Sequence record: DRR723986_6330
Strand: one strand, 5' to 3'
DNA: 49,973 nucleotides
Shown here: positions 1 to 49,973 of the stretch, in pieces
Position numbering within the stretch: position 1 is the stretch's first letter
Layout: every line of letters begins with the position of its first letter
The notes under the pieces: model-generated
What the model was told of the DNA's origin: nothing
What the model saw: only the letters and a program-made list of their open reading frames with translations
Databases searched by the model: none
Translations under genes and position numbers: made by a program

Positions 1-45
1 GGCTTGCTCAGTGACGGCTTGCTCAGTGACAGCTTGTTCCGTGAT
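1..45. repeat. 15-bp in-frame tandem repeat (GGCTTGCTCAGTGAC, encodes VTEQA on minus)
   Basis: Two near-exact copies plus one degenerate copy. A second 15-bp doublet CTCGCTGGCAACTGG lies at 124-153. Confidence 0.8.
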
Positions 46-399
46 TTCAGGCTCGGTTGTTGCTTCGTCGTCTACCTCGTGCGTCACAACCTCGGCCGCG
101 ACTCTCTGTTCTTCCGCGTGAGCCTCGCTGGCAACTGGCTCGCTGGCAACTGGTGCTGGATCGATTTCGGGCGCGGTGTCATACGACGTCGTATCAGAAC
201 TGTATTCGCCCATATCCAGGTCGCTGGTGTCGATGGACGACGTATCGATGGACATTGTTTCCAAGACGGACGTATCCATCTCAGCGGAAAGCGATTGGGC
301 TTCCGTCGCTAGCGTTTGGGACTGTCCCGAACTTGGACGCTTTAGCTGCTTGATTTGCATGTTTTCGTCGAGTTCGATGTTCAGGTCGTCAAGGTTCAT
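1..399 (-). CDS. 5' part of a protein with a long acidic, low-complexity N-terminus (partial, runs off the window start)
   Basis: Not in the ORF track. ATG at 399 opens a stop-free frame to position 1: MNLDDLNIELDENMQIKQLKRPSSGQSQ...PVASEPVASE...EITEQAVTEQAVTEQA. In-frame 15-bp repeats support this frame. Confidence 0.75.
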   Translation of the reverse strand, partial: MNLDDLNIELDENMQIKQLKRPSSGQSQTLATEAQSLSAEMDTSVLETMSIDTSSIDTSDLDMGEYSSDTTSYDTAPEIDPAPVASEPVASEAHAEEQRVAAEVVTHEVDDEATTEPEITEQAVTEQAVTEQA

Positions 400-519
400 A
401 TTTCAATCAATCTAATTCTGGAAATCCCGCCACTAGTGCAGCGAAGCTTATGGATGCGGTGAGGTTCAAATGGGATTGCAGCAATGCTTCGCACGCGCGG
501 ACTCGCCAAACCGATGGAA

Positions 520-930
520 TGGGAAGCCTATCGCTAGGCGGACCATCTAGGAGGCAGACCGGGTTCGTACCCAGCAAACACGCGATAAAACGCAATGCAA
601 TCGTTGAGGTAATAATGATGTGAGCTGCTGAGCTGTCTATTTAGCCCAGGCAGTTCGTGGCACAAATTCGGCAACAAAGGTTGCCGGTGGGGAAAGCTGC
701 GTACATGACGCCGGTACTTGATAGACCGGCCAATCTTTCCCCTCAGTGCCGTACAGCAATAATGCGTACAGAAGAGGCGACTATCGCCGAAGCGATTCTT
801 CGCGACGGTGTTTTCCACCGTGAGAATGATGCTCTAAGCTGACTATGTCGAAGCATTTTCGCTAGTCAAGATAGAGTTTTCGTCAGGACCATTGGCCCTG
901 GCGACCCGAAAGCGGCCGTTCCCCGTTTCG
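520..930 (-). ncRNA. candidate structured 5' leader or ncRNA
   Basis: About ten short inverted repeats in a gene-free stretch upstream of the 1..399 gene, e.g. 669-675/680-686, 689-696/735-742, 710-715/725-730, 805-810/816-821. Strand is inferred from gene context. Confidence 0.4.
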
Positions 931-1021
931 TAGCGACTAGACTAACAGCAATCCCCCAAACCGCAATGGCAAATTCCAAGCCATTATCGCTTTGGAAGTC
1001 TGTGCGTTTTACGCGGCCTTC

Positions 1022-1963
1022 TCACCGTCGAAACTTATCGCGGCCTGGCTGGTCTTCGTTCGCTTCCGGGGAGGTCCCGGCGTTTGCGTCGGCGTCCGTG
1101 TTGATGTTCCGATACTGGACGGTGGCTTCGCCGGTTAGGCGGCCTGCGTAGCGACCGGCAACACGCATCATGGGGCCTGCGTAAAATGGTGCACCGGCAG
1201 CGAGCGGCGATACTGATAACGCTTCCGAAACCGTTGCACGACCGATCTGTGAGTAAGCTTCAGGGTACAGCTCACGCTGCAACTCAGCCTGCTCAGTGAC
1301 TTCCGCGTACGTCAACACATCGCTCGTCGTGCCAACGTGATGGAAGAGCGGCGCTACCGGAAAGTTCTGCAGCACAGCGTACGTTCCTGGTAATTTCTGC
1401 TTGCGGTATTGCTTCGCCTCGGCAGCAGCATAAAGGGCAGAAGTTGGCCGAACCGAGTTGAGACTCAGAGTGTTTGCATATGGATCATAGTGATCCGACC
1501 GCAACACTCGCCTTGGCAAGAGCGTGTACCGCAGCAGACTCATCGTCCCTCCAGTAGCTTTCCAGAACGGAGCCATGCTCTCGTTTTGCCAAATTCGTTC
1601 CCATTGTCCGGCCGGATTGTACACCCGCACATCAACATTGACGTCCTCCAGGCCATTGGCAAGCAAGTACTCCTGGCTGAGCGCGATTGCCTCTTGCCGA
1701 CCTGCCGCCTGTTGCCTCGCCGAAGGTGCTTCCTTGCCCAACAACTTCCGCGCGGCAACACGAGGAGCCTGAAGCATTCCTTCGAGCTTGTCCAGGCGAG
1801 GATGATCCCCACCATAGGTCACCGGATTCACCGGCTGCGAAGTGGGCACTCTCCCACTATCGTCACCGATGCCAAACGTATACTGTTTGCTAGCACATCC
1901 ACTGAAGCTGCACGCTGTGACGAGGCAGAAGGCAGCAAGGATTTGTAGCGCTGGTCGAGCCAT
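1022..1963 (-). CDS. hypothetical lipoprotein
   Basis: Start moved to ATG 1963: MARPALQILAAFCLVTACSFSGC is a signal peptide with a lipobox-like end. Long open frame. Confidence 0.75.
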   Translation of the reverse strand: MARPALQILAAFCLVTACSFSGCASKQYTFGIGDDSGRVPTSQPVNPVTYGGDHPRLDKLEGMLQAPRVAARKLLGKEAPSARQQAAGRQEAIALSQEYLLANGLEDVNVDVRVYNPAGQWERIWQNESMAPFWKATGGTMSLLRYTLLPRRVLRSDHYDPYANTLSLNSVRPTSALYAAAEAKQYRKQKLPGTYAVLQNFPVAPLFHHVGTTSDVLTYAEVTEQAELQRELYPEAYSQIGRATVSEALSVSPLAAGAPFYAGPMMRVAGRYAGRLTGEATVQYRNINTDADANAGTSPEANEDQPGRDKFRR

Positions 1964-2235
1964 TAAGATGCTAGCAAGGTTTGTCGGTGAAAGCGGCGAT
2001 ACAACGACACCTTGCCTTGGCAAGTGGTTGCAAACGCTGCAAGAATCGCATGCATGGTTACATCGTCAGTGCCGGTCGACTCAGTTAAGGGCATCATTCA
2101 AATGCTGGCGCAATAGTGACGGCATTCGTCACGACGCAAGCTTGATGACTGGCAGACGGTAAAGTGTACGCGGCAAGCAAGCGTTGGTTACGTTGAAGAC
2201 AAAGTTCAAATTAGGTAACGAAATAGAAGCCAGAT

Positions 2236-3444
2236 ATGCGTGCAGATTCATTTGTTATCGATGATCCCGAACTGTGCTATCTCGATGGCAACAGTCTGGG
2301 CAGGTTGCCGCTCAACGCCGCCAAACGAATCGAACAAGTCACTCAGCAGGGCTGGGGCAAACAGTTGATCGCCGGTTGGAACGCCGATTGGATTGACCTA
2401 CCGCAGCGGATCGGCACAAAGGTGGCCCCCTTGATCGGCTGTGCCCCAAATGAAGTCGTCATGGCTGATTCTACGAGTGTCAATCTCTTCAAACTCGCGA
2501 CGGCCGCGCTGGGAATACAACAAGATCGCAAGTTTGTTATCACCGATGCAACTATCTTTCCTTCTGATTTACACATACTTGAGTCTGCCATTAGAGCTTC
2601 GGCTGTGCCGTTTGAGTTGATGATTGTCGGGGGGCGAGATCAAACGTTGATTGATACTGAGGCCATCACTGCACAGATTGATTCGTCGACAGCGTTGGTC
2701 TGCCTGTCACACGTTGCGTTTAAGAGCGGGCAACTATTCGACTTGGAAGCAATCACCACAGCCGCGCACAATCATGGCGCGCTCGTGCTTTGGGACCTGA
2801 GTCATTCGGTCGGAGCGGTCCCGATCGATTTGGCCGCCGCTGGTGTCGACCTAGCAGTTGGATGCACCTACAAATACCTGTGTGGCGGGCCAGGGGCGCC
2901 GGCGTTTCTCTACTGCCGTCGCGACCTGCAGCCAATTCTTGACAATCCAATCGCTGGCTGGTTTTCGCACGCCAATCCGTTCGAATTCGACTCAGAATAT
3001 GTTCCCAGCGATGGTGTCGATCGATTCCTGACAGGCACGCCCCCCATACTGAGCTTGGCGGCCGTCGAAGCCGGAGTAGAACTCGTCGCTGAAGTTGGCC
3101 TGACAGCGATTCGCGAGCGATCCATTGAACTCAGCGAGCTCTTCATCAGCCAGTTCGATAAGGAGCTCGCGACGCAAGGCTTCCAACTGCGAAGCCCGAG
3201 AAACCCGGCACAGCGTGGATCACACATCTCGCTTGGTCACTCGGATGCTCATCGCATCGCCGAGAACCTGATCCAAAGATGGAAAGTCATCCCGGATTTT
3301 CGCACTCCGGATAACCTTCGCGTGGGAATCGCGCCTTTGTACAACAGCGAAGCAAATATCCATCGCTGTATCGAATCACTTGTCCGGACAGTGAAAGATC
3401 GTGAGTACGAGACGGTCGTGATGCCCGCGGCCAAGGTAACCTAG
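2236..3444 (+). CDS. kynU: kynureninase
   Basis: YLDGNSLG, WDLSHSVG, PLP-lysine motif GCTYKYLCGGPG, RGSH and DFRTPD. Confidence 0.93.
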   Translation: MRADSFVIDDPELCYLDGNSLGRLPLNAAKRIEQVTQQGWGKQLIAGWNADWIDLPQRIGTKVAPLIGCAPNEVVMADSTSVNLFKLATAALGIQQDRKFVITDATIFPSDLHILESAIRASAVPFELMIVGGRDQTLIDTEAITAQIDSSTALVCLSHVAFKSGQLFDLEAITTAAHNHGALVLWDLSHSVGAVPIDLAAAGVDLAVGCTYKYLCGGPGAPAFLYCRRDLQPILDNPIAGWFSHANPFEFDSEYVPSDGVDRFLTGTPPILSLAAVEAGVELVAEVGLTAIRERSIELSELFISQFDKELATQGFQLRSPRNPAQRGSHISLGHSDAHRIAENLIQRWKVIPDFRTPDNLRVGIAPLYNSEANIHRCIESLVRTVKDREYETVVMPAAKVT

Positions 3445-3572
3445 ATTGAGTTGACCAAGAACAGGTGCGTGAGGCTTAGCCCTTGGACGATCAGTGCTCC
3501 AACCAGCATTGGTTCAGCGGAGAAGGCTAAGTATCGCAACTGCGGCAGCCGTGAGCGATGGCACATGGCGTC

Positions 3573-4844
3573 CTATTGTGGTTCAAGACGATGTTTCTCG
3601 AGAAACTCAATTGCCAATTCTTGGACCTTCGGATCATCCATCAAAAACGAATGCATCCTCGGAACTTCGACAAAGCTACTTGCTCCATCCAGCTTTGCTT
3701 CCTCGACACTAACAACGAAATCCCCTGCGCCATCAACCAGTGGATTTGGAACGGAGTAATCTGAAAGGCGACCGGCCACAATCGCGAAAGGAAATGGCGG
3801 GATAGCTAGTCGTTTTTCAAGCGCATGCCATTCTGGACCAAGCTCCATACCTCCCTTGCCAGTAATCATGCCAAAGACGCCTGTCTTCGCCAATTGCCTA
3901 GCAATCGAGGCACCTTGGTTTGGTGGTCCAAGCATTACCATCGAGTCGATACGTGCAAGGGTCGCTTGGTCGCCAGCCCGCTGCCAGTCGCCGACCGCAT
4001 GGCGAACAACAATGTTGCCCATGCTATGACATACGAAGCTGATCTTCTTGTCATCTGGCAAATCCGCAATCACCTCTTTTAGTGCAGCGGCATGTTCTGC
4101 AATAGAAGCCCGAGTGCTAGCGTATTCAAAAACTCCGGTTCGGTAGTTCGTCTTGGCGGCGATCGCTTTTGCTATGCCATGCATCGACCCGCTTGACCGC
4201 CCAAGACCGTGGATCAAAAGCACGATCCGTTTCTCATCAAACTGAATGCCCGGATGTAGCCGCTCGAGCGCTTGACTGCAAGCAACTCGATTTCCCCAGG
4301 CGTGACGCATATTGTCGGGATCGATCAATCGAAAGTGACCGGTCATCGCATTCTGTTGAATTCGCCAGCCACATCGCCAGTGACGGTCGGTCCAAAACTG
4401 CACGCCGCCAAGTGTCGGCATCTTTACGTTGGGTAAACTCACGGAGGTCGCCTTTGGGTCATCGTTGACTTTTTTTGCGGCCGCATGTTCAGCGGCAGCT
4501 TGATCATTCTGCTGGGCGATTTGGCCGCCTGGCAGCCATCGTCCTAGCGAAGCTCGTATCTTTTCTACTGGCGTTGCTGCGCTGGTCTCTCCACGTTTGA
4601 CTTCCGTAGTTCTCTGTGGCTTGGGCGTGGATTGAGCCGCCGATTGGGCAGCACCGCTCTCCTTCGGCCCAGACTGGCTGGATTTAGATTGGCCGGTCCC
4701 AGATAGTTTCGCGCCTGTCTGTGAATTGCCTGTCGGAGGACTACCTGTTTGCTGGGCCAGTAGGGCGCTCAACGGTAATAACTGCAACGCTAGGATAGCA
4801 ACGAAGGTCGCTGCCACCTGGGTAGAAAACGGAATTCTTCGCAT
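3573..4844 (-). CDS. exported alpha/beta-fold hydrolase (lipase/esterase-like)
   Basis: Start moved to ATG 4844 (MRRIPFSTQVAA..., signal peptide). LIHGLGRS, nucleophile elbow CHSMG, MLGPPNQG, GDFVV and HSF. Confidence 0.8.
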   Translation of the reverse strand: MRRIPFSTQVAATFVAILALQLLPLSALLAQQTGSPPTGNSQTGAKLSGTGQSKSSQSGPKESGAAQSAAQSTPKPQRTTEVKRGETSAATPVEKIRASLGRWLPGGQIAQQNDQAAAEHAAAKKVNDDPKATSVSLPNVKMPTLGGVQFWTDRHWRCGWRIQQNAMTGHFRLIDPDNMRHAWGNRVACSQALERLHPGIQFDEKRIVLLIHGLGRSSGSMHGIAKAIAAKTNYRTGVFEYASTRASIAEHAAALKEVIADLPDDKKISFVCHSMGNIVVRHAVGDWQRAGDQATLARIDSMVMLGPPNQGASIARQLAKTGVFGMITGKGGMELGPEWHALEKRLAIPPFPFAIVAGRLSDYSVPNPLVDGAGDFVVSVEEAKLDGASSFVEVPRMHSFLMDDPKVQELAIEFLEKHRLEPQ

Positions 4845-5181
4845 TGATGAAATTCGCTTGCAAAAGACTGCCCGAGAAATGCAACTGTACACACTAACGG
4901 ATGCCGTGTTGATGATCTGTTTAACGCCCAAAGTTACCAATTGGCCATATCTTTGCAGTCTACAACGAAAACACGTCGGAAAGCTAAGCCAATACTGCCT
5001 GGTTGCCCCGACACCCGCAAAATCGCTCGCCAAGCGGTGGGCTGGCTTCTTCAAAGTAGTGGGACAACAATGCTTACCGCGAAAATGAGTCGAACGAAAA
5101 AGCGTTGAACGGGATTTCTCGTCGCTCGTTATAAGCAAACAGCGAGTCTCGAAGCGACGAAAAAATAGTCAAGGTGCAACC

Positions 5182-8100
5182 GTGGAACCGAGTACAAACG
5201 ACCTGCAGGCGTGGATCGATGTTGGTGGAACGTTTACCGACTGCATCTTGTCTCGGGGCGGCGAACTGAGTCGGATAAAGGTGCTTAGCTCCGGAGCGAC
5301 ACCGATCCAGGTTCTACGGCGAGACAACTCTGAAAGAGTGACGCGGCTATGGTGCGACGCGAATTGGCCAGCCGGTTTTTGGCGCGGCTGCAAGCTCGTG
5401 GAAACCCGACCTCCCGCCGATTCTCATTCCGCCACAGCTCGTGTCGAGCAGGCGATTACCGACAGCGGGAGCAACTGGTTGCAATTAGACCAAGCGGTTG
5501 CTGAGCAGTCGGGGCGACTTGAAATCCACACTCCGCTGCATGCCCCCGTTCTTGGCATACATCTACTTCTTGGGATTCCGGCGCTGAACAAGCTACCTTC
5601 TGTTGCTGTACGGCTAGGGACAACGCGCGGGACGAATGCGCTGTTGACGCGCCGCGGTGCCGACACAGTGCTCGCAATCACAGCGCCGTTCGAAGACTTG
5701 CTGGCCATCGGCGATCAGACTCGCCCAGACCTTTTCGCCTTGGACGTAGAAAAGTCTCCGCCGTTGCCCAGCGTGATTATTCCGATCGACGAACGCTTAG
5801 ATGCAACAGGTGCGGTGCTCGTTCCACTCGACGAAAAATTGGCCATCGGTAAACTTCAAGAAGCCTTCGACGCGGGCTCACGCTCGCTTGCGATTTGCTT
5901 AATGCATAGCTACCTGAATCCTGACCACGAAACTCGACTGGCTGAACTGGCGCGGCGTGTTGGTTTTCAGGATATCTCGGTCTCCAGCCAAGTGGCTCCA
6001 CTGATCGAAGTCGTTTCTCGAGCCGAGACGACGGCGCTTGACGCCTATCTGAGCCCCGTCATTCGAAGCTACTTGGAAGAGATCGCAAATCAACTGGGCG
6101 GCGCATCGTCGGTTGATTTGCAGGTGATGACAAGTGCTGGGGGGCTGGTCCAATGGTCGGAGTTTCGAGGGAAAGATAGCATCTTGAGCGGCCCTGCTGG
6201 CGGCGTGGTCGCACTGGAGCATATCGGCAAATCGCTCGGACTCAACAATTTGATTGGGATCGACATGGGCGGCACGAGCACCGACGTTTGCCGCGCTGAT
6301 GGTGCTCAGAATCTAGAATACGAATCATCAAAAGCCGGTGTCAGGATACTAACACCAACGGTTCCTATACAGACCGTTGCGTCAGGAGGAGGCTCGGTTT
6401 GCTGGTTCGATGGAGTATCTTTGCGAGTCGGTCCGCAAAGCGCTGGCGCATCCCCTGGGCCAGCCTGTTATGGTGCAGGCGGACCATTGACGCTTACCGA
6501 TGTCAATCTTCTGCTCGACATTTTGCCTGACGATCAGTTCCCCTTCCCACTGGATCGCTCCGCGGCAGAGAGTCGCATCGAAGAGCTATTTCACGAATGC
6601 CGGTCGGCGACGAACATTTCCTCGACGGAAGCACTGGCCGAAGGGCTCAGACGGCTTGCTTGTGAACAAATGGCTGAGGCGGTTCGAACGGTGTCGATTG
6701 CTCAGGGACGCGATCCGCGCGATCACGCCTTGGTTGGCTTCGGAGGAGCCGCCGGATGCCATGTTTGCGAGGTGGCGGATCTGCTAGGCATTCGGACGGT
6801 TATCGACCATCCCGATGCGGGCCTGCTGAGCGCCCTCGGAATGGGGCTTGCCGCAGGGCGACGGGACGCAACACTGCCGGTCTACTCAGGCATCGAAGAC
6901 GTCGATTTTGCTCGGGTTCAGCAAGATGCCATAGGAGCGGTCCAGCGATTGAGTGCCGCTGAATCCGCGCCCAAGTGTCTTTTCGAAATCCGATATGCAG
7001 GCACCGACTCAACGATCAGCGTACCGCAAACTGAGTTCTTGTTTGCTGAACTTTCTGTTGAGTCGCCAGAAAGGCGGCGTGAATTCTCACTTAAACTGCG
7101 GGCGGAATTTGAAGAGAAGCACCGCAGTCTATACGGATATGTTCAGCTCGATTGTGCTGTCGAGTTGGTTTCCGTGCGGTGCGAAGTTCTCTCTCTTGCT
7201 GCATACAGCCTACCTCGCGAGCATCAGCTTCCGCGCGATAGGCACTCAACGACCGCTACGCAACACCGCGAGCCTGAAAGCAACCGAACGGACGGACGCA
7301 TACCGACCGAGGCACGCTCTGATCTGGTTCCTGGCAGGCAGGTCGTGGGGCCATGCATCATCAACAACAGCGGTTCGACTCTCTACATTCCGGAGGGCTG
7401 GCATTCGTGCGTTGCCAGCCAGGGAACATTGGTGTTGGAGAAGGCTCAGCGTTCCGGAGTTGAAACGTCGCGCGAGGTCGACGCCGTGTTGCGTGACTGC
7501 TTCGCGCAGCGATTGAGTGCTATTGCTGATCAAATGGGAGTCGTGCTTAAACGAACTGCCACAAGCGTCAACGTCAAGCAGCGACAGGACTACAGTTGCG
7601 CGGTTTTCGATTGCGCCGGAACTCTGCTCGCCAACGCGGCTCACGTTCCGGTGCACCTTGGAGCGATGGGGGCGACGGTTCGCGGCATTATCCAGCGGTT
7701 CCCGCAAATGAACCAGGGCGATGTGTTCATTACAAATGATCCGTTTGAGGGCGGTTCTCATCTGCCGGATATTACCGTTGTCACACCAGTTTTCGCGCCC
7801 GATGGCTCGCCGGCTTTTTTTGTTGCGAGCAGAGCCCATCATGCGGATGTTGGTGGCATTGCACCTGGATCAATGAGTGTCACTGCCACCAATCTGGCTG
7901 AAGAGGGAGTGCTCATCCAGCCAAGTTACTTATCCCGGCAGGGGAGCGACCGGATCAGTGAAATCGTGGTTTCGATGCAACAGCATGACTTTCCACCGAG
8001 GAAACTCGATGATCTCCAAGCTGACTTGAATGCTCAGCGAGCGGCAAATCATCGAGGCGCGAGTTTGCTTGCTGACTACTGCGATCAACTTGCGAAGCAT

Positions 8101-9057
8101 GCTGGCACCGACGAAGCTCCGTGGCAGCCTTCGGAGCAGCTCGCCGAATCACTCTTGGAAGCTTCACAGCAACGCATGCAAATGTATCTGCAAGGTAATT
8201 TTCAGCCCAACGAAAGATTCACAGCTAGCGACCAACTCGAAGACGGCACTGCAATCAACGTTTCGCTAGAGCTCGACGAACAGGCCATCTTGCACTGCGA
8301 TTTTTCAGGCTCGGGTCCCACGTCGGCGACCAACCTCAACGCGAACCCATCGATCACTTCTGCAGCACTGCTTTATGTCCTCCGTTGTCTGATCGACGAC
8401 GACCTGCCGCTGAACGAAGGTGCGCTTCGGTGCATCAGCCTGATGATTCCTACGGGGGTTCTCAACTCTCAACGTGGCTCCACTGCGGCGGAAAGTCCTG
8501 CGGTTGCTGCTGGCAATGTCGAAACCAGCCAACGTATTGTTGATGTACTTCTGCAGGCACTTGGGAAGGCAGCTTGTTCGCAGGGGACGATGAACAATCT
8601 CTTGTTTGGCGACGACACGTTTGGTTTCTATGAAACACTTTGCGGCGGAGCCGGAGCTACGGCGAATCGTGATGGGGCAAGTGGAGTGCATACGCATATG
8701 ACCAACACTCGTTTGACCGATCCTGAGGTCCTGGAGAGTCGCTACCCGGTGCGGCTTGAAGAGTTCGGCCTCAGGCATGGATCGGGAGGAAGCGGGCTGC
8801 ACGGTGGTGGTGATGGAGTGGTGCGACGAATTCGTTTTCTGCGCGATGTGCAGCTTTCGCTGTTGACGTCACGCCGCGAGCAGGGGCCACCCGGGATCTG
8901 CGGAGGCGGCCCAGGTGCACCAGGAAGAAATGCCCTGATCGACGCTGAGGGCAATCAGACAGAGTTGCCAGCTTTCTGTAGTATGCAAATCAAAGCAGGA
9001 AGCCAGCTCAGGATCGAGAGCCCCGGCGGCGGTGGATTCGGACCGCTCGAGCCGTGA
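5182..9057 (+). CDS. fused hydantoinase A/B / ATP-dependent 5-oxoprolinase family protein
   Basis: [66 protein letters not shown] and C-terminal PGGGGFG. Confidence 0.92.
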
Positions 9058-9108
9058 ACTGCATTTGATCTAGGGCCACGGGAGTTGTCGATGAGGATCG
9101 AGCAGGCG

Positions 9109-9450
9109 CTACTGGCCTTTGGAGTGATTGAAGAAGGGAATCAAGCATTCGTAGTGGATCGAACACCTATAGCCTTTCGCTTTCGAGTCAGCGAGTAGAT
9201 CGTCATCAATTGCGCATAGTGCAATCGGGTTGTCGAAATCAATTCTCGTTCGTCCTAGGTGGCCAATAATTGGCCCGAGCGGCAAGCAGTGTCTTCGCAC
9301 TACTTGGAGGGCATCGTCGTCGGCCAGCGTTTCAACGGTAACATAACCGCGAATAGGGCGGCTCCCGATGAAGCAAGCCAGGGCAAACACGATACAGATA
9401 CTCAAGAGTACGGAGCCCGCTACGATCCGCCCAGCAGCAACGCGACTCAT
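9109..9450 (-). CDS. small hypothetical membrane-anchored protein
   Basis: Fills the gap between genes. N-terminal hydrophobic helix (IVAGSVLLSICIVFALACFIG). Start uncertain: ATG 9450 or TTG 9483. Confidence 0.5.
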   Translation of the reverse strand: MSRVAAGRIVAGSVLLSICIVFALACFIGSRPIRGYVTVETLADDDALQVVRRHCLPLGPIIGHLGRTRIDFDNPIALCAIDDDLLADSKAKGYRCSIHYECLIPFFNHSKGQ

Positions 9451-9514
9451 CCGTTCAACAAATGCTTCGTAAAGTTCATCCAAAGTTGCTACCTCCGGAA
9501 TCGGGAAAAATCGG

Positions 9515-10513
9515 CTACAGCGCGGATACGTTGACGTAGCGGAATTGCCCACCGGTGCTGTCGGCAAGTGCTTCGATCCAGCCACCGCGTCCAGCGGCAT
9601 TGCGGGTTCCAAACTGAATTGTGTGAATCGTGGCCCCTGCATTGGCCGCTCGATCAACAACGGACTCAAGCTCCCGCGTCGAAGGGGCCGGAACGTCGGC
9701 GTCAGTTAGGAAGAAGAGAACGTCGGGCCCCATGGCAAGTCCCATGCGGAGGGCATCAATGTGTTGCGTGCTTCCGTCGGCCACGACCCCTTTTACAAAG
9801 CGAAGTGCGTCACGCTTGTCGCGATCTGTGCCTCGTAGAATTTGTGGCCCCTGAGGACTGTTGCTGCCGAATGCCGTCGGATACTCGTTGTAGAAGATAA
9901 CTTGGAACTCATGGGCCTCTCCAAGTGAGCCGATGCTTTCGATCATCTCACGTTTGGCGGCGCGGAATGGTGCCCCCGAATAACCATTCATGCTGGCCGA
10001 CCGGTCGAACACATAGACGAAGCGGTGCCCTTCACCTTCGATGCCGAAAACTTGCGTCTTGGCTTTGGCGACGTCGCGATTTCCGCTGATTCCCGTTACA
10101 CCTTCACCAAGGCCCAGACCACCCGAGGCAGCCTCGGCGGCGCCACCGGCATCGGTGCTGCCCGGCAAAAGATCGGCCAAGGCAGCTTCGGCGGCAGATG
10201 CTAAATCGGCGGCTGTATCTGAAGGTAGCACTGATTCCGCACTGGGGGCTTCGGCAGCATCGCCGGATCCCTCAGCTCCTTCGACAAGTTCGTAAGACTC
10301 CTGGCCTTGGTAGACAACGGCAACTCCAATGGGTCGTCCCGGTTCATCACCGGTCCCCTTGGGCACATTGGTCCAGAAGACGGCAAGCACAACGATCAGG
10401 CTGACGTGAAACAGCAGCGAAACTAACCAAGCGGGCATGCTGCTAAGCGACACGCCCGTTCGCGGCAACTGCGGAATCTCCCGTCGCTTCAAACGTTTGG
10501 GTTCACTGCTCAT
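9515..10513 (-). CDS. membrane-anchored von Willebrand factor A domain protein
   Basis: TM segment AWLVSLLFHVSLIVVLAVFW, Ala/Gly linker, MIDAS DRSAS...T...LTD and GGQFRYV end. Confidence 0.88.
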   Translation of the reverse strand: MSSEPKRLKRREIPQLPRTGVSLSSMPAWLVSLLFHVSLIVVLAVFWTNVPKGTGDEPGRPIGVAVVYQGQESYELVEGAEGSGDAAEAPSAESVLPSDTAADLASAAEAALADLLPGSTDAGGAAEAASGGLGLGEGVTGISGNRDVAKAKTQVFGIEGEGHRFVYVFDRSASMNGYSGAPFRAAKREMIESIGSLGEAHEFQVIFYNEYPTAFGSNSPQGPQILRGTDRDKRDALRFVKGVVADGSTQHIDALRMGLAMGPDVLFFLTDADVPAPSTRELESVVDRAANAGATIHTIQFGTRNAAGRGGWIEALADSTGGQFRYVNVSAL

Positions 10514-10590
10514 CGTTGTTGCTTGTCAAATGCCTGCTTCTGAACCGAACGCACGTCTCTATCAGTGAATCGGAACCTGTCTGCTCTGGT

Positions 10591-10890
10591 TTAAGGGCCA
10601 GGGTCAGTGGCAGGAACAGTAACAGAAGTACCGTTAATTACTATCTCGATTTGGTCTGTGTCGCCTTCCTTTTGTTTTGGAGGACGATCACCCATAGTGA
10701 ACGTAACGACGATTGTTTCGTAATCGGATCCATAAAGATTGGTCGTGTGGACGGTTACGTCTTTGCATGGAGTCTCGCTCTTGCCTACTTTCCAATTCAC
10801 CTTTACAGATGATTTGTCCTTCGGCGGAGCTCCAACGATGACATGGTTTGTTGCTCCCGGGCTGAAATAGATGGTTGGTAGGATTTGCAT
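10591..10890 (-). CDS. small hypothetical beta-rich protein (one DTDQIEI domain)
   Basis: SD-like GAGGTG just upstream of the ATG. Clear paralogy to the C-terminal domain of the neighbouring 224-aa protein. Confidence 0.8.
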   Translation of the reverse strand: MQILPTIYFSPGATNHVIVGAPPKDKSSVKVNWKVGKSETPCKDVTVHTTNLYGSDYETIVVTFTMGDRPPKQKEGDTDQIEIVINGTSVTVPATDPGP

Positions 10891-10957
10891 TGGTTCTCAC
10901 CTCTGGTGAATTCTTGTTTGGTTTTCGACGCCTAAAGAACAGAACAACGAAGCAGCA

Positions 10958-11632
10958 CTAGCTCGGTACCGTAACAACAGGCACACTGTCGATTGAAATC
11001 TCGATTTGATCGGTGTCACTTTCCTTGCCTACAGGTCCGCGAGCAGGAAGCTGCAACTGTACCACAATGGCAGTGTCAATCGGCCCGTAGTTTCGAACGT
11101 TGCGAACCGTACATGTCACACTACCGCCACCCCTCGTCCACTTTGCGCTGAATCTCGTGCTCTCCAGCCCCCGCAGCTCATCACCATCCAGGACGATTTG
11201 AATGTTTCGACTTGGGCGGAAGCTGATAAGCGGCAGTGTTCTGCTGACAAAGGGGACTCCTCTTGTCGTTTGCCTATAAGCAGCCTGGTCGTCGTCATCA
11301 ATGGGGTTGGCGTCATCGTCGTCGTCGTCTGGCGGCGGTGGATTGGGATTGGCGGGGAGCGTGACACTAGCGCCGTCGATCGTAATTTCTAAAACGTCAG
11401 TGTCGCTTTGTATACGGTCCGATTCACATAGCCTGTTCGTGAGCAGCGCGAGGTGAAGAACCACGCTTGAGTCGTTGATCGATTCCGCTTGTAAAACAGT
11501 TAACTGCAGATCGCCGGAGTCTGTCCTCAAGACTGCTTGGACATCCTGAGGACTGGCAAGGTCAGATCCGTGGACGGTGACCGCAAATGAAGGCTCGGTC
11601 ACTGCTGGACCGATGCGAGTTAAGCTGGGCAT
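10958..11632 (-). CDS. hypothetical protein with two DTDxxEI domains and a Pro/Asp linker
   Basis: SD AGGAG upstream of the ATG. Internal duplication SDTDVLEITIDG / SDTDQIEISID. Linker PNPPPPDDDDDD. Confidence 0.85.
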   Translation of the reverse strand: MPSLTRIGPAVTEPSFAVTVHGSDLASPQDVQAVLRTDSGDLQLTVLQAESINDSSVVLHLALLTNRLCESDRIQSDTDVLEITIDGASVTLPANPNPPPPDDDDDDANPIDDDDQAAYRQTTRGVPFVSRTLPLISFRPSRNIQIVLDGDELRGLESTRFSAKWTRGGGSVTCTVRNVRNYGPIDTAIVVQLQLPARGPVGKESDTDQIEISIDSVPVVTVPS

Positions 11633-11675
11633 GACTTATCTCCTGGGCAAACGCGTTGCGAATTTAAATGTGTTC

Positions 11676-14600
11676 TCATTGAGCGTCGGGCAATTTTTCC
11701 TGGATCCAGCTTTGTGCGGCAAGTAAAGGAGATTGCGTGAAAAATGTTCTTGCTTTCGCACGTGACGCAGCAGCGGCTTGAACATCACCCTGCATCGCCT
11801 CCACTTCAGCTCTTTCCAGGTAAGCGTCACCAGCGGTCTCCAAAGCACTAACCAGTTGCGGTGACTGCTCGACAAGTTGCTCGATCTCCATTGTAGCAAT
11901 CTCGATCACGCCCGCGGCTTCATCGTAGGCTTCCTGCTCACGAAGTTCGGCGCATTTAAGTGTCCGCGCGGCCGCGAGAGATTTTGTATATTGATAAAAA
12001 TCGGGAAAATTGGCCGCAAGTGGCTCTAGGAGGCGGATCGTCTCGTCCAATTCACTTGACCGCAAATCCATGTCAGCAGCTTGCGCTTTGAGCAAACGGA
12101 AGTGCCCCAGGTGGTACAGGGCGGAAATATTGCGAAAACGGCGGTCACTCTTGTCTCCTGAGTACGCTTCCAACTCCACAGGAACTCGATCTAGCAATCC
12201 CGACGCTTCTTCCAGATCTCCGAGTTCGCGGTGGCAAGTTGCAGCGCGAAGCAATGCGAGGATAAAGACCGACTCGAGCGCGTCGCCAGAGCGATTGTCT
12301 TCCAGGAGCTCTACAGACTCCAGCGCCTGAGGCAGCGCGTCGGAAAAATGACGTTGGCCACATTTGTGTGCAGCAGAATCAAGGACGCACATCGCCTTTA
12401 TGTGCGCCACGGCGGCCAGATTCGAGCTCCAATTCGGATCTGCCATCATTCGCTCGGTGGTCAAAATAGCTTCATCCATCAGAGCGTCGGCTTCTTCATA
12501 ACGTCCGAGTCCAGTCAGCGTATTGCTGAGACTCTTTATCGCTTGAGGAAGCTTTACCGATGCATTTGAAACGGCCTGCAACTCCGAGGCCTCCCGAAAC
12601 ATATCGATCGCTTTGCGGACATTTTCAATTCCGAGATCGATCTTCATCTGCTTACGCAGGTTATCACCATGCGTCAGGTAGAGTTTTCCAAGCCAGTAGA
12701 TCGAATCGTTGTCGCGGCGGAACAGCCTGTTGTCAGGATGCAGTTCGTCAAAGTCCTCGACGAATTGCACGACCTCGGTATACAGCCAATTGCGTACGGG
12801 CGTCATGGCAGCGTCTTGCGAGAATTCTTCCTCGCCGCGTTTGACAAACCGCTGCGTCAAGACTTGCAAGCCATCGTAGTTTGCCTGCAGGTCTTCCTGG
12901 CTCTGCTGCAAGTCGGCGTTTTTACGTTGGAGAGTCTCCTTCTGCTCCTCTAGAGTTTCTTTCTGCTGCTCCAAAGTGTCCTTCTGTGCCGTCAGTACGA
13001 TTTGGTTGTCTTCAAGCGTATCGCGTTGGGTCGAGATCACACCATTTTTGTAAACGCTGACGGCATAAGCAGCAGACAATCCCAGTAGAGCCGTCAATAC
13101 AGTTGCGGCCAGGCCCATCACTGCGGACTTGCGTTTTCGTAGCACCCGACCGGCTCGCTGCACCATCGTGTCTGGCTTTGCAACAATTGGTTCATCGGCC
13201 AGCCAGCGTTCCAGATCCTTCGCCAGTGCTATGGCAGAATCGTAGCGAGCTTCTTTGTCTAGGCTCATCGCCTTCAAGCAAATTGCCTCCAGTTGCAGCG
13301 ATATACTGCTGTCAACTTCTCGTGGCTTGGGGAACTTACCGCGGATCACATCCTCGATAACTTTCCCCTTGTCGGTTCGCTTGATGGGTGGCCGTCCGGT
13401 CAGGAGATTGAAAAGCGTTGCACCCAAGCTGTAGACGTCGGTGGCGTCGTCGAGTTCGCCAACTCGGCCACCAGCCTGTTCTGGGCTCATGAATTCGGGC
13501 GTTCCTGCAGTGGCTCCCGGCTGGGTTGGAGCCGCCGTACTTCCGGACCGCGGGACGACGGGTGATTGAGTGCCGCCATCGGACGCCTCCGCCGAGCCGA
13601 TAGCCTTCGCAAGGCCCCAGTCGACGACCAATGTCTCACCATAGCGTCCCAGCATGATGTTGCCTGGCTTGAGGTCCCTGTGGAGGACTTGCCGGGAGTG
13701 CGCGTAAGCAATTGCTTCGCAGACGTCGATCATTCGGCGAATCAGGTTGCGCGTTGACAAGTTGCGTTCCGAAGCCGACATGCGAGCCTTCGACTGATGA
13801 AACTCCTTGATCGCATCATCAAGACTGTCGCCGCGAATGAAACGCATGCAGTAATAGGGACGACCGTCGCTGAACGCGCCTAAACCGTACACGGGGACAA
13901 TGCCGGGGTGTTCTAGCCGTCCGGTAATTTCCGCTTCAATCTGAAGGCGTTGGCGAGCCTCTGTGGATGGGGCGTATTCTTCTCGCACCTCCTTGAGCGC
14001 TACTTCTCGGTTGAGTTCCTCGTCACGAGCGACCGAGACCTCCCCCAGCCCACCTTTGCGGTGTGGCCGCAGGACACGAAAACGACTGTTTGCTCCAAGC
14101 GACTCGGCGTAAAGCATTGTTGAGCCTCCAGTCGTGCCTCCGTCTGTTCGCGCCGCTGCCTCGCTACCGGTCGGATCTCCAAAGATCTTGGTAGCGCCCT
14201 CGCTAGCGGTTTTCAACGACTGGAGGCTCGAATGCGCATCGCCGGAACGCGCAAGTTGCGCAGACACAATTTGGCGCAACAGTTTGTCTTCATCATCTGT
14301 GACGACACGATTACGGACGAGCGCTGCGCCAAGATCGTCTTTGGATCCATTGGCGACTTCGTGCATGGTGCGCATCAATGCATCGAGACTCACGTATCCA
14401 AGTTGAACGCCTAGTTGCCCGTAGAGGCGGTCCATGTCGGAGCCGAGCGGCGGGTCGGATTCGGGATTCGCTTCGGTATGCATCTCGGGCGCACCGGTTT
14501 CGCTCTTGAGTTGAACGGACTCAAGCTCCTCAAGCTTGCCCAAAAGGGCCACCTGTAATTCGGGCTTACCGGCAGTGGCCGCCTTGATAAATTCAACGCG

Positions 14601-14699
14601 TTGCGTGGGCTGAAGCTGAAGCGCATGGCGCGCAAGCGTATCGACTGTCGCGGGGTCGTAACCTGACAACGGACCTACTTTCAGATGGGGCGTGGGCAA
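11676..14699 (-). CDS. membrane Ser/Thr protein kinase with coiled coil and C-terminal TPR-like helical region
   Basis: GGLGEV, VALKE, HRDLKPGN, DWG and GTPEFMSPEQ, then a TM segment (AVMGLAATVLTALLGLSAAYAV), QKETLEE-type heptads and helical repeats. TTG start is uncertain. Confidence 0.92.
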   Translation of the reverse strand: MPTPHLKVGPLSGYDPATVDTLARHALQLQPTQRVEFIKAATAGKPELQVALLGKLEELESVQLKSETGAPEMHTEANPESDPPLGSDMDRLYGQLGVQLGYVSLDALMRTMHEVANGSKDDLGAALVRNRVVTDDEDKLLRQIVSAQLARSGDAHSSLQSLKTASEGATKIFGDPTGSEAAARTDGGTTGGSTMLYAESLGANSRFRVLRPHRKGGLGEVSVARDEELNREVALKEVREEYAPSTEARQRLQIEAEITGRLEHPGIVPVYGLGAFSDGRPYYCMRFIRGDSLDDAIKEFHQSKARMSASERNLSTRNLIRRMIDVCEAIAYAHSRQVLHRDLKPGNIMLGRYGETLVVDWGLAKAIGSAEASDGGTQSPVVPRSGSTAAPTQPGATAGTPEFMSPEQAGGRVGELDDATDVYSLGATLFNLLTGRPPIKRTDKGKVIEDVIRGKFPKPREVDSSISLQLEAICLKAMSLDKEARYDSAIALAKDLERWLADEPIVAKPDTMVQRAGRVLRKRKSAVMGLAATVLTALLGLSAAYAVSVYKNGVISTQRDTLEDNQIVLTAQKDTLEQQKETLEEQKETLQRKNADLQQSQEDLQANYDGLQVLTQRFVKRGEEEFSQDAAMTPVRNWLYTEVVQFVEDFDELHPDNRLFRRDNDSIYWLGKLYLTHGDNLRKQMKIDLGIENVRKAIDMFREASELQAVSNASVKLPQAIKSLSNTLTGLGRYEEADALMDEAILTTERMMADPNWSSNLAAVAHIKAMCVLDSAAHKCGQRHFSDALPQALESVELLEDNRSGDALESVFILALLRAATCHRELGDLEEASGLLDRVPVELEAYSGDKSDRRFRNISALYHLGHFRLLKAQAADMDLRSSELDETIRLLEPLAANFPDFYQYTKSLAAARTLKCAELREQEAYDEAAGVIEIATMEIEQLVEQSPQLVSALETAGDAYLERAEVEAMQGDVQAAAASRAKARTFFTQSPLLAAQSWIQEKLPDAQ

Positions 14700-15045
14700 T
14701 TGCTAGGGGCAAACTGCTAGAGAGGAACCGAATTGGCCGAGCAGCAGTCCGGAAGAGACATCTTAACATTTCTGCATCGTTATTGAACACAGTGCGATCG
14801 TCCGCTGTGCTTAGAACAAGTGGGAGCCAAGCGTGGACGGGGTTCGGTGCATGGAAAGCAGCAGTAGAAAGCCCGCTCGCGGTTCCTCGACCGCACTCAA
14901 CGCGGTGCTGGCTGATGCGCCAACGAGAAGTCTTTTTAGCGATTTTGACGGAGCGGCTATGAGCCCTTTGTCGGCGGAGTCGTTGAGCGCCGTCGCGTCA
15001 TTTGGCTAGTTACTGTGGTGAATCTGGCGTCCTGAATCTGCCATT

Positions 15046-15077
15046 GATAAAGGCCCCAAGCAAATGCTTGAGGCCTT
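15046..15077 (-). terminator. probable intrinsic terminator of the TIGR03009-like gene
   Basis: Stem AAGGCC-C-CAAGCA / TGCTTG-A-GGCCTT with a short U-tail on minus, about 45 bp after the stop at 15123. Confidence 0.55.
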
Positions 15078-15122
15078 GAGTGGTAGTTCCATGCCTGTGC
15101 CAGACCAAGCCTGTTGTCGCGA

Positions 15123-16226
15123 TTAGCGATTGATGGGTTGCCCAGGAGTCTGTGGGTTAGCAACTTGCTGTCGCGCCTCTGGTGGAATGTACGGCTTCTC
15201 CTCGACAGTCCAGTCTTTGCCAAGTGTGGTGGCAATGAAGCTCTTTCGAAACAGATTGGCACGCAACGCATCCATGACCGGATTCACGGAACGATTGTCG
15301 AATTGGTAGATTTCGCGAACTTGGTTCTTCGGTGTCCAGTTTGGCATGAAGACGACCATGGCCTTGGGCAGCGTGTCGGCTCGATCAAGGTAGATTTGCA
15401 CACGAGAATAATTGCCAGCGTCATCGGCCCGCTTAGGAACGACCTCCAGTAGCACTTCGTTGGGTTTGCCTTCGACGGCCACGTTCCGAATCCAGTAACG
15501 CCGGAGCATCTCATCCGCTTTAACACCAAATACAAACGGTAGCGGACTTTGGAACACTTTGTTGTCGCGGTATTCCGGCGGCAACTCAACTCGCAGCGCC
15601 TTCTTTTCGTTTTGATCGAGTATGTGGATCCAGCGACCGTCGCAAATCCAGTGCTCGCCATGAGGCTCATCAGGGTTGACTGCGTACTCCGGTGGCGATT
15701 CCTTAACCAGGGTTTCTAGCTTGTCAATTTTGTACTCAGCTTTGCCTGGATCTTCAAACTTCAGCGTGCCAACGCCTCTGCTGAAGTGGCCAGCCGCAAA
15801 GTTTGCTGGGTTGAACTGCCACCGCTGAACCGTGCACGTGTAACGTTTGATGTCGGCGGTTCGCTTTTCCCACACTTGCAAAACAGCGTTAACGAATTGC
15901 TGATCCTGGGCGCTGAGTGCCGGCCACGGCGGTTGTGCTACCTGTGCTTGGCCCGCAGCGACAGCTTGTTCAACCTGCACAAGTGGCACTCGGCGTTGCC
16001 CGGGTGCAAGTGGCTGCTGCCCGTTTTGTTGACTAGCTTGTTGCTGTGCAGCTTGTTGCTGAGCCATCTGCTGCCGGTACGCCTGCTGCTGCGCTGGCGT
16101 CATCTGCTGCTGTGAAGACGCTTGAAATGCGACGGCTGGAGTGATGGATGAAAGCACAATTCCCGCACCTAGAAGGCCAGAAAGTGTTGTGGCAACTATT
16201 TTTCTCACTCTGCAGAGCATTTGCAT
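15123..16226 (-). CDS. TIGR03009-like planctomycete exported protein
   Basis: Signal peptide, Gln-rich linker, then VLQVWEK, GEHWICDG, PLPFVFG and RYW motifs recalled for this family. Confidence 0.75.
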   Translation of the reverse strand: MQMLCRVRKIVATTLSGLLGAGIVLSSITPAVAFQASSQQQMTPAQQQAYRQQMAQQQAAQQQASQQNGQQPLAPGQRRVPLVQVEQAVAAGQAQVAQPPWPALSAQDQQFVNAVLQVWEKRTADIKRYTCTVQRWQFNPANFAAGHFSRGVGTLKFEDPGKAEYKIDKLETLVKESPPEYAVNPDEPHGEHWICDGRWIHILDQNEKKALRVELPPEYRDNKVFQSPLPFVFGVKADEMLRRYWIRNVAVEGKPNEVLLEVVPKRADDAGNYSRVQIYLDRADTLPKAMVVFMPNWTPKNQVREIYQFDNRSVNPVMDALRANLFRKSFIATTLGKDWTVEEKPYIPPEARQQVANPQTPGQPINR

Positions 16227-16464
16227 CTTCCTTGACGCTGGTGAGGGGACGGATCTTGAGCGCGGACCGGCAGACTGGAAGCCAGGCGGTCGGTTCTGTG
16301 GACAACAGTAGCAAGGATCATCAGTTGGCTTCTAGATGAGTTTCTCACAACAGCCCGAGTTTCCCAGAACAGCCAAACCGCTCCTTAATCAAGTCCGATG
16401 TTTGGCTATGATGGTGGAAAATCGTGCGAATCCGCCTCGTTCAACTACTCCGTAAAGTGCACAT

Positions 16465-17064
16465 TTGGTGACCAGCGATCATTCTCAGCCAAACGTGCCC
16501 GAAGTGCCGCCTGTTGCTAGCAAGCCGCTGATGCCGGATTCCACTGGGCCAAACTCCAGGCCGAATTCCACTGGCGGTTCCCCACATGCGGAGAATCTGC
16601 AGGGGGCGAACAACCAGTCGTTGAATTACACGCCGTCGCCCACTCGAAATCTTTGGCTGTGCATCCCATGGGCGGTGGCACCGGCATGTGTGTTGATCTT
16701 GGCTGCAGTCATGTCCGTTGGCGAAGGGCGTATGGTTTATTTACCTATGCTCGATGCCCCGGTGCCGGAAACGTGCGGCATGCGAAGGAGCCTGCAAGTC
16801 GATTGTCCGGGTTGCGGGCTCACACGAACATTCATCCACTTGGCACATGGGGACTTCCGTAAGGCGTGGAACCTGCATTCGATTGGAATTGCGTTATTCG
16901 CTTTCGTTGCCGCCCAGATTCCTCTCGCGGTGGTTCACTACGTTTCGACCGACATAAAATTTCGCCGAGCCATCACTCGCCGCAATGAGCAGGCGTTGAT
17001 AGTGTTAGCGATCGCCGTCATGCTGAGATGGGTCTACTTGCTCGCGACAGGAAATATACTTTGA
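16465..17064 (+). CDS. DUF2752-like membrane protein
   Basis: C-x8-CPGCGLTR motif followed by hydrophobic helices. Start uncertain. Confidence 0.8.
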   Translation: MVTSDHSQPNVPEVPPVASKPLMPDSTGPNSRPNSTGGSPHAENLQGANNQSLNYTPSPTRNLWLCIPWAVAPACVLILAAVMSVGEGRMVYLPMLDAPVPETCGMRRSLQVDCPGCGLTRTFIHLAHGDFRKAWNLHSIGIALFAFVAAQIPLAVVHYVSTDIKFRRAITRRNEQALIVLAIAVMLRWVYLLATGNIL

Positions 17065-17072
17065 CCAATTCG

Positions 17073-17912
17073 ATGGTAACAAACCATATCACATTGCACG
17101 CGCCCGACGGTTCTGAACTGGGCGTGACCGCAGCGGGGACAAGCAACCCGGATGCCCCGGTTCTGATTCTGTTGCATGGTTTTCCACTAGATAGTCGAAT
17201 GTGGATGCAGCAATTCCCGGCCAGCGAAGATTCGCTGTTAAGTAAGTTTCGAATACTTGCGATCGACTTCCGAGGCTTCGGTCGTAGCACGCTTGCCGTT
17301 GATAAGTACTCGCTCGGCAATCTGGCTGCGGATGTTGAGATTGTGCGCGGGCACTTGGCTCACGACACCAAGATTCACCTGTGCGGGCTCTCCATGGGTG
17401 GCTACGTCGCTTTGGAGTACTGGCGAAGGTATGCTGACCGGCTAAGCTCCCTGCTGCTTTGCAATACGAAGCCCGAGGCTGATACCTCTGAAGCGCGAGC
17501 TGCACGATTGAATCTGGCCGAACGGGTTGTCGAAAGCGGAAGTTGGGAGTCGATTCGAGGCATGATGAGCAAGTTGCTAGCTCACAAGAGCCCCGCTGGT
17601 GAGGCGGCTGCTGAGCAAACAACGGCAATGATGAAGTCTGCAAGCGCGGAAGCTGTCGCCGCAGCAAGTCGGGCCATGGCGGATCGCATCGACTTTACTG
17701 ATCGGCTCTCGGAGATCTCGATTCCAACATTGGCTCTAACCGGGCGCAGCGACACGCTTTGCCCGCCCGATCACACCGCCCAGTGGGCCGAGCGGCTGGG
17801 GGCAGGAACACTGAAAATCATCGAAGAAGCTGGTCATCTGAGTCCGATTGAGAATCCGGAAAAATTCAATTCCGCAATTCATCAATTCCTCAGTTCGCTT
17901 GACCAAGCTTGA
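17073..17912 (+). CDS. alpha/beta hydrolase (enol-lactonase-like)
   Basis: LLHGFP, DFRGFGRS, GLSMGG, catalytic D and AGHLSPIE. Alternative start TTG 17061 overlaps the previous stop. Confidence 0.88.
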   Translation: MVTNHITLHAPDGSELGVTAAGTSNPDAPVLILLHGFPLDSRMWMQQFPASEDSLLSKFRILAIDFRGFGRSTLAVDKYSLGNLAADVEIVRGHLAHDTKIHLCGLSMGGYVALEYWRRYADRLSSLLLCNTKPEADTSEARAARLNLAERVVESGSWESIRGMMSKLLAHKSPAGEAAAEQTTAMMKSASAEAVAAASRAMADRIDFTDRLSEISIPTLALTGRSDTLCPPDHTAQWAERLGAGTLKIIEEAGHLSPIENPEKFNSAIHQFLSSLDQA

Positions 17913-17961
17913 GTGACGTCGAGTGACGCCCGCACCAGCCGGTAACAATGCCGCATGGGCG

Positions 17962-18825
17962 CTACTGCCAGGTGATGTCTTCAGCCGACTGGATAACCTG
18001 TTCACCTTCAGCGGTTTGCAAAAGTAGTCGGCCATTTGCATCCACGCCGTTGCATAGACCGCTCAGTCGTTTGCCAGCGGTTCGCAGAGTGATTTGCCGG
18101 CCGTGCAGCAAGCAACGCCGCTGCCATTCCATCCGCCAGGATTCGTCTGCGTCAGTCGTCCAGTGCTCAACCTGCCGTTCGATCGACTCGACCAAGTGCA
18201 CAAGGACCGTTTCCGGCTCAACGGCAACACCTGCTTGGCGAGAAATGCATGTTGCTCGTTCTGCAATCTCACTGGGGGCAGAGCCCCAGTCCATCTGGAC
18301 GTTTAATCCGATGCCAACGATCCAACGCAATCCATCGGTGCAGTTGACCGACTCGATTAGAATGCCAGCAGCCTTCTTTCTCGATAGGTAGACATCATTG
18401 GGCCACTTCAATGACAGTTGAAGTCCCTCGCGGGCGTCTTCCTGCCAGGCTTCGATGGTCTCTGCGACAGCCAAGCCGATGTGAAGGGCCAGAAGTGGAA
18501 TCCGTTCTGCCTGGCTCGGGGAGTCGTTGACAGACAGTGCGAGGGACAGCATTAGGCATCCATCGGGCGACCACCACTGATTGCCTCCGCGTCCGCGACC
18601 GGCGGTTTGCTGGTCCGCTACGACTAATAGCCGCTTGTCGGTCGATGGAGTCGTGCTGCCGTCAAGCCTTCGCCGTAGTTCATCGCTTGTTGAGTCGATG
18701 CTTTCCAACCAGGCAACTTCGCTTACCCAGCGTCGATTCAAGATGGATTCTACGGTTGCCTGGCGTGATTGAATCATGGGCTTGGGCATTTCAAACTCAC
18801 AGCTTGCAACTTTCTGCAAGTCCAT
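17962..18825 (-). CDS. birA: biotin--[acetyl-CoA-carboxylase] ligase, monofunctional (no N-terminal HTH)
   Basis: IDSTS, QTAGRGRGGNQW, KWPND, KAAGILIE and GIGLNV. Confidence 0.92.
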   Translation of the reverse strand: MDLQKVASCEFEMPKPMIQSRQATVESILNRRWVSEVAWLESIDSTSDELRRRLDGSTTPSTDKRLLVVADQQTAGRGRGGNQWWSPDGCLMLSLALSVNDSPSQAERIPLLALHIGLAVAETIEAWQEDAREGLQLSLKWPNDVYLSRKKAAGILIESVNCTDGLRWIVGIGLNVQMDWGSAPSEIAERATCISRQAGVAVEPETVLVHLVESIERQVEHWTTDADESWRMEWQRRCLLHGRQITLRTAGKRLSGLCNGVDANGRLLLQTAEGEQVIQSAEDITWQ

Positions 18826-18835
18826 GTGTCGTGAA

Positions 18836-19858
18836 TCATTTCGATGCGAGGGCGACCGTCAGGACGAGAGCAAGTGCAAAAACTCCGACGACGGTCAAGA
18901 ACATCCAGCTAACGCTCCGGCCGTTTTCCGGAGCCAATTTGGTCTGCAGCAGCTTCAGCCCAGGGTCAACGACGCTACCGGCGCCAACGTCGTCCGCCGC
19001 AGCATCGATATGCTCGCTGTCACCCAGGATTTGGCGTTGTTCGGGCGAGTCGAGCGCTCCGATCATCACACCCTGAACTGTTCTCGCGTTGAATGGTCGG
19101 TCGTTGGGATCTTTTTGCAATAATTGGTGCACAATATTGCAAATTGGTTTCGGGACATCCGAAACTAACTCTTCCACCCTGGGCGGATCTTTAAAAAGGT
19201 GTTGCTCGAATAGATTGGCAAAATTGGTCCCTTGGAAAGGTTTTTGCCCAGTTAGAAGTTCGAACAACACGCAGCCCAGAGAGTAAAGATCAGCTTGGCC
19301 GGTCAGATTATTGTCGCCGCGGATTTGTTCGGGAGGCATGTACGAATTGGTACCAACGGTCAGCCCTTGGTTGGTCAAGTCTGCGGAATTGGTGTCACGA
19401 GCGATGCCGAAATCCCCAAGCTTGACGCTTGCTTCCATCGTCATGAAAAGATTCGATGGCTTCAAATCGCGATGAATAATGCCGAAGTTATGCGCGTGCT
19501 GAAGCGCACTGCAGACTTGACGGCCAATCGACGCGACCTCAGCCCAGTTGAGGCGATCGTAGCGTTGGAGCAAGTCGCTGACGTTGCCACCGTCCAAAAT
19601 TTCCATCGCGTAAAAGAGTTGCCCGTCCCGTTCGCCATCACCGTAATAGTGGATAATGTGCGGATGTTTGAGTCGTTCCAGGATGGCAATCTCGCGCCGA
19701 AACCGAGCTCGAACCAATTCGTCTGCCGAAACAGCTTTCTGCAAGAATTTGACGGCGACCATGTCTCCCGTTGACTTGATCTTCGCGCGGAACACATCCC
19801 CTACTGTGCCCGTGCCGAGCGATTCTCCCAACTCGAGGTCGTCGAATTCGATTTTCAT
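18836..19858 (-). CDS. Ser/Thr protein kinase with C-terminal membrane anchor
   Basis: LGTGTVG, VAVK, HRDLKPSN, DFG and YMPPEQ, with a C-terminal hydrophobic helix. Confidence 0.92.
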   Translation of the reverse strand: MKIEFDDLELGESLGTGTVGDVFRAKIKSTGDMVAVKFLQKAVSADELVRARFRREIAILERLKHPHIIHYYGDGERDGQLFYAMEILDGGNVSDLLQRYDRLNWAEVASIGRQVCSALQHAHNFGIIHRDLKPSNLFMTMEASVKLGDFGIARDTNSADLTNQGLTVGTNSYMPPEQIRGDNNLTGQADLYSLGCVLFELLTGQKPFQGTNFANLFEQHLFKDPPRVEELVSDVPKPICNIVHQLLQKDPNDRPFNARTVQGVMIGALDSPEQRQILGDSEHIDAAADDVGAGSVVDPGLKLLQTKLAPENGRSVSWMFLTVVGVFALALVLTVALASK

Positions 19859-19917
19859 TCGCTTCGATTCCGTCTAACAGTCACCTGCACTCCGGTTAGA
19901 TTGCAGGGCTGACGAAC

Positions 19918-20844
19918 TTATTTCACCCATCCGTTATGTCGCATCCAGTCTGCACAGCGATCGGGCCAGGTGACAGCATCGGTATCCGCATCACGCAGGC
20001 CATATCCGTGTCCGCCATCAGGGTACAAATGCACCTCGGCGGGAACATTGCTGCGTTTGAGGGCAATTCCCATTCGGAGGATGTTCTCTGGACCAACGCG
20101 ATCATCGAAAGCCATCGTCAGAAACATCGGCGGAGTTTTTTCGTCGACAGCTATCTCAGGAACAAGCAACTGTTCAGCAGGCGCCTTAGGATCATACAAA
20201 TAGGCTGGATAAACCAATACTGTAAAATCGGGACGACAACTCAGCTTGTCGGCGTCATCAATCTTGTCATAGGCTCGGCTGGCGTAATTGGTGCTCACTC
20301 GAGCGGCCAAATTGCCACCAGCGGAAAAGCCTAGAACACCGATACGATCCGATTTAATCCCCCACTTATCAGCATTCCGTCGGACGAGGCCCATGGCGCG
20401 TTGAACGTCTTGTAAAGGTTCAACAGGCAGTTTGCCAGCCCCTTCGGCGCGGGGAACACGATACTTCAGCAGAATGCCAGTGACGCCGATCGATTGCAGC
20501 CACTCGCAGACCTCGCTACCTTCCAAGTCGTAAGCCAAAATGTTGTACCCGCCACCAGGGCAGACGACGACGGCCGTTCCGGTTGCGGATTCCTTCGGAG
20601 CTTGGAAAACGGTCAGCATCGGTTCGGACACATTGCCAAGCCGGATGACTCGTCGCCCGGACACTTCGCGACCATCTTCGCCGGTCGTATCAAGCTCCGG
20701 TCCTTTGGCTCCAGACTTGCCAGGGGCTTTGCCGGGCCAGAGCTTGAGCTTTGTTGCCTGAGCTGTGGCGATGCTTCCGCTAAAACAGAATAAGATGCCA
20801 GCGAGCGCCAGAACTTTGGGATTGAAAACGACTGGAAGCTTCAT
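19918..20844 (-). CDS. exported alpha/beta hydrolase (acetyl esterase-like)
   Basis: Signal peptide, CPGGGY, GFSAGG, RPDF and GGHGYG. Confidence 0.88.
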   Translation of the reverse strand: MKLPVVFNPKVLALAGILFCFSGSIATAQATKLKLWPGKAPGKSGAKGPELDTTGEDGREVSGRRVIRLGNVSEPMLTVFQAPKESATGTAVVVCPGGGYNILAYDLEGSEVCEWLQSIGVTGILLKYRVPRAEGAGKLPVEPLQDVQRAMGLVRRNADKWGIKSDRIGVLGFSAGGNLAARVSTNYASRAYDKIDDADKLSCRPDFTVLVYPAYLYDPKAPAEQLLVPEIAVDEKTPPMFLTMAFDDRVGPENILRMGIALKRSNVPAEVHLYPDGGHGYGLRDADTDAVTWPDRCADWMRHNGWVK

Positions 20845-21063
20845 CTTTCAAGATTCTCCAACTTGATTCGCTCGGTGCGGGGGCATTCTGGCGACACGCG
20901 AAATTAATTCGCTGCAGTCGCTGGTGAAAAAAGAAGTCGCGACGGCGATCGCCAATCACGCATCATAGCAGCATTTGGTGCCGCTTGAGCGGGCCTCGCT
21001 AGCAATTTGCGGGATCAGGTAAGACGTAAACCAGCGAGTTGGTTGAACCGAAAGCTAGCAACT

Positions 21064-21191
21064 GTAGGGTGGGTGCAACCCAACGAACGCGGGCGAGATT
21101 TTCTGGTTGGTCGGTTTCACGCATCCAACCTTGCCCGTCAAGAATAGCAGTATCATGCGTTGCGTTTGTTGGTGGGTTTCACCCACCCTAC
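21064..21191. repeat. cluster of three GTAG-type REP elements (REPIN/BIME-like)
   Basis: GTAGGGTGGGTGCAACCCAAC at 21064 on plus. Inverted copies at 21106-21129 (degenerate) and 21168-21191, identical at 20 of 24 positions to each other. Confidence 0.75.
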
Positions 21192-21462
21192 TGGAATGCA
21201 TCAAGAATCGTCGCCCCTGTCGGTGGCGTCGGCCCTCCAGGCCAGGGTGCATTGCAGCAGTGGAAACCGCAAGCCGGCGCTAGGCGGCTGATGTGGAACT
21301 GCAAGCTGGCGTTGGGCGGCTGATGGCTAAGGGACGCGTTATTCTGCGCGAATGGATTCGGCATGAACGGATCACGCTGGCTTAGGAGACAAACCGTTAC
21401 GATTGAAACCGACCGTGGGCGTTGTTCCAACAAGCGGCTCAATTGGTACCTACTTCAACGTA

Positions 21463-22770
21463 TCAGCCGAGCTTCCAATTGTCGGGCAAGCTTGCGTCTT
21501 TGAGCATAATTGGGATGCCATCACGGATCAAACAAGGGTCAAACTCATCCGACTCCTCAACGCCCGCCTTCGGACGAATCACAACGTTTTCACCCACTCG
21601 GCAATTCTTGTCCAAAATGGCGCCTTCGATGACGGAACCGGATCCAATACCAACCGGTACGGAGCCGCTACTGACGCACTGCTCCACGGCTTCGTCGGTG
21701 TCGAAGAAGTCCGCTCCCATGATGATGGAGTCCTTGATGGTAACGCCCTCACCAATCAAGCATCGCAGGCCGATAATGCTGTTCTGGATGGTCGTGCCGC
21801 TACCGATGCGGCAACCGTCGGCGATCAAGCTGCCTTCGATGTTCGCGCCTTCAACGATTGCGGGCGGCAAAAATCTGGGCCGCGAGTAAACGGGTGCTTG
21901 CGGGCAGACCAGGTCGAACGGTGGGTTCGCCTGAGCCAATTGTAGGTTGGCATCGTAGAAAGCTCGAATCGTTCCGATGTCTTCCCAGTAGTCATCAAAC
22001 AGGTGCACTTGGACGTTCTTGCTGCGAATTGCAGCCGGAAAGACCTCTTTGCCGAAGTCTTGATAGTCTGTCTTCTGGAGTACTTCCAGGAGCAGTTCTT
22101 TGTTGAAAATGTAAAGCCCCATGCTGGCCAGGCAATCGCGGCCCTTTGACTCGACGCCCTTGGAATCAATCCATTTCGGATCCATTCGTACCAACTCGAT
22201 CTCTTCGTCGGTCTTGGGTTTCTCTAAGAATCCAGTCACGCGGCCGTCTTCGCCGCAGCGCATGATTCCAAGTGCATGGGCATCTTTGCGATCGACTGGA
22301 ATCGCAGCAATGGTTGCGTCGGCACCATTTTCAATGTGCGTTCGCAGCATGGCAGCGTAGTCCATGCGGTACAGTTGGTCGCCGGACAGAATCAGGATAT
22401 ACTCAACGCCATCTTGCTCCAGATTCACCAAGTTCTTACGAACGGCGTCGGCGGTTCCCTCATACCAGTCGGTTCCGCCCTCCATGGTTTGCTGTGCAGC
22501 AAGTAGTTCGACGAAACCACCTGAGAAGTGATCGAAGCGGTAGGTTTGCCGTATATGTCGGTGAAGTGAATTCGACAGAAACTGAGTGAGTACGAAGATC
22601 TGGTTGATGTTGCTGTTGATGCAATTCGATATCGGAATGTCGATCAAGCGGTACTTTGCTGCCAACGGTACAGATGGCTTCGCTCGGATTTTCGTAAGCG
22701 GATAGAGTCGAGTTCCTCGACCGCCACCTAGGATGAGTGCTAGGACTGAGCGAGGGTTTACGTCCATCAT
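21463..22770 (-). CDS. glgC: glucose-1-phosphate adenylyltransferase
   Basis: ILGGGRGTRLYPLT, RAKPSVP, GTADAV, LSGDQLY, EKP, SMG, DFG and YWEDIGT. Start moved to ATG 22770. Confidence 0.95.
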   Translation of the reverse strand: MMDVNPRSVLALILGGGRGTRLYPLTKIRAKPSVPLAAKYRLIDIPISNCINSNINQIFVLTQFLSNSLHRHIRQTYRFDHFSGGFVELLAAQQTMEGGTDWYEGTADAVRKNLVNLEQDGVEYILILSGDQLYRMDYAAMLRTHIENGADATIAAIPVDRKDAHALGIMRCGEDGRVTGFLEKPKTDEEIELVRMDPKWIDSKGVESKGRDCLASMGLYIFNKELLLEVLQKTDYQDFGKEVFPAAIRSKNVQVHLFDDYWEDIGTIRAFYDANLQLAQANPPFDLVCPQAPVYSRPRFLPPAIVEGANIEGSLIADGCRIGSGTTIQNSIIGLRCLIGEGVTIKDSIIMGADFFDTDEAVEQCVSSGSVPVGIGSGSVIEGAILDKNCRVGENVVIRPKAGVEESDEFDPCLIRDGIPIMLKDASLPDNWKLG

Positions 22771-23259
22771 TTGAGCAGTACCTTCTTCTGAAGTCGATTC
22801 TTTTGACGCTGCGCAGGATAACGCGCGGCCGCGCCGATTAACAGGTCCGGTGACTGCAATCGGGGGGATAGGCCGTCGTGAAGGCCATCTGGGTCGTACG
22901 ATCGACAAACTCAAGCTGGCCTTCTGACTGGCCCTGCAATCCCTCCCGCTCAGCAGGTCATCCCATCTTCCAGGCCAAGCCGGCGGGCCCATTTCGGTGG
23001 CTGAAGGCGAGTTGGCTTTGGGCTGCCTGTGAGCGCACAGCGGCTGGACGGGAAGCTTGGCTCGCGGGCATGACAGTCGCTCTGGCCGCTTTGCATCGCA
23101 AGTTCCTACGGCGAGCGGTTTAGGTGCGTTGCTCAGGAGCCAATAGCCTGCGATAACATATGTCGGGTAGGCAAAATTTGCCGCTTCGGAATACTGCGCC
23201 CGGTTGCCAATCCTGCCCAGGAAATAAACGTGATCCCCGGAATTTTGGAGTTAGTTCAT

Positions 23260-25545
23260 ATGGTCTCGCCTGTACGCCGACGCCACTTCGGATTGAGATG
23301 CTTAAAGATCGTTGGAGTCGTTATTGCCGCCGCACTGTTCGCCAACATGATGGGAGAGAGCACATTGGCCGAAGGGAATCGTCTGACGCCGGAAAAACTC
23401 TGGGATTTGCGACGTATTGGTGGCAGTGCGGTGTCTCCCGACGGCAAGTTGCTGGCTTACATCGTCACCGACTATGACTTGAAGGAGAATTCCGGCAAGG
23501 GAACCCTCTACGTCCAACCGCTCAATGCAACTCCGACCGGTGAAAATACTGCCGCTGCTTTTGAAACCCCACTTGCCACCACCGATGCGACCGTTGTTCT
23601 TGACGGTGTCAGCGGACTTGGGGCACTCGCTTGGTTGAATCACTCGACCGGTCCGAAGCTGCTCTATTCTGCACCTGGAACGCCCGCAGACTGTGAAGAC
23701 ACTAGCGAAAAGGCCGCTGCGAGTGAAGCAGGCAACGGCGACAGTGGAGACGCGCCGGATGCCAAAGCCGACGAGGACGACAAAGTGCCTCAAGCGTGGC
23801 TCCTCGGCTTGACCGATGACCTGAAAATTGACGGCGAGCCCGTTCAACTAACAAGCGTTTGCGACGGAATCAGCAACCTCATTCCTTCACCTTCGGGTGA
23901 CGCGATTGCATTCACCGTCGATGTCAAGCTGGATGATACCGTCAACGAGATCTACGAAGATCTTCCCAAAGCTGACGCGCGGATCATCGACTCACTGCTC
24001 TATCGCCACTGGAATCAGTGGCACGACTACAAGTACTCGCACCTGCATGTTGCCCAAGTTACCGACGAAGGCAAAGTCGGCACAATCGTCGACTTGATGG
24101 AGGGCATGAAGGCGGATTGCCCTGTCCCTCCATTCGGCGGCAGCGAGCAATTTACGTTCTCACCAGACGGCAAGGAGATCGCACTGACGCTGAAGCTGGT
24201 CGACAATCCTGCCGAGAGTACAGACACCAACGTCTACCTGGTCGACCTCTCCGGCGATTGGTCGAACCTCAACGTTGACATGAAGCTGATTTCGCCCAAC
24301 ATGCCTGGCTACGACATGGAACCGCGTTATTCGCCCGACGGTGATGTGGTTGCGTTTCACTCGATGGAACGAGCCAGCTTTGAATCCGACCGCAACAGAA
24401 TCATGCTCTACGATCGCGAGCTTGGAACGTTGCAAGAGGTAACCAGCGGCTTAGATCAAACTGCCCACAACGCAACGTTTAGCCCCGACGGGGAGACGAT
24501 CTACTTTTACTCTGAAACTCGCGGAACGACGCAGGTCTACTCCATCGGAGTTGAGGATTCAAAGCTGACGCAGATCTCTGAAGGACGCTTCGATTTCTCT
24601 GTCGTTGCGGCGATCCCCGGTTCCTCGAGTGTTCTCGTGCGTCAACAATCCATGCTTCGGCCAACGGAACTGGCCGTCGTCGACCCAACCAGCGACACGC
24701 CCGTGACCACAATTACGGACGTGAACGGTGAGATGTACCAGGGGCTTGAGCTTCCCAAGGTTGAGGAACGATTCTTTACTGCCACGGACGGAAAGCCCAT
24801 TCACAATTGGGTGATCCTACCGCCGGACTACGATGCCGAATCGGACAAAAAATGGCCCATGTTGACTTACTGCCAAGGTGGGCCACAGGGGCAGATTGGA
24901 CAATGGTTTTCGTACCGCTGGAATTTCCACCTCATGGCCTCGCGCGGCTACGTCGTGTGCGCTGTCAATCGACGCGGTCTGCCAGGTTTTGGCCGTGAGT
25001 GGAACGACCAGATCAGTGGCGATTGGGGTGGACAGGCGATGAAGGATATCTTGTCCAGCACCGACGGGATGCTGGAGGACAAGACGATTGATCCAAAACG
25101 CGTCGCAGCAATCGGAGCCAGCTTCGGCGGCTACACCGTTTATTGGCTGATGGGCAACGGTGGCGACCGCTTCTGCAGCATGATTGCCCACTGCGGTGTA
25201 TACAACTTGGAATCGATGTACGGTTCGACCGAAGAACTATTCTTCGTCAATTGGGACCTCGGTGGCCCTTACTGGAGCAGCGACGCGGTTGCGAAGAAGT
25301 ATCGCGAGTTCTCGCCTCACCGCTTTGCCGCCAATTGGAAGACGCCCCTATTGGTAATCCACGGTGAAAAAGACTTCAGAGTGCCCGTGACGCAAGGAAT
25401 GGAAGCATTCACAGCGGCTCAGGTGCAGGGAGTTCCTAGTCGCTTCCTGTACTTCCCCGAAGAGGGGCACTGGGTGATGTCGCCGCAAAACGGAGTTGTT
25501 TGGGGCCGCGTCTTTTTCGACTGGCTCGACACCTACTGCAAGTAG
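23260..25545 (+). CDS. S9 family serine peptidase (dipeptidyl-peptidase V-like), exported
   Basis: Signal-like N-terminus, SPDG propeller repeats, GGPQG, GASFGG, DFRVP and EEGH. Start uncertain. Confidence 0.92.
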   Translation: MVSPVRRRHFGLRCLKIVGVVIAAALFANMMGESTLAEGNRLTPEKLWDLRRIGGSAVSPDGKLLAYIVTDYDLKENSGKGTLYVQPLNATPTGENTAAAFETPLATTDATVVLDGVSGLGALAWLNHSTGPKLLYSAPGTPADCEDTSEKAAASEAGNGDSGDAPDAKADEDDKVPQAWLLGLTDDLKIDGEPVQLTSVCDGISNLIPSPSGDAIAFTVDVKLDDTVNEIYEDLPKADARIIDSLLYRHWNQWHDYKYSHLHVAQVTDEGKVGTIVDLMEGMKADCPVPPFGGSEQFTFSPDGKEIALTLKLVDNPAESTDTNVYLVDLSGDWSNLNVDMKLISPNMPGYDMEPRYSPDGDVVAFHSMERASFESDRNRIMLYDRELGTLQEVTSGLDQTAHNATFSPDGETIYFYSETRGTTQVYSIGVEDSKLTQISEGRFDFSVVAAIPGSSSVLVRQQSMLRPTELAVVDPTSDTPVTTITDVNGEMYQGLELPKVEERFFTATDGKPIHNWVILPPDYDAESDKKWPMLTYCQGGPQGQIGQWFSYRWNFHLMASRGYVVCAVNRRGLPGFGREWNDQISGDWGGQAMKDILSSTDGMLEDKTIDPKRVAAIGASFGGYTVYWLMGNGGDRFCSMIAHCGVYNLESMYGSTEELFFVNWDLGGPYWSSDAVAKKYREFSPHRFAANWKTPLLVIHGEKDFRVPVTQGMEAFTAAQVQGVPSRFLYFPEEGHWVMSPQNGVVWGRVFFDWLDTYCK

Positions 25546-25577
25546 GCTCCGCACCGCGAATGTCCCGGTGTATAGAA

Positions 25578-25629
25578 TCACGCGAAACGGGGCGGGCTGC
25601 TAGCTCGCCCACGTTTCGGACTTGCGTGA
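25578..25629. terminator. strong hairpin after the S9 peptidase (possible terminator or stabiliser)
   Basis: CGAAACG-GGGCGGGC...GCTCGCCC-A-CGTTTCG. No clear U-tract. Confidence 0.4.
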
Positions 25630-25740
25630 GTTATGTTGAACGAGCAATGGATGCACCGCCTGGGACAACCGTGGCGAAAAGTTGATTCATGATGCCAAGT
25701 GCCTGCCCGAGCGGTTGGCGGCCGTGGTCTGGAGAAAACG

Positions 25741-26088
25741 ATGACACGCGAACAACCAAGTAAGTCGGCTCGCATCCAAGAGTATTTGCGTGCCAATCCG
25801 GGCGCTCGAAATCGCGATTGCGTGCAGGCGCTCAGTGAATTTGGTGTAACCGCGGCCGACGTGTCCAACGCCAAAGCACAGCTTAAGCGTCGAAACTCGC
25901 GGCGTCGCAGTCAAGCTGTCGCCGCTGTGGCTGCCGGCATCGCTCCCGTCGCCGGAGCAGAAGATAGTTCGCATTCGATAACTTTGGCCGAGATCGAGCA
26001 CGCCATCGACTACATTCAAAATGTTGGCGACATCACGCGTGCCCAACAGTTGCTGGCCATCGTGCAGCAGATCCGCGAACTGGCGTAG
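25741..26088 (+). CDS. small planctomycete-type helical protein, possibly DNA-binding
   Basis: GGAG SD before ATG 25741. SKSARIQEYLRANP N-terminal domain, basic linker KRRNSRRRS and a C-terminal helical hairpin. Confidence 0.75.
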   Translation: MTREQPSKSARIQEYLRANPGARNRDCVQALSEFGVTAADVSNAKAQLKRRNSRRRSQAVAAVAAGIAPVAGAEDSSHSITLAEIEHAIDYIQNVGDITRAQQLLAIVQQIRELA

Positions 26089-26135
26089 TTCCACGTAGGC
26101 TGTAGCTCAAGACTGTCGCACTGGCCATTCGTCGA

Positions 26136-27743
26136 TCACTTTGCGAACCGCTGAAGATACTGCTTCAGTTTGACTTTCTTGGCAGTGTTCTCGCTGGTCA
26201 TGTAGCGGATCTTTCCAAAAATCGGCCGTTCTGGCCCCCAGGCACGATCGTAACGTCCAAGCACCCAGAAAATGCCGCTGTAGGAATTAGGGTCGCGACC
26301 GTCGAGAGCGTACTTGTTGTTTAGATGCACCATGATGTCCAGTGCATCTTGGACAGACTTTGTCCAATGCAAGATCTTCTTTCCCCACAGCATTCGCAGG
26401 TAGTTGTGAATTCGGCCTTCACGTACAAGTTGTCGCTGGGCTGCATTCCAGATTGGGTCGTGCGTCTCGGCCAGCTCAAATTCGTCGAGTGAGTAGACGT
26501 ATTCCCGCGGGTCACTTTCATGTTCAGCGATTGTTTTTTGAGTCCAATCTGGCAGACTGGAGAGTCTATCGTAGGTCGGTTCCCTGCGTGACATGTTGAA
26601 ACCGATCTCGCGCCAGGAACACAACTGATCAAGAAACGCTTCGGCATTCTCACTCACACCCCAGAACCCGTTGACCTTTGCATTGGGCTTCTGCAGTTTG
26701 CCTGGATTCCAGCTCTCGGCCTCCATCAACTCCGCAAAGACCTGGTGGCAGGAGATGTGTCCAAAATGCAAATGAGGCGAAAGCTCGCTCGCCCCCAGTT
26801 CATCGGGTTGATTACGATCGTCATTGTAATTTTGCAAACGCGAATCGACGAATTGCTCCAAGAGAGAATCAGCCGCCTCATAGCCGCCCTGAATCACGCC
26901 CGGACCGACATTTTGGTCGATTGGAAGATCTTCGATTCCGCCATCATCCAAGAGCCCTTCGACGTCAGCCGCTGGCCACCGCTGGAGTATGTTGGTCTCA
27001 GCAAGTAAGTCTTCCGCCAATGCGATTGGATTGCTCTTCTTGCTCACCGCCGCTTTGCCGAGCGATTTGTTGGGCAGCGCTGCCACTGGATCTTGATCTG
27101 GAAAATCATCTAAGTGCGTCGGTAGCGTTTTTTGCATGTAGCGGCGGTACGAGTGCGCCACGGTGAATGTTCGATCGGGGATGTCGAGCGGCATGAGGCA
27201 GTTGGAATCAACGGCAAATAGCGGCGAGGTTAGCCTTCGGGCCGCCAATCGCATCATGGCGGGATGGAAAAAGCATGGGTAATCATCGGTGACGACCGCG
27301 ACGGCATTTTCGGCAAGGGCTTCAATCAACCCAGCTCCTGCGCCCTGCTCTTTTTCGACGTAGGGAAGATAGGCGACACGCCGCTGCTTGAACGCACGCT
27401 GATTGTCACGCATGCCTTCAATAACAAATCGGTGCATTCTATTGCTGGCCCATTTGTAACCTACACGCAGCGGTTCAAAAACGAGCAACGGGACGGAGGC
27501 AGCCACCGCAATGTCGCAAGCATACTGCAAAGAGAAATTAAAATACGGTCGACGAAATGCCGTCATCCAATAGACGACGCAACCCGCCTCCTGCATCGTC
27601 TCTAGGCGGTCTTCAAGCCAGTCTGTAGTCTTGACGCCGTCAGCCGTTTCGTCCTCCGCTGGCCCTTCATTGGCTGGTGCGGATACACGCGCGTTCAGGT
27701 GGCGGATGCGGACTTGCGGGATCTGCGTAGTTAATTCGGGCAT
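26136..27743 (-). CDS. deoxyribodipyrimidine photolyase (class II-like)
   Basis: VYWM, LSPHLHFGHIS, NYLRMLWGKK, YALDGRDPNSY and RPIFGKIRYM. Confidence 0.9.
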   Translation of the reverse strand: MPELTTQIPQVRIRHLNARVSAPANEGPAEDETADGVKTTDWLEDRLETMQEAGCVVYWMTAFRRPYFNFSLQYACDIAVAASVPLLVFEPLRVGYKWASNRMHRFVIEGMRDNQRAFKQRRVAYLPYVEKEQGAGAGLIEALAENAVAVVTDDYPCFFHPAMMRLAARRLTSPLFAVDSNCLMPLDIPDRTFTVAHSYRRYMQKTLPTHLDDFPDQDPVAALPNKSLGKAAVSKKSNPIALAEDLLAETNILQRWPAADVEGLLDDGGIEDLPIDQNVGPGVIQGGYEAADSLLEQFVDSRLQNYNDDRNQPDELGASELSPHLHFGHISCHQVFAELMEAESWNPGKLQKPNAKVNGFWGVSENAEAFLDQLCSWREIGFNMSRREPTYDRLSSLPDWTQKTIAEHESDPREYVYSLDEFELAETHDPIWNAAQRQLVREGRIHNYLRMLWGKKILHWTKSVQDALDIMVHLNNKYALDGRDPNSYSGIFWVLGRYDRAWGPERPIFGKIRYMTSENTAKKVKLKQYLQRFAK

Positions 27744-28190
27744 GTACTAAACAGTCTTCTTTTAATGGGCCGCGTTTCGCCTTGAACACTCGAAGTTGAC
27801 CGCAAGGTTTTCCACGACGCGTGAAGTACGCATCTTTCGCCAAGTGAAGCGTTTCAAAGTACAGGGCTTAGAGCGTAAGGCTTGAAAGCAAAGTCAAAGG
27901 CTTCAAAGTGAGGTGCCTTTGATGAATCGATGCCCATGCACGATCCGTCGAGCCGCTGCTATACTCTTGCTCCGAAGCGAAGTCACTGCCGGCAGCGACT
28001 TCGCGCCGTGACCAGTCAACATTTTCCGCCTGAAATGTGGCGGCAACTAGCAATTATCCGGTGGAAGCAAGCGGTTCCCCAGGCATCGCAGCCACAGGCT
28101 ACCGGAAACGACCACTCGTCGCTTCGAATATTTGACGCTTTCAATCGCCAATTCACAAATCCACTTTTCATCGCCCGCCATCGTCATCAA

Positions 28191-29597
28191 ATGCCGCAGA
28201 GACCTCGACGCCCCCGCATCAATTGGCCTTACCGCATCACTTGGCTGGTGATCGTCCTTGCGTTGTTGGCTTACCTAGGCATCAAGATCCTGGCTGCTTC
28301 GCAGACGTTCGCCGATCGGAAGCTTGGCCCAGACTGGGGACTCGCGGCCGTTTCGGCTTTGCTCGATACCACCGTTGCAGTCTGGTTCATCGCGTTCGGA
28401 GCCTGCATTGGAAGCTTTCTCAATGTGGTCGCGTATCGACTGCCGCTCGGGCGAGGTATCGGTGGCTCGTCCAGTTGCCCCTATTGCAGAACTCCGATCG
28501 ATAGCACCGACAATGTGCCCATTCTGGGGTGGATCGGTGTGCGAGGGCGTTGCCGCGAGTGTCGACTTCCGATTTCGATTCAGTATCCGTTGGTCGAGTT
28601 TCTCGTCGCGGCAGTCTTTTTCTTTGTCTACTTAACCGAGTTCGTTTCCGGCGGGCGCAATCTGCCGGGTGAGCAGTTTGGTGCCGTCCGAAGCGACCTG
28701 TTGCACATCATGGTGACGAGCACAACGATGCTGCGTGTCGTCGCGTATCTATTGGCCGTCTGTGGACTGATCGCAGCGGCGCTGATTGCGACGAAGCGAC
28801 GTCGCGTGCCGCTCAGCCTGTATGCCTGGTCGTTGCTTCCAACGGTGCTCTTCGCGATCTTAGATCCCGAGTTGCTGCCAGTGAGTTGGAATCCTACCTT
28901 CGTTGACTTCACGCCTCGGCTGCAGTCGATTGCTACGCTTCTTTGTGGCACCGTAGCTGGTTTGGGAGCCGGTCGCGCGGTCGCCCATATCGTTTATCCC
29001 GGCTTTGATCCGTCCTTGCTTGCGTCGGATTCTGCGACGCGCGGCTGTCGTCAATTCCTTGGAGCGATGGCTACCGTTGGCTGTGTGCTTGGGTGGCAAG
29101 CTAGTGTGGCAGCCGCCACCGCAGCGTGCCTTTTCGGCATCTTGGCAATGATCACACTGCGACGGAGATTCCCGGTCGAACTAGGTGATTTGACTGTCTG
29201 GCTATGGCTGGGTTTGATTATCACCCGGGCCGCTTGGTCCACACTGGTGCGGCTTGGTGTTGTTTCCGCGGAAGTCCCAACGATTGGTTGGGCAATTGCC
29301 GGCGCCTTAGTTTTCGTCGCCAGTGCGTTCTTGTTCCGATTGGTTCGCAACACAATTGCGGAACCTGAAAACACACCTGAAGCTGGTACGTTCCCCGGCG
29401 GCGTGAGCGACAATTCTCCCGACGACGACTCTGATGAACTGGATGAAGATGCCGAAGCGGGTCTGCAACAAGAAGTCGCGCAGGTCGAGGAGTCAGGTGA
29501 AGATGATCGTTCAGAGCAAACGCCCGTAGATCAGGCACGGGATAATTCGCTAGGCGATCCAAAATTAGATGAGCGGAAACTAGACGAGCGGAATTAG
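28191..29597 (+). CDS. prepilin peptidase (A24)-like membrane protein, possibly catalytically inactive
   Basis: GSFLNVVAYRLP, CPYC...CREC zinc motif, DNVPILGW, ISIQYPLVE and LGWQ. Acidic C-terminal tail. Start moved to ATG 28191. Confidence 0.8.
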   Translation: MPQRPRRPRINWPYRITWLVIVLALLAYLGIKILAASQTFADRKLGPDWGLAAVSALLDTTVAVWFIAFGACIGSFLNVVAYRLPLGRGIGGSSSCPYCRTPIDSTDNVPILGWIGVRGRCRECRLPISIQYPLVEFLVAAVFFFVYLTEFVSGGRNLPGEQFGAVRSDLLHIMVTSTTMLRVVAYLLAVCGLIAAALIATKRRRVPLSLYAWSLLPTVLFAILDPELLPVSWNPTFVDFTPRLQSIATLLCGTVAGLGAGRAVAHIVYPGFDPSLLASDSATRGCRQFLGAMATVGCVLGWQASVAAATAACLFGILAMITLRRRFPVELGDLTVWLWLGLIITRAAWSTLVRLGVVSAEVPTIGWAIAGALVFVASAFLFRLVRNTIAEPENTPEAGTFPGGVSDNSPDDDSDELDEDAEAGLQQEVAQVEESGEDDRSEQTPVDQARDNSLGDPKLDERKLDERN

Positions 29598-31265
29598 GAA
29601 GGCGCCGAGCATCGTGACTAGGAAGCCGGTCAATCCCATCAGCGTCAGCGCTACGGAGAAGGACTTGAGAGTCTGAACGGGGGTCATTCCGGTCATGGTG
29701 GCCACCTGCCAAAAACCACTGTCGTTCATCCAGGGCAGCGGCTTCGAACCGCAACCGATCGCCAGAGCGACGTAAATTGGATGGAACGGTAACTCCATAC
29801 CGTCGGCCAAGACCGGTGAAATGATCGAGGCGGATGTGATCATCGCCACGGTAGCGCTTCCTTGGGCGGCGCGAATAATCGTAGTCAGCACAAAGGCAGT
29901 TGTCAGCAAGCCCCAGGGGGAAGCGAAGCTGCCAAAGCTAATGCTGATTGCGCCCGCAAGATCAAGCTGCTGCAATGACGCCCCGAAGGCTCCACCGGCG
30001 CACGTCAGCAGGACGATTGTGCCCGCGTCCGAAATCGCTTTCGCAACAGATGCACTTGCGTGTTTTGCCGTCGTGTAGCGTCGCAGGATCGCAATCGAAA
30101 TCAGTGCCGTTACGATAAAGACGATTGACGGATTCTTGGCGAGCAACAGCAAGCCGTACCACGAGGGGGACTGATCATTGCGTTCGCCGAGCCAGTACAG
30201 CGTGAGCTCACTGTATGCCAACAAGAAAATTGGAAAGGCGATCGGGATAGCAGCTAACCACAGAGGTGGTGCTGGCCGTTCGGCTGCCGAAGATGTAGCT
30301 TCTTCCTCCGTTTGTTCGAGACTGGCCCGCAATTGCTCATCGGAGAAGTTCACCCATTTGCGGCACGCCATACCGTAAAGAAAGCCAACGATGGCGGCCG
30401 ATCCGCCCACGCAAAGGCCGCCGACCATGAACATGCCAACACTCACATCCATTAATCCCGCCACCAACAATGGCCCCGGAGTAGGTGGTACAAGCGAGTG
30501 CGCCATGGTAGCGCCCACGATGATTGCCATCACGCTTGAAAGGAACAATTCGCTTCGTCGTCTACCAACCGCCTTGGCGAGCGGTAGCAAGAGATAGAAG
30601 ACGTTGTCGAAATATACTGGCACGCCCAAGACGAAGGCGCTGACGGTCATGGCCGGAGCAGTTCCGCGAGGCCCGAACATGCCGGTGATCAATTGAACTA
30701 GTCGCCCAGCCGCACCACTTTCTAGCAAGCATATTCCAACGATCGCGGCCATCGTGACCGGAATCCCCAGCTTGGAAAAAGTCTTTGCAAATCCTTGCGT
30801 TAGGGCCGAGCCGATTCTGGCAAACCGATCCGTAATGACCTCTTCGTAGACTTCCCAAGGGGCAACTTTGCAACCGATCCCCGGGGTCGCGCTCTCGACG
30901 ATGGTTTCGCCGTCTGCGGTGACTTTCTCAAAAGAAGTCTTATAGATGTAGCGTTTTCTTCCGTCCGGCCCGTACGAGGAGGGCTCGGAGATGGTCACTC
31001 GCATGGCATTCCTGATCGAGTCGCCGCTCCACAGAGCGTACTCGCCTGCGGGAATCTCATGGTCGAGTGTGAAGCTCGCTCCTTCAACATCGACGGACTC
31101 GTGAATTTTCCCTTTGGTCGCAACACTTAGTCGCGTTTCATCGGGAGTCGCCAGTAGCAGTAATGCACTTCCCAGCAGCAGCGCGATCAGCGGGTGGAGC
31201 CGCAGTATGAGGATGGCAAACAGGACAAACAGGACGCCCAGTCCACCGATGATAAGTACACTCAT
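29580..31265 (-). CDS. GntP family sugar-acid permease with an inserted soluble domain
   Basis: LESGAA, PVYFD, HSLVPPTPGP, AQGSATVA and WMNDSGFW. Confidence 0.9.
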   Translation of the reverse strand: MSVLIIGGLGVLFVLFAILILRLHPLIALLLGSALLLLATPDETRLSVATKGKIHESVDVEGASFTLDHEIPAGEYALWSGDSIRNAMRVTISEPSSYGPDGRKRYIYKTSFEKVTADGETIVESATPGIGCKVAPWEVYEEVITDRFARIGSALTQGFAKTFSKLGIPVTMAAIVGICLLESGAAGRLVQLITGMFGPRGTAPAMTVSAFVLGVPVYFDNVFYLLLPLAKAVGRRRSELFLSSVMAIIVGATMAHSLVPPTPGPLLVAGLMDVSVGMFMVGGLCVGGSAAIVGFLYGMACRKWVNFSDEQLRASLEQTEEEATSSAAERPAPPLWLAAIPIAFPIFLLAYSELTLYWLGERNDQSPSWYGLLLLAKNPSIVFIVTALISIAILRRYTTAKHASASVAKAISDAGTIVLLTCAGGAFGASLQQLDLAGAISISFGSFASPWGLLTTAFVLTTIIRAAQGSATVAMITSASIISPVLADGMELPFHPIYVALAIGCGSKPLPWMNDSGFWQVATMTGMTPVQTLKSFSVALTLMGLTGFLVTMLGAFLIPLV

Positions 31266-31479
31266 TTCTTTCCGCTCGCATCCGCCAATGGGCTTTGTCG
31301 TTGCCAGTGGACGGAGTAATCGCCACTGCTACTTTCGAAAGGTCGTCACAGAGTGTAGCGTATGTGCTCACGCGGTGCCCCACGATGAGACTCGTCAGCA
31401 CGCATCGCATCGAAATTAGATCGCTCTGGAAAATCGCCCGTGAAAAGCAGCGGCGCAGAATCCTCAGGAATGAATTTTC

Positions 31480-33219
31480 ATGACAGACAACCAGAACAAA
31501 TCACGTGACCCGAAATCGCTGCGGAGTGCTCGCTGGTTTGCTCCGGACGATTTGCGTTCCTTCGGGCATCGCTCGCGCATGAAACAAATGGGCTTGGACG
31601 ATGCGGATTTTCGCGACAAGCCGATCATCGGGATCCTGAACACCTGGAGCGATCTGAACACTTGCCACTCTCATTTTAAGGAGCGTGCTGAAGATGTTCG
31701 CCGCGGAATTCTTCAGGCAGGCGGCTTCCCGGTTGAAGTGCCCGTGATGAGCCTGGGCGAGATGATGATGAAGCCCTCAACGATGCTCTATCGCAATATG
31801 CTCGCGATGGAAGCGGAAGAGGTGCTTCGGTGCCATCCAATCGATTCCGCAGTCTTGATGGGCGGCTGCGACAAGACGGTTCCAGCGCTGATCATGGGGG
31901 CCATTTCCGCCAATATCCCCAGCGTGTTCCTGCCCGCAGGTCCTATGTTGAAGGCTCGCTGGCGCAATGAAACGCTGGGAAGCGGCTCGGATGTATGGAA
32001 GTATTGGGCCGAACGTTGCGCTGGCAACCTGTGTGACGGTGATTGGGGCGAAATCGAAGATTGCATCGGCCGTTCTGCAGGCACCTGCATGACGATGGGA
32101 ACTGCCAGCACAATGGCTTGCATCGCAGAGGCTCTGGGCATGAGTATGCCCGGAAGCGCGTGTGTGCCGGCGGTTGTCGCCGAGCACTCTCGGCTGGCTG
32201 TTGCGACGGGACGCCGAGCCGTGGAGATGGCTTGGGAGCAGCTCAAGCCAAAGCAGATCGTTACCTCGGAAGCGATCGACAACGCGATTATGACTCAGCT
32301 TACCATTGGCGGTTCGACGAACGCGATTGTCCACATCTTGGCGATGGCTCGTCGAGCTGGAGTGCCACTGACGCTCGACCGATTCGACGAACTATCGAAG
32401 AAAGTGCCCGTGCTCGGCGACTTGAGGCCCGGCGGCCGTTTTCTGATGGAAGACTTCCACAATGCCGGCGGACTTGGTGGTCTGCTTAACCGGCTGAAAG
32501 ACTTGCTCAACACCGATTGCATTACCGTTACCGGTCGCAGTCTGGGGGACGAGATCGCCGACCGAATTGTGCACGATGATGAAGTGATTCGTTTGCGTGA
32601 AAATCCCGTTTCGCCCAGCGGTGGAACCTGCGTGCTCCGTGGGAATCTAGCGCCTGACGGTTGTGTGATCAAGAGTGTCGCGGCCGACCCACGCTTGGTG
32701 AAACATCGTGGCAAAGCGGTTGTATTCGACAACTACCCTGACTTGAAAGAGAAGATTAACGATCCGGATCTGGATGTTGACGCGGATAGCGTCTTGATCC
32801 TGCGAAGTGCAGGGCCGTTGGGAGCACCTGGATTTCCGGAGTGGGGAATGCTACCGATTCCCAACAAGCTGTTGAAGCAGGGCGTGCGTGACATGGTGCG
32901 AATTTCGGACGCTCGGATGAGCGGCACAAGTTATGGGACTTGCGTGTTGCATGTCTCGCCCGAGTCGTACGCTGGTGGTCCGTTGGCCTTGGTTCAGACC
33001 GGCGACGAAATTGAACTGGACATCGAGAATCGCAAAATCCACTGGCACGTCAGCGATGACGAGATCGCACGTCGCAAGGCCGCTTGGCAACCACCTCAGG
33101 AGCGGTTTTCTCGGGGCTACAATGCCATGTTCGCTCGGCACGTGACACAGGCACACGAAGGGTGCGATTTCGATTTCTTGGAAGGCAACACGCCGGACTA
33201 CGAACCCGACATCTTCTAG
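31480..33219 (+). CDS. araD: IlvD/Edd family sugar-acid dehydratase (L-arabinonate dehydratase-like)
   Basis: GGCDKT, GTCMTMGTASTM, GGSTN, GFPEWG and SDARMSGTSYG. Substrate not determinable from sequence. Confidence 0.85.
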   Translation: MTDNQNKSRDPKSLRSARWFAPDDLRSFGHRSRMKQMGLDDADFRDKPIIGILNTWSDLNTCHSHFKERAEDVRRGILQAGGFPVEVPVMSLGEMMMKPSTMLYRNMLAMEAEEVLRCHPIDSAVLMGGCDKTVPALIMGAISANIPSVFLPAGPMLKARWRNETLGSGSDVWKYWAERCAGNLCDGDWGEIEDCIGRSAGTCMTMGTASTMACIAEALGMSMPGSACVPAVVAEHSRLAVATGRRAVEMAWEQLKPKQIVTSEAIDNAIMTQLTIGGSTNAIVHILAMARRAGVPLTLDRFDELSKKVPVLGDLRPGGRFLMEDFHNAGGLGGLLNRLKDLLNTDCITVTGRSLGDEIADRIVHDDEVIRLRENPVSPSGGTCVLRGNLAPDGCVIKSVAADPRLVKHRGKAVVFDNYPDLKEKINDPDLDVDADSVLILRSAGPLGAPGFPEWGMLPIPNKLLKQGVRDMVRISDARMSGTSYGTCVLHVSPESYAGGPLALVQTGDEIELDIENRKIHWHVSDDEIARRKAAWQPPQERFSRGYNAMFARHVTQAHEGCDFDFLEGNTPDYEPDIF

Positions 33220-33391
33220 GTCGCAGTAGGGCGGGACTTGTTGGACTGCGGGGTTTCCTGGATCGGGCCTGCGGTTAAAATTGCGCGGCTCGCTAGGCGG
33301 TCCATCCGCAAGCGTCAGTGCTAGCAACCAAGATAGGGAGCCGGATTTGGGCTCCCTCATTATTCTAAACCTCACTCACGAGATGTTTCCC

Positions 33392-34084
33392 ATGACAACT
33401 TTCGCCTCACGTTTCATTGGCAGCTTCATGATTGCTGCAACAGCTTTCACGTGCCCTTCGATCGCCCAAGAAACCTCTACTGAGTCTGCCACCAAGGTTC
33501 AGGACAAGAAGGTTGAAGACAATGCAGAGAAGAAACAGGAAGACGTCCGAATCTTGATGAAGACGTCCAAGGGGACAATTCGCCTAACCGTTTACGCGAG
33601 CAAGACACCCAAGACAGCCGCAAACTTTCTGAATCTCGTTTCCCGCGGCTATTACGACGGTTTGGTTTTTCACCGAGTGATTCCAGATTTCATGATCCAG
33701 GGCGGGTGCCCAAATGGGAATGGAAGAGGCGGCCCTGGTTACAAGTTCGGCGACGAAACGTTGCGAGAGCTGAAGCACGACCGTCCGGGAATTCTCTCAA
33801 TGGCAAACTCTGACCCACGTGGCAAGCGGCCGTACTCCAACGCTGGCCGCACCAACGGTAGTCAGTTTTTCATTACTCACGTCGCAACCCCATGGCTCGA
33901 CGGACTTCACACGGTCTTTGGTAGCGTGGTTGACCAAAAAGATCAAAAAGTCGTCAACCAAATCTCGGGCGGTGACAAGATCGAAAAGATTCTGATCGTC
34001 GACGAGAAAGCGGCGAAGATGCTACTTGAATCGCACAAGAAAGACGTCGAAGCTTGGAACAAAATTCTGGACGCGAAAAAATAA
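33392..34084 (+). CDS. cyclophilin-type peptidyl-prolyl isomerase, exported
   Basis: Signal-like N-terminus, FHRVIPDFMIQGG, LSMAN, GSQFFIT and WLDGLHTVFG. Start 33383 or 33392. Confidence 0.92.
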   Translation: MTTFASRFIGSFMIAATAFTCPSIAQETSTESATKVQDKKVEDNAEKKQEDVRILMKTSKGTIRLTVYASKTPKTAANFLNLVSRGYYDGLVFHRVIPDFMIQGGCPNGNGRGGPGYKFGDETLRELKHDRPGILSMANSDPRGKRPYSNAGRTNGSQFFITHVATPWLDGLHTVFGSVVDQKDQKVVNQISGGDKIEKILIVDEKAAKMLLESHKKDVEAWNKILDAKK

Positions 34085-34183
34085 CACGACGTTCCATCGT
34101 CACCAGGAACTACTGACAAAGGTAAATTCAAGGTGTCAGTCAACCTGGCCGACGCTCGGATCAATCAACAACAGGATAAACAA

Positions 34184-34672
34184 ATGGTTACGCTCAAGAC
34201 GAGTCATGGTGATATTTCGGTCGAACTGATGGCGGATGAAGCGCCGGTCAGTACTGAGAACTTTCTAGCCTACGCGAAGGAAGGACATTACGACGGGACG
34301 ATTTTCCATCGTGTCATTCCCGGCTTTATGATCCAAGGTGGTGGCTTCACGCCGGACATGCAACAGAAAGCCACCAAACCGCCCATCGCCAACGAAGCAG
34401 GAAACGGTGTGCAGAATGCAAAGTATACCTTAGCAATGGCTCGCACCAGCGTTCCGGATAGCGCGACGTGTCAGTTCTTTATCAATGTCTCGGACAATCG
34501 TTTCCTCGACCGCGATCAATCGCAAGATGGCGTCGGTTACGCTGTCTTCGGAAAAGTGACCGCTGGAGAAGAAGTTGTCGACAAAATCGCAGCCGTTGCG
34601 ACTGGCGTTCAAAAGGGCATGCAAGATGTCCCGAACGAAGCAGTCACCATCGAATCTGTCATCATTGACTGA
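34184..34672 (+). CDS. cyclophilin-type peptidyl-prolyl isomerase, cytoplasmic (PpiB-like)
   Basis: AGGA SD before ATG 34184. [24 protein letters not shown] and GYAVFGKV. Confidence 0.93.
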
Positions 34673-34776
34673 TCGGTTTCGACTGTTCGGTTTTGACTGA
34701 TTGGCTGGATTCCGAGCGCAGGCCATTCTGCTTGACTGGCCTAGGGCGAATCACACTTCAAGCAGACTCAACAGAC

Positions 34777-34818
34777 CGGAGGGGCCACGACTAGTTCGTT
34801 GAGCCACTCCGTTTTTTT
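34777..34818 (+). terminator. intrinsic terminator
   Basis: CGGAGGGGC...GCCACTCCG stem followed by T7, about 105 bp after the second cyclophilin gene. Confidence 0.7.
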
Positions 34819-34944
34819 ATGTTCCCACCTTCAGCTCAGTCCGTTTCCACTGCTTGTCCAGGCTGAGCAACACTGATGGATTCGGTATACGCTACGATGT
34901 AGACATCCTCCCAAGCGGGAAACCATTTCTATTCGGAGCAAGTT

Positions 34945-36033
34945 GTGAAATCGTTGAGACTCACGCCGCTATTCCTGCTGGTCGCGTTGCTGGCTGCCGT
35001 ATCGACAGCTTCGGAACGCCTTCGGTTAGCAGCGGGCAATGAAATCACAATATGGCACGATGATGCACTCGAGTTTGGGCACCTTGGGGGACACCCGCAA
35101 AAGTGGGTGAACATCTTGGGGCACGCTCACCCCGCCGAGCTCACCCGCCTAGAATTTCGCCTCAACGCTGGTGATTGGAAAAACTTAAACTGGCGAGAAG
35201 ACCGCAAACGTCTGGCCAGTGATGGTGACTTCAACGTTGAAATCGACCGCAACGAATTGAAGACTGGCGCAAACGAAGTCACCATTCGAGCAGCTTACGG
35301 TGATCAGAAGACCGTCGAAAAGAGTGTCAGCGTGACGTATACGAAACCTGACGGAAAGTGGCCACTACCTTACTCTGTCGATTGGGATGAAGTCGAGAAG
35401 ATTACCGATGCTGTCCAAGTTGTCGACGGGCAGTGGGAATTGACCGACGACGGCGTGCGGACGAGCAACCGGTACTACGATCGCGTGCTGGCTTTCGGCG
35501 ATGATTCGTGGCGCGACTACGAAGTGACAACGCGTGTCAAGGTCCACGCCCTTACGGGGCCACGTGAAGGGCCCAATCAGACTGGCGTGACGCACGCTGC
35601 CATCGCGCTACGCTGGCCCGGGCACGATGCTGACGGCAAGCAACCTTCTGTAAAGTGGCATCCACTTGGTGCGACCGCAGAATTTCGCTTGGGTAAGTCG
35701 CTCCAGCAATGTCGCTGGCGCATATTTGATGGCCAGCGAAAATACTACGCGGAATCAAAGCGACGGCGCAAGCTTGAGTTCGAGATTTGGTATTCGATGA
35801 AACATCGCGTTACAACACTCAGCGACGGCAGTTCGCTCTTTCAAGTGAAACTTTGGCCCGCCGAAGAGCATGAACCAACCGAGTGGGACTTCCAACGGAC
35901 TGAACCCAAGGATGACGTACCGACAGGATCCGCGCTGCTGCTGGCGCATCATAGCGATGTGACTTTCGGCAATATCATCGCGGCCCCCATAACAACTTCA
36001 AACAACCGTGCGACCACTCCAACCAAAGAGTAG
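34945..36033 (+). CDS. exported hypothetical beta-rich protein (possible Ig-like plus lectin-like domains)
   Basis: Signal peptide and Trp-rich beta-type sequence (VVDGQW, WRDYEVT, VKLWP). Lies 21 bp upstream of a sulfatase. Confidence 0.75.
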   Translation: MKSLRLTPLFLLVALLAAVSTASERLRLAAGNEITIWHDDALEFGHLGGHPQKWVNILGHAHPAELTRLEFRLNAGDWKNLNWREDRKRLASDGDFNVEIDRNELKTGANEVTIRAAYGDQKTVEKSVSVTYTKPDGKWPLPYSVDWDEVEKITDAVQVVDGQWELTDDGVRTSNRYYDRVLAFGDDSWRDYEVTTRVKVHALTGPREGPNQTGVTHAAIALRWPGHDADGKQPSVKWHPLGATAEFRLGKSLQQCRWRIFDGQRKYYAESKRRRKLEFEIWYSMKHRVTTLSDGSSLFQVKLWPAEEHEPTEWDFQRTEPKDDVPTGSALLLAHHSDVTFGNIIAAPITTSNNRATTPTKE

Positions 36034-36054
36034 GCTCTCGCGACTGACTGGAAC

Positions 36055-37533
36055 ATGCTTATGCCCCCGAGATTTATTCCAAAATCATTGGTTTTCGTAC
36101 CCCTTGTCCTTGCTGCCTTCAGCTTTTCGTGCTCTTGCACGCAAGCCGAGTCGCGTTCTGAGCAGCCCCACATTGTGTTCATTATGGTGGACGATATGGG
36201 CTACGGGGATCCAGGGTGTTTCAATCCTGAATCGAAAATCCGGACGCCAAACATTGATTCAGTAGCCACGAATGGACTGCGTTTCACCGATGCCCACGCA
36301 CCAGGGCCACTTTGCCACATGTCACGGTACGGATTGATGACTGGCAAGTATCCGTTTCGTACCAACGTTGGCGTCTGGCCCAAGAAACCGCTGATTGCAC
36401 CGGGGCAAACAACGGTTGCCTCGATGCTGCACTCGCAAGGATACAAGACCGCCATGGTCGGAAAGTGGCACCTTGGCTTTGCAGAAAACGGATACAACAA
36501 AGCGCTGCCCGGCGGCCCTGTCGATGTTGGCTTCGATTCCTTCTTTGGCATTCGCGCATCGACTGACATTCCACCCTACTTCTATATTCGTGACCGCCAT
36601 GCCGTAAAGCCACCGACCGAACCGATTGCCGCCAAGAGCACCCCCGGCTGGTCGCCCATTCAAGGTGAGTTCTGGCGTGAGGGACTGATTGCGAAGGATA
36701 TGGAATTGCACGATGTGCTCCCCCGATTCACTGACGAAGCCATCGAAGTGATTGAGCAGAGTGATGCGTCGGAACCGATGTTTCTGTATTTGGCTTATCC
36801 CGCCCCTCACACCCCATGGCTGCCGTCTGAGGAGTTTGCCGGCAAAAGCAAAGCGGGGCTGTATGGCGATTTCGCTGAGATGGTAGACAGCGAGATTGGA
36901 CGCGTTCTTGCGGCTCTGAACGATAGCGGGCATGCTGAGAACACTTTGCTGATCATCACCAGCGACAACGGGCCAGTTTGGTACGAAGTCGATGTCGAGA
37001 AATTTGGGCACGCCAGCGTTGGGCCATTACGAGGAATGAAGGCCGATGCTTGGGAAGGAGGTCACCGGATGCCCATGGTTGTCAGTTGGCCAGGTGTGGT
37101 CGAGGCAGGTGGCAAGAGTGATCGCTTGGTATCGTTTGTTGACGTTTTCGCGACGCTAGCCGATGTCACCGAGTACGAACTCATGGATTCGGATTGCCCA
37201 GATAGCTTCAGTTTCGCTGATCAACTGAGTGCGAAGTTCGCGGTCGAAAGTCCACGACGGGAGCTGGCCTTGAAATCGGGCAGAGGCCTGATGGTATTTC
37301 GCGACGCAGCCAACAAACTAATCGACGGCCCCGGTTCAGGAGGTTTCTCAGGTGGCCGCGGTGCGAAACGCCGCAATACTGCTGCTAATGCAAAGGAATA
37401 CCAACTCTACGACCTAGCCAGCGACCTGGGAGAATCAAACAACCTGGCCGCCGACTCACCGGAACGGGTTGAGACAATGCTGAAGCGGCTGCGAGCGGTC
37501 GAAGATGCTGCAGGACACCGATTCATGCAGTAG
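36055..37533 (+). CDS. arylsulfatase family (S1) sulfatase
   Basis: IMVDDMGYGD, signature LCHMSRYGLMTG, GKWHLG, PHTP, SDNG and WEGGHR. Confidence 0.9.
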   Translation: MLMPPRFIPKSLVFVPLVLAAFSFSCSCTQAESRSEQPHIVFIMVDDMGYGDPGCFNPESKIRTPNIDSVATNGLRFTDAHAPGPLCHMSRYGLMTGKYPFRTNVGVWPKKPLIAPGQTTVASMLHSQGYKTAMVGKWHLGFAENGYNKALPGGPVDVGFDSFFGIRASTDIPPYFYIRDRHAVKPPTEPIAAKSTPGWSPIQGEFWREGLIAKDMELHDVLPRFTDEAIEVIEQSDASEPMFLYLAYPAPHTPWLPSEEFAGKSKAGLYGDFAEMVDSEIGRVLAALNDSGHAENTLLIITSDNGPVWYEVDVEKFGHASVGPLRGMKADAWEGGHRMPMVVSWPGVVEAGGKSDRLVSFVDVFATLADVTEYELMDSDCPDSFSFADQLSAKFAVESPRRELALKSGRGLMVFRDAANKLIDGPGSGGFSGGRGAKRRNTAANAKEYQLYDLASDLGESNNLAADSPERVETMLKRLRAVEDAAGHRFMQ

Positions 37534-37634
37534 TCGTTTTCTTCAGGAATTAGACTCGATCTCCGCTCGCGAATCACGCAGTCTTTTATCGCTCCAACAA
37601 CAGAGAAAAACACTTCGAACTTACAACACGTGGA

Positions 37635-38357
37635 ATGAATCAAACGATGAAGAACTCCAATCCAACGGCCCATCTTCCTGCACTCGCCCGTCTCCTCTCG
37701 GGAGCTCTCGCGGTTGCTGCGCTATCGCTAACATTCGTTGCAACGACCGGTTGCCAGGGAACAACGTCTGACACAGCCGATTCTATGACAGCGGGCTCAG
37801 GGGGCGGTAATAGCGAACAATCCGATGGCGAGCAATCCGATGGCGAACAATCCGACGGCGACGCCAACGCTGCGACTGCCAGCACAGCGGATGCCAGTGT
37901 GGATGTTGAGCTGGCTGACTATGACGGCGTTATGAAATTCGTCGCCGCCTCGACAGGTAAGGTCGTCGTGCTGGACGTTTGGAGTACTTCCTGTCTGCCA
38001 TGCATGCAAGAGTTTCCCAACCTTGTCGAGTTGAGCAAGAAGTATCCTGAGCAAGTACAATGCGTTTCACTCAACGTGGACTATATCGGTTTGAAGAAAA
38101 AGGGCCCGGAAACATACGTCCCGGCAGTCGAAAAATTCCTGACCGCACAGAAAGCACAGCTCAAGAATTTCGTCTCCACAGAATCTGATGAGGCGACGCG
38201 TGAGCACTTCGGCATTGGCGCGATTCCCGCAATCGTGGTCTACGGACCAGACGGTACGGTCGCCGGAACTCTGACAGATTCGAACGCTGCCGGCGATGGC
38301 CTGAGCTACGAGACGGATGTAATTCCACTAGTGGAAAAGCTGCTCGCATCCGAGTAG
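37635..38357 (+). CDS. TlpA-like thioredoxin lipoprotein
   Basis: Signal peptide ending TGC, WSTSCLPC active site and AIP cis-Pro loop. Confidence 0.85.
   Translation: MNQTMKNSNPTAHLPALARLLSGALAVAALSLTFVATTGCQGTTSDTADSMTAGSGGGNSEQSDGEQSDGEQSDGDANAATASTADASVDVELADYDGVMKFVAASTGKVVVLDVWSTSCLPCMQEFPNLVELSKKYPEQVQCVSLNVDYIGLKKKGPETYVPAVEKFLTAQKAQLKNFVSTESDEATREHFGIGAIPAIVVYGPDGTVAGTLTDSNAAGDGLSYETDVIPLVEKLLASE
37813..37860 (+). repeat. 15-bp in-frame tandem repeat x3 (EQSDG)
   Basis: GCGAACAATCCGATG / GCGAGCAATCCGATG / GCGAACAATCCGACG. Confidence 0.85.
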
Positions 38358-38417
38358 CTATAGCAAGTCCCTCAAGGCCAGCTTTCCTGCCAGCCTAACT
38401 CAACAGGATTTATCACC

Positions 38418-40088
38418 ATGATTCATCTGAATCGGTCCATGGTCAAGCGGCTGAGCGTTCTGCTCCTTTTTACGGTGGCGTGCAGCTCGGCGCCTCAAGA
38501 TGTAGCTGCCCAGAACAAAACGTCCGAGGAGGTCACAACACCTGTTCAGCGTGGCGCGAGCAAGGGGAAGGCCGAGCAGCGGCCCAATATCGTTTTTGCT
38601 TTCGCTGACGATTGGGGGCGATACGCAAGCAGCTACGCAAAAGTTGAACCTGGTGGCCCTTCGGATATCGTCGAGACTCCAAATTTTGATTCGGTCGCTA
38701 ACGATGGCGTCTTGTTCACTCAGGCCTACGTGAACGCGCCGAGCTGTACGCCCTGTCGCAGTTCATTGTTGTCGGGACAATATTTCTGGCGAACCGGTCG
38801 TGGTGCGATTCTGCAAGGTGCGATTTGGGATCCGAAGATTCCTACTTACCCACTCCTGCTTGAGCGGGCACGGTATCGCATCGGGCATACCTACAAAGTC
38901 TGGAGTCCCGGGACGCCCAGAGATGCTCCGCATGGTGGGGAGCGAACTCGTTTCGCAAAAGCGGGCGGACGATTCAATGGGTTTTCGCAGTTTGTTGCGC
39001 GATCAGACGACAAGGAAGCCGCCAAGCAGAAGCTGCTTGATGAAGTTCGGCAGAATTTCGAGCAGTTCTTAGATTCCAGTGGCGATGGCCCCTTCTGCTA
39101 CTGGTTCGGTCCAACGAATTGCCATCGGAAGTGGATCAAGGGCTCGGGCAAAGACCACTGGGGACTGGATCCCGATGACTTGAAGGGAAAGCTGCCCAAA
39201 TTCCTGCCTGATGTCCCCGAAGTGCGACAGGACTTCTGTGATTACCTGGGCGAGGTACAGGCCTTTGATGCGGGACTCGGTGTGCTACTTCAAGAGCTGG
39301 ACCGACGCGGCCTGACGGAAAATACGATCGTCGTCGTCAGTGGTGACCACGGAATCCCCGGCATCCCGAGAGGTAAATGCAACCTCTATGATTTGGGAAC
39401 ACAAGTGCCGCTGGCGATTCGATGGCCAAAGAAGGTACCGGGAAAACGCATTGTTCAAGATTTCGTTTGCCTGCCTGACCTCGCCCCAACCCTACTTGAA
39501 CTTGCTGGGCAATCGCCACCGGCAGTGATGACCGGGCGTAGCCTAAAAGACGTTCTGCTGTCCGATGCCGAAGGAGTTGTTGATTCTTCACGTGACGCCG
39601 TTATCGTCGGTCGTGAGCGGCACGTCGCAAAAGCACGTCGTGGCAACCTGCCTTACCCGCAACGAGCGATCCGAACGAAGAACTACCTCTACATCCGCAA
39701 TTTTGAACCTGACCGCTATGCGATGGGGAATGCTCCTGGATTCGGCCTTCCGGACGGAGAAATGCCGACTTGGAAGCCGCTGCAGGAAAACACTTTCGCG
39801 GCATTCGGTGATTTGGATGCGAGCCCGACAAAGGCCTGGATGCTGACCAACCTCGATCAGCCTTCGGTGCGAAACATGGTTGAGCTCACGATGGGATTGC
39901 GACCTGCGGAAGAACTCTACTACTTGCCCGACGATCCCGACCACATGAAGAACCTCGCCGAGCAGTCATCGCACGCATCGATCAAAGCCAACCTCTCGGC
40001 GCGTCTGATGAAGGTCTTGCGAGAGACTGGCGACCCACGCGTGATGAGCGATCCAATCATATTTGAGGCTTCGCCATTCACTGACTAG
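38418..40088 (+). CDS. sulfatase (sulfamidase / heparan N-sulfatase-like)
   Basis: FAFADDWG, canonical CTPCR signature, [16 protein letters not shown] and YPQRAIR. Confidence 0.9.
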
Positions 40089-40128
40089 CCTTGGGGCGAA
40101 CAGCCTGCTTTGGCTTTGGTCGATCAAC

Positions 40129-40902
40129 CTACTCCGAGAGCGTTCGAAGCTCAGCGGCGAAGTCCGGCCAACAGACTAGCCATTGTTCGGGCACCGGGGC
40201 CGCAACGGTCATGCGTTTGGCCGTCTTTGGATGGTGGAAGCCGATCGATAGAGCATGCAATGCCATCAGTCCGACCGCCTCATGCTGTCTCGGCTCTGCT
40301 TGGCTTCCGGCATCTGCACACTGTCCTGTTGCAGCAGTCTTTTCGCTTTCCGTCGGAATCACCGTGCGAGACGCGTCGCCGTAGGTCGCATCGCCGGCCA
40401 CCGGCAAACCACGGCTGGCGGCTTGGATACGAATTTGATGCATGCGCCCGGTGTGCAGTTCAATCCGTGCCAGCGTCTTTCCAGATGCCGCGGCAATGGG
40501 CTCGACGATTAACTTGGCTGATTTTCCGCCAGGATGTTCCGCACCAACGATCTCAGCTCTGGGCTCCCCATCAACCTTCGCGATATGGTCGATCCAGGTT
40601 TGTGATTCGGCCAGGTGCCCCTCGAAGATGGCGCAGTAGATCTTGCTGATCTTTCGGCTTTGAAACTGGTCACCAAACTTTGCCAGCGCACGTTTATTTC
40701 TGGCAATTAACATGACACCACTCGTCGCTCGATCGAGCCTGTGTGGTAAACCAACGTAAGGATTACCACTGTGTTGATCTCGTTGCTTTAAGAACTCCGC
40801 TAATTCAGTTTGGACACTCGCAATCCCGCTTGCCGCTTGGGAGAATAGTCCCGCGGGTTTGTTGATAGTTAAGAAGTGTTGTTCTTCTGTTATGATCTCC
40901 AT
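40129..40902 (-). CDS. RluA family pseudouridine synthase
   Basis: NKPAG, HRLDRATSG, TGRMHQIR, GDATYG and LHA. Confidence 0.92.
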   Translation of the reverse strand: MEIITEEQHFLTINKPAGLFSQAASGIASVQTELAEFLKQRDQHSGNPYVGLPHRLDRATSGVMLIARNKRALAKFGDQFQSRKISKIYCAIFEGHLAESQTWIDHIAKVDGEPRAEIVGAEHPGGKSAKLIVEPIAAASGKTLARIELHTGRMHQIRIQAASRGLPVAGDATYGDASRTVIPTESEKTAATGQCADAGSQAEPRQHEAVGLMALHALSIGFHHPKTAKRMTVAAPVPEQWLVCWPDFAAELRTLSE

Positions 40903-41014
40903 CGTCGGTTCCGAGAGTATGCGTCGCTCTATGTGTGTCGATTGACTCAGACTGGTTCTGCGCAGGCGGTTGTCTCAACAACGGCGCGGTCATCCGCGAA
41001 CAAAATCCGCGCAT

Positions 41015-41081
41015 AAAAAAACGAGAAGCTCCGGCCACGAGAACAATAAGGACGTGAATTGTTCTACGCGAGCTTCTCGTT
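41015..41081 (-). terminator. orphan intrinsic terminator or small RNA upstream of the RluA-family gene
   Basis: 12-bp stem 41020-41031/41070-41081 plus 8-bp inner stem 41040-41047/41058-41065, followed by U7 on minus. Confidence 0.65.
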
Positions 41082-41089
41082 AAAGACCG

Positions 41090-41117
41090 TTTGTATTCAA
41101 CTGCGGACATGGGTCAA
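41090..41117 (-). promoter_or_regulatory. putative sigma70-type promoter
   Basis: TTGACC-N16-TACAAA on minus, just upstream of the hairpin. The -10 match is weak. Confidence 0.35.
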
Positions 41118-41229
41118 TACGTTTCGCAAAAAAAGTTTACGCTCAAGAACGTCGCTCGCCTCCGTCAAACAGGTTGGCTTGCTCCGACAGTCGGCATGAG
41201 TTTATCCCCTACAGCACTGATTCAATTAG

Positions 41230-42633
41230 ATGTACTCCGGAGAAAACATACTATTTGTGACAGGCAAACTTGCCGAGCGATCGGTTCGCGACATCGTCCA
41301 CCCGCTATCTCAGAAGCACCAATTTGACTACGAAATTGCGACGATGCCGATTACGGTCGCTGCCTTGATGACATCGAAGTGGCTGCTGCGTCATCTCAAG
41401 CCCGCCGACCGGTTTACATTGGTCGTTCTGCCAGGCTATTTGGAGTCTGATGCTGGCAAGATCGAAGAATCCGTCGGGTTAAAAACCCTGGCTGGCCCGA
41501 AGGACATTCGCGATCTACCCCTGTTTTTTGGGGGCAAACAGTCCGCATCCCCACCACTGGACGATTATTCGATCGAGATCATCGCCGAGATCAATCATGC
41601 TGACCGCATGACGCTGGACGCCCTCAAGCAAGAGGCAACAGCACTCGTTGCAAGCGGTGCCAATACAGTTGATCTGGGATGCAGCCCGGGGAGTCGCTGG
41701 CTCGAGATCGGTGACGCGGTGAAGTCCTTGGTTGATGAGGGGATTCGAGTTTCGGTGGATTCGTTTGATCCAGTTGAGGTTGCGCAAGCATGCCGCTCGG
41801 GCGCAAGCCTTGTTCTTTCAGTGAACAGTTCTAACCGCCAAGCCGCCGTTGATTGGGGGACAGAAGTTGTCGTCATTCCGGACACTCCGGACGACGAAAA
41901 AAGTTTGTCAGAATCTGTAGATTTTTTGCTTGGCAAAGGTGTCGAGCTGCGTCTCGACCCAATCCTTGAACCGATCGGCTGCGGTTTCGCAGAAAGCCTT
42001 GTCCGCTACAGCCGGACTCGCAAAGCGTATCCCGATCAAAAAATGATGATGGGCATTGGCAACATAACCGAGTTGACCGACACCGATTCTGCGGCAATCA
42101 ACACTTTGCTACTGGGGTTCTGCGAAGAGCTAAGAATTGATAGTGTACTGACGACTCAGGTTATCAATTGGGCGCGAAGCAGCGTCAAGGAATGTGATCT
42201 CGCGCGACGGATCGTTCACTATGCGCTTAGCCGCAAGACTCCGCCGAAACATGTCAGCGATGCGTTGGTAATGTTGCGGGATGGACGCGTTACCGAATTC
42301 AGCGAAGCCGCGCTGGATGAACTAGCCAACGAGATCCGAGACCATAACATTCGCATCTTCGTCGCTGCAGGTAAGCTTCACATTGTGACTCGAGGCGTTC
42401 ACATTTCTGGCACGGATCCGTTTGAAGTCATGGACCAACTGCTGCAGACCGAACCCGGCAGCACCATTGACGCTTCCCACGCATTCTATTTGGGACACGA
42501 ATTGTCGAAGGCAAAAACAGCTCTCACGCTTTCAAAGCAATACGAACAGGACCAAGCTTTGAAGTGGGGCTACTTGACCGAAACCGAGCCAAGACATCGA
42601 CTAGAGCGCAAACGTCTGAAGAGGGATGATTGA
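41230..42633 (+). CDS. dihydropteroate synthase-like protein (Orf20/DUF6513-type, H4MPT-linked)
   Basis: FVTGKLA, VAALMT, IIAEI, VSVDSF, DPILEPIG, GIGNITEL and C-terminal HAFYLGHEL...YEQD. Confidence 0.82.
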   Translation: MYSGENILFVTGKLAERSVRDIVHPLSQKHQFDYEIATMPITVAALMTSKWLLRHLKPADRFTLVVLPGYLESDAGKIEESVGLKTLAGPKDIRDLPLFFGGKQSASPPLDDYSIEIIAEINHADRMTLDALKQEATALVASGANTVDLGCSPGSRWLEIGDAVKSLVDEGIRVSVDSFDPVEVAQACRSGASLVLSVNSSNRQAAVDWGTEVVVIPDTPDDEKSLSESVDFLLGKGVELRLDPILEPIGCGFAESLVRYSRTRKAYPDQKMMMGIGNITELTDTDSAAINTLLLGFCEELRIDSVLTTQVINWARSSVKECDLARRIVHYALSRKTPPKHVSDALVMLRDGRVTEFSEAALDELANEIRDHNIRIFVAAGKLHIVTRGVHISGTDPFEVMDQLLQTEPGSTIDASHAFYLGHELSKAKTALTLSKQYEQDQALKWGYLTETEPRHRLERKRLKRDD

Positions 42634-42822
42634 AACTGAGTCTTCACTCAATCAACATTCCGGCATTCACGCTCGAAAATCAATTTCCCACCGGTCAAAG
42701 CACCTCCAACCAACGGCTGATCGAAAACATCGCCCTACGACTTCGATCAGCTACCTTCCACCTGCAACGGTTCTCGCCCCGCCAATGCAACTGACACTCA
42801 GCAGGATTGCTACACACGCGAC

Positions 42823-44715
42823 ATGGCAGACTACGTAGACGAATATTTCGATCGCAATGAGCGTTGGTTGGCGATGGAAGCCGATGCGGAACGAGAGCGA
42901 TTGGCCGAGCGAAGGGCAAATAGTCGCCGGCGCGATCCGGAACGTAGCGGCGAAACGATTGTTGGGCTCCAGCTACTGGACTACAAAAATGGTCTGGGAG
43001 GGCGATTGCTGCTGGAATTGTCCAAGCCGGGCGGTCGCACACTACCAATGACTCGGCTGAAGGTCGGTTCGCCGGTAGTCGTGAGCGACAGTTCCAATGA
43101 GAGTGATCCAGGCAAGAGCGGTGTCATTAGCCGGCGCACGTCGACGTCCATCCAAGTTGCATTGGACGACTGGCCCGAGGCAGAACGCTACCGCCTCGAT
43201 CTGTCTCCCGACGAGACAACGCGGCGGCGGCAATTGGCGGCAATGTCATCCGCGCGGCGATTGAAAGGCTCGCGGGCTCGTCTTCGCGACGTTCTGCTTG
43301 GTCAGCAGGAACCGAGGTTCGATTCGCCACGCGAGTTTGAGTTCTCCAACAAGCAGCTTAACGGTCCCCAGCAAGAAGCAGTGCGTTTTGCAATGACAGC
43401 CCGCGACTTGGCAATTCTGCACGGTCCGCCAGGCACTGGTAAAACGACAACCGTTGTGGAAGTCATTACGCAGACGGTCCGCGCTGGCGGACGCGTGTTG
43501 GCTTGTGCACCTAGCAACACGGCGGTAGACAACCTGCTGCAGCGAATTGTGGGCCAGGTTCCTTCAGCCGTTCGGGTTGGCCACCCTGCGAGAGTCTTCG
43601 AAACTCTCCGCGAACACACGCTCGATCAACTGGTGGAAAACGATCCCTCAACCGCCGTGGTAAAAGACATCTGGCGTGAAGTTGATGAACTGATGCGGCG
43701 TGCAAAACGCCAAACGCACGGACATGGTGCGGGACGCCGGAAGGGGGAGTACTATGCCGAAGCAGGCAAACTGCGGCAGCAAGCTCGGGGGCTGGAACGC
43801 GCAACGATACGACATGTTGTAGATTCCGCCGATGTGATTTGCACGACCACAACGCTCGATACAGAGCTCCTGTCGCTCGAGCAGTTTGACTTAGTGGTGA
43901 TTGACGAGGCGTGCCAGTGCGTCGAACCTGCACTGTGGCAAGCTGCCTTGGTGGCTGACAAAGTGCTCCTTGCTGGCGACCATCTGCAACTGCCGCCAAC
44001 GGTCGTCAGCAAAGAGGCCGCTCGCGAGGGTTACATTCGCAGCAGCATGCAGCGCTTGGTTGAACACTTTGGCGACGAAATTTTTCGGCGACTAAAAGTA
44101 CAGTATCGCATGAATACGCAGATCATGGACTTTTCTAGCCATGAGTTCTATGACGGTGACTTGATCGCCGATGAAACGGTCGCCACACACACGATTGCCG
44201 AACTATCAGGAGTCACCACCGACGCATTACAGAGTGAAGTCGTGCAATTCTGGGACACTGCCGGGGCCGAGTGGGAGGAGCAGATCGAGGAGCATGGCGA
44301 GAGCAAGTTTAATCCGAAGGAAGCCACTTGGGTTGTTGGCCAAGTTAGAGAGTTGATTGAGGCGGGCGTTGCACCGGAACAGATTGGTGTTATTGCTCCA
44401 TATGCTGCTCAAGCGAAACTGCTGCGCAACCGTCTTCAGATCGAAGGCTTGGAGATTGACACCGTCGACGGTTTCCAAGGACGTGAAAAGGAGGCGATGA
44501 TCATTACGCTCACCCGCAGCAATCCCGAGGGGGAGATTGGCTTCCTTGCTGACACTCGCCGCAGCAACGTTGCCCTCACCCGCGCCCGTCGTTGGCTTCG
44601 CATCATTGGCGACAGCGCAACGCTCGGCAACAGCGACTTCTACGAGCGTCTAATCGAGCACTACCAATCCATCGGCGCCTACCATTCCATCTGGGAACTT
44701 GGCTCAGACGTTTAG
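42823..44715 (+). CDS. IGHMBP2/Upf1-like SF1 helicase
   Basis: GPPGTGKT, APSNTAVD, DEACQ, GDHLQLPP, QYRM, TVDGFQGRE and NVALTRAR. Confidence 0.93.
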   Translation: MADYVDEYFDRNERWLAMEADAERERLAERRANSRRRDPERSGETIVGLQLLDYKNGLGGRLLLELSKPGGRTLPMTRLKVGSPVVVSDSSNESDPGKSGVISRRTSTSIQVALDDWPEAERYRLDLSPDETTRRRQLAAMSSARRLKGSRARLRDVLLGQQEPRFDSPREFEFSNKQLNGPQQEAVRFAMTARDLAILHGPPGTGKTTTVVEVITQTVRAGGRVLACAPSNTAVDNLLQRIVGQVPSAVRVGHPARVFETLREHTLDQLVENDPSTAVVKDIWREVDELMRRAKRQTHGHGAGRRKGEYYAEAGKLRQQARGLERATIRHVVDSADVICTTTTLDTELLSLEQFDLVVIDEACQCVEPALWQAALVADKVLLAGDHLQLPPTVVSKEAAREGYIRSSMQRLVEHFGDEIFRRLKVQYRMNTQIMDFSSHEFYDGDLIADETVATHTIAELSGVTTDALQSEVVQFWDTAGAEWEEQIEEHGESKFNPKEATWVVGQVRELIEAGVAPEQIGVIAPYAAQAKLLRNRLQIEGLEIDTVDGFQGREKEAMIITLTRSNPEGEIGFLADTRRSNVALTRARRWLRIIGDSATLGNSDFYERLIEHYQSIGAYHSIWELGSDV

Positions 44716-44984
44716 TCGCCAGCTCACCCCCTGTACTCCCCTCTCCGGGACTTGCAGTCCAACCTCTCTCAAAGGGGCCAAAGAGAGCCGGGGCGGAGCC
44801 AGCCAAGTAGGTCAGATCAAGCAGCGAAGCGACACCGGTCTGGCAAGGTTGCTGGTCGCTGGTTACGGAATCACGCAACCGGAATCACGCAGCCGGGAAT
44901 GGAATATTGGGCGACGCGAAGATTGTCGGTTTCGGCTAGAATTGGAGTATGTCTGTATCGATCCAGATTCGAAACGGAATTCCT

Positions 44985-47051
44985 ATGACTGTGCATATGC
45001 TGAAAATTCGACAACGGGTCGCTGGCGGACTGCTTTGCTATGTCGCCATTGGTCTGCCAATGCTAGCTGTCGGCGCGCCTCAAGAATCTGCTACCTCGCG
45101 ACCCGGTGACGCTCCAGGAACAAACCAGCAGTCGCGAGCTCAGACAATCGAAAAACTCATCGAGCAACTGGCTGATCCGAATTTCCGGGCTCGTGAAAGC
45201 GCGCACCAACGGCTTCTCGCATTGGGGCTGCCCGCGTTTGAACGACTGCGTGACACGGCCGCAAACCACGCCAATCCAGAAATCGCGCGAGCAGCCAGAT
45301 ATCTGCTTGGCAGCCAGCAAGTGAATTGGGCCCTAGAGACCGATTCGCTGAAGGTGCGTGACCTGCTGCAGAATTACAACGATCAACCGACCGCTGAGCG
45401 GGAGACGCGGCAGCTACGCTTGTCAAAAATCGCGACTCCCGATGCCCTCGCAGCGCTTGCGAGACTAGCTCGCTTCGAAGCCAACGAAGATCTCTCACGT
45501 GCGGCGGGTGCTGCACTACTGGAAGCACTCGAGAAGATCAGCTCTTCAGCGGCCGCCCGGGCCGAACCAGCTACGCGTGCCGTGCTCGTCCAAATCGAAG
45601 AGATCGCACGAGCTAGTGATCGAATCGCTTGCCAGTGGCTTACTAATGCGGCCCGCGATGCAATCGGGCTCGCCGACGCCCAATCAAACCTAACAGATAA
45701 ATCAACCTGGGAAACCTTAGCCGAGGAACAGACGCAATTCGCTGAGGAGGGGAATCCTAAGTACCGGCAACTCGGCCTTCGTTATTTCGAATGGCTCGGA
45801 AAGTGGACCACGCGGACGCTCGGTCGTGAGACTGCCGTCGAACTGTCTCGCGGTATTCTGCAGTTGCTTGGTGAGAACCAACGTCAAATCGAAATCACGG
45901 CGCGTGTTCTGCTGGATCATAAACTTCCCGAGTTGCTCGTTGAGATCGCTGCGGAAAAGGATGAGCAGTTTCAGAAGTCGCCGCGTCTTTCATTCCTGCA
46001 CGCCGAAGCACTTCTGCAGCTCGGGGACACGGAAGCGGCGAACAGACTAGCGGAGGAAACCAGCGATCGCATTGGTTCAAACCTGCAAGAACAGCTAGCA
46101 GCCCTTTCGACGAAAGTGAATGCTCTTGTAATCGAAGTAGCTCGACGACGATCACACGCGGCCTACCTTTATGAACGCGGGATGTTCCTTTGGTGTGAAC
46201 GGGAGTTCTTGAAGGTTATCGAACTTGAGAAACGCCAGCGAGAGTACTTAGCCGAGGAAGGGCTCGCGAATCTAGAGACCATCTCCGATCAGGAAATCGA
46301 CATTCGCAACTTCCTGGCCATCATCTACTGGGAAGCGGGCGAGTACGCCAAGGCGGCTGATGTCTTGCGACCTGTGCACGACTATTTCAACTCCGATGAC
46401 TATGAACCGACGATTGTCCGCTACGTGTCAATCGACGAGCTGTCTGCTTCCTACCACTACTACACCGGACTCGCACATCGCGATGCGTCCGAGCCAGAGA
46501 AAGCTTGTGCAGCATTTCTAAAGGCGTTGGCCCTGGAGAAGGCTCCGTCAAATCCTGACATCGTCATCGCCTTCCGAGACGTCGCACTGGGGACTCGGTA
46601 CGAAGAAGACTATTTGCGAGCATTGGTTTCCATGAGCGGCAAATTTCGAAGCCAGCTCATTGCCTTGGAGGAGTCCCTCACGCGGGTGCAATCACGCAGC
46701 CAAGAATTGGGGCTCGAACGAAGCATTGCGACCGAATGCAATCAGTTGGCTTGGTTGCTCGCGAAGTGCAAGTACCAGATCGGTGAGGCGCTACAGTTGA
46801 GCTTGCGCAGCGTTGAACTTCAGCCTACCACGGCCGCCTACCTGGATACACTTGCCCGGTGCTACTACGAAAATGGCCGTCTCGACGACGCCATCACGGC
46901 GCAGCAAAAAGCCTGTGCCCTAGCGCCCCACGATCGGCAACTTGCTCGGCAGCTTGAAGAGTTCACTCAATTGCGTAACCAGTCGTCGGACGAAACGAAG
47001 AGTTCCTCCGCGGATCCAAACGCCGGTGACACCACCACTGATACGCCCTGA
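44985..47051 (+). CDS. exported HEAT/TPR-repeat protein
   Basis: Signal peptide, LIEQLADPNFRARE, C-terminal NQLAWL and YLDTLARCY TPR-type motifs. Start uncertain (44949, 44985 or 44997). Confidence 0.82.
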   Translation: MTVHMLKIRQRVAGGLLCYVAIGLPMLAVGAPQESATSRPGDAPGTNQQSRAQTIEKLIEQLADPNFRARESAHQRLLALGLPAFERLRDTAANHANPEIARAARYLLGSQQVNWALETDSLKVRDLLQNYNDQPTAERETRQLRLSKIATPDALAALARLARFEANEDLSRAAGAALLEALEKISSSAAARAEPATRAVLVQIEEIARASDRIACQWLTNAARDAIGLADAQSNLTDKSTWETLAEEQTQFAEEGNPKYRQLGLRYFEWLGKWTTRTLGRETAVELSRGILQLLGENQRQIEITARVLLDHKLPELLVEIAAEKDEQFQKSPRLSFLHAEALLQLGDTEAANRLAEETSDRIGSNLQEQLAALSTKVNALVIEVARRRSHAAYLYERGMFLWCEREFLKVIELEKRQREYLAEEGLANLETISDQEIDIRNFLAIIYWEAGEYAKAADVLRPVHDYFNSDDYEPTIVRYVSIDELSASYHYYTGLAHRDASEPEKACAAFLKALALEKAPSNPDIVIAFRDVALGTRYEEDYLRALVSMSGKFRSQLIALEESLTRVQSRSQELGLERSIATECNQLAWLLAKCKYQIGEALQLSLRSVELQPTTAAYLDTLARCYYENGRLDDAITAQQKACALAPHDRQLARQLEEFTQLRNQSSDETKSSSADPNAGDTTTDTP

Positions 47052-47063
47052 TGGAAGCTTACG

Positions 47064-48323
47064 ATGCCTGAGTTTCCAAAGTTCTTCCGAGTTCGGCAGT
47101 CGTTCCCACGTGAAAGAGTCGGCGATCTGGTCGCTCAGACTCATCAGCAAGTTCAGAACTCCACTGCGCATGAATCGCTGGATGGCAAGTCCGTTGCTGT
47201 CGCCGTGGGCAGTCGCGGTATCGCGGGGCTATCCACAATCGTCCGCCAGTGTATCGAGTCATTGAAAGAACTCGGTGCACAGCCGTTCATTGTTCCGGCC
47301 ATGGGAAGCCACGGCGGTGGGACAGCCGATGGCCAAACAGGAGTCCTGGAGCGGTTCGGAATTACGCCGTCGGCAATGGGCTGCCCCATTCGCAGCAGTA
47401 TGGACGTGCAGCGCGTCGCTTTTGCAGACGGAAAGTTTCCCGTTTATTTTGACTCGCACGCCCTCAAGGCTGATTTTGTTTATCTGATCAATCGTATCAA
47501 ACCACACACACGCTTCGCCGGAGAAATCGAGAGCGGGCTGATGAAGATGCTGCTGATCGGCCTGGGAAAGCGAGACGGTGCAGAGCTCTATCACCGGCTG
47601 ATCATACAGCACAGCTTCGACGCGATCGTGCGGAGTGTCGCTTCGCAAGTAATTTCAAACTGCAGTATTCTTGGTGGACTGGCAGTCCTGGAAAACGCCT
47701 ACGAAGAAACAGCCGACATCGTTGGCGTTCGGGCGAGCGACTTCGAAACCACTGAACCGCAGTTGCTCCGCCGCGTCAAATCAATGATGCCCCGATTGCC
47801 CTTTGATAAAGCTGAGTTGTTGATTGTGGATCGCATCGGCAAAGATATATCCGGAACTGGTATCGATACAAATATCGTTGGCCGCAAGAAGAATGACACG
47901 GCAGCGATCGATGGTGAATCACCCAATATCCATCACATCTATGTCCGCAGCCTGACCGAGGCAACACACGGAAATGCGTCTGGGATTGGAATCGCAGCAC
48001 TGTGTCACAGCCGAGTTCTAGAGCAGATCGATGTACAGGCGACCCGGACCAACTGCATCACGGCTAGTCACATCACGGGTGCGATGCTGCCGGTCGACTT
48101 TGCCACCGACACAGCAGCTCTCCAGACGGCGTGCAAGCTTGCCGGCTGGCTTGAACCACACGAGATCCCGGCGATGTGGATTCACGACACGCTGAGCCTC
48201 GTTGAGATTGAGTGTTCCGAAGCATTTTTTCAAGACGCTCAACAACGTGATGACCTAGAAATCATCAGCGAGCTTCGCCAGCTTCAATTTCTGCCAAGTG
48301 GCGACCTAGTCGAAGTGTTCTAA
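47064..48323 (+). CDS. lactate racemase (LarA) N-terminal domain-like protein
   Basis: VAVGSRGI, PAMGSHGG, RIKPHT and GKDISGTGIDTN. Confidence 0.8.
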   Translation: MPEFPKFFRVRQSFPRERVGDLVAQTHQQVQNSTAHESLDGKSVAVAVGSRGIAGLSTIVRQCIESLKELGAQPFIVPAMGSHGGGTADGQTGVLERFGITPSAMGCPIRSSMDVQRVAFADGKFPVYFDSHALKADFVYLINRIKPHTRFAGEIESGLMKMLLIGLGKRDGAELYHRLIIQHSFDAIVRSVASQVISNCSILGGLAVLENAYEETADIVGVRASDFETTEPQLLRRVKSMMPRLPFDKAELLIVDRIGKDISGTGIDTNIVGRKKNDTAAIDGESPNIHHIYVRSLTEATHGNASGIGIAALCHSRVLEQIDVQATRTNCITASHITGAMLPVDFATDTAALQTACKLAGWLEPHEIPAMWIHDTLSLVEIECSEAFFQDAQQRDDLEIISELRQLQFLPSGDLVEVF

Positions 48324-48518
48324 GACCGGGCATCCACAAATTCTGAACCGGCTTTTCCACGATTCGGCGGCTCTTTTTAAGCTGGATTTGCATTGGCAGC
48401 AGGAAATCCCTGAATCGGTCCGCCTAGTTTTGCTACGAATGAAGCCGTTGACGGTAACGCATGCCCCAAGCTCCGGGGCATTCCCCGATTGGTACACCCA
48501 CTCATGAGGAGAAAAATC

Positions 48519-49973
48519 ATGAGCGAAGAACTACGGGAATTTGTTTCGCGAGTCGAACGCTTTGAGATCGACCCTGGCGACAAATCGCTCAGATTTGTGG
48601 ACCGTCTTGCGCGCGAAAACAGTTGGAAACTCGCATTTTCTGAGCGAGTCGAACTTGAGTACAAGCGTTTTTGTATTCTAGCGATGCGGGCTGGCCATCC
48701 GGTCACTCCCAGCGAACAAGTAGACCAAGCCTGGCACTTACACCTGACCTATACGCGATCGTATTGGGAGCGATTTTGCGCTGAAACGCTTGGCAAACCA
48801 TTGCACCATGAACCAACGGCGGGTGGAGGCGAAGAAGGTGAAAAGTTCCGCGATTGGTACGCAGAAACCTTAGCCAGCTATGAAAGGATCTTCGGTTCAG
48901 CACCTCCGAGTGACATTTGGCCATCCGCCGAGGAGAGGTTCAAGCATGCGGGCGATTGGAAGTGGGTCAACGTTGGTCGCTACTGGATGATTCCGCGGCG
49001 AAGCACTCTTGCAACAGTGTCAGCGTTACTCCTACTGATGTTCTGCGTTGTTCTTCCTGGATGCCAAGCCGCCATGTCTGGTATGCCATTTGGGTTGACG
49101 CTCCTGGGCGAGTTGGATCTCTTTCCGTTCAACCTGGACGGTGGTCAGTTCCTGGTGTTCTACTTTGTGGTTTGCTTTATCGGAATTGCGGCAGCACTCT
49201 GCTTCCGAATGGGAGAGAATACGCGCGAGGCTACAGAAGCCGGCGGCAAAGCGATTCCAGAACTCACTGCGGATGAACTGGCAGTTCTCGCCGGTGGCGG
49301 ACGTCGCTTGGCACAGTTATCAATCGCACGACTCTTCGCAATGAAGGTGATAACGGCAAAGAAGAGCTTTTGGTCTTGGAAGTTCGAGTCACAGGATAAG
49401 ATGCCAAAAATTGGCGGGCTGGATCGCGATATGTTTTCTGCCATTCGAGCTGGAACCGCGCCGAACAGGCTCTATTCCGTAGTGAAATTGCATTACGATC
49501 GGATCGACCTGCGGTTGCAAAGCCAGGGGCTACGCCGGGAAGGCAGCTCCGTAGTTGCCCCCGCCCTGTTGATCGCAATAGCCGTGTTGGCACTTGGCAT
49601 CGTGCGGTTTGGGCAAGGTATTGCGAGTGGAAACGATATTGGCTTCTTGGCCGTGATGATCATTGTTGCGGGAATTGGGTTTGCATTCGCTTGCATCAAG
49701 TCGGGGCGGAACACACAGCACGGTGTTGCCACGCTGACACATCATGAGCAAGAGGCCAAGGCGACCCAGGCAAGGTTGTCCACCGAGCCTGACGATATAC
49801 GCGGCCTGGATTCCGTTGCCATGTGCGTTGCCGTGCTTGGTACGGGCGCGTTTATTGGAATGCCAGAGTTCTCGCCGCTCGTTTCAGCGATGCCGCAGAT
49901 TTCTAACACAACCGGTGCAGGTGGTGGATGCGGAGCTGGCTGCAGTAGCGGTGGTGGAGGATGTGGAGGGGGC
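48519..49973 (+). CDS. TIGR04222-like membrane protein with N-terminal glycine-rich-domain-protein-like module (partial, runs off the window end)
   Basis: Not in the ORF track. AGGAG SD and ATG 48519, stop-free to the end. EYKRF, VDQAWHLHL, GGQFLVFY, ELAVLAGG and a GGCGAGCSSGGGGCGGG tail. Confidence 0.85.
   Translation, partial: MSEELREFVSRVERFEIDPGDKSLRFVDRLARENSWKLAFSERVELEYKRFCILAMRAGHPVTPSEQVDQAWHLHLTYTRSYWERFCAETLGKPLHHEPTAGGGEEGEKFRDWYAETLASYERIFGSAPPSDIWPSAEERFKHAGDWKWVNVGRYWMIPRRSTLATVSALLLLMFCVVLPGCQAAMSGMPFGLTLLGELDLFPFNLDGGQFLVFYFVVCFIGIAAALCFRMGENTREATEAGGKAIPELTADELAVLAGGGRRLAQLSIARLFAMKVITAKKSFWSWKFESQDKMPKIGGLDRDMFSAIRAGTAPNRLYSVVKLHYDRIDLRLQSQGLRREGSSVVAPALLIAIAVLALGIVRFGQGIASGNDIGFLAVMIIVAGIGFAFACIKSGRNTQHGVATLTHHEQEAKATQARLSTEPDDIRGLDSVAMCVAVLGTGAFIGMPEFSPLVSAMPQISNTTGAGGGCGAGCSSGGGGCGGG

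Follow-up and report, generated by a model that had tools for sequence, protein, structure and literature searches.

A planctomycetal-type receptor kinase gene followed by two probably co-transcribed genes for small, leaderless proteins with probable PKD-like domains

The stretch of DNA from record DRR723986_6330 analyzed here (the window; 49,973 nt, positions counted from its first letter) carries on its minus strand the gene of a Hanks-type Ser/Thr kinase followed by the genes of two small proteins of 224 and 99 residues (Table 1). We favor, at a probability of about 0.45, the reading that this is an ordinary planctomycetal receptor kinase accompanied by probably co-transcribed, leaderless PKD-like proteins, in which the recurrent D-T-D motif would be an element of the fold and for which an adaptor role may be proposed. 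The kinase would hold its catalytic domain in the cytoplasm, cross the membrane with one helix and expose a coiled-coil stalk and a helical TPR-like region outside. The two lineage-restricted genes behind it, probably on the same transcript, would provide three leaderless, acidic copies of an Ig-like domain of about 95 residues, whose D-T-D-x-x-E-I-x-I block would close the F-G loop and begin the next-to-last strand; the block would thus be conserved because it builds the fold, rather than as a phospho-docking site. The small proteins would stay in the cytoplasm and, quite conjecturally, could bind other proteins as adaptors or partners in the pathway that the kinase serves.

Table 1 Positions of the kinase, the small proteins and their neighbors in the window
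Feature	Position	Strand	Basis or remarks
Hanks-type Ser/Thr kinase, 1007 aa from TTG at 14699	11676..14699	-	Pkinase PF00069
Kinase catalytic domain, residues 215-487	13239..14057	-	VALK, HRDLKPGN, DWG, SPE
Predicted single transmembrane segment, about residues 525-550	13050..13127	-	Kyte-Doolittle
Predicted heptad (coiled-coil) stalk, residues 557-612	12864..13031	-	eight heptads, Leu at same position
C-terminal helical TPR-like region, putatively periplasmic	11679..12863	-	sub-cut-off TPR matches; single transmembrane segment
224-aa leaderless acidic protein	10958..11632	-	two DTD/PKD-like domains and linker
First domain of the 224-aa protein	11336..11632	-	
Pro/Asp-rich linker of the 224-aa protein	11255..11335	-	
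Second domain of the 224-aa protein	10961..11254	-	
99-aa leaderless protein	10591..10890	-	one DTD/PKD-like domain
DTD motif 1, D77-T78-D79 of the 224-aa protein	11396..11404	-	TDVL at residue 78
DTD motif 2, D206-T207-D208 of the 224-aa protein	11009..11017	-	TDQI at residue 207
DTD motif 3, D77-T78-D79 of the 99-aa protein	10654..10662	-	TDQI at residue 78
332-aa protein, N-terminal transmembrane segment and weak VWA-like domain	9515..10513	-	77 bp downstream of the 99-aa gene
Small membrane-anchored ORF	9109..9483	-	TTG start 8 nt past GGAGG, 31 bp past the VWA gene stop

The gene order is kinase, 224-aa gene, 99-aa gene, with 43 bp (11633-11675) and 67 bp (10891-10957) between them, the coordinates and gaps being those of the first-pass annotation. 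Shine-Dalgarno-like sites of the AGGAG and GAGG types precede the ATG codons of both small genes. A stable hairpin is absent from both gaps (RNA folding z-scores of +1.48, +1.44 and +1.06 against shuffles), and terminator-like sites numbered 12 against 8.3 ± 2.8 in shuffled sequence. Judged by the common strand, the gaps, the Shine-Dalgarno-like sites and the absence of hairpins, the three genes probably form an operon read as one transcript. By its position, the 332-aa gene downstream is a possible further member; its product has a hydrophobic segment at about residues 23-51 and matches VWA_2 below threshold (E 0.0038, 18.3 bits, cut-off 27). The ORF that follows, for which no Pfam or PHROG family was found, is a possible last member.

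The kinase belongs to the Pkinase family, with a PF00069 match of 114 bits (cut-off 31.7) over residues 215-487, and among solved structures the PknB kinase domain of Mycobacterium tuberculosis is closest to it (E 2.5e-34). The VALK, HRD and SPE motifs lie at residues 233, 340 and 405, and DWG stands at 360 instead of DFG: the catalytic Lys, the HRD Asp and the DFG-type Asp are all present, with Phe replaced by Trp, a set from which activity is predicted only. The glycine loop, GGLGEVS, departs from the strict GxGxxG pattern. All four motifs are conserved in P0014, a full-length orthologue with 52% identity that starts at residue 11 of the 1007-aa ORF; the true start is likely the TTG at 14669, which better fits the N-terminus of P0014. 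The N-terminal 200 or so residues are conserved, without a family assignment. Windows of 19 residues with a mean Kyte-Doolittle value of at least 1.6 begin only at residues 525-532, and the heptad periodicity of the stalk is retained in P0014. Beyond it, the C-terminal region is 40% identical to that of P0014, and all its matches to Pfam TPR families fall under their cut-offs (best, TPR_10, 23.3 bits vs 27.5). Since such matches exist but are all sub-threshold, the term TPR-like, used in the first-pass annotation, is fair; the catalytic motifs, membrane segment and stalk described there were likewise borne out, with DWG in place of DFG. A second kinase gene is found in the window at 18836-19858.

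In Planctomycetota, 70-80% of the Ser/Thr kinases are membrane-bound, the kinase domain being cytoplasmic and the TPR or WD40 parts periplasmic, and genomes of the Pirellula clade contain some 20-60 of them each (PMC11032199). Together with the single membrane segment, this pattern suggests a periplasmic location for the TPR-like region, so that the protein looks like a receptor kinase whose catalytic domain is cytoplasmic and whose helical region is extracytoplasmic. It shares with these kinases the above-threshold Pkinase match, the VAxK, HRDLKPGN and SPE motifs, and a single membrane segment after the kinase domain with a helical repeat region beyond, but differs from them in the DWG motif, the family-less 200-residue N-terminus, the sub-threshold TPR matches and a sensor region with only one detected relative, P0014. 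The architecture is the common planctomycetal one and the kinase a standard one.

The 224-aa and 99-aa proteins contain between them three copies of a domain of about 95 residues, with pairwise identities of 25-34% and 13 invariant columns. Similarity at the DNA level (73%) survives only in a 51-nt block that encodes the motif, and the block D-T-D-x-x-E-I-x-I is invariant in all three copies. As the copies are homologous and D-T-D, E-I and the final I are invariant, the recurrence of DTD reflects conservation, not chance. Neither a signal peptide nor a hydrophobic segment was found in either protein. The 224-aa protein, which has a net charge of -16, cannot be extended at its N-terminus, as its ATG has a stop codon one codon upstream, and a stop two codons upstream excludes extension of the 99-aa protein. 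With one conserved Cys each, three of the four family domains have no means of forming a disulfide pair. A Pfam scan of both proteins returned no family at E ≤ 1, PKD included, while a profile search of 1.84 billion representatives detected one outside homologue, P0002 (E 3.8e-14). With P0002 as the one other small homologue detected and P0014 as the one kinase orthologue, the family is, by these searches, rare and lineage-restricted, too rare to support the claim of a conserved system.

The AlphaFold model of the 99-aa protein is all-β with seven strands (pLDDT 79.5, pTM 0.70), and that of the 224-aa protein has two β domains joined by a disordered segment (residues 115-135, pLDDT 65). The Foldseek matches listed are only generic Ig-like sandwiches, none of them a PKD structure, with TM-scores all below 0.5 (at most 0.48) and E-values of 0.01 or more. 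The link to PKD domains comes from profiles: among 13 matches of the small-domain profile, eight are proteins with multiple PKD_4 domains and one is a K319L-like PKD protein, and all the remote relatives detected are extracellular repeat proteins. When aligned by hhalign to 72 PKD repeats, from proteins preselected by the DTD profile, the domain gave a probability of 90.8% (E 1.2e-6, 75 columns), against 0.37 for the reversed alignment and 0.081-0.78 for eight column shuffles. When the set was restricted to the 21 repeats without the [ST]D strand, the alignment shrank to 30 N-terminal columns (probability 7.6%, E 0.0046), and single PKD repeats score the small domain at only about 11 bits. The Trp of its R-W-K-x-G sequence aligns with the Trp of the PKD signature WDFGDG in 44 of 54 aligned repeat rows.

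Shared with PKD domains (PF18911/PF00801) are a length of about 90 residues, a predicted all-β fold, the core Trp followed by a Gly, and the succession of F-strand, loop, x-[ST]-D and an alternating hydrophobic G-strand block. Different are the lack of a Pfam match and the incomplete signature, from which, judged by eye, only the Trp and one Gly are kept (in three of the four family sequences). The DxDG and VxD calcium ligands described for clostridial PKD-like domains (PMC4356367) are, also by eye on the alignments, absent. Moreover, the small domains occur singly or as two in tandem, where PKD domains form long arrays, in strongly acidic proteins that have no signal peptide and adjoin a kinase gene. 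Because PKD domains are normally extracellular, a cytoplasmic location would be unusual. The small domain is probably a divergent Ig-like β-sandwich and a remote relative of PKD.

This relationship bears directly on the DTD motif. The first-pass annotation had noted that all three motifs fit T-x-x-I/L (TDQI twice, TDVL once), as they do, and had likened them to the SDTD repeats of MDC1, taking the small proteins for kinase substrates docked by an FHA domain. The MDC1 repeats lie in a disordered region. Within their repeat cluster they serve as CK2 sites, docking phospho-dependently and binding NBS1 (PMC2442910). The likeness extends to the letters S/G-D-T-D with Ile or Leu at +3 from the Thr; here, however, the motif sits in a folded β domain according to the model, and no FHA domain was found among the 34 window proteins scanned. 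In the model of the 99-aa protein, D77 and T78 directly precede the strand 79-85, and residues 71-80 have a mean pLDDT of 87, an ordered strand-start position that speaks against an accessible, unstructured docking segment. The PKD repeats of surface proteins carry, in register, a block x-[ST]-D-x-h-x-h-x-h before their last strand; in 48 aligned rows the Thr column holds T 31 times and S 9 times (40/48) and the second Asp is present in 42. Such extracellular repeats lie beyond the reach of any cytoplasmic kinase, and since this block recurs in them, conservation of the fold probably explains the motif. As the most conserved part of a PKD-like fold, ordered in the model, the DTD block is probably not a phospho-docking site, and the MDC1-like argument for a substrate role is not supported. 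Strand alternation could place Thr78 on one face together with the invariant Glu82, and a functional surface would then be conceivable. Phosphorylation may occur at one or other of the many Ser and Thr residues of the small proteins; nothing singles out the DTD Thr.

The reading of the first-pass annotation, in which the kinase phosphorylates the DTD Thr of dedicated substrates and pT-x-x-I/L recruits an FHA reader in a new signaling or defense cassette, is improbable. The invariance of the Thr in all four family sequences, the closeness of the small genes to the kinase, the leaderless proteins within reach of its cytoplasmic domain and the MDC1 precedent argue for it, but beside the fold argument the pattern T-x-x-[ILVD] is unspecific, with seven occurrences in the 224-aa protein and five in the 99-aa protein (12 in total). 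Neither an FHA domain (PF00498) nor a PP2C phosphatase was found among 34 window proteins scanned, in which the 99-aa product was the only one of less than 150 aa. As to defense, PADLOC matches are essentially confined to the kinase-domain region (the best, to PD-T4-6, spans residues 204-507; a few reach about 630), the NCBIfam scores lie far under their cut-offs (Mad6, 103.8 vs 460 bits; PglW, 62.6 vs 990 bits), and no partner genes of the PD-T4-6, MADS Mad6 or BREX PglW systems were found in the window. The flanking genes are housekeeping ones (oxoprolinase, biotin ligase, GlgC, IlvD) and GC content is even. These domain-only, sub-cut-off scores and the absent partners give no sign of an anti-phage kinase of these types or of a defense cassette.

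A more serious contender, though still doubtful, is adjacency without shared function, the small proteins being lineage-specific orphans or partners of the downstream VWA/transmembrane and small transmembrane proteins. With tens of such kinases per planctomycete genome (PMC11032199), many genes will adjoin one by chance; a second kinase occurs even in this window, the family is tiny, and the two further genes follow on the same strand at gaps of only 77 and 31 bp. The short, terminator-free gaps between the kinase and the small genes point the other way, as do P0014 and P0002, exactly one detected relative each at similar divergence, which is compatible with joint inheritance. Non-classical export of the small proteins, for instance as ligands or co-sensors of the TPR-like region or in company with a periplasmic VWA protein, would suit their extracellular relatives and the sensor part and VWA domain predicted outside the membrane (in line with PMC11032199); it is unlikely given the missing signal peptide, for which there is no room upstream, the single Cys without a disulfide partner in three of four domains and the absence of secretion genes nearby. 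That the small ORFs are not genes at all is hardly credible: they belong to no database family and had no match in a word-based search of 5.8 billion proteins, but three diverged copies have a pattern in common at the protein level, P0002 is an outside homologue, the fold is confidently predicted and ribosome-binding-like sites are present.

What stands of the proposed kinase-plus-partner module is the operon-like placing and the receptor-type kinase; the DTD-based reason for a substrate relationship finds no support. Within the favored reading of a standard kinase with probably co-transcribed PKD-like proteins, a bolder and unlikely version would make the small genes undescribed cytoplasmic, stand-alone PKD-like Ig domains, dedicated partners of this one receptor kinase, whose cytoplasmic half, including the 200-residue N-terminal region, would read or phosphorylate the conserved T-x-E surface on one face of the DTD block; bacterial Hanks-kinase signaling would then have an adaptor module built on the Ig fold. 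To our knowledge, hardly any kinase of Planctomycetota has a known substrate; if the small proteins are truly kinase partners, this would be a rare bacterial case of a Hanks kinase whose targets are genetically linked to it and defined by their fold. At present the value of the locus is mainly corrective: DTD is best taken as part of the fold in a divergent PKD-like domain, and the kinase as one of the standard planctomycetal type.

The kinase gene and the two small genes that carry the DTD domain, a repeat of about 95 residues with an invariant D-T-D-x-x-E-I-x-I block, lie on a common strand with short gaps and ribosome-binding-like sites, and re-reading of the minus-strand ORFs confirmed the coordinates and gap sizes of the first-pass annotation. 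Counting two ORFs for membrane-anchored proteins that follow, five genes may form a putative operon. An operon is favored by this arrangement, by the lack of any hairpin in the gaps (RNA fold z +1.48, +1.44, and +1.06), and by terminator-like sites at background level (12 versus 8.3 ± 2.8). Over 9000-16500, the Rfam scan gave no match and a sigma-70 promoter scan, which carries little weight for a planctomycete, gave none either. A fused hydantoinase/oxoprolinase ORF converges on the 3' end of the cluster.

Coordinates of the gene cluster and of other features in the window
Feature	Coordinates	Strand	Remarks
Kinase ORF, 1007 aa	11676-14699	-	
Kinase residues 1-200	14100-14699	-	
Kinase residue 361, in DWG motif	13618-13620	-	
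224-aa ORF	10958-11632	-	43 bp after kinase ORF
Linker of 224-aa protein, PPPP-DDDDDD-ANPI-DDDD	11255-11335	-	near-perfect GAC/GAT runs (direct repeat)
99-aa ORF	10591-10890	-	67 bp after 224-aa ORF
332-aa ORF, membrane-anchored, weak VWA-like domain behind Ala/Gly/Glu-rich spacer	9515-10513	-	77 bp after 99-aa ORF
Small membrane-anchored ORF, no family	9109-9483	-	31 bp after 332-aa ORF; probable start TTG 9483, GGAGG ahead
TIGR03009 'plancto_dom_2' protein, planctomycete-specific domain	15123-16226	-	96.5 versus cut-off of 90.5 bits
Hydantoinase/oxoprolinase, A and B parts fused	5182-9057	+	single ORF, 1291 aa
Second Ser/Thr kinase, soluble	18836-19858	-	340 aa; Pkinase E 1.2e-57
Biotin-protein ligase gene	17962-18825		adjoins second kinase
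Protein with prepilin peptidase N-terminal domain	27930-29597	+	555 aa; A24_N, E 2.8e-27
Open-ended ORF, chance match to DTD profile	1-402	-	E 0.009

The protein encoded upstream of the kinase, across a 423-bp gap and in the same orientation, is Gln-rich in its N-terminal part and carries a hydrophobic leader; its TIGR03009 match, together with the even GC content (53-57% along the whole window) and two sulfatase genes, points to a planctomycete chromosome. The remaining genes are of housekeeping type, among them oxoprolinase, biotin ligase, GlgC, IlvD, and cyclophilins. The 555-aa protein matches the N-terminal domain of prepilin peptidase only, the peptidase body not being matched.

The Pfam Pkinase model covers residues 215-487 of the kinase (114 bits, cut-off 31.7), and PknB kinase domains are its closest solved relatives (E 2.5e-34). 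The VALK, HRDLKPGN, and SPE motifs are present, the glycine loop reads GGLGEVS, and DWG takes the place of DFG, as it also does in P0014, a full-length orthologue of 1008 aa with 52% identity. The activation segment, from DWG to SPE, comprises about 45 residues and is rich in Ser, Thr, and Pro. Since the N-terminus of P0014 aligns with residue 11 of the ORF, and the TTG there (14669) is preceded by GTAGG, the true kinase is probably 997 aa long, as judged from this alignment. Residues 1-200 are conserved with P0014, including the block D-x-D-R-L-Y-G-x-L-x-V-Q-L-G-Y, and matched no Pfam or NCBIfam model; they are a cytoplasmic domain without family, N-terminal to the kinase domain. A single hydrophobic segment (approximately residues 525-550) is followed on its C-terminal side by eight heptads, their Leu residues in register (residues 557-612), and by about 400 helical residues, where all Pfam TPR matches are sub-threshold. 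P0014 was the sole relative of this sensor region detected among 8000 scored candidates, and scanning the sensor alignment over genome contigs gave 96 pattern matches, none confirmed.

PMC11032199 places transmembrane regions in 70-80% of planctomycetal Ser/Thr kinases, with the kinase domain cytoplasmic and the TPR/WD40 parts mostly periplasmic, and counts about 20-60 such kinases in each Pirellula-clade genome. The receptor kinase proposed by the first-pass annotation is a reasonable reading, and its architecture, set against these figures, is the ordinary one for the phylum. A second Ser/Thr kinase of the window is soluble, has nothing related directly upstream, and illustrates the dense spread of kinases across the genome.

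The 224-aa protein contains two copies of the DTD domain and the 99-aa protein one. The three copies are 25-34% identical and share 13 invariant columns, D-T-D, E-I, and I among them. As similarity at the DNA level is kept only in a 51-nt motif block (73% identity), the copies are old and the block strongly constrained. Both small ORFs start one or two codons past a stop and are devoid of any hydrophobic stretch, so their products lack a signal peptide. The net charge of the 224-aa protein is -16, and its Pro4-Asp6...Asp4 linker may be an acidic tract that varies in length or binds metal. Neither protein has a family in Pfam, NCBIfam, or PHROGs or a homologue in word-based searches of 5.8 billion proteins; PADLOC gave a 13-bit chance match only, the domain profile a single chance match in the PDB sequences (E = 1), and tblastn nothing against plasmids and phages. 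In the six frames of the window, the three known copies were the only ones found besides a chance match in an open-ended ORF whose low-complexity tail is very acidic and rich in Ser, Thr, Asp, and Glu. The domain alignment scanned over genome contigs gave 30 pattern matches, none confirmed.

A HMMER profile of the three copies, searched against 1.84 billion cluster representatives, gave 13 matches at E ≤ 0.001. P0002 is a genuine small homologue (123 aa, E 3.8e-14, C-terminal end ...EGDTDELEITIDEVPVATLP), and the detectable family consists of the window proteins and P0002. Eight of the 13 matches are long proteins bearing 4-14 Pfam PKD_4 repeats, one is a K319L-like PKD, and one bears a type IX secretion CHU_C domain; P0011, a low-complexity repeat, is probably spurious. 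In the match P0001, a 12-repeat array, every unit closes with ...DDTDQMDITIE. The profile aligns in register across entire PKD repeats: in 44 of 54 aligned rows the R-W-K-x-G Trp is matched to the Trp of WDFGDG, and in 48 rows aligned there the DTD columns hold T 31 times, S nine times, and the second D 42 times. When the four-sequence family alignment was compared by hhalign with 72 PKD repeats, which had been excised independently around W-x-F-G-D from proteins pre-selected by the same profile, the probability was 90.8% (E 1.2e-6, 75 columns); the reversed alignment gave P 0.37 and eight column shuffles P 0.081-0.78. Single PKD repeats score just about 11 bits, and the alignment shrinks to only 30 N-terminal columns (7.6%) with the 21 repeats of the matches P0007, P0010, and P0012, in which the [ST]D strand is missing. 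The DTD domain does not retain the Ca2+-ligand motifs that PMC4356367 describes for clostridial PKD-like domains.

AlphaFold, run with a four-row alignment, predicts an all-β 99-aa protein of seven strands (pLDDT 79.5, pTM 0.70) and, for the 224-aa protein, two β domains joined by a disordered linker (pLDDT 65.1). Foldseek matches of the former include Ig I-set and β-2-microglobulin (best E 0.01, TM ≤ 0.48), and those of the latter two-domain IgG Fc and filamin. These matches are generic Ig-like sandwiches only. We therefore call the DTD domain a predicted, divergent PKD-like/Ig-like sandwich and do not count it among the Pfam PKD domains.

The first-pass annotation had proposed that the kinase phosphorylates the DTD threonine for FHA-type docking, within a signaling or defense cassette. 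T-x-x-[ILVD] occurs 12 times across both small proteins, and neither an FHA nor a PP2C domain turned up in the 34 scanned proteins of the window, all of at least 150 aa except the 99-aa one. MDC1 carries SDTD repeats that are phosphorylated by CK2 (PMC2442910), and the DTD motif resembles them in letters only. In the 99-aa model, D77 and T78 directly precede strand 79-85 (mean pLDDT 87 for residues 71-80), in which alternating I81/I83/I85 marks a predicted core strand. Since a DTD-type block is also present in extracellular PKD arrays, fold constraint suffices to explain its invariance and accounts for the motif better than phospho-docking. Strand alternation could put Thr78 on the same face as the invariant Glu82, so the two could form a candidate functional surface. 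The literature searched held nothing relevant on bacterial SDTD/FHA or leaderless PKD domains and no description of a Ser/Thr kinase paired with a PKD-like/Ig-like partner. The defense part of the proposal found no support either: the PADLOC/NCBIfam matches to PD-T4-6, Mad6, and PglW cover essentially the kinase-domain region, far under family cut-offs, and with even GC and housekeeping neighbors a defense island was rejected.

The one detected kinase orthologue, P0014, shows a divergence comparable to that of P0002. In the best explanation, the kinase is of a standard planctomycetal receptor type and probably shares an operon with genes for lineage-restricted, leaderless PKD-like proteins, which would be cytoplasmic binding partners acting in the same pathway as the kinase.

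Follow-up and report, generated by a model that had tools for sequence, protein, structure and literature searches.

Intracellular IPT/TIG domains, such as those of Rel, CAMTA and Sec5, are dimerisation or binding modules. The PKD domains (PF00801, PF18911 and the K319L-like PF22352) are beta-sandwiches of about 85-95 aa, like the domain described here. In regard to their defining features, PMC4356367 gives two stretches, DxDGxIxxYxWDFGDG, which covers strand C and the following turn, and NPxHxYxxxGxYxVxLxVxDxxG, which covers strands E-F. The same paper reports that bacterial PKD-like domains bind Ca2+ via conserved Asp residues and gain stability by doing so, the ligands being an N-terminal Asn, the D-x-D that precedes strand C and the final Asp of strand F (PMC4356367).

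The locus compared here with these systems lies in a window of 49,973 nucleotides (sequence record DRR723986_6330), the window being the whole stretch of DNA that was analysed. Two small neighbouring genes, referred to as A and B, carry three copies of one beta-rich domain. On balance, we favour the reading that their products are small soluble proteins built from a rare and divergent Ig-like domain (E-set class, PKD/IPT-like) with two subtypes, which would act as an adaptor or binding module near a kinase.

Two small genes and three domain copies

Gene A (10591..10890, minus strand) encodes a single-domain protein of 99 aa, which represents a divergent C-type copy according to its open reading frame, BLASTP matches and AF2 model. 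Gene B (10958..11632, minus strand), delimited by its open reading frame and by HMM matches, encodes 224 aa in which an N-type domain and a C-type domain are joined by an acidic Pro/Asp linker. On the minus strand, the N-type domain (residues 1-96) occupies 11345..11632 and is assigned through its BLASTP-level match to the homologue P0014 and through hhalign against the C-type profile, and the C-type domain (residues 127-224) occupies 10961..11254 and is assigned through matches to the homologue P0002 and to A. The low-complexity linker between them (about residues 97-126, NPPPPDDDDDDANPIDDDD...; 11255..11344, minus strand) is recognised by its sequence, low pLDDT and strain indels.

The original prediction had placed three copies of the domain in these two genes, and the comparisons agree with it. 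BLASTP aligned residues 4-94 of A with residues 133-224 of B (33/95 identities, 35%, E 7e-10), and gave a second match between residues 75-92 of both proteins (10/18 identities, E 4e-4). When the C-type profile (A, the C-terminal half of B and P0002) was compared with the N-type profile (the N-terminal half of B and P0014), hhalign returned a probability of 95.8% and E 6.9e-9 over 76 columns; by this profile comparison, the N-terminal half of B is a real third copy along its whole length, and a more diverged one. The claimed DNA identity of 25/29 bases between the 29-mers at 10643 and 10998 is exact, and in 20 shuffles of gene A vs gene B the best 29-mer match reached just 17-20 bases. When all six frames of the whole window were searched with the family HMM, three copies only were recovered, the next-best match having E 1.6. 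The matches of the two B domains to this HMM (i-E 2.5e-31 and 1.1e-38) hold by construction, because both domains are training rows of the model.

Where Shine-Dalgarno (SD) sites had been proposed for both genes, SD-like stretches can be read in the sequence, as GAGGTGA ending about 6 nt 5′ of the ATG of A and as AGGAGA about 6 nt 5′ of the ATG of B. The absence of a signal peptide, also part of the original prediction, is in line with the hydropathy of both proteins: in the first 40 residues of A and B, no hydrophobic N-terminal stretch was found and the maximal 12-residue mean Kyte-Doolittle value stays below 0.9, this being a hydropathy heuristic and not a signal-peptide predictor.

Strain variation shows purifying selection on gene B. 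In a strain contig, 31 codons of B are changed, 17 synonymously and 14 non-synonymously, and in strain contigs the linker has lost 15 nt at 11306 and gained 3 nt at 11315, both changes being in frame. None of the listed strain changes in B touches DTD or EI of the motif discussed below: the motif of the C-type domain is the same in the listed variants, and around the N-type motif only Q75L and synonymous changes at L81 and I85 are listed. Because of the 17:14 split, the in-frame indels, the sparing of DTD and EI, and the existence of homologues elsewhere at 33-38% identity, A and B are real genes.

A rare sequence family with a predicted Ig-like fold

A profile search of 1,835,955,588 representative proteins returned 13 proteins at E<=1e-3, among which P0002 (123 aa, C-type, single domain) is the one true homologue, and one further homologue, P0014 (111 aa, N-type, single domain), was found by a word-index search of a 5.8-billion-cluster index. 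P0002 shares 38% identity with the C-type domain of B (E 4e-23) and matches A in BLASTP at E 1e-12, and P0014 shares 35% identity with the N-type domain of B (E 1e-15); all homologue identities fall within 33-38%, in another source. Both proteins start with Lys/Arg-rich tails and neither has a hydrophobic N-terminus. A location of P0002 and P0014 on one contig is suggested, but not proven, because a longest contig of 34,456 bases is listed for both. The two domain types, fused in B, are separate proteins in the only other source found; this fused-vs-split pattern is clear and provides a simple testable pair. Two other profile matches, P0010 (269 aa, internally repeated, without a family) and P0006 (CHU_C, DUF11), were treated as weak or spurious.

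Neither A nor B is present with its exact sequence in a collection of 15 billion proteins. Word-index searches for homologues, which used B or A by itself and were restricted to near lengths, gave no match, and no related locus was confirmed when genome and metagenome contigs were searched with the profile and with P0002, or in the viral contigs searched. In accordance with the original prediction, which had recognised no known family, none of A, B, the two halves of B, P0002 and P0014 matched a Pfam family at E<=10, and NCBIfam likewise gave 0 families at E<=10. Among PDB sequences the 5-copy profile had no match and the 3-copy profile a single one at E 0.79; PADLOC models gave nothing for A, B, P0002 and P0014 beyond one match at E 0.0094, and the best PHROGs match had E 0.14. 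Searches of the open-access literature found no paper linking a TIG domain with Planctomycetes, none containing any of three motif strings, and none on a combination of Ig-like, Ser-Thr kinase and von Willebrand domains in Planctomycetes. Judged by its sequence, the domain is a very rare family.

In regard to the fold, an AF2 model of A, which is a prediction from an alignment of only 5 rows and not a solved structure, is a seven-strand beta-sandwich (pLDDT 83.4, pTM 0.75) with strands at residues 14-20, 29-35, 38-41, 43-50, 59-65, 79-85 and 88-93. As modelled, the domain has the composition of an Ig-like sandwich, namely seven strands in two sheets over about 90-100 residues. A single-sequence model of B reached a pLDDT of 51 overall and fell below 50 over residues 115-141. 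When the A model was compared by VIA-align with 48,161 chains, 2,136 were found at Z>=2, 52 at Z>=5 and none at Z>=8, and by the description of the tool a Z below 8 possibly reflects just a common arrangement. The top matches were Bacteroides Ig-like domains (Z 6.7, 6.4 and 6.3), and among the top structural neighbours, at Z 5.5-6.7, are plexin, Met, Rel-homology, CAMTA1-TIG and SGBP-B domains. Of the best 50 matches, 14 are by title plexin, Met, Rel-homology, NFAT, TonEBP, CAMTA1-TIG, Sec5 or BCAP-DBB entries, and every listed neighbour spans about residues 3-95 of the model. With Foldseek, neither PDB nor BFVD yielded a match at E<=1e-3, and the entries returned were generic Ig-like ones only.

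The beta-sandwich anticipated by the original prediction is what the model shows, but its description as a new domain is overstated, since the fold predicted here is the generic sandwich of Ig-like/E-set domains. By prediction, the domain of A and B is a new sequence family within the familiar Ig-like fold rather than a novel type of domain.

The DTD motif, the neighbouring genes and alternative readings

Each copy carries one acidic motif, on the minus strand in all three cases: DTDQIEIVI in A (residues 77-85; 10636..10662), located by the 5-copy alignment and the model in the loop that leads into the sixth of the seven strands (79-85), DTDQIEISI in the C-type domain of B (residues 206-214; 10991..11017), inside the 25/29 DNA match at 10998, and DTDVLEITI in the N-type domain of B (residues 77-85; 11378..11404), placed by the same alignment. 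This alignment consists of A, both halves of B, P0002 and P0014, and D-T-D-x-x-E-I-x-I is invariant in 5/5 copies (D77, T78, D79, E82, I83 and I85 in A). The Thr-containing acidic motif had been proposed as the most conserved element of the domain, with the invariance of DTD among homologues named as a check. Its invariance extends to the only two homologues found, P0002 and P0014, but the motif itself is, in sequence terms, not unique to the family: D[ST]D stands right before the aligned strand in 17/81 PKD domains (last 30 residues) vs 0/81 in the first 30, a count biased upward because the 81 domains were taken from proteins that the family profile had matched, and DTDQMDITI is present 12 times in the 1433-aa repeat protein P0001. 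The grounds against the domain that the original prediction had named, a confident match to a known family or the loss of DTD in homologues, were not encountered in full.

Because a subset of PKD domains and P0001 carry D[ST]D before the same strand, the motif looks like a structural feature of the sandwich class and not like a family-specific functional site. DTDxxEIxI would form the loop and the start of the sixth strand, which would make the final beta-hairpin with the V-T-x-P strand, and we read it as a fold-stabilising signature common to a subset of bacterial PKD-type repeats, not as a site of catalysis or modification. In practical terms, an acidic motif with Thr, even when sharply conserved in a beta-rich repeat, can represent a structural signature of PKD-like sandwiches and need not be a functional site.

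Genes A and B form part of a compact same-strand cluster in which the kinase gene, B, A and a vWA-like gene are separated by gaps of 43, 67 and 77 nt. The upstream gene (11676..14699, minus strand), ending 43 nt before B, encodes a 1007-aa membrane Ser/Thr kinase with the kinase domain at residues 215-487 (Pkinase E 1e-32), one hydrophobic helix at 525-550 and a TPR-like C-terminal part (TPR_10, sub-threshold). The downstream gene (9515..10513, minus strand), starting 77 nt after A, encodes a 332-aa vWA-like protein with an N-terminal hydrophobic helix at 23-51 and two sub-threshold C-terminal matches, VWA_2 at E 0.0038 (18.3 bits, cut-off 27) and VWA at E 0.022. Assignment of the cluster to a defence system was rejected, the 1007-aa kinase matching the PADLOC PD-T4-6 models through its kinase domain only.

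Given these neighbours, the upstream kinase could phosphorylate the Thr of DTD, and the resulting pT-x-x-I/L form could attract or free a partner, which would link the kinase with the vWA-like protein. The position of B on the same strand, 43 nt from the kinase gene, fits with such a switch, and so do the Thr, invariant in 5/5 copies, and the I or L found at +3 in 5/5. A pT-x-x-I/L sequence suits FHA domains. Still, the 13 + 4 + 18 window ORFs scanned with Pfam include no FHA gene, the single sub-threshold FHA match being in the unrelated P0006; the +3 residue is explained by packing, because in A it lies within the predicted strand 79-85; and D[ST]D-x-x-x-hydrophobic occurs at the aligned position of PKD domains in large repeat proteins without an associated kinase. 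The adjacency of the kinase gene is weak evidence, such genes being common in this DNA, with another at 18836-19858. We regard the phosphorylation of this Thr as an unlikely role for the motif. A more elaborate form, in which A and B are the cytoplasmic output pair of the kinase, an Ig-fold heterodimer of N and C domains whose pairing, or hold on the vWA-like protein, is switched by the phosphorylated Thr, seems highly unlikely; if true, such a bacterial Ig-fold adaptor, regulated by phosphorylation, would be of a previously undescribed kind.

Alternatively, the D-x-D pair and the nearby acidic residues (E/S/G-D-T-D and E at +5) could bind Ca2+ or another divalent ion, stabilising the sandwich or bridging the N and C domains. 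Neither Asp varies in any of the 5 copies, but free Ca2+ is low in the cytoplasm, and an equivalent of the D-x-D-G before strand C is absent from the family. Bacterial PKD-like domains do provide a precedent for Ca2+ binding, yet their ligand positions, as given in PMC4356367, differ from the position aligned to the family DTD, and a metal site is decidedly improbable. The relatives also raise the question of location, since A and B could be short free-standing kin of adhesin-stalk repeats that leave the cell without a classical signal peptide: all sequence relatives outside the family are large PKD-type or CHU_C-type repeat proteins, and most structural neighbours are extracellular Ig-like domains. 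Against such export, which we regard as decidedly unlikely, stand the lack of a hydrophobic N-terminus in A, B, P0002 and P0014, the Lys/Arg-rich tails that start the latter two, and the lack of secretion-system genes among the window ORFs scanned. A truly new fold or superfamily, with the PKD/IPT resemblance due to convergent beta-strand patterns, would be consistent with the failure of all curated models to match, with all Z values being below 8, and with an hhalign probability of just 5% for the family vs the 81 PKD domains, a set self-selected by the profile (P 0.0077). However, only 1/100 column shuffles reaches that hhalign score, the register against PKD is constant in the repeats examined, and the model is a standard seven-strand sandwich with the many structural neighbours given above, making a new fold extremely improbable.

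According to the favoured reading, of an Ig-like adaptor or binding module in two subtypes, the N-type would comprise the N-terminal half of B and P0014, and the C-type would comprise the C-terminal half of B, P0002 and A, the last as an extra, faster-diverging copy. The two types would belong together, fused by the acidic linker in B and present as two small proteins elsewhere, and we infer that an N domain would pair with a C domain. The module would most likely be a non-enzymatic one for protein binding or adaptation, and would probably act on the cytoplasmic side together with the flanking membrane Ser/Thr kinase and the vWA-like membrane protein. If this is right, the family would join the small orphan families of intracellular Ig-like proteins and provide a data point on bacterial Ig-fold modules of the cytoplasm, for which the record is still thin. 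By itself it opens no new mechanism.

Comparison with IPT/TIG, PKD and giant repeat proteins

The IPT/TIG domains (PF01833) are among the best structural neighbours of the A model, with 72-81 aligned residues at an rmsd of 2.6-3.2 A. Plexins A2, A4 and A1 gave Z 6.2, 6.0 and 5.8, Met 6.2, NF-kB, NFAT and TonEBP 5.5-5.9, and the CAMTA1 TIG domain 5.5; C1-set Ig domains follow at Z 5.0-5.6, within 1 unit of IPT/TIG, all these values being below 8. In sequence, Pfam TIG had no match at E<=10 for A, B, the halves of B, P0002 or P0014. Language-model features of B point weakly toward TIG clusters (scores 0.85-0.87, with 0.9 as the level above a mere lead), and those of A reached a best score of 0.79 with no TIG entry.

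A possible likeness to PKD comes from sequence profiles. Nine of the 13 library matches are of the PKD class, eight with 4-14 Pfam PKD_4 domains and the ninth with a K319L-like PKD domain; their E-values result from summation over repeats, single PKD domains matching at no more than 13.4 bits. In 8 domain alignments from 3 of the PKD proteins the register is the same every time: W and Y of the family coincide with the W of WDFGDG and the Y of HxY, the alternating hydrophobic strand matches YxVxLxV, and DTDxxEI falls on a C-x-(S/T)-D-(S/T)-D-x-x-x-V stretch that precedes the last strands. On the other hand, the PKD Pfam models have no match to the family proteins even at E<=10, no PKD structure is found among the best 50 of the 52 VIA-align matches, and the defining PKD stretches are mostly lacking. 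From the strand-C stretch, C-type copies keep W-x-x-G only (NWKVG, KWTRG, RWKIG), N-type copies have no W at this position, and D-x-D-G is absent from all copies. From the strand E-F stretch, only the Tyr (in the C-type) and the alternating hydrophobic strand are present, and there is no NP, His or terminal Asp.

The best library match was P0001 (E 5.2e-30, summed over 12 stretches), whose 88-aa tandem repeat has a near-identical motif at the same place ('...IVTLTLTAQGNADCADDTDQMDITIEH' vs '...IVVQLQLPARGPVGKESDTDQIEISID'). No Pfam domain passes on its own in these repeats, and their likeness to the family is limited to the last 33-39 positions (hhalign P 0.0031 over 33 columns; single repeats at no more than 13.4 bits). 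P0001 is a giant tandem-repeat protein and the exported PKD proteins are long tandem arrays, whereas the proteins of the A/B family are small and stand-alone and, according to hydropathy, have no signal peptide.

Copies of the domain and their relatives

Genes A (10591..10890, minus strand) and B (10958..11632, minus) are ORFs of 99 and 224 aa, each with what reads as an SD-like purine-rich site a few bases 5′ of the ATG (GAGGTGA for A, AGGAGA for B). The original prediction placed three copies of an unrecognised ~95-aa beta-rich domain in these two genes, and all three proved real. Protein A shares 35% identity with residues 133-224 of B (E 7e-10), and its motif region also matches B residues 75-92 (E 4e-4). 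The reported DNA likeness of 25 of 29 bases between 10643 and 10998 was exact, while 20 shuffles reached 20 at most. The proposal that the N-terminal half of B is a more diverged copy was borne out by hhalign comparison of the C-type and N-type profiles (probability 95.8%, E 6.9e-9) and, since this alignment spans 76 columns, that half is a full-length copy and not merely a carrier of the same motif. No further copy came up when the whole window was scanned in six frames with the HMM.

In regard to relatives, neither Pfam nor NCBIfam has a family that matches A, B, the separate halves of B or the library proteins P0002 and P0014 at E≤10, and word-index homologue searches with B or A as sole query returned nothing. 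An exhaustive hmmsearch of 1,835,955,588 representative proteins with the three-copy profile yielded 13 proteins at E≤1e-3, among which P0002 (123 aa, E 2.9e-14) was the sole true full-length homologue; P0014 (111 aa) was added by a word-index search with a four-row profile. P0002 is nearest to the C-terminal half of B (38% identity, E 4e-23) and further from A (33%, E 1e-12), while P0014 matches the N-terminal half of B (35%, E 1e-15). Because of this pairing, the family divides into two subtypes, N-type and C-type, fused in B and separate in P0014 and P0002, with A as an additional, faster-diverging C-type copy. Both homologues come from the same public source, where the longest contig listed has 34,456 bases for each, which suggests, short of proof, that they share one contig. 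No related locus was obtained from genome, metagenome or viral collections. Columns D77, T78, D79, E82, I83, I85 and P93 are invariant in the alignment of all five copies, and the three C-type copies additionally have L-P-x-I-x-F, W33, G36, C42 and Y53 in common. Furthermore, P0002 and P0014 start with Lys/Arg-rich tails, and B has an Asp/Pro-rich linker.

Gene neighbourhood, strain variation and possible role

A and B lie in a run of four genes on the same strand, in the order kinase, 43 nt, B, 67 nt, A, 77 nt, vWA-like gene. The 1007-aa kinase upstream of B (11676-14699, minus) has a Pkinase domain at residues 215-487 (Pfam, E 1e-32), a single hydrophobic helix (525-550) and a TPR-like C-terminal part. 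Many PADLOC PD-T4-6 models matched it (best E 9e-65) by the kinase domain alone, which we read as generic similarity and not as a sign of a defence system. In the 332-aa protein 3′ of A, a single hydrophobic helix lies at the N terminus, and VWA_2 matches below threshold (E 0.0038; 18.3 bits, cut-off 27). Two flanking ORFs can be described as well: a putative gene of 186 aa without a Pfam family (9109-9669, minus) shares ~155 nt with the 3′ end of the vWA-like gene but is read in a different frame, and a 367-aa protein on the same strand upstream of the kinase (15123-16226, minus) has an N-terminal hydrophobic segment and sub-threshold matches alone (DUF4484, E 7.4e-4; DUF1571, E 0.093). The remaining window holds ordinary chromosomal genes, including a hydantoinase/oxoprolinase fusion, kynureninase-like, biotin ligase, sulfatase, cyclophilin and helicase genes, and the ORFs scanned with Pfam showed no phage or mobile-element families. 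The fusion is a single 1291-aa ORF (5182-9057, plus) combining Hydantoinase_A, with its N-terminal region, and Hydantoinase_B/oxoprolinase domains (E 2.3e-82 and 1.1e-162), and a thioredoxin-like gene lies between two sulfatase genes (36055-37533 and 38418-40088, plus).

Close variants occur in contigs of four public DNA runs (shares 0.22-0.31), no RNA run being listed, and were compared over 10400-11800 at ≥80% likeness. One variant contig spans B with 63 differences, at least 38 of them substitutions inside the gene; the 38 listed alter 31 codons, 17 synonymously and 14 non-synonymously, and leave D-T-D and E-I untouched in both B domains. Indels in the acidic linker of B (-15 and +3 nt) are in frame, and those in the C-terminal tail of A (-11 and -1 nt, 12 in total) keep the frame. 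In a 1597-base contig of run X4, the 427 letters that hold gene A (10528-10954) give way to 446 others, which link 10527 to 10955; another contig of this run shows 13 differences over 10665-11050. In the strain of the 1597-base contig, A is either replaced or diverged by over 20%, and some strains therefore seem to carry a replaced or strongly diverged gene A. Its GC of 0.46 is the lowest in the neighbourhood, against ~0.55-0.60 in the flanks.

The fusion of the N and C domains in B and their separation in P0014 and P0002 suggest that the two may act together. Likewise, the tight same-strand cluster suggests a link of A and B to the membrane kinase and the vWA-like membrane protein; however, a second kinase gene lies 7 kb away, so kinases are common here and adjacency counts for less. 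Both kinase genes, 11676-14699 (minus) and 18836-19858 (minus), are of the Hanks Ser/Thr type and fall within 8 kb. No enzyme-like feature was seen in A or B, and the function that we infer most economically is non-catalytic binding or an adaptor role.

Predicted fold and comparison with PKD and IPT/TIG domains

Folded alone, B gave a poor model (pLDDT 51), while A with the five-row alignment was predicted as seven strands (pLDDT 83.4, pTM 0.75), with D-T-D directly before strand 79-85 and V-T-V-P as the last strand. Foldseek against PDB and BFVD gave no match at E≤1e-3, the weak rows being beta-2-microglobulin, I-set and other Ig-like domains. Of 48,161 chains compared by VIA-align, 52 reached Z≥5 and no chain Z≥8. 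With a Z of 6.7, a Bacteroides protein of unknown function came first, followed by two SGBP-B entries (6.4, 6.3); next among the rows listed were a galactose-oxidase homologue, plexins, Met, Rel-homology/NFAT/TonEBP, CAMTA1 TIG, Sec5 and amylase-family domains. When the Foldseek list was re-examined, GalS1, FlaG/FlaF and C1-set Ig domains scored Z 5.0-6.3, the structural values of 5.0-6.7 being in the range that VIA-align calls middling. An Ig-like sandwich is thus well supported for the modelled A, but IPT/TIG in particular only slightly. In language-model features B leans weakly to TIG clusters (0.85-0.88), and A gave nothing useful (≤0.79).

Sequence drift points towards PKD domains. Eight of the 13 library matches carry 4-14 Pfam PKD_4 domains each and a ninth a K319L-like PKD domain; another has CHU_C and DUF11, and one an unclassified internal repeat. 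The top match, P0001, is a 1433-aa fragment of 16 near-identical 88-aa tandem repeats, 12 with DTDQMDITI; taken by themselves, the repeats bring no Pfam domain over the threshold. Apart from P0002, single-domain scores do not exceed 13.4 bits, the E-values being sums over repeats. In eight printed domain alignments (three PKD proteins) the register stays the same: the family W is matched to the W of WDFGDG, the Y to the HxY tyrosine, the hydrophobic strand to YxVxLxV and DTDxxEI to 'DTDxxxV'. D[ST]D occurs in the last 30 residues of 17 of 81 PKD domains cut from the matched proteins and in the first 30 of none, a count biased because the family profile chose the set. Against these same profile-chosen domains hhalign gave P 0.0077 with a probability of just 5%, one of 100 column shuffles equalling the score, and likeness to the P0001 repeats is confined to the last 33 columns (P 0.0031).

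Since a subset of PKD-type repeats has the same loop-to-strand element, D-T-D-x-x-E-I is read, from sequence and model, as probably structural. A metal site at DTD is a possible alternative, to which the precedent of clostridial PKD-like domains lends no support, as the Ca2+ ligands described for them in section 3.5 of PMC4356367 are at positions other than the DTD equivalent. The original proposal of a new beta-sandwich domain stands in part: the family is real and uncatalogued and its DTD invariant, but the fold is familiar and the hallmark motif recurs in PKD-type repeats. A and B represent a new sequence family on a familiar fold. The domain lacks the defining sequence features of both PKD and IPT/TIG; taking the PKD motifs as defined in section 3.4 of PMC4356367, they are reduced to W-x-x-G and the Tyr in the C-type and absent in the N-type. 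The most fitting description is that of a highly divergent Ig-like/E-set member placed between these two, its sequence drifting towards PKD and its predicted structure resembling IPT/TIG.
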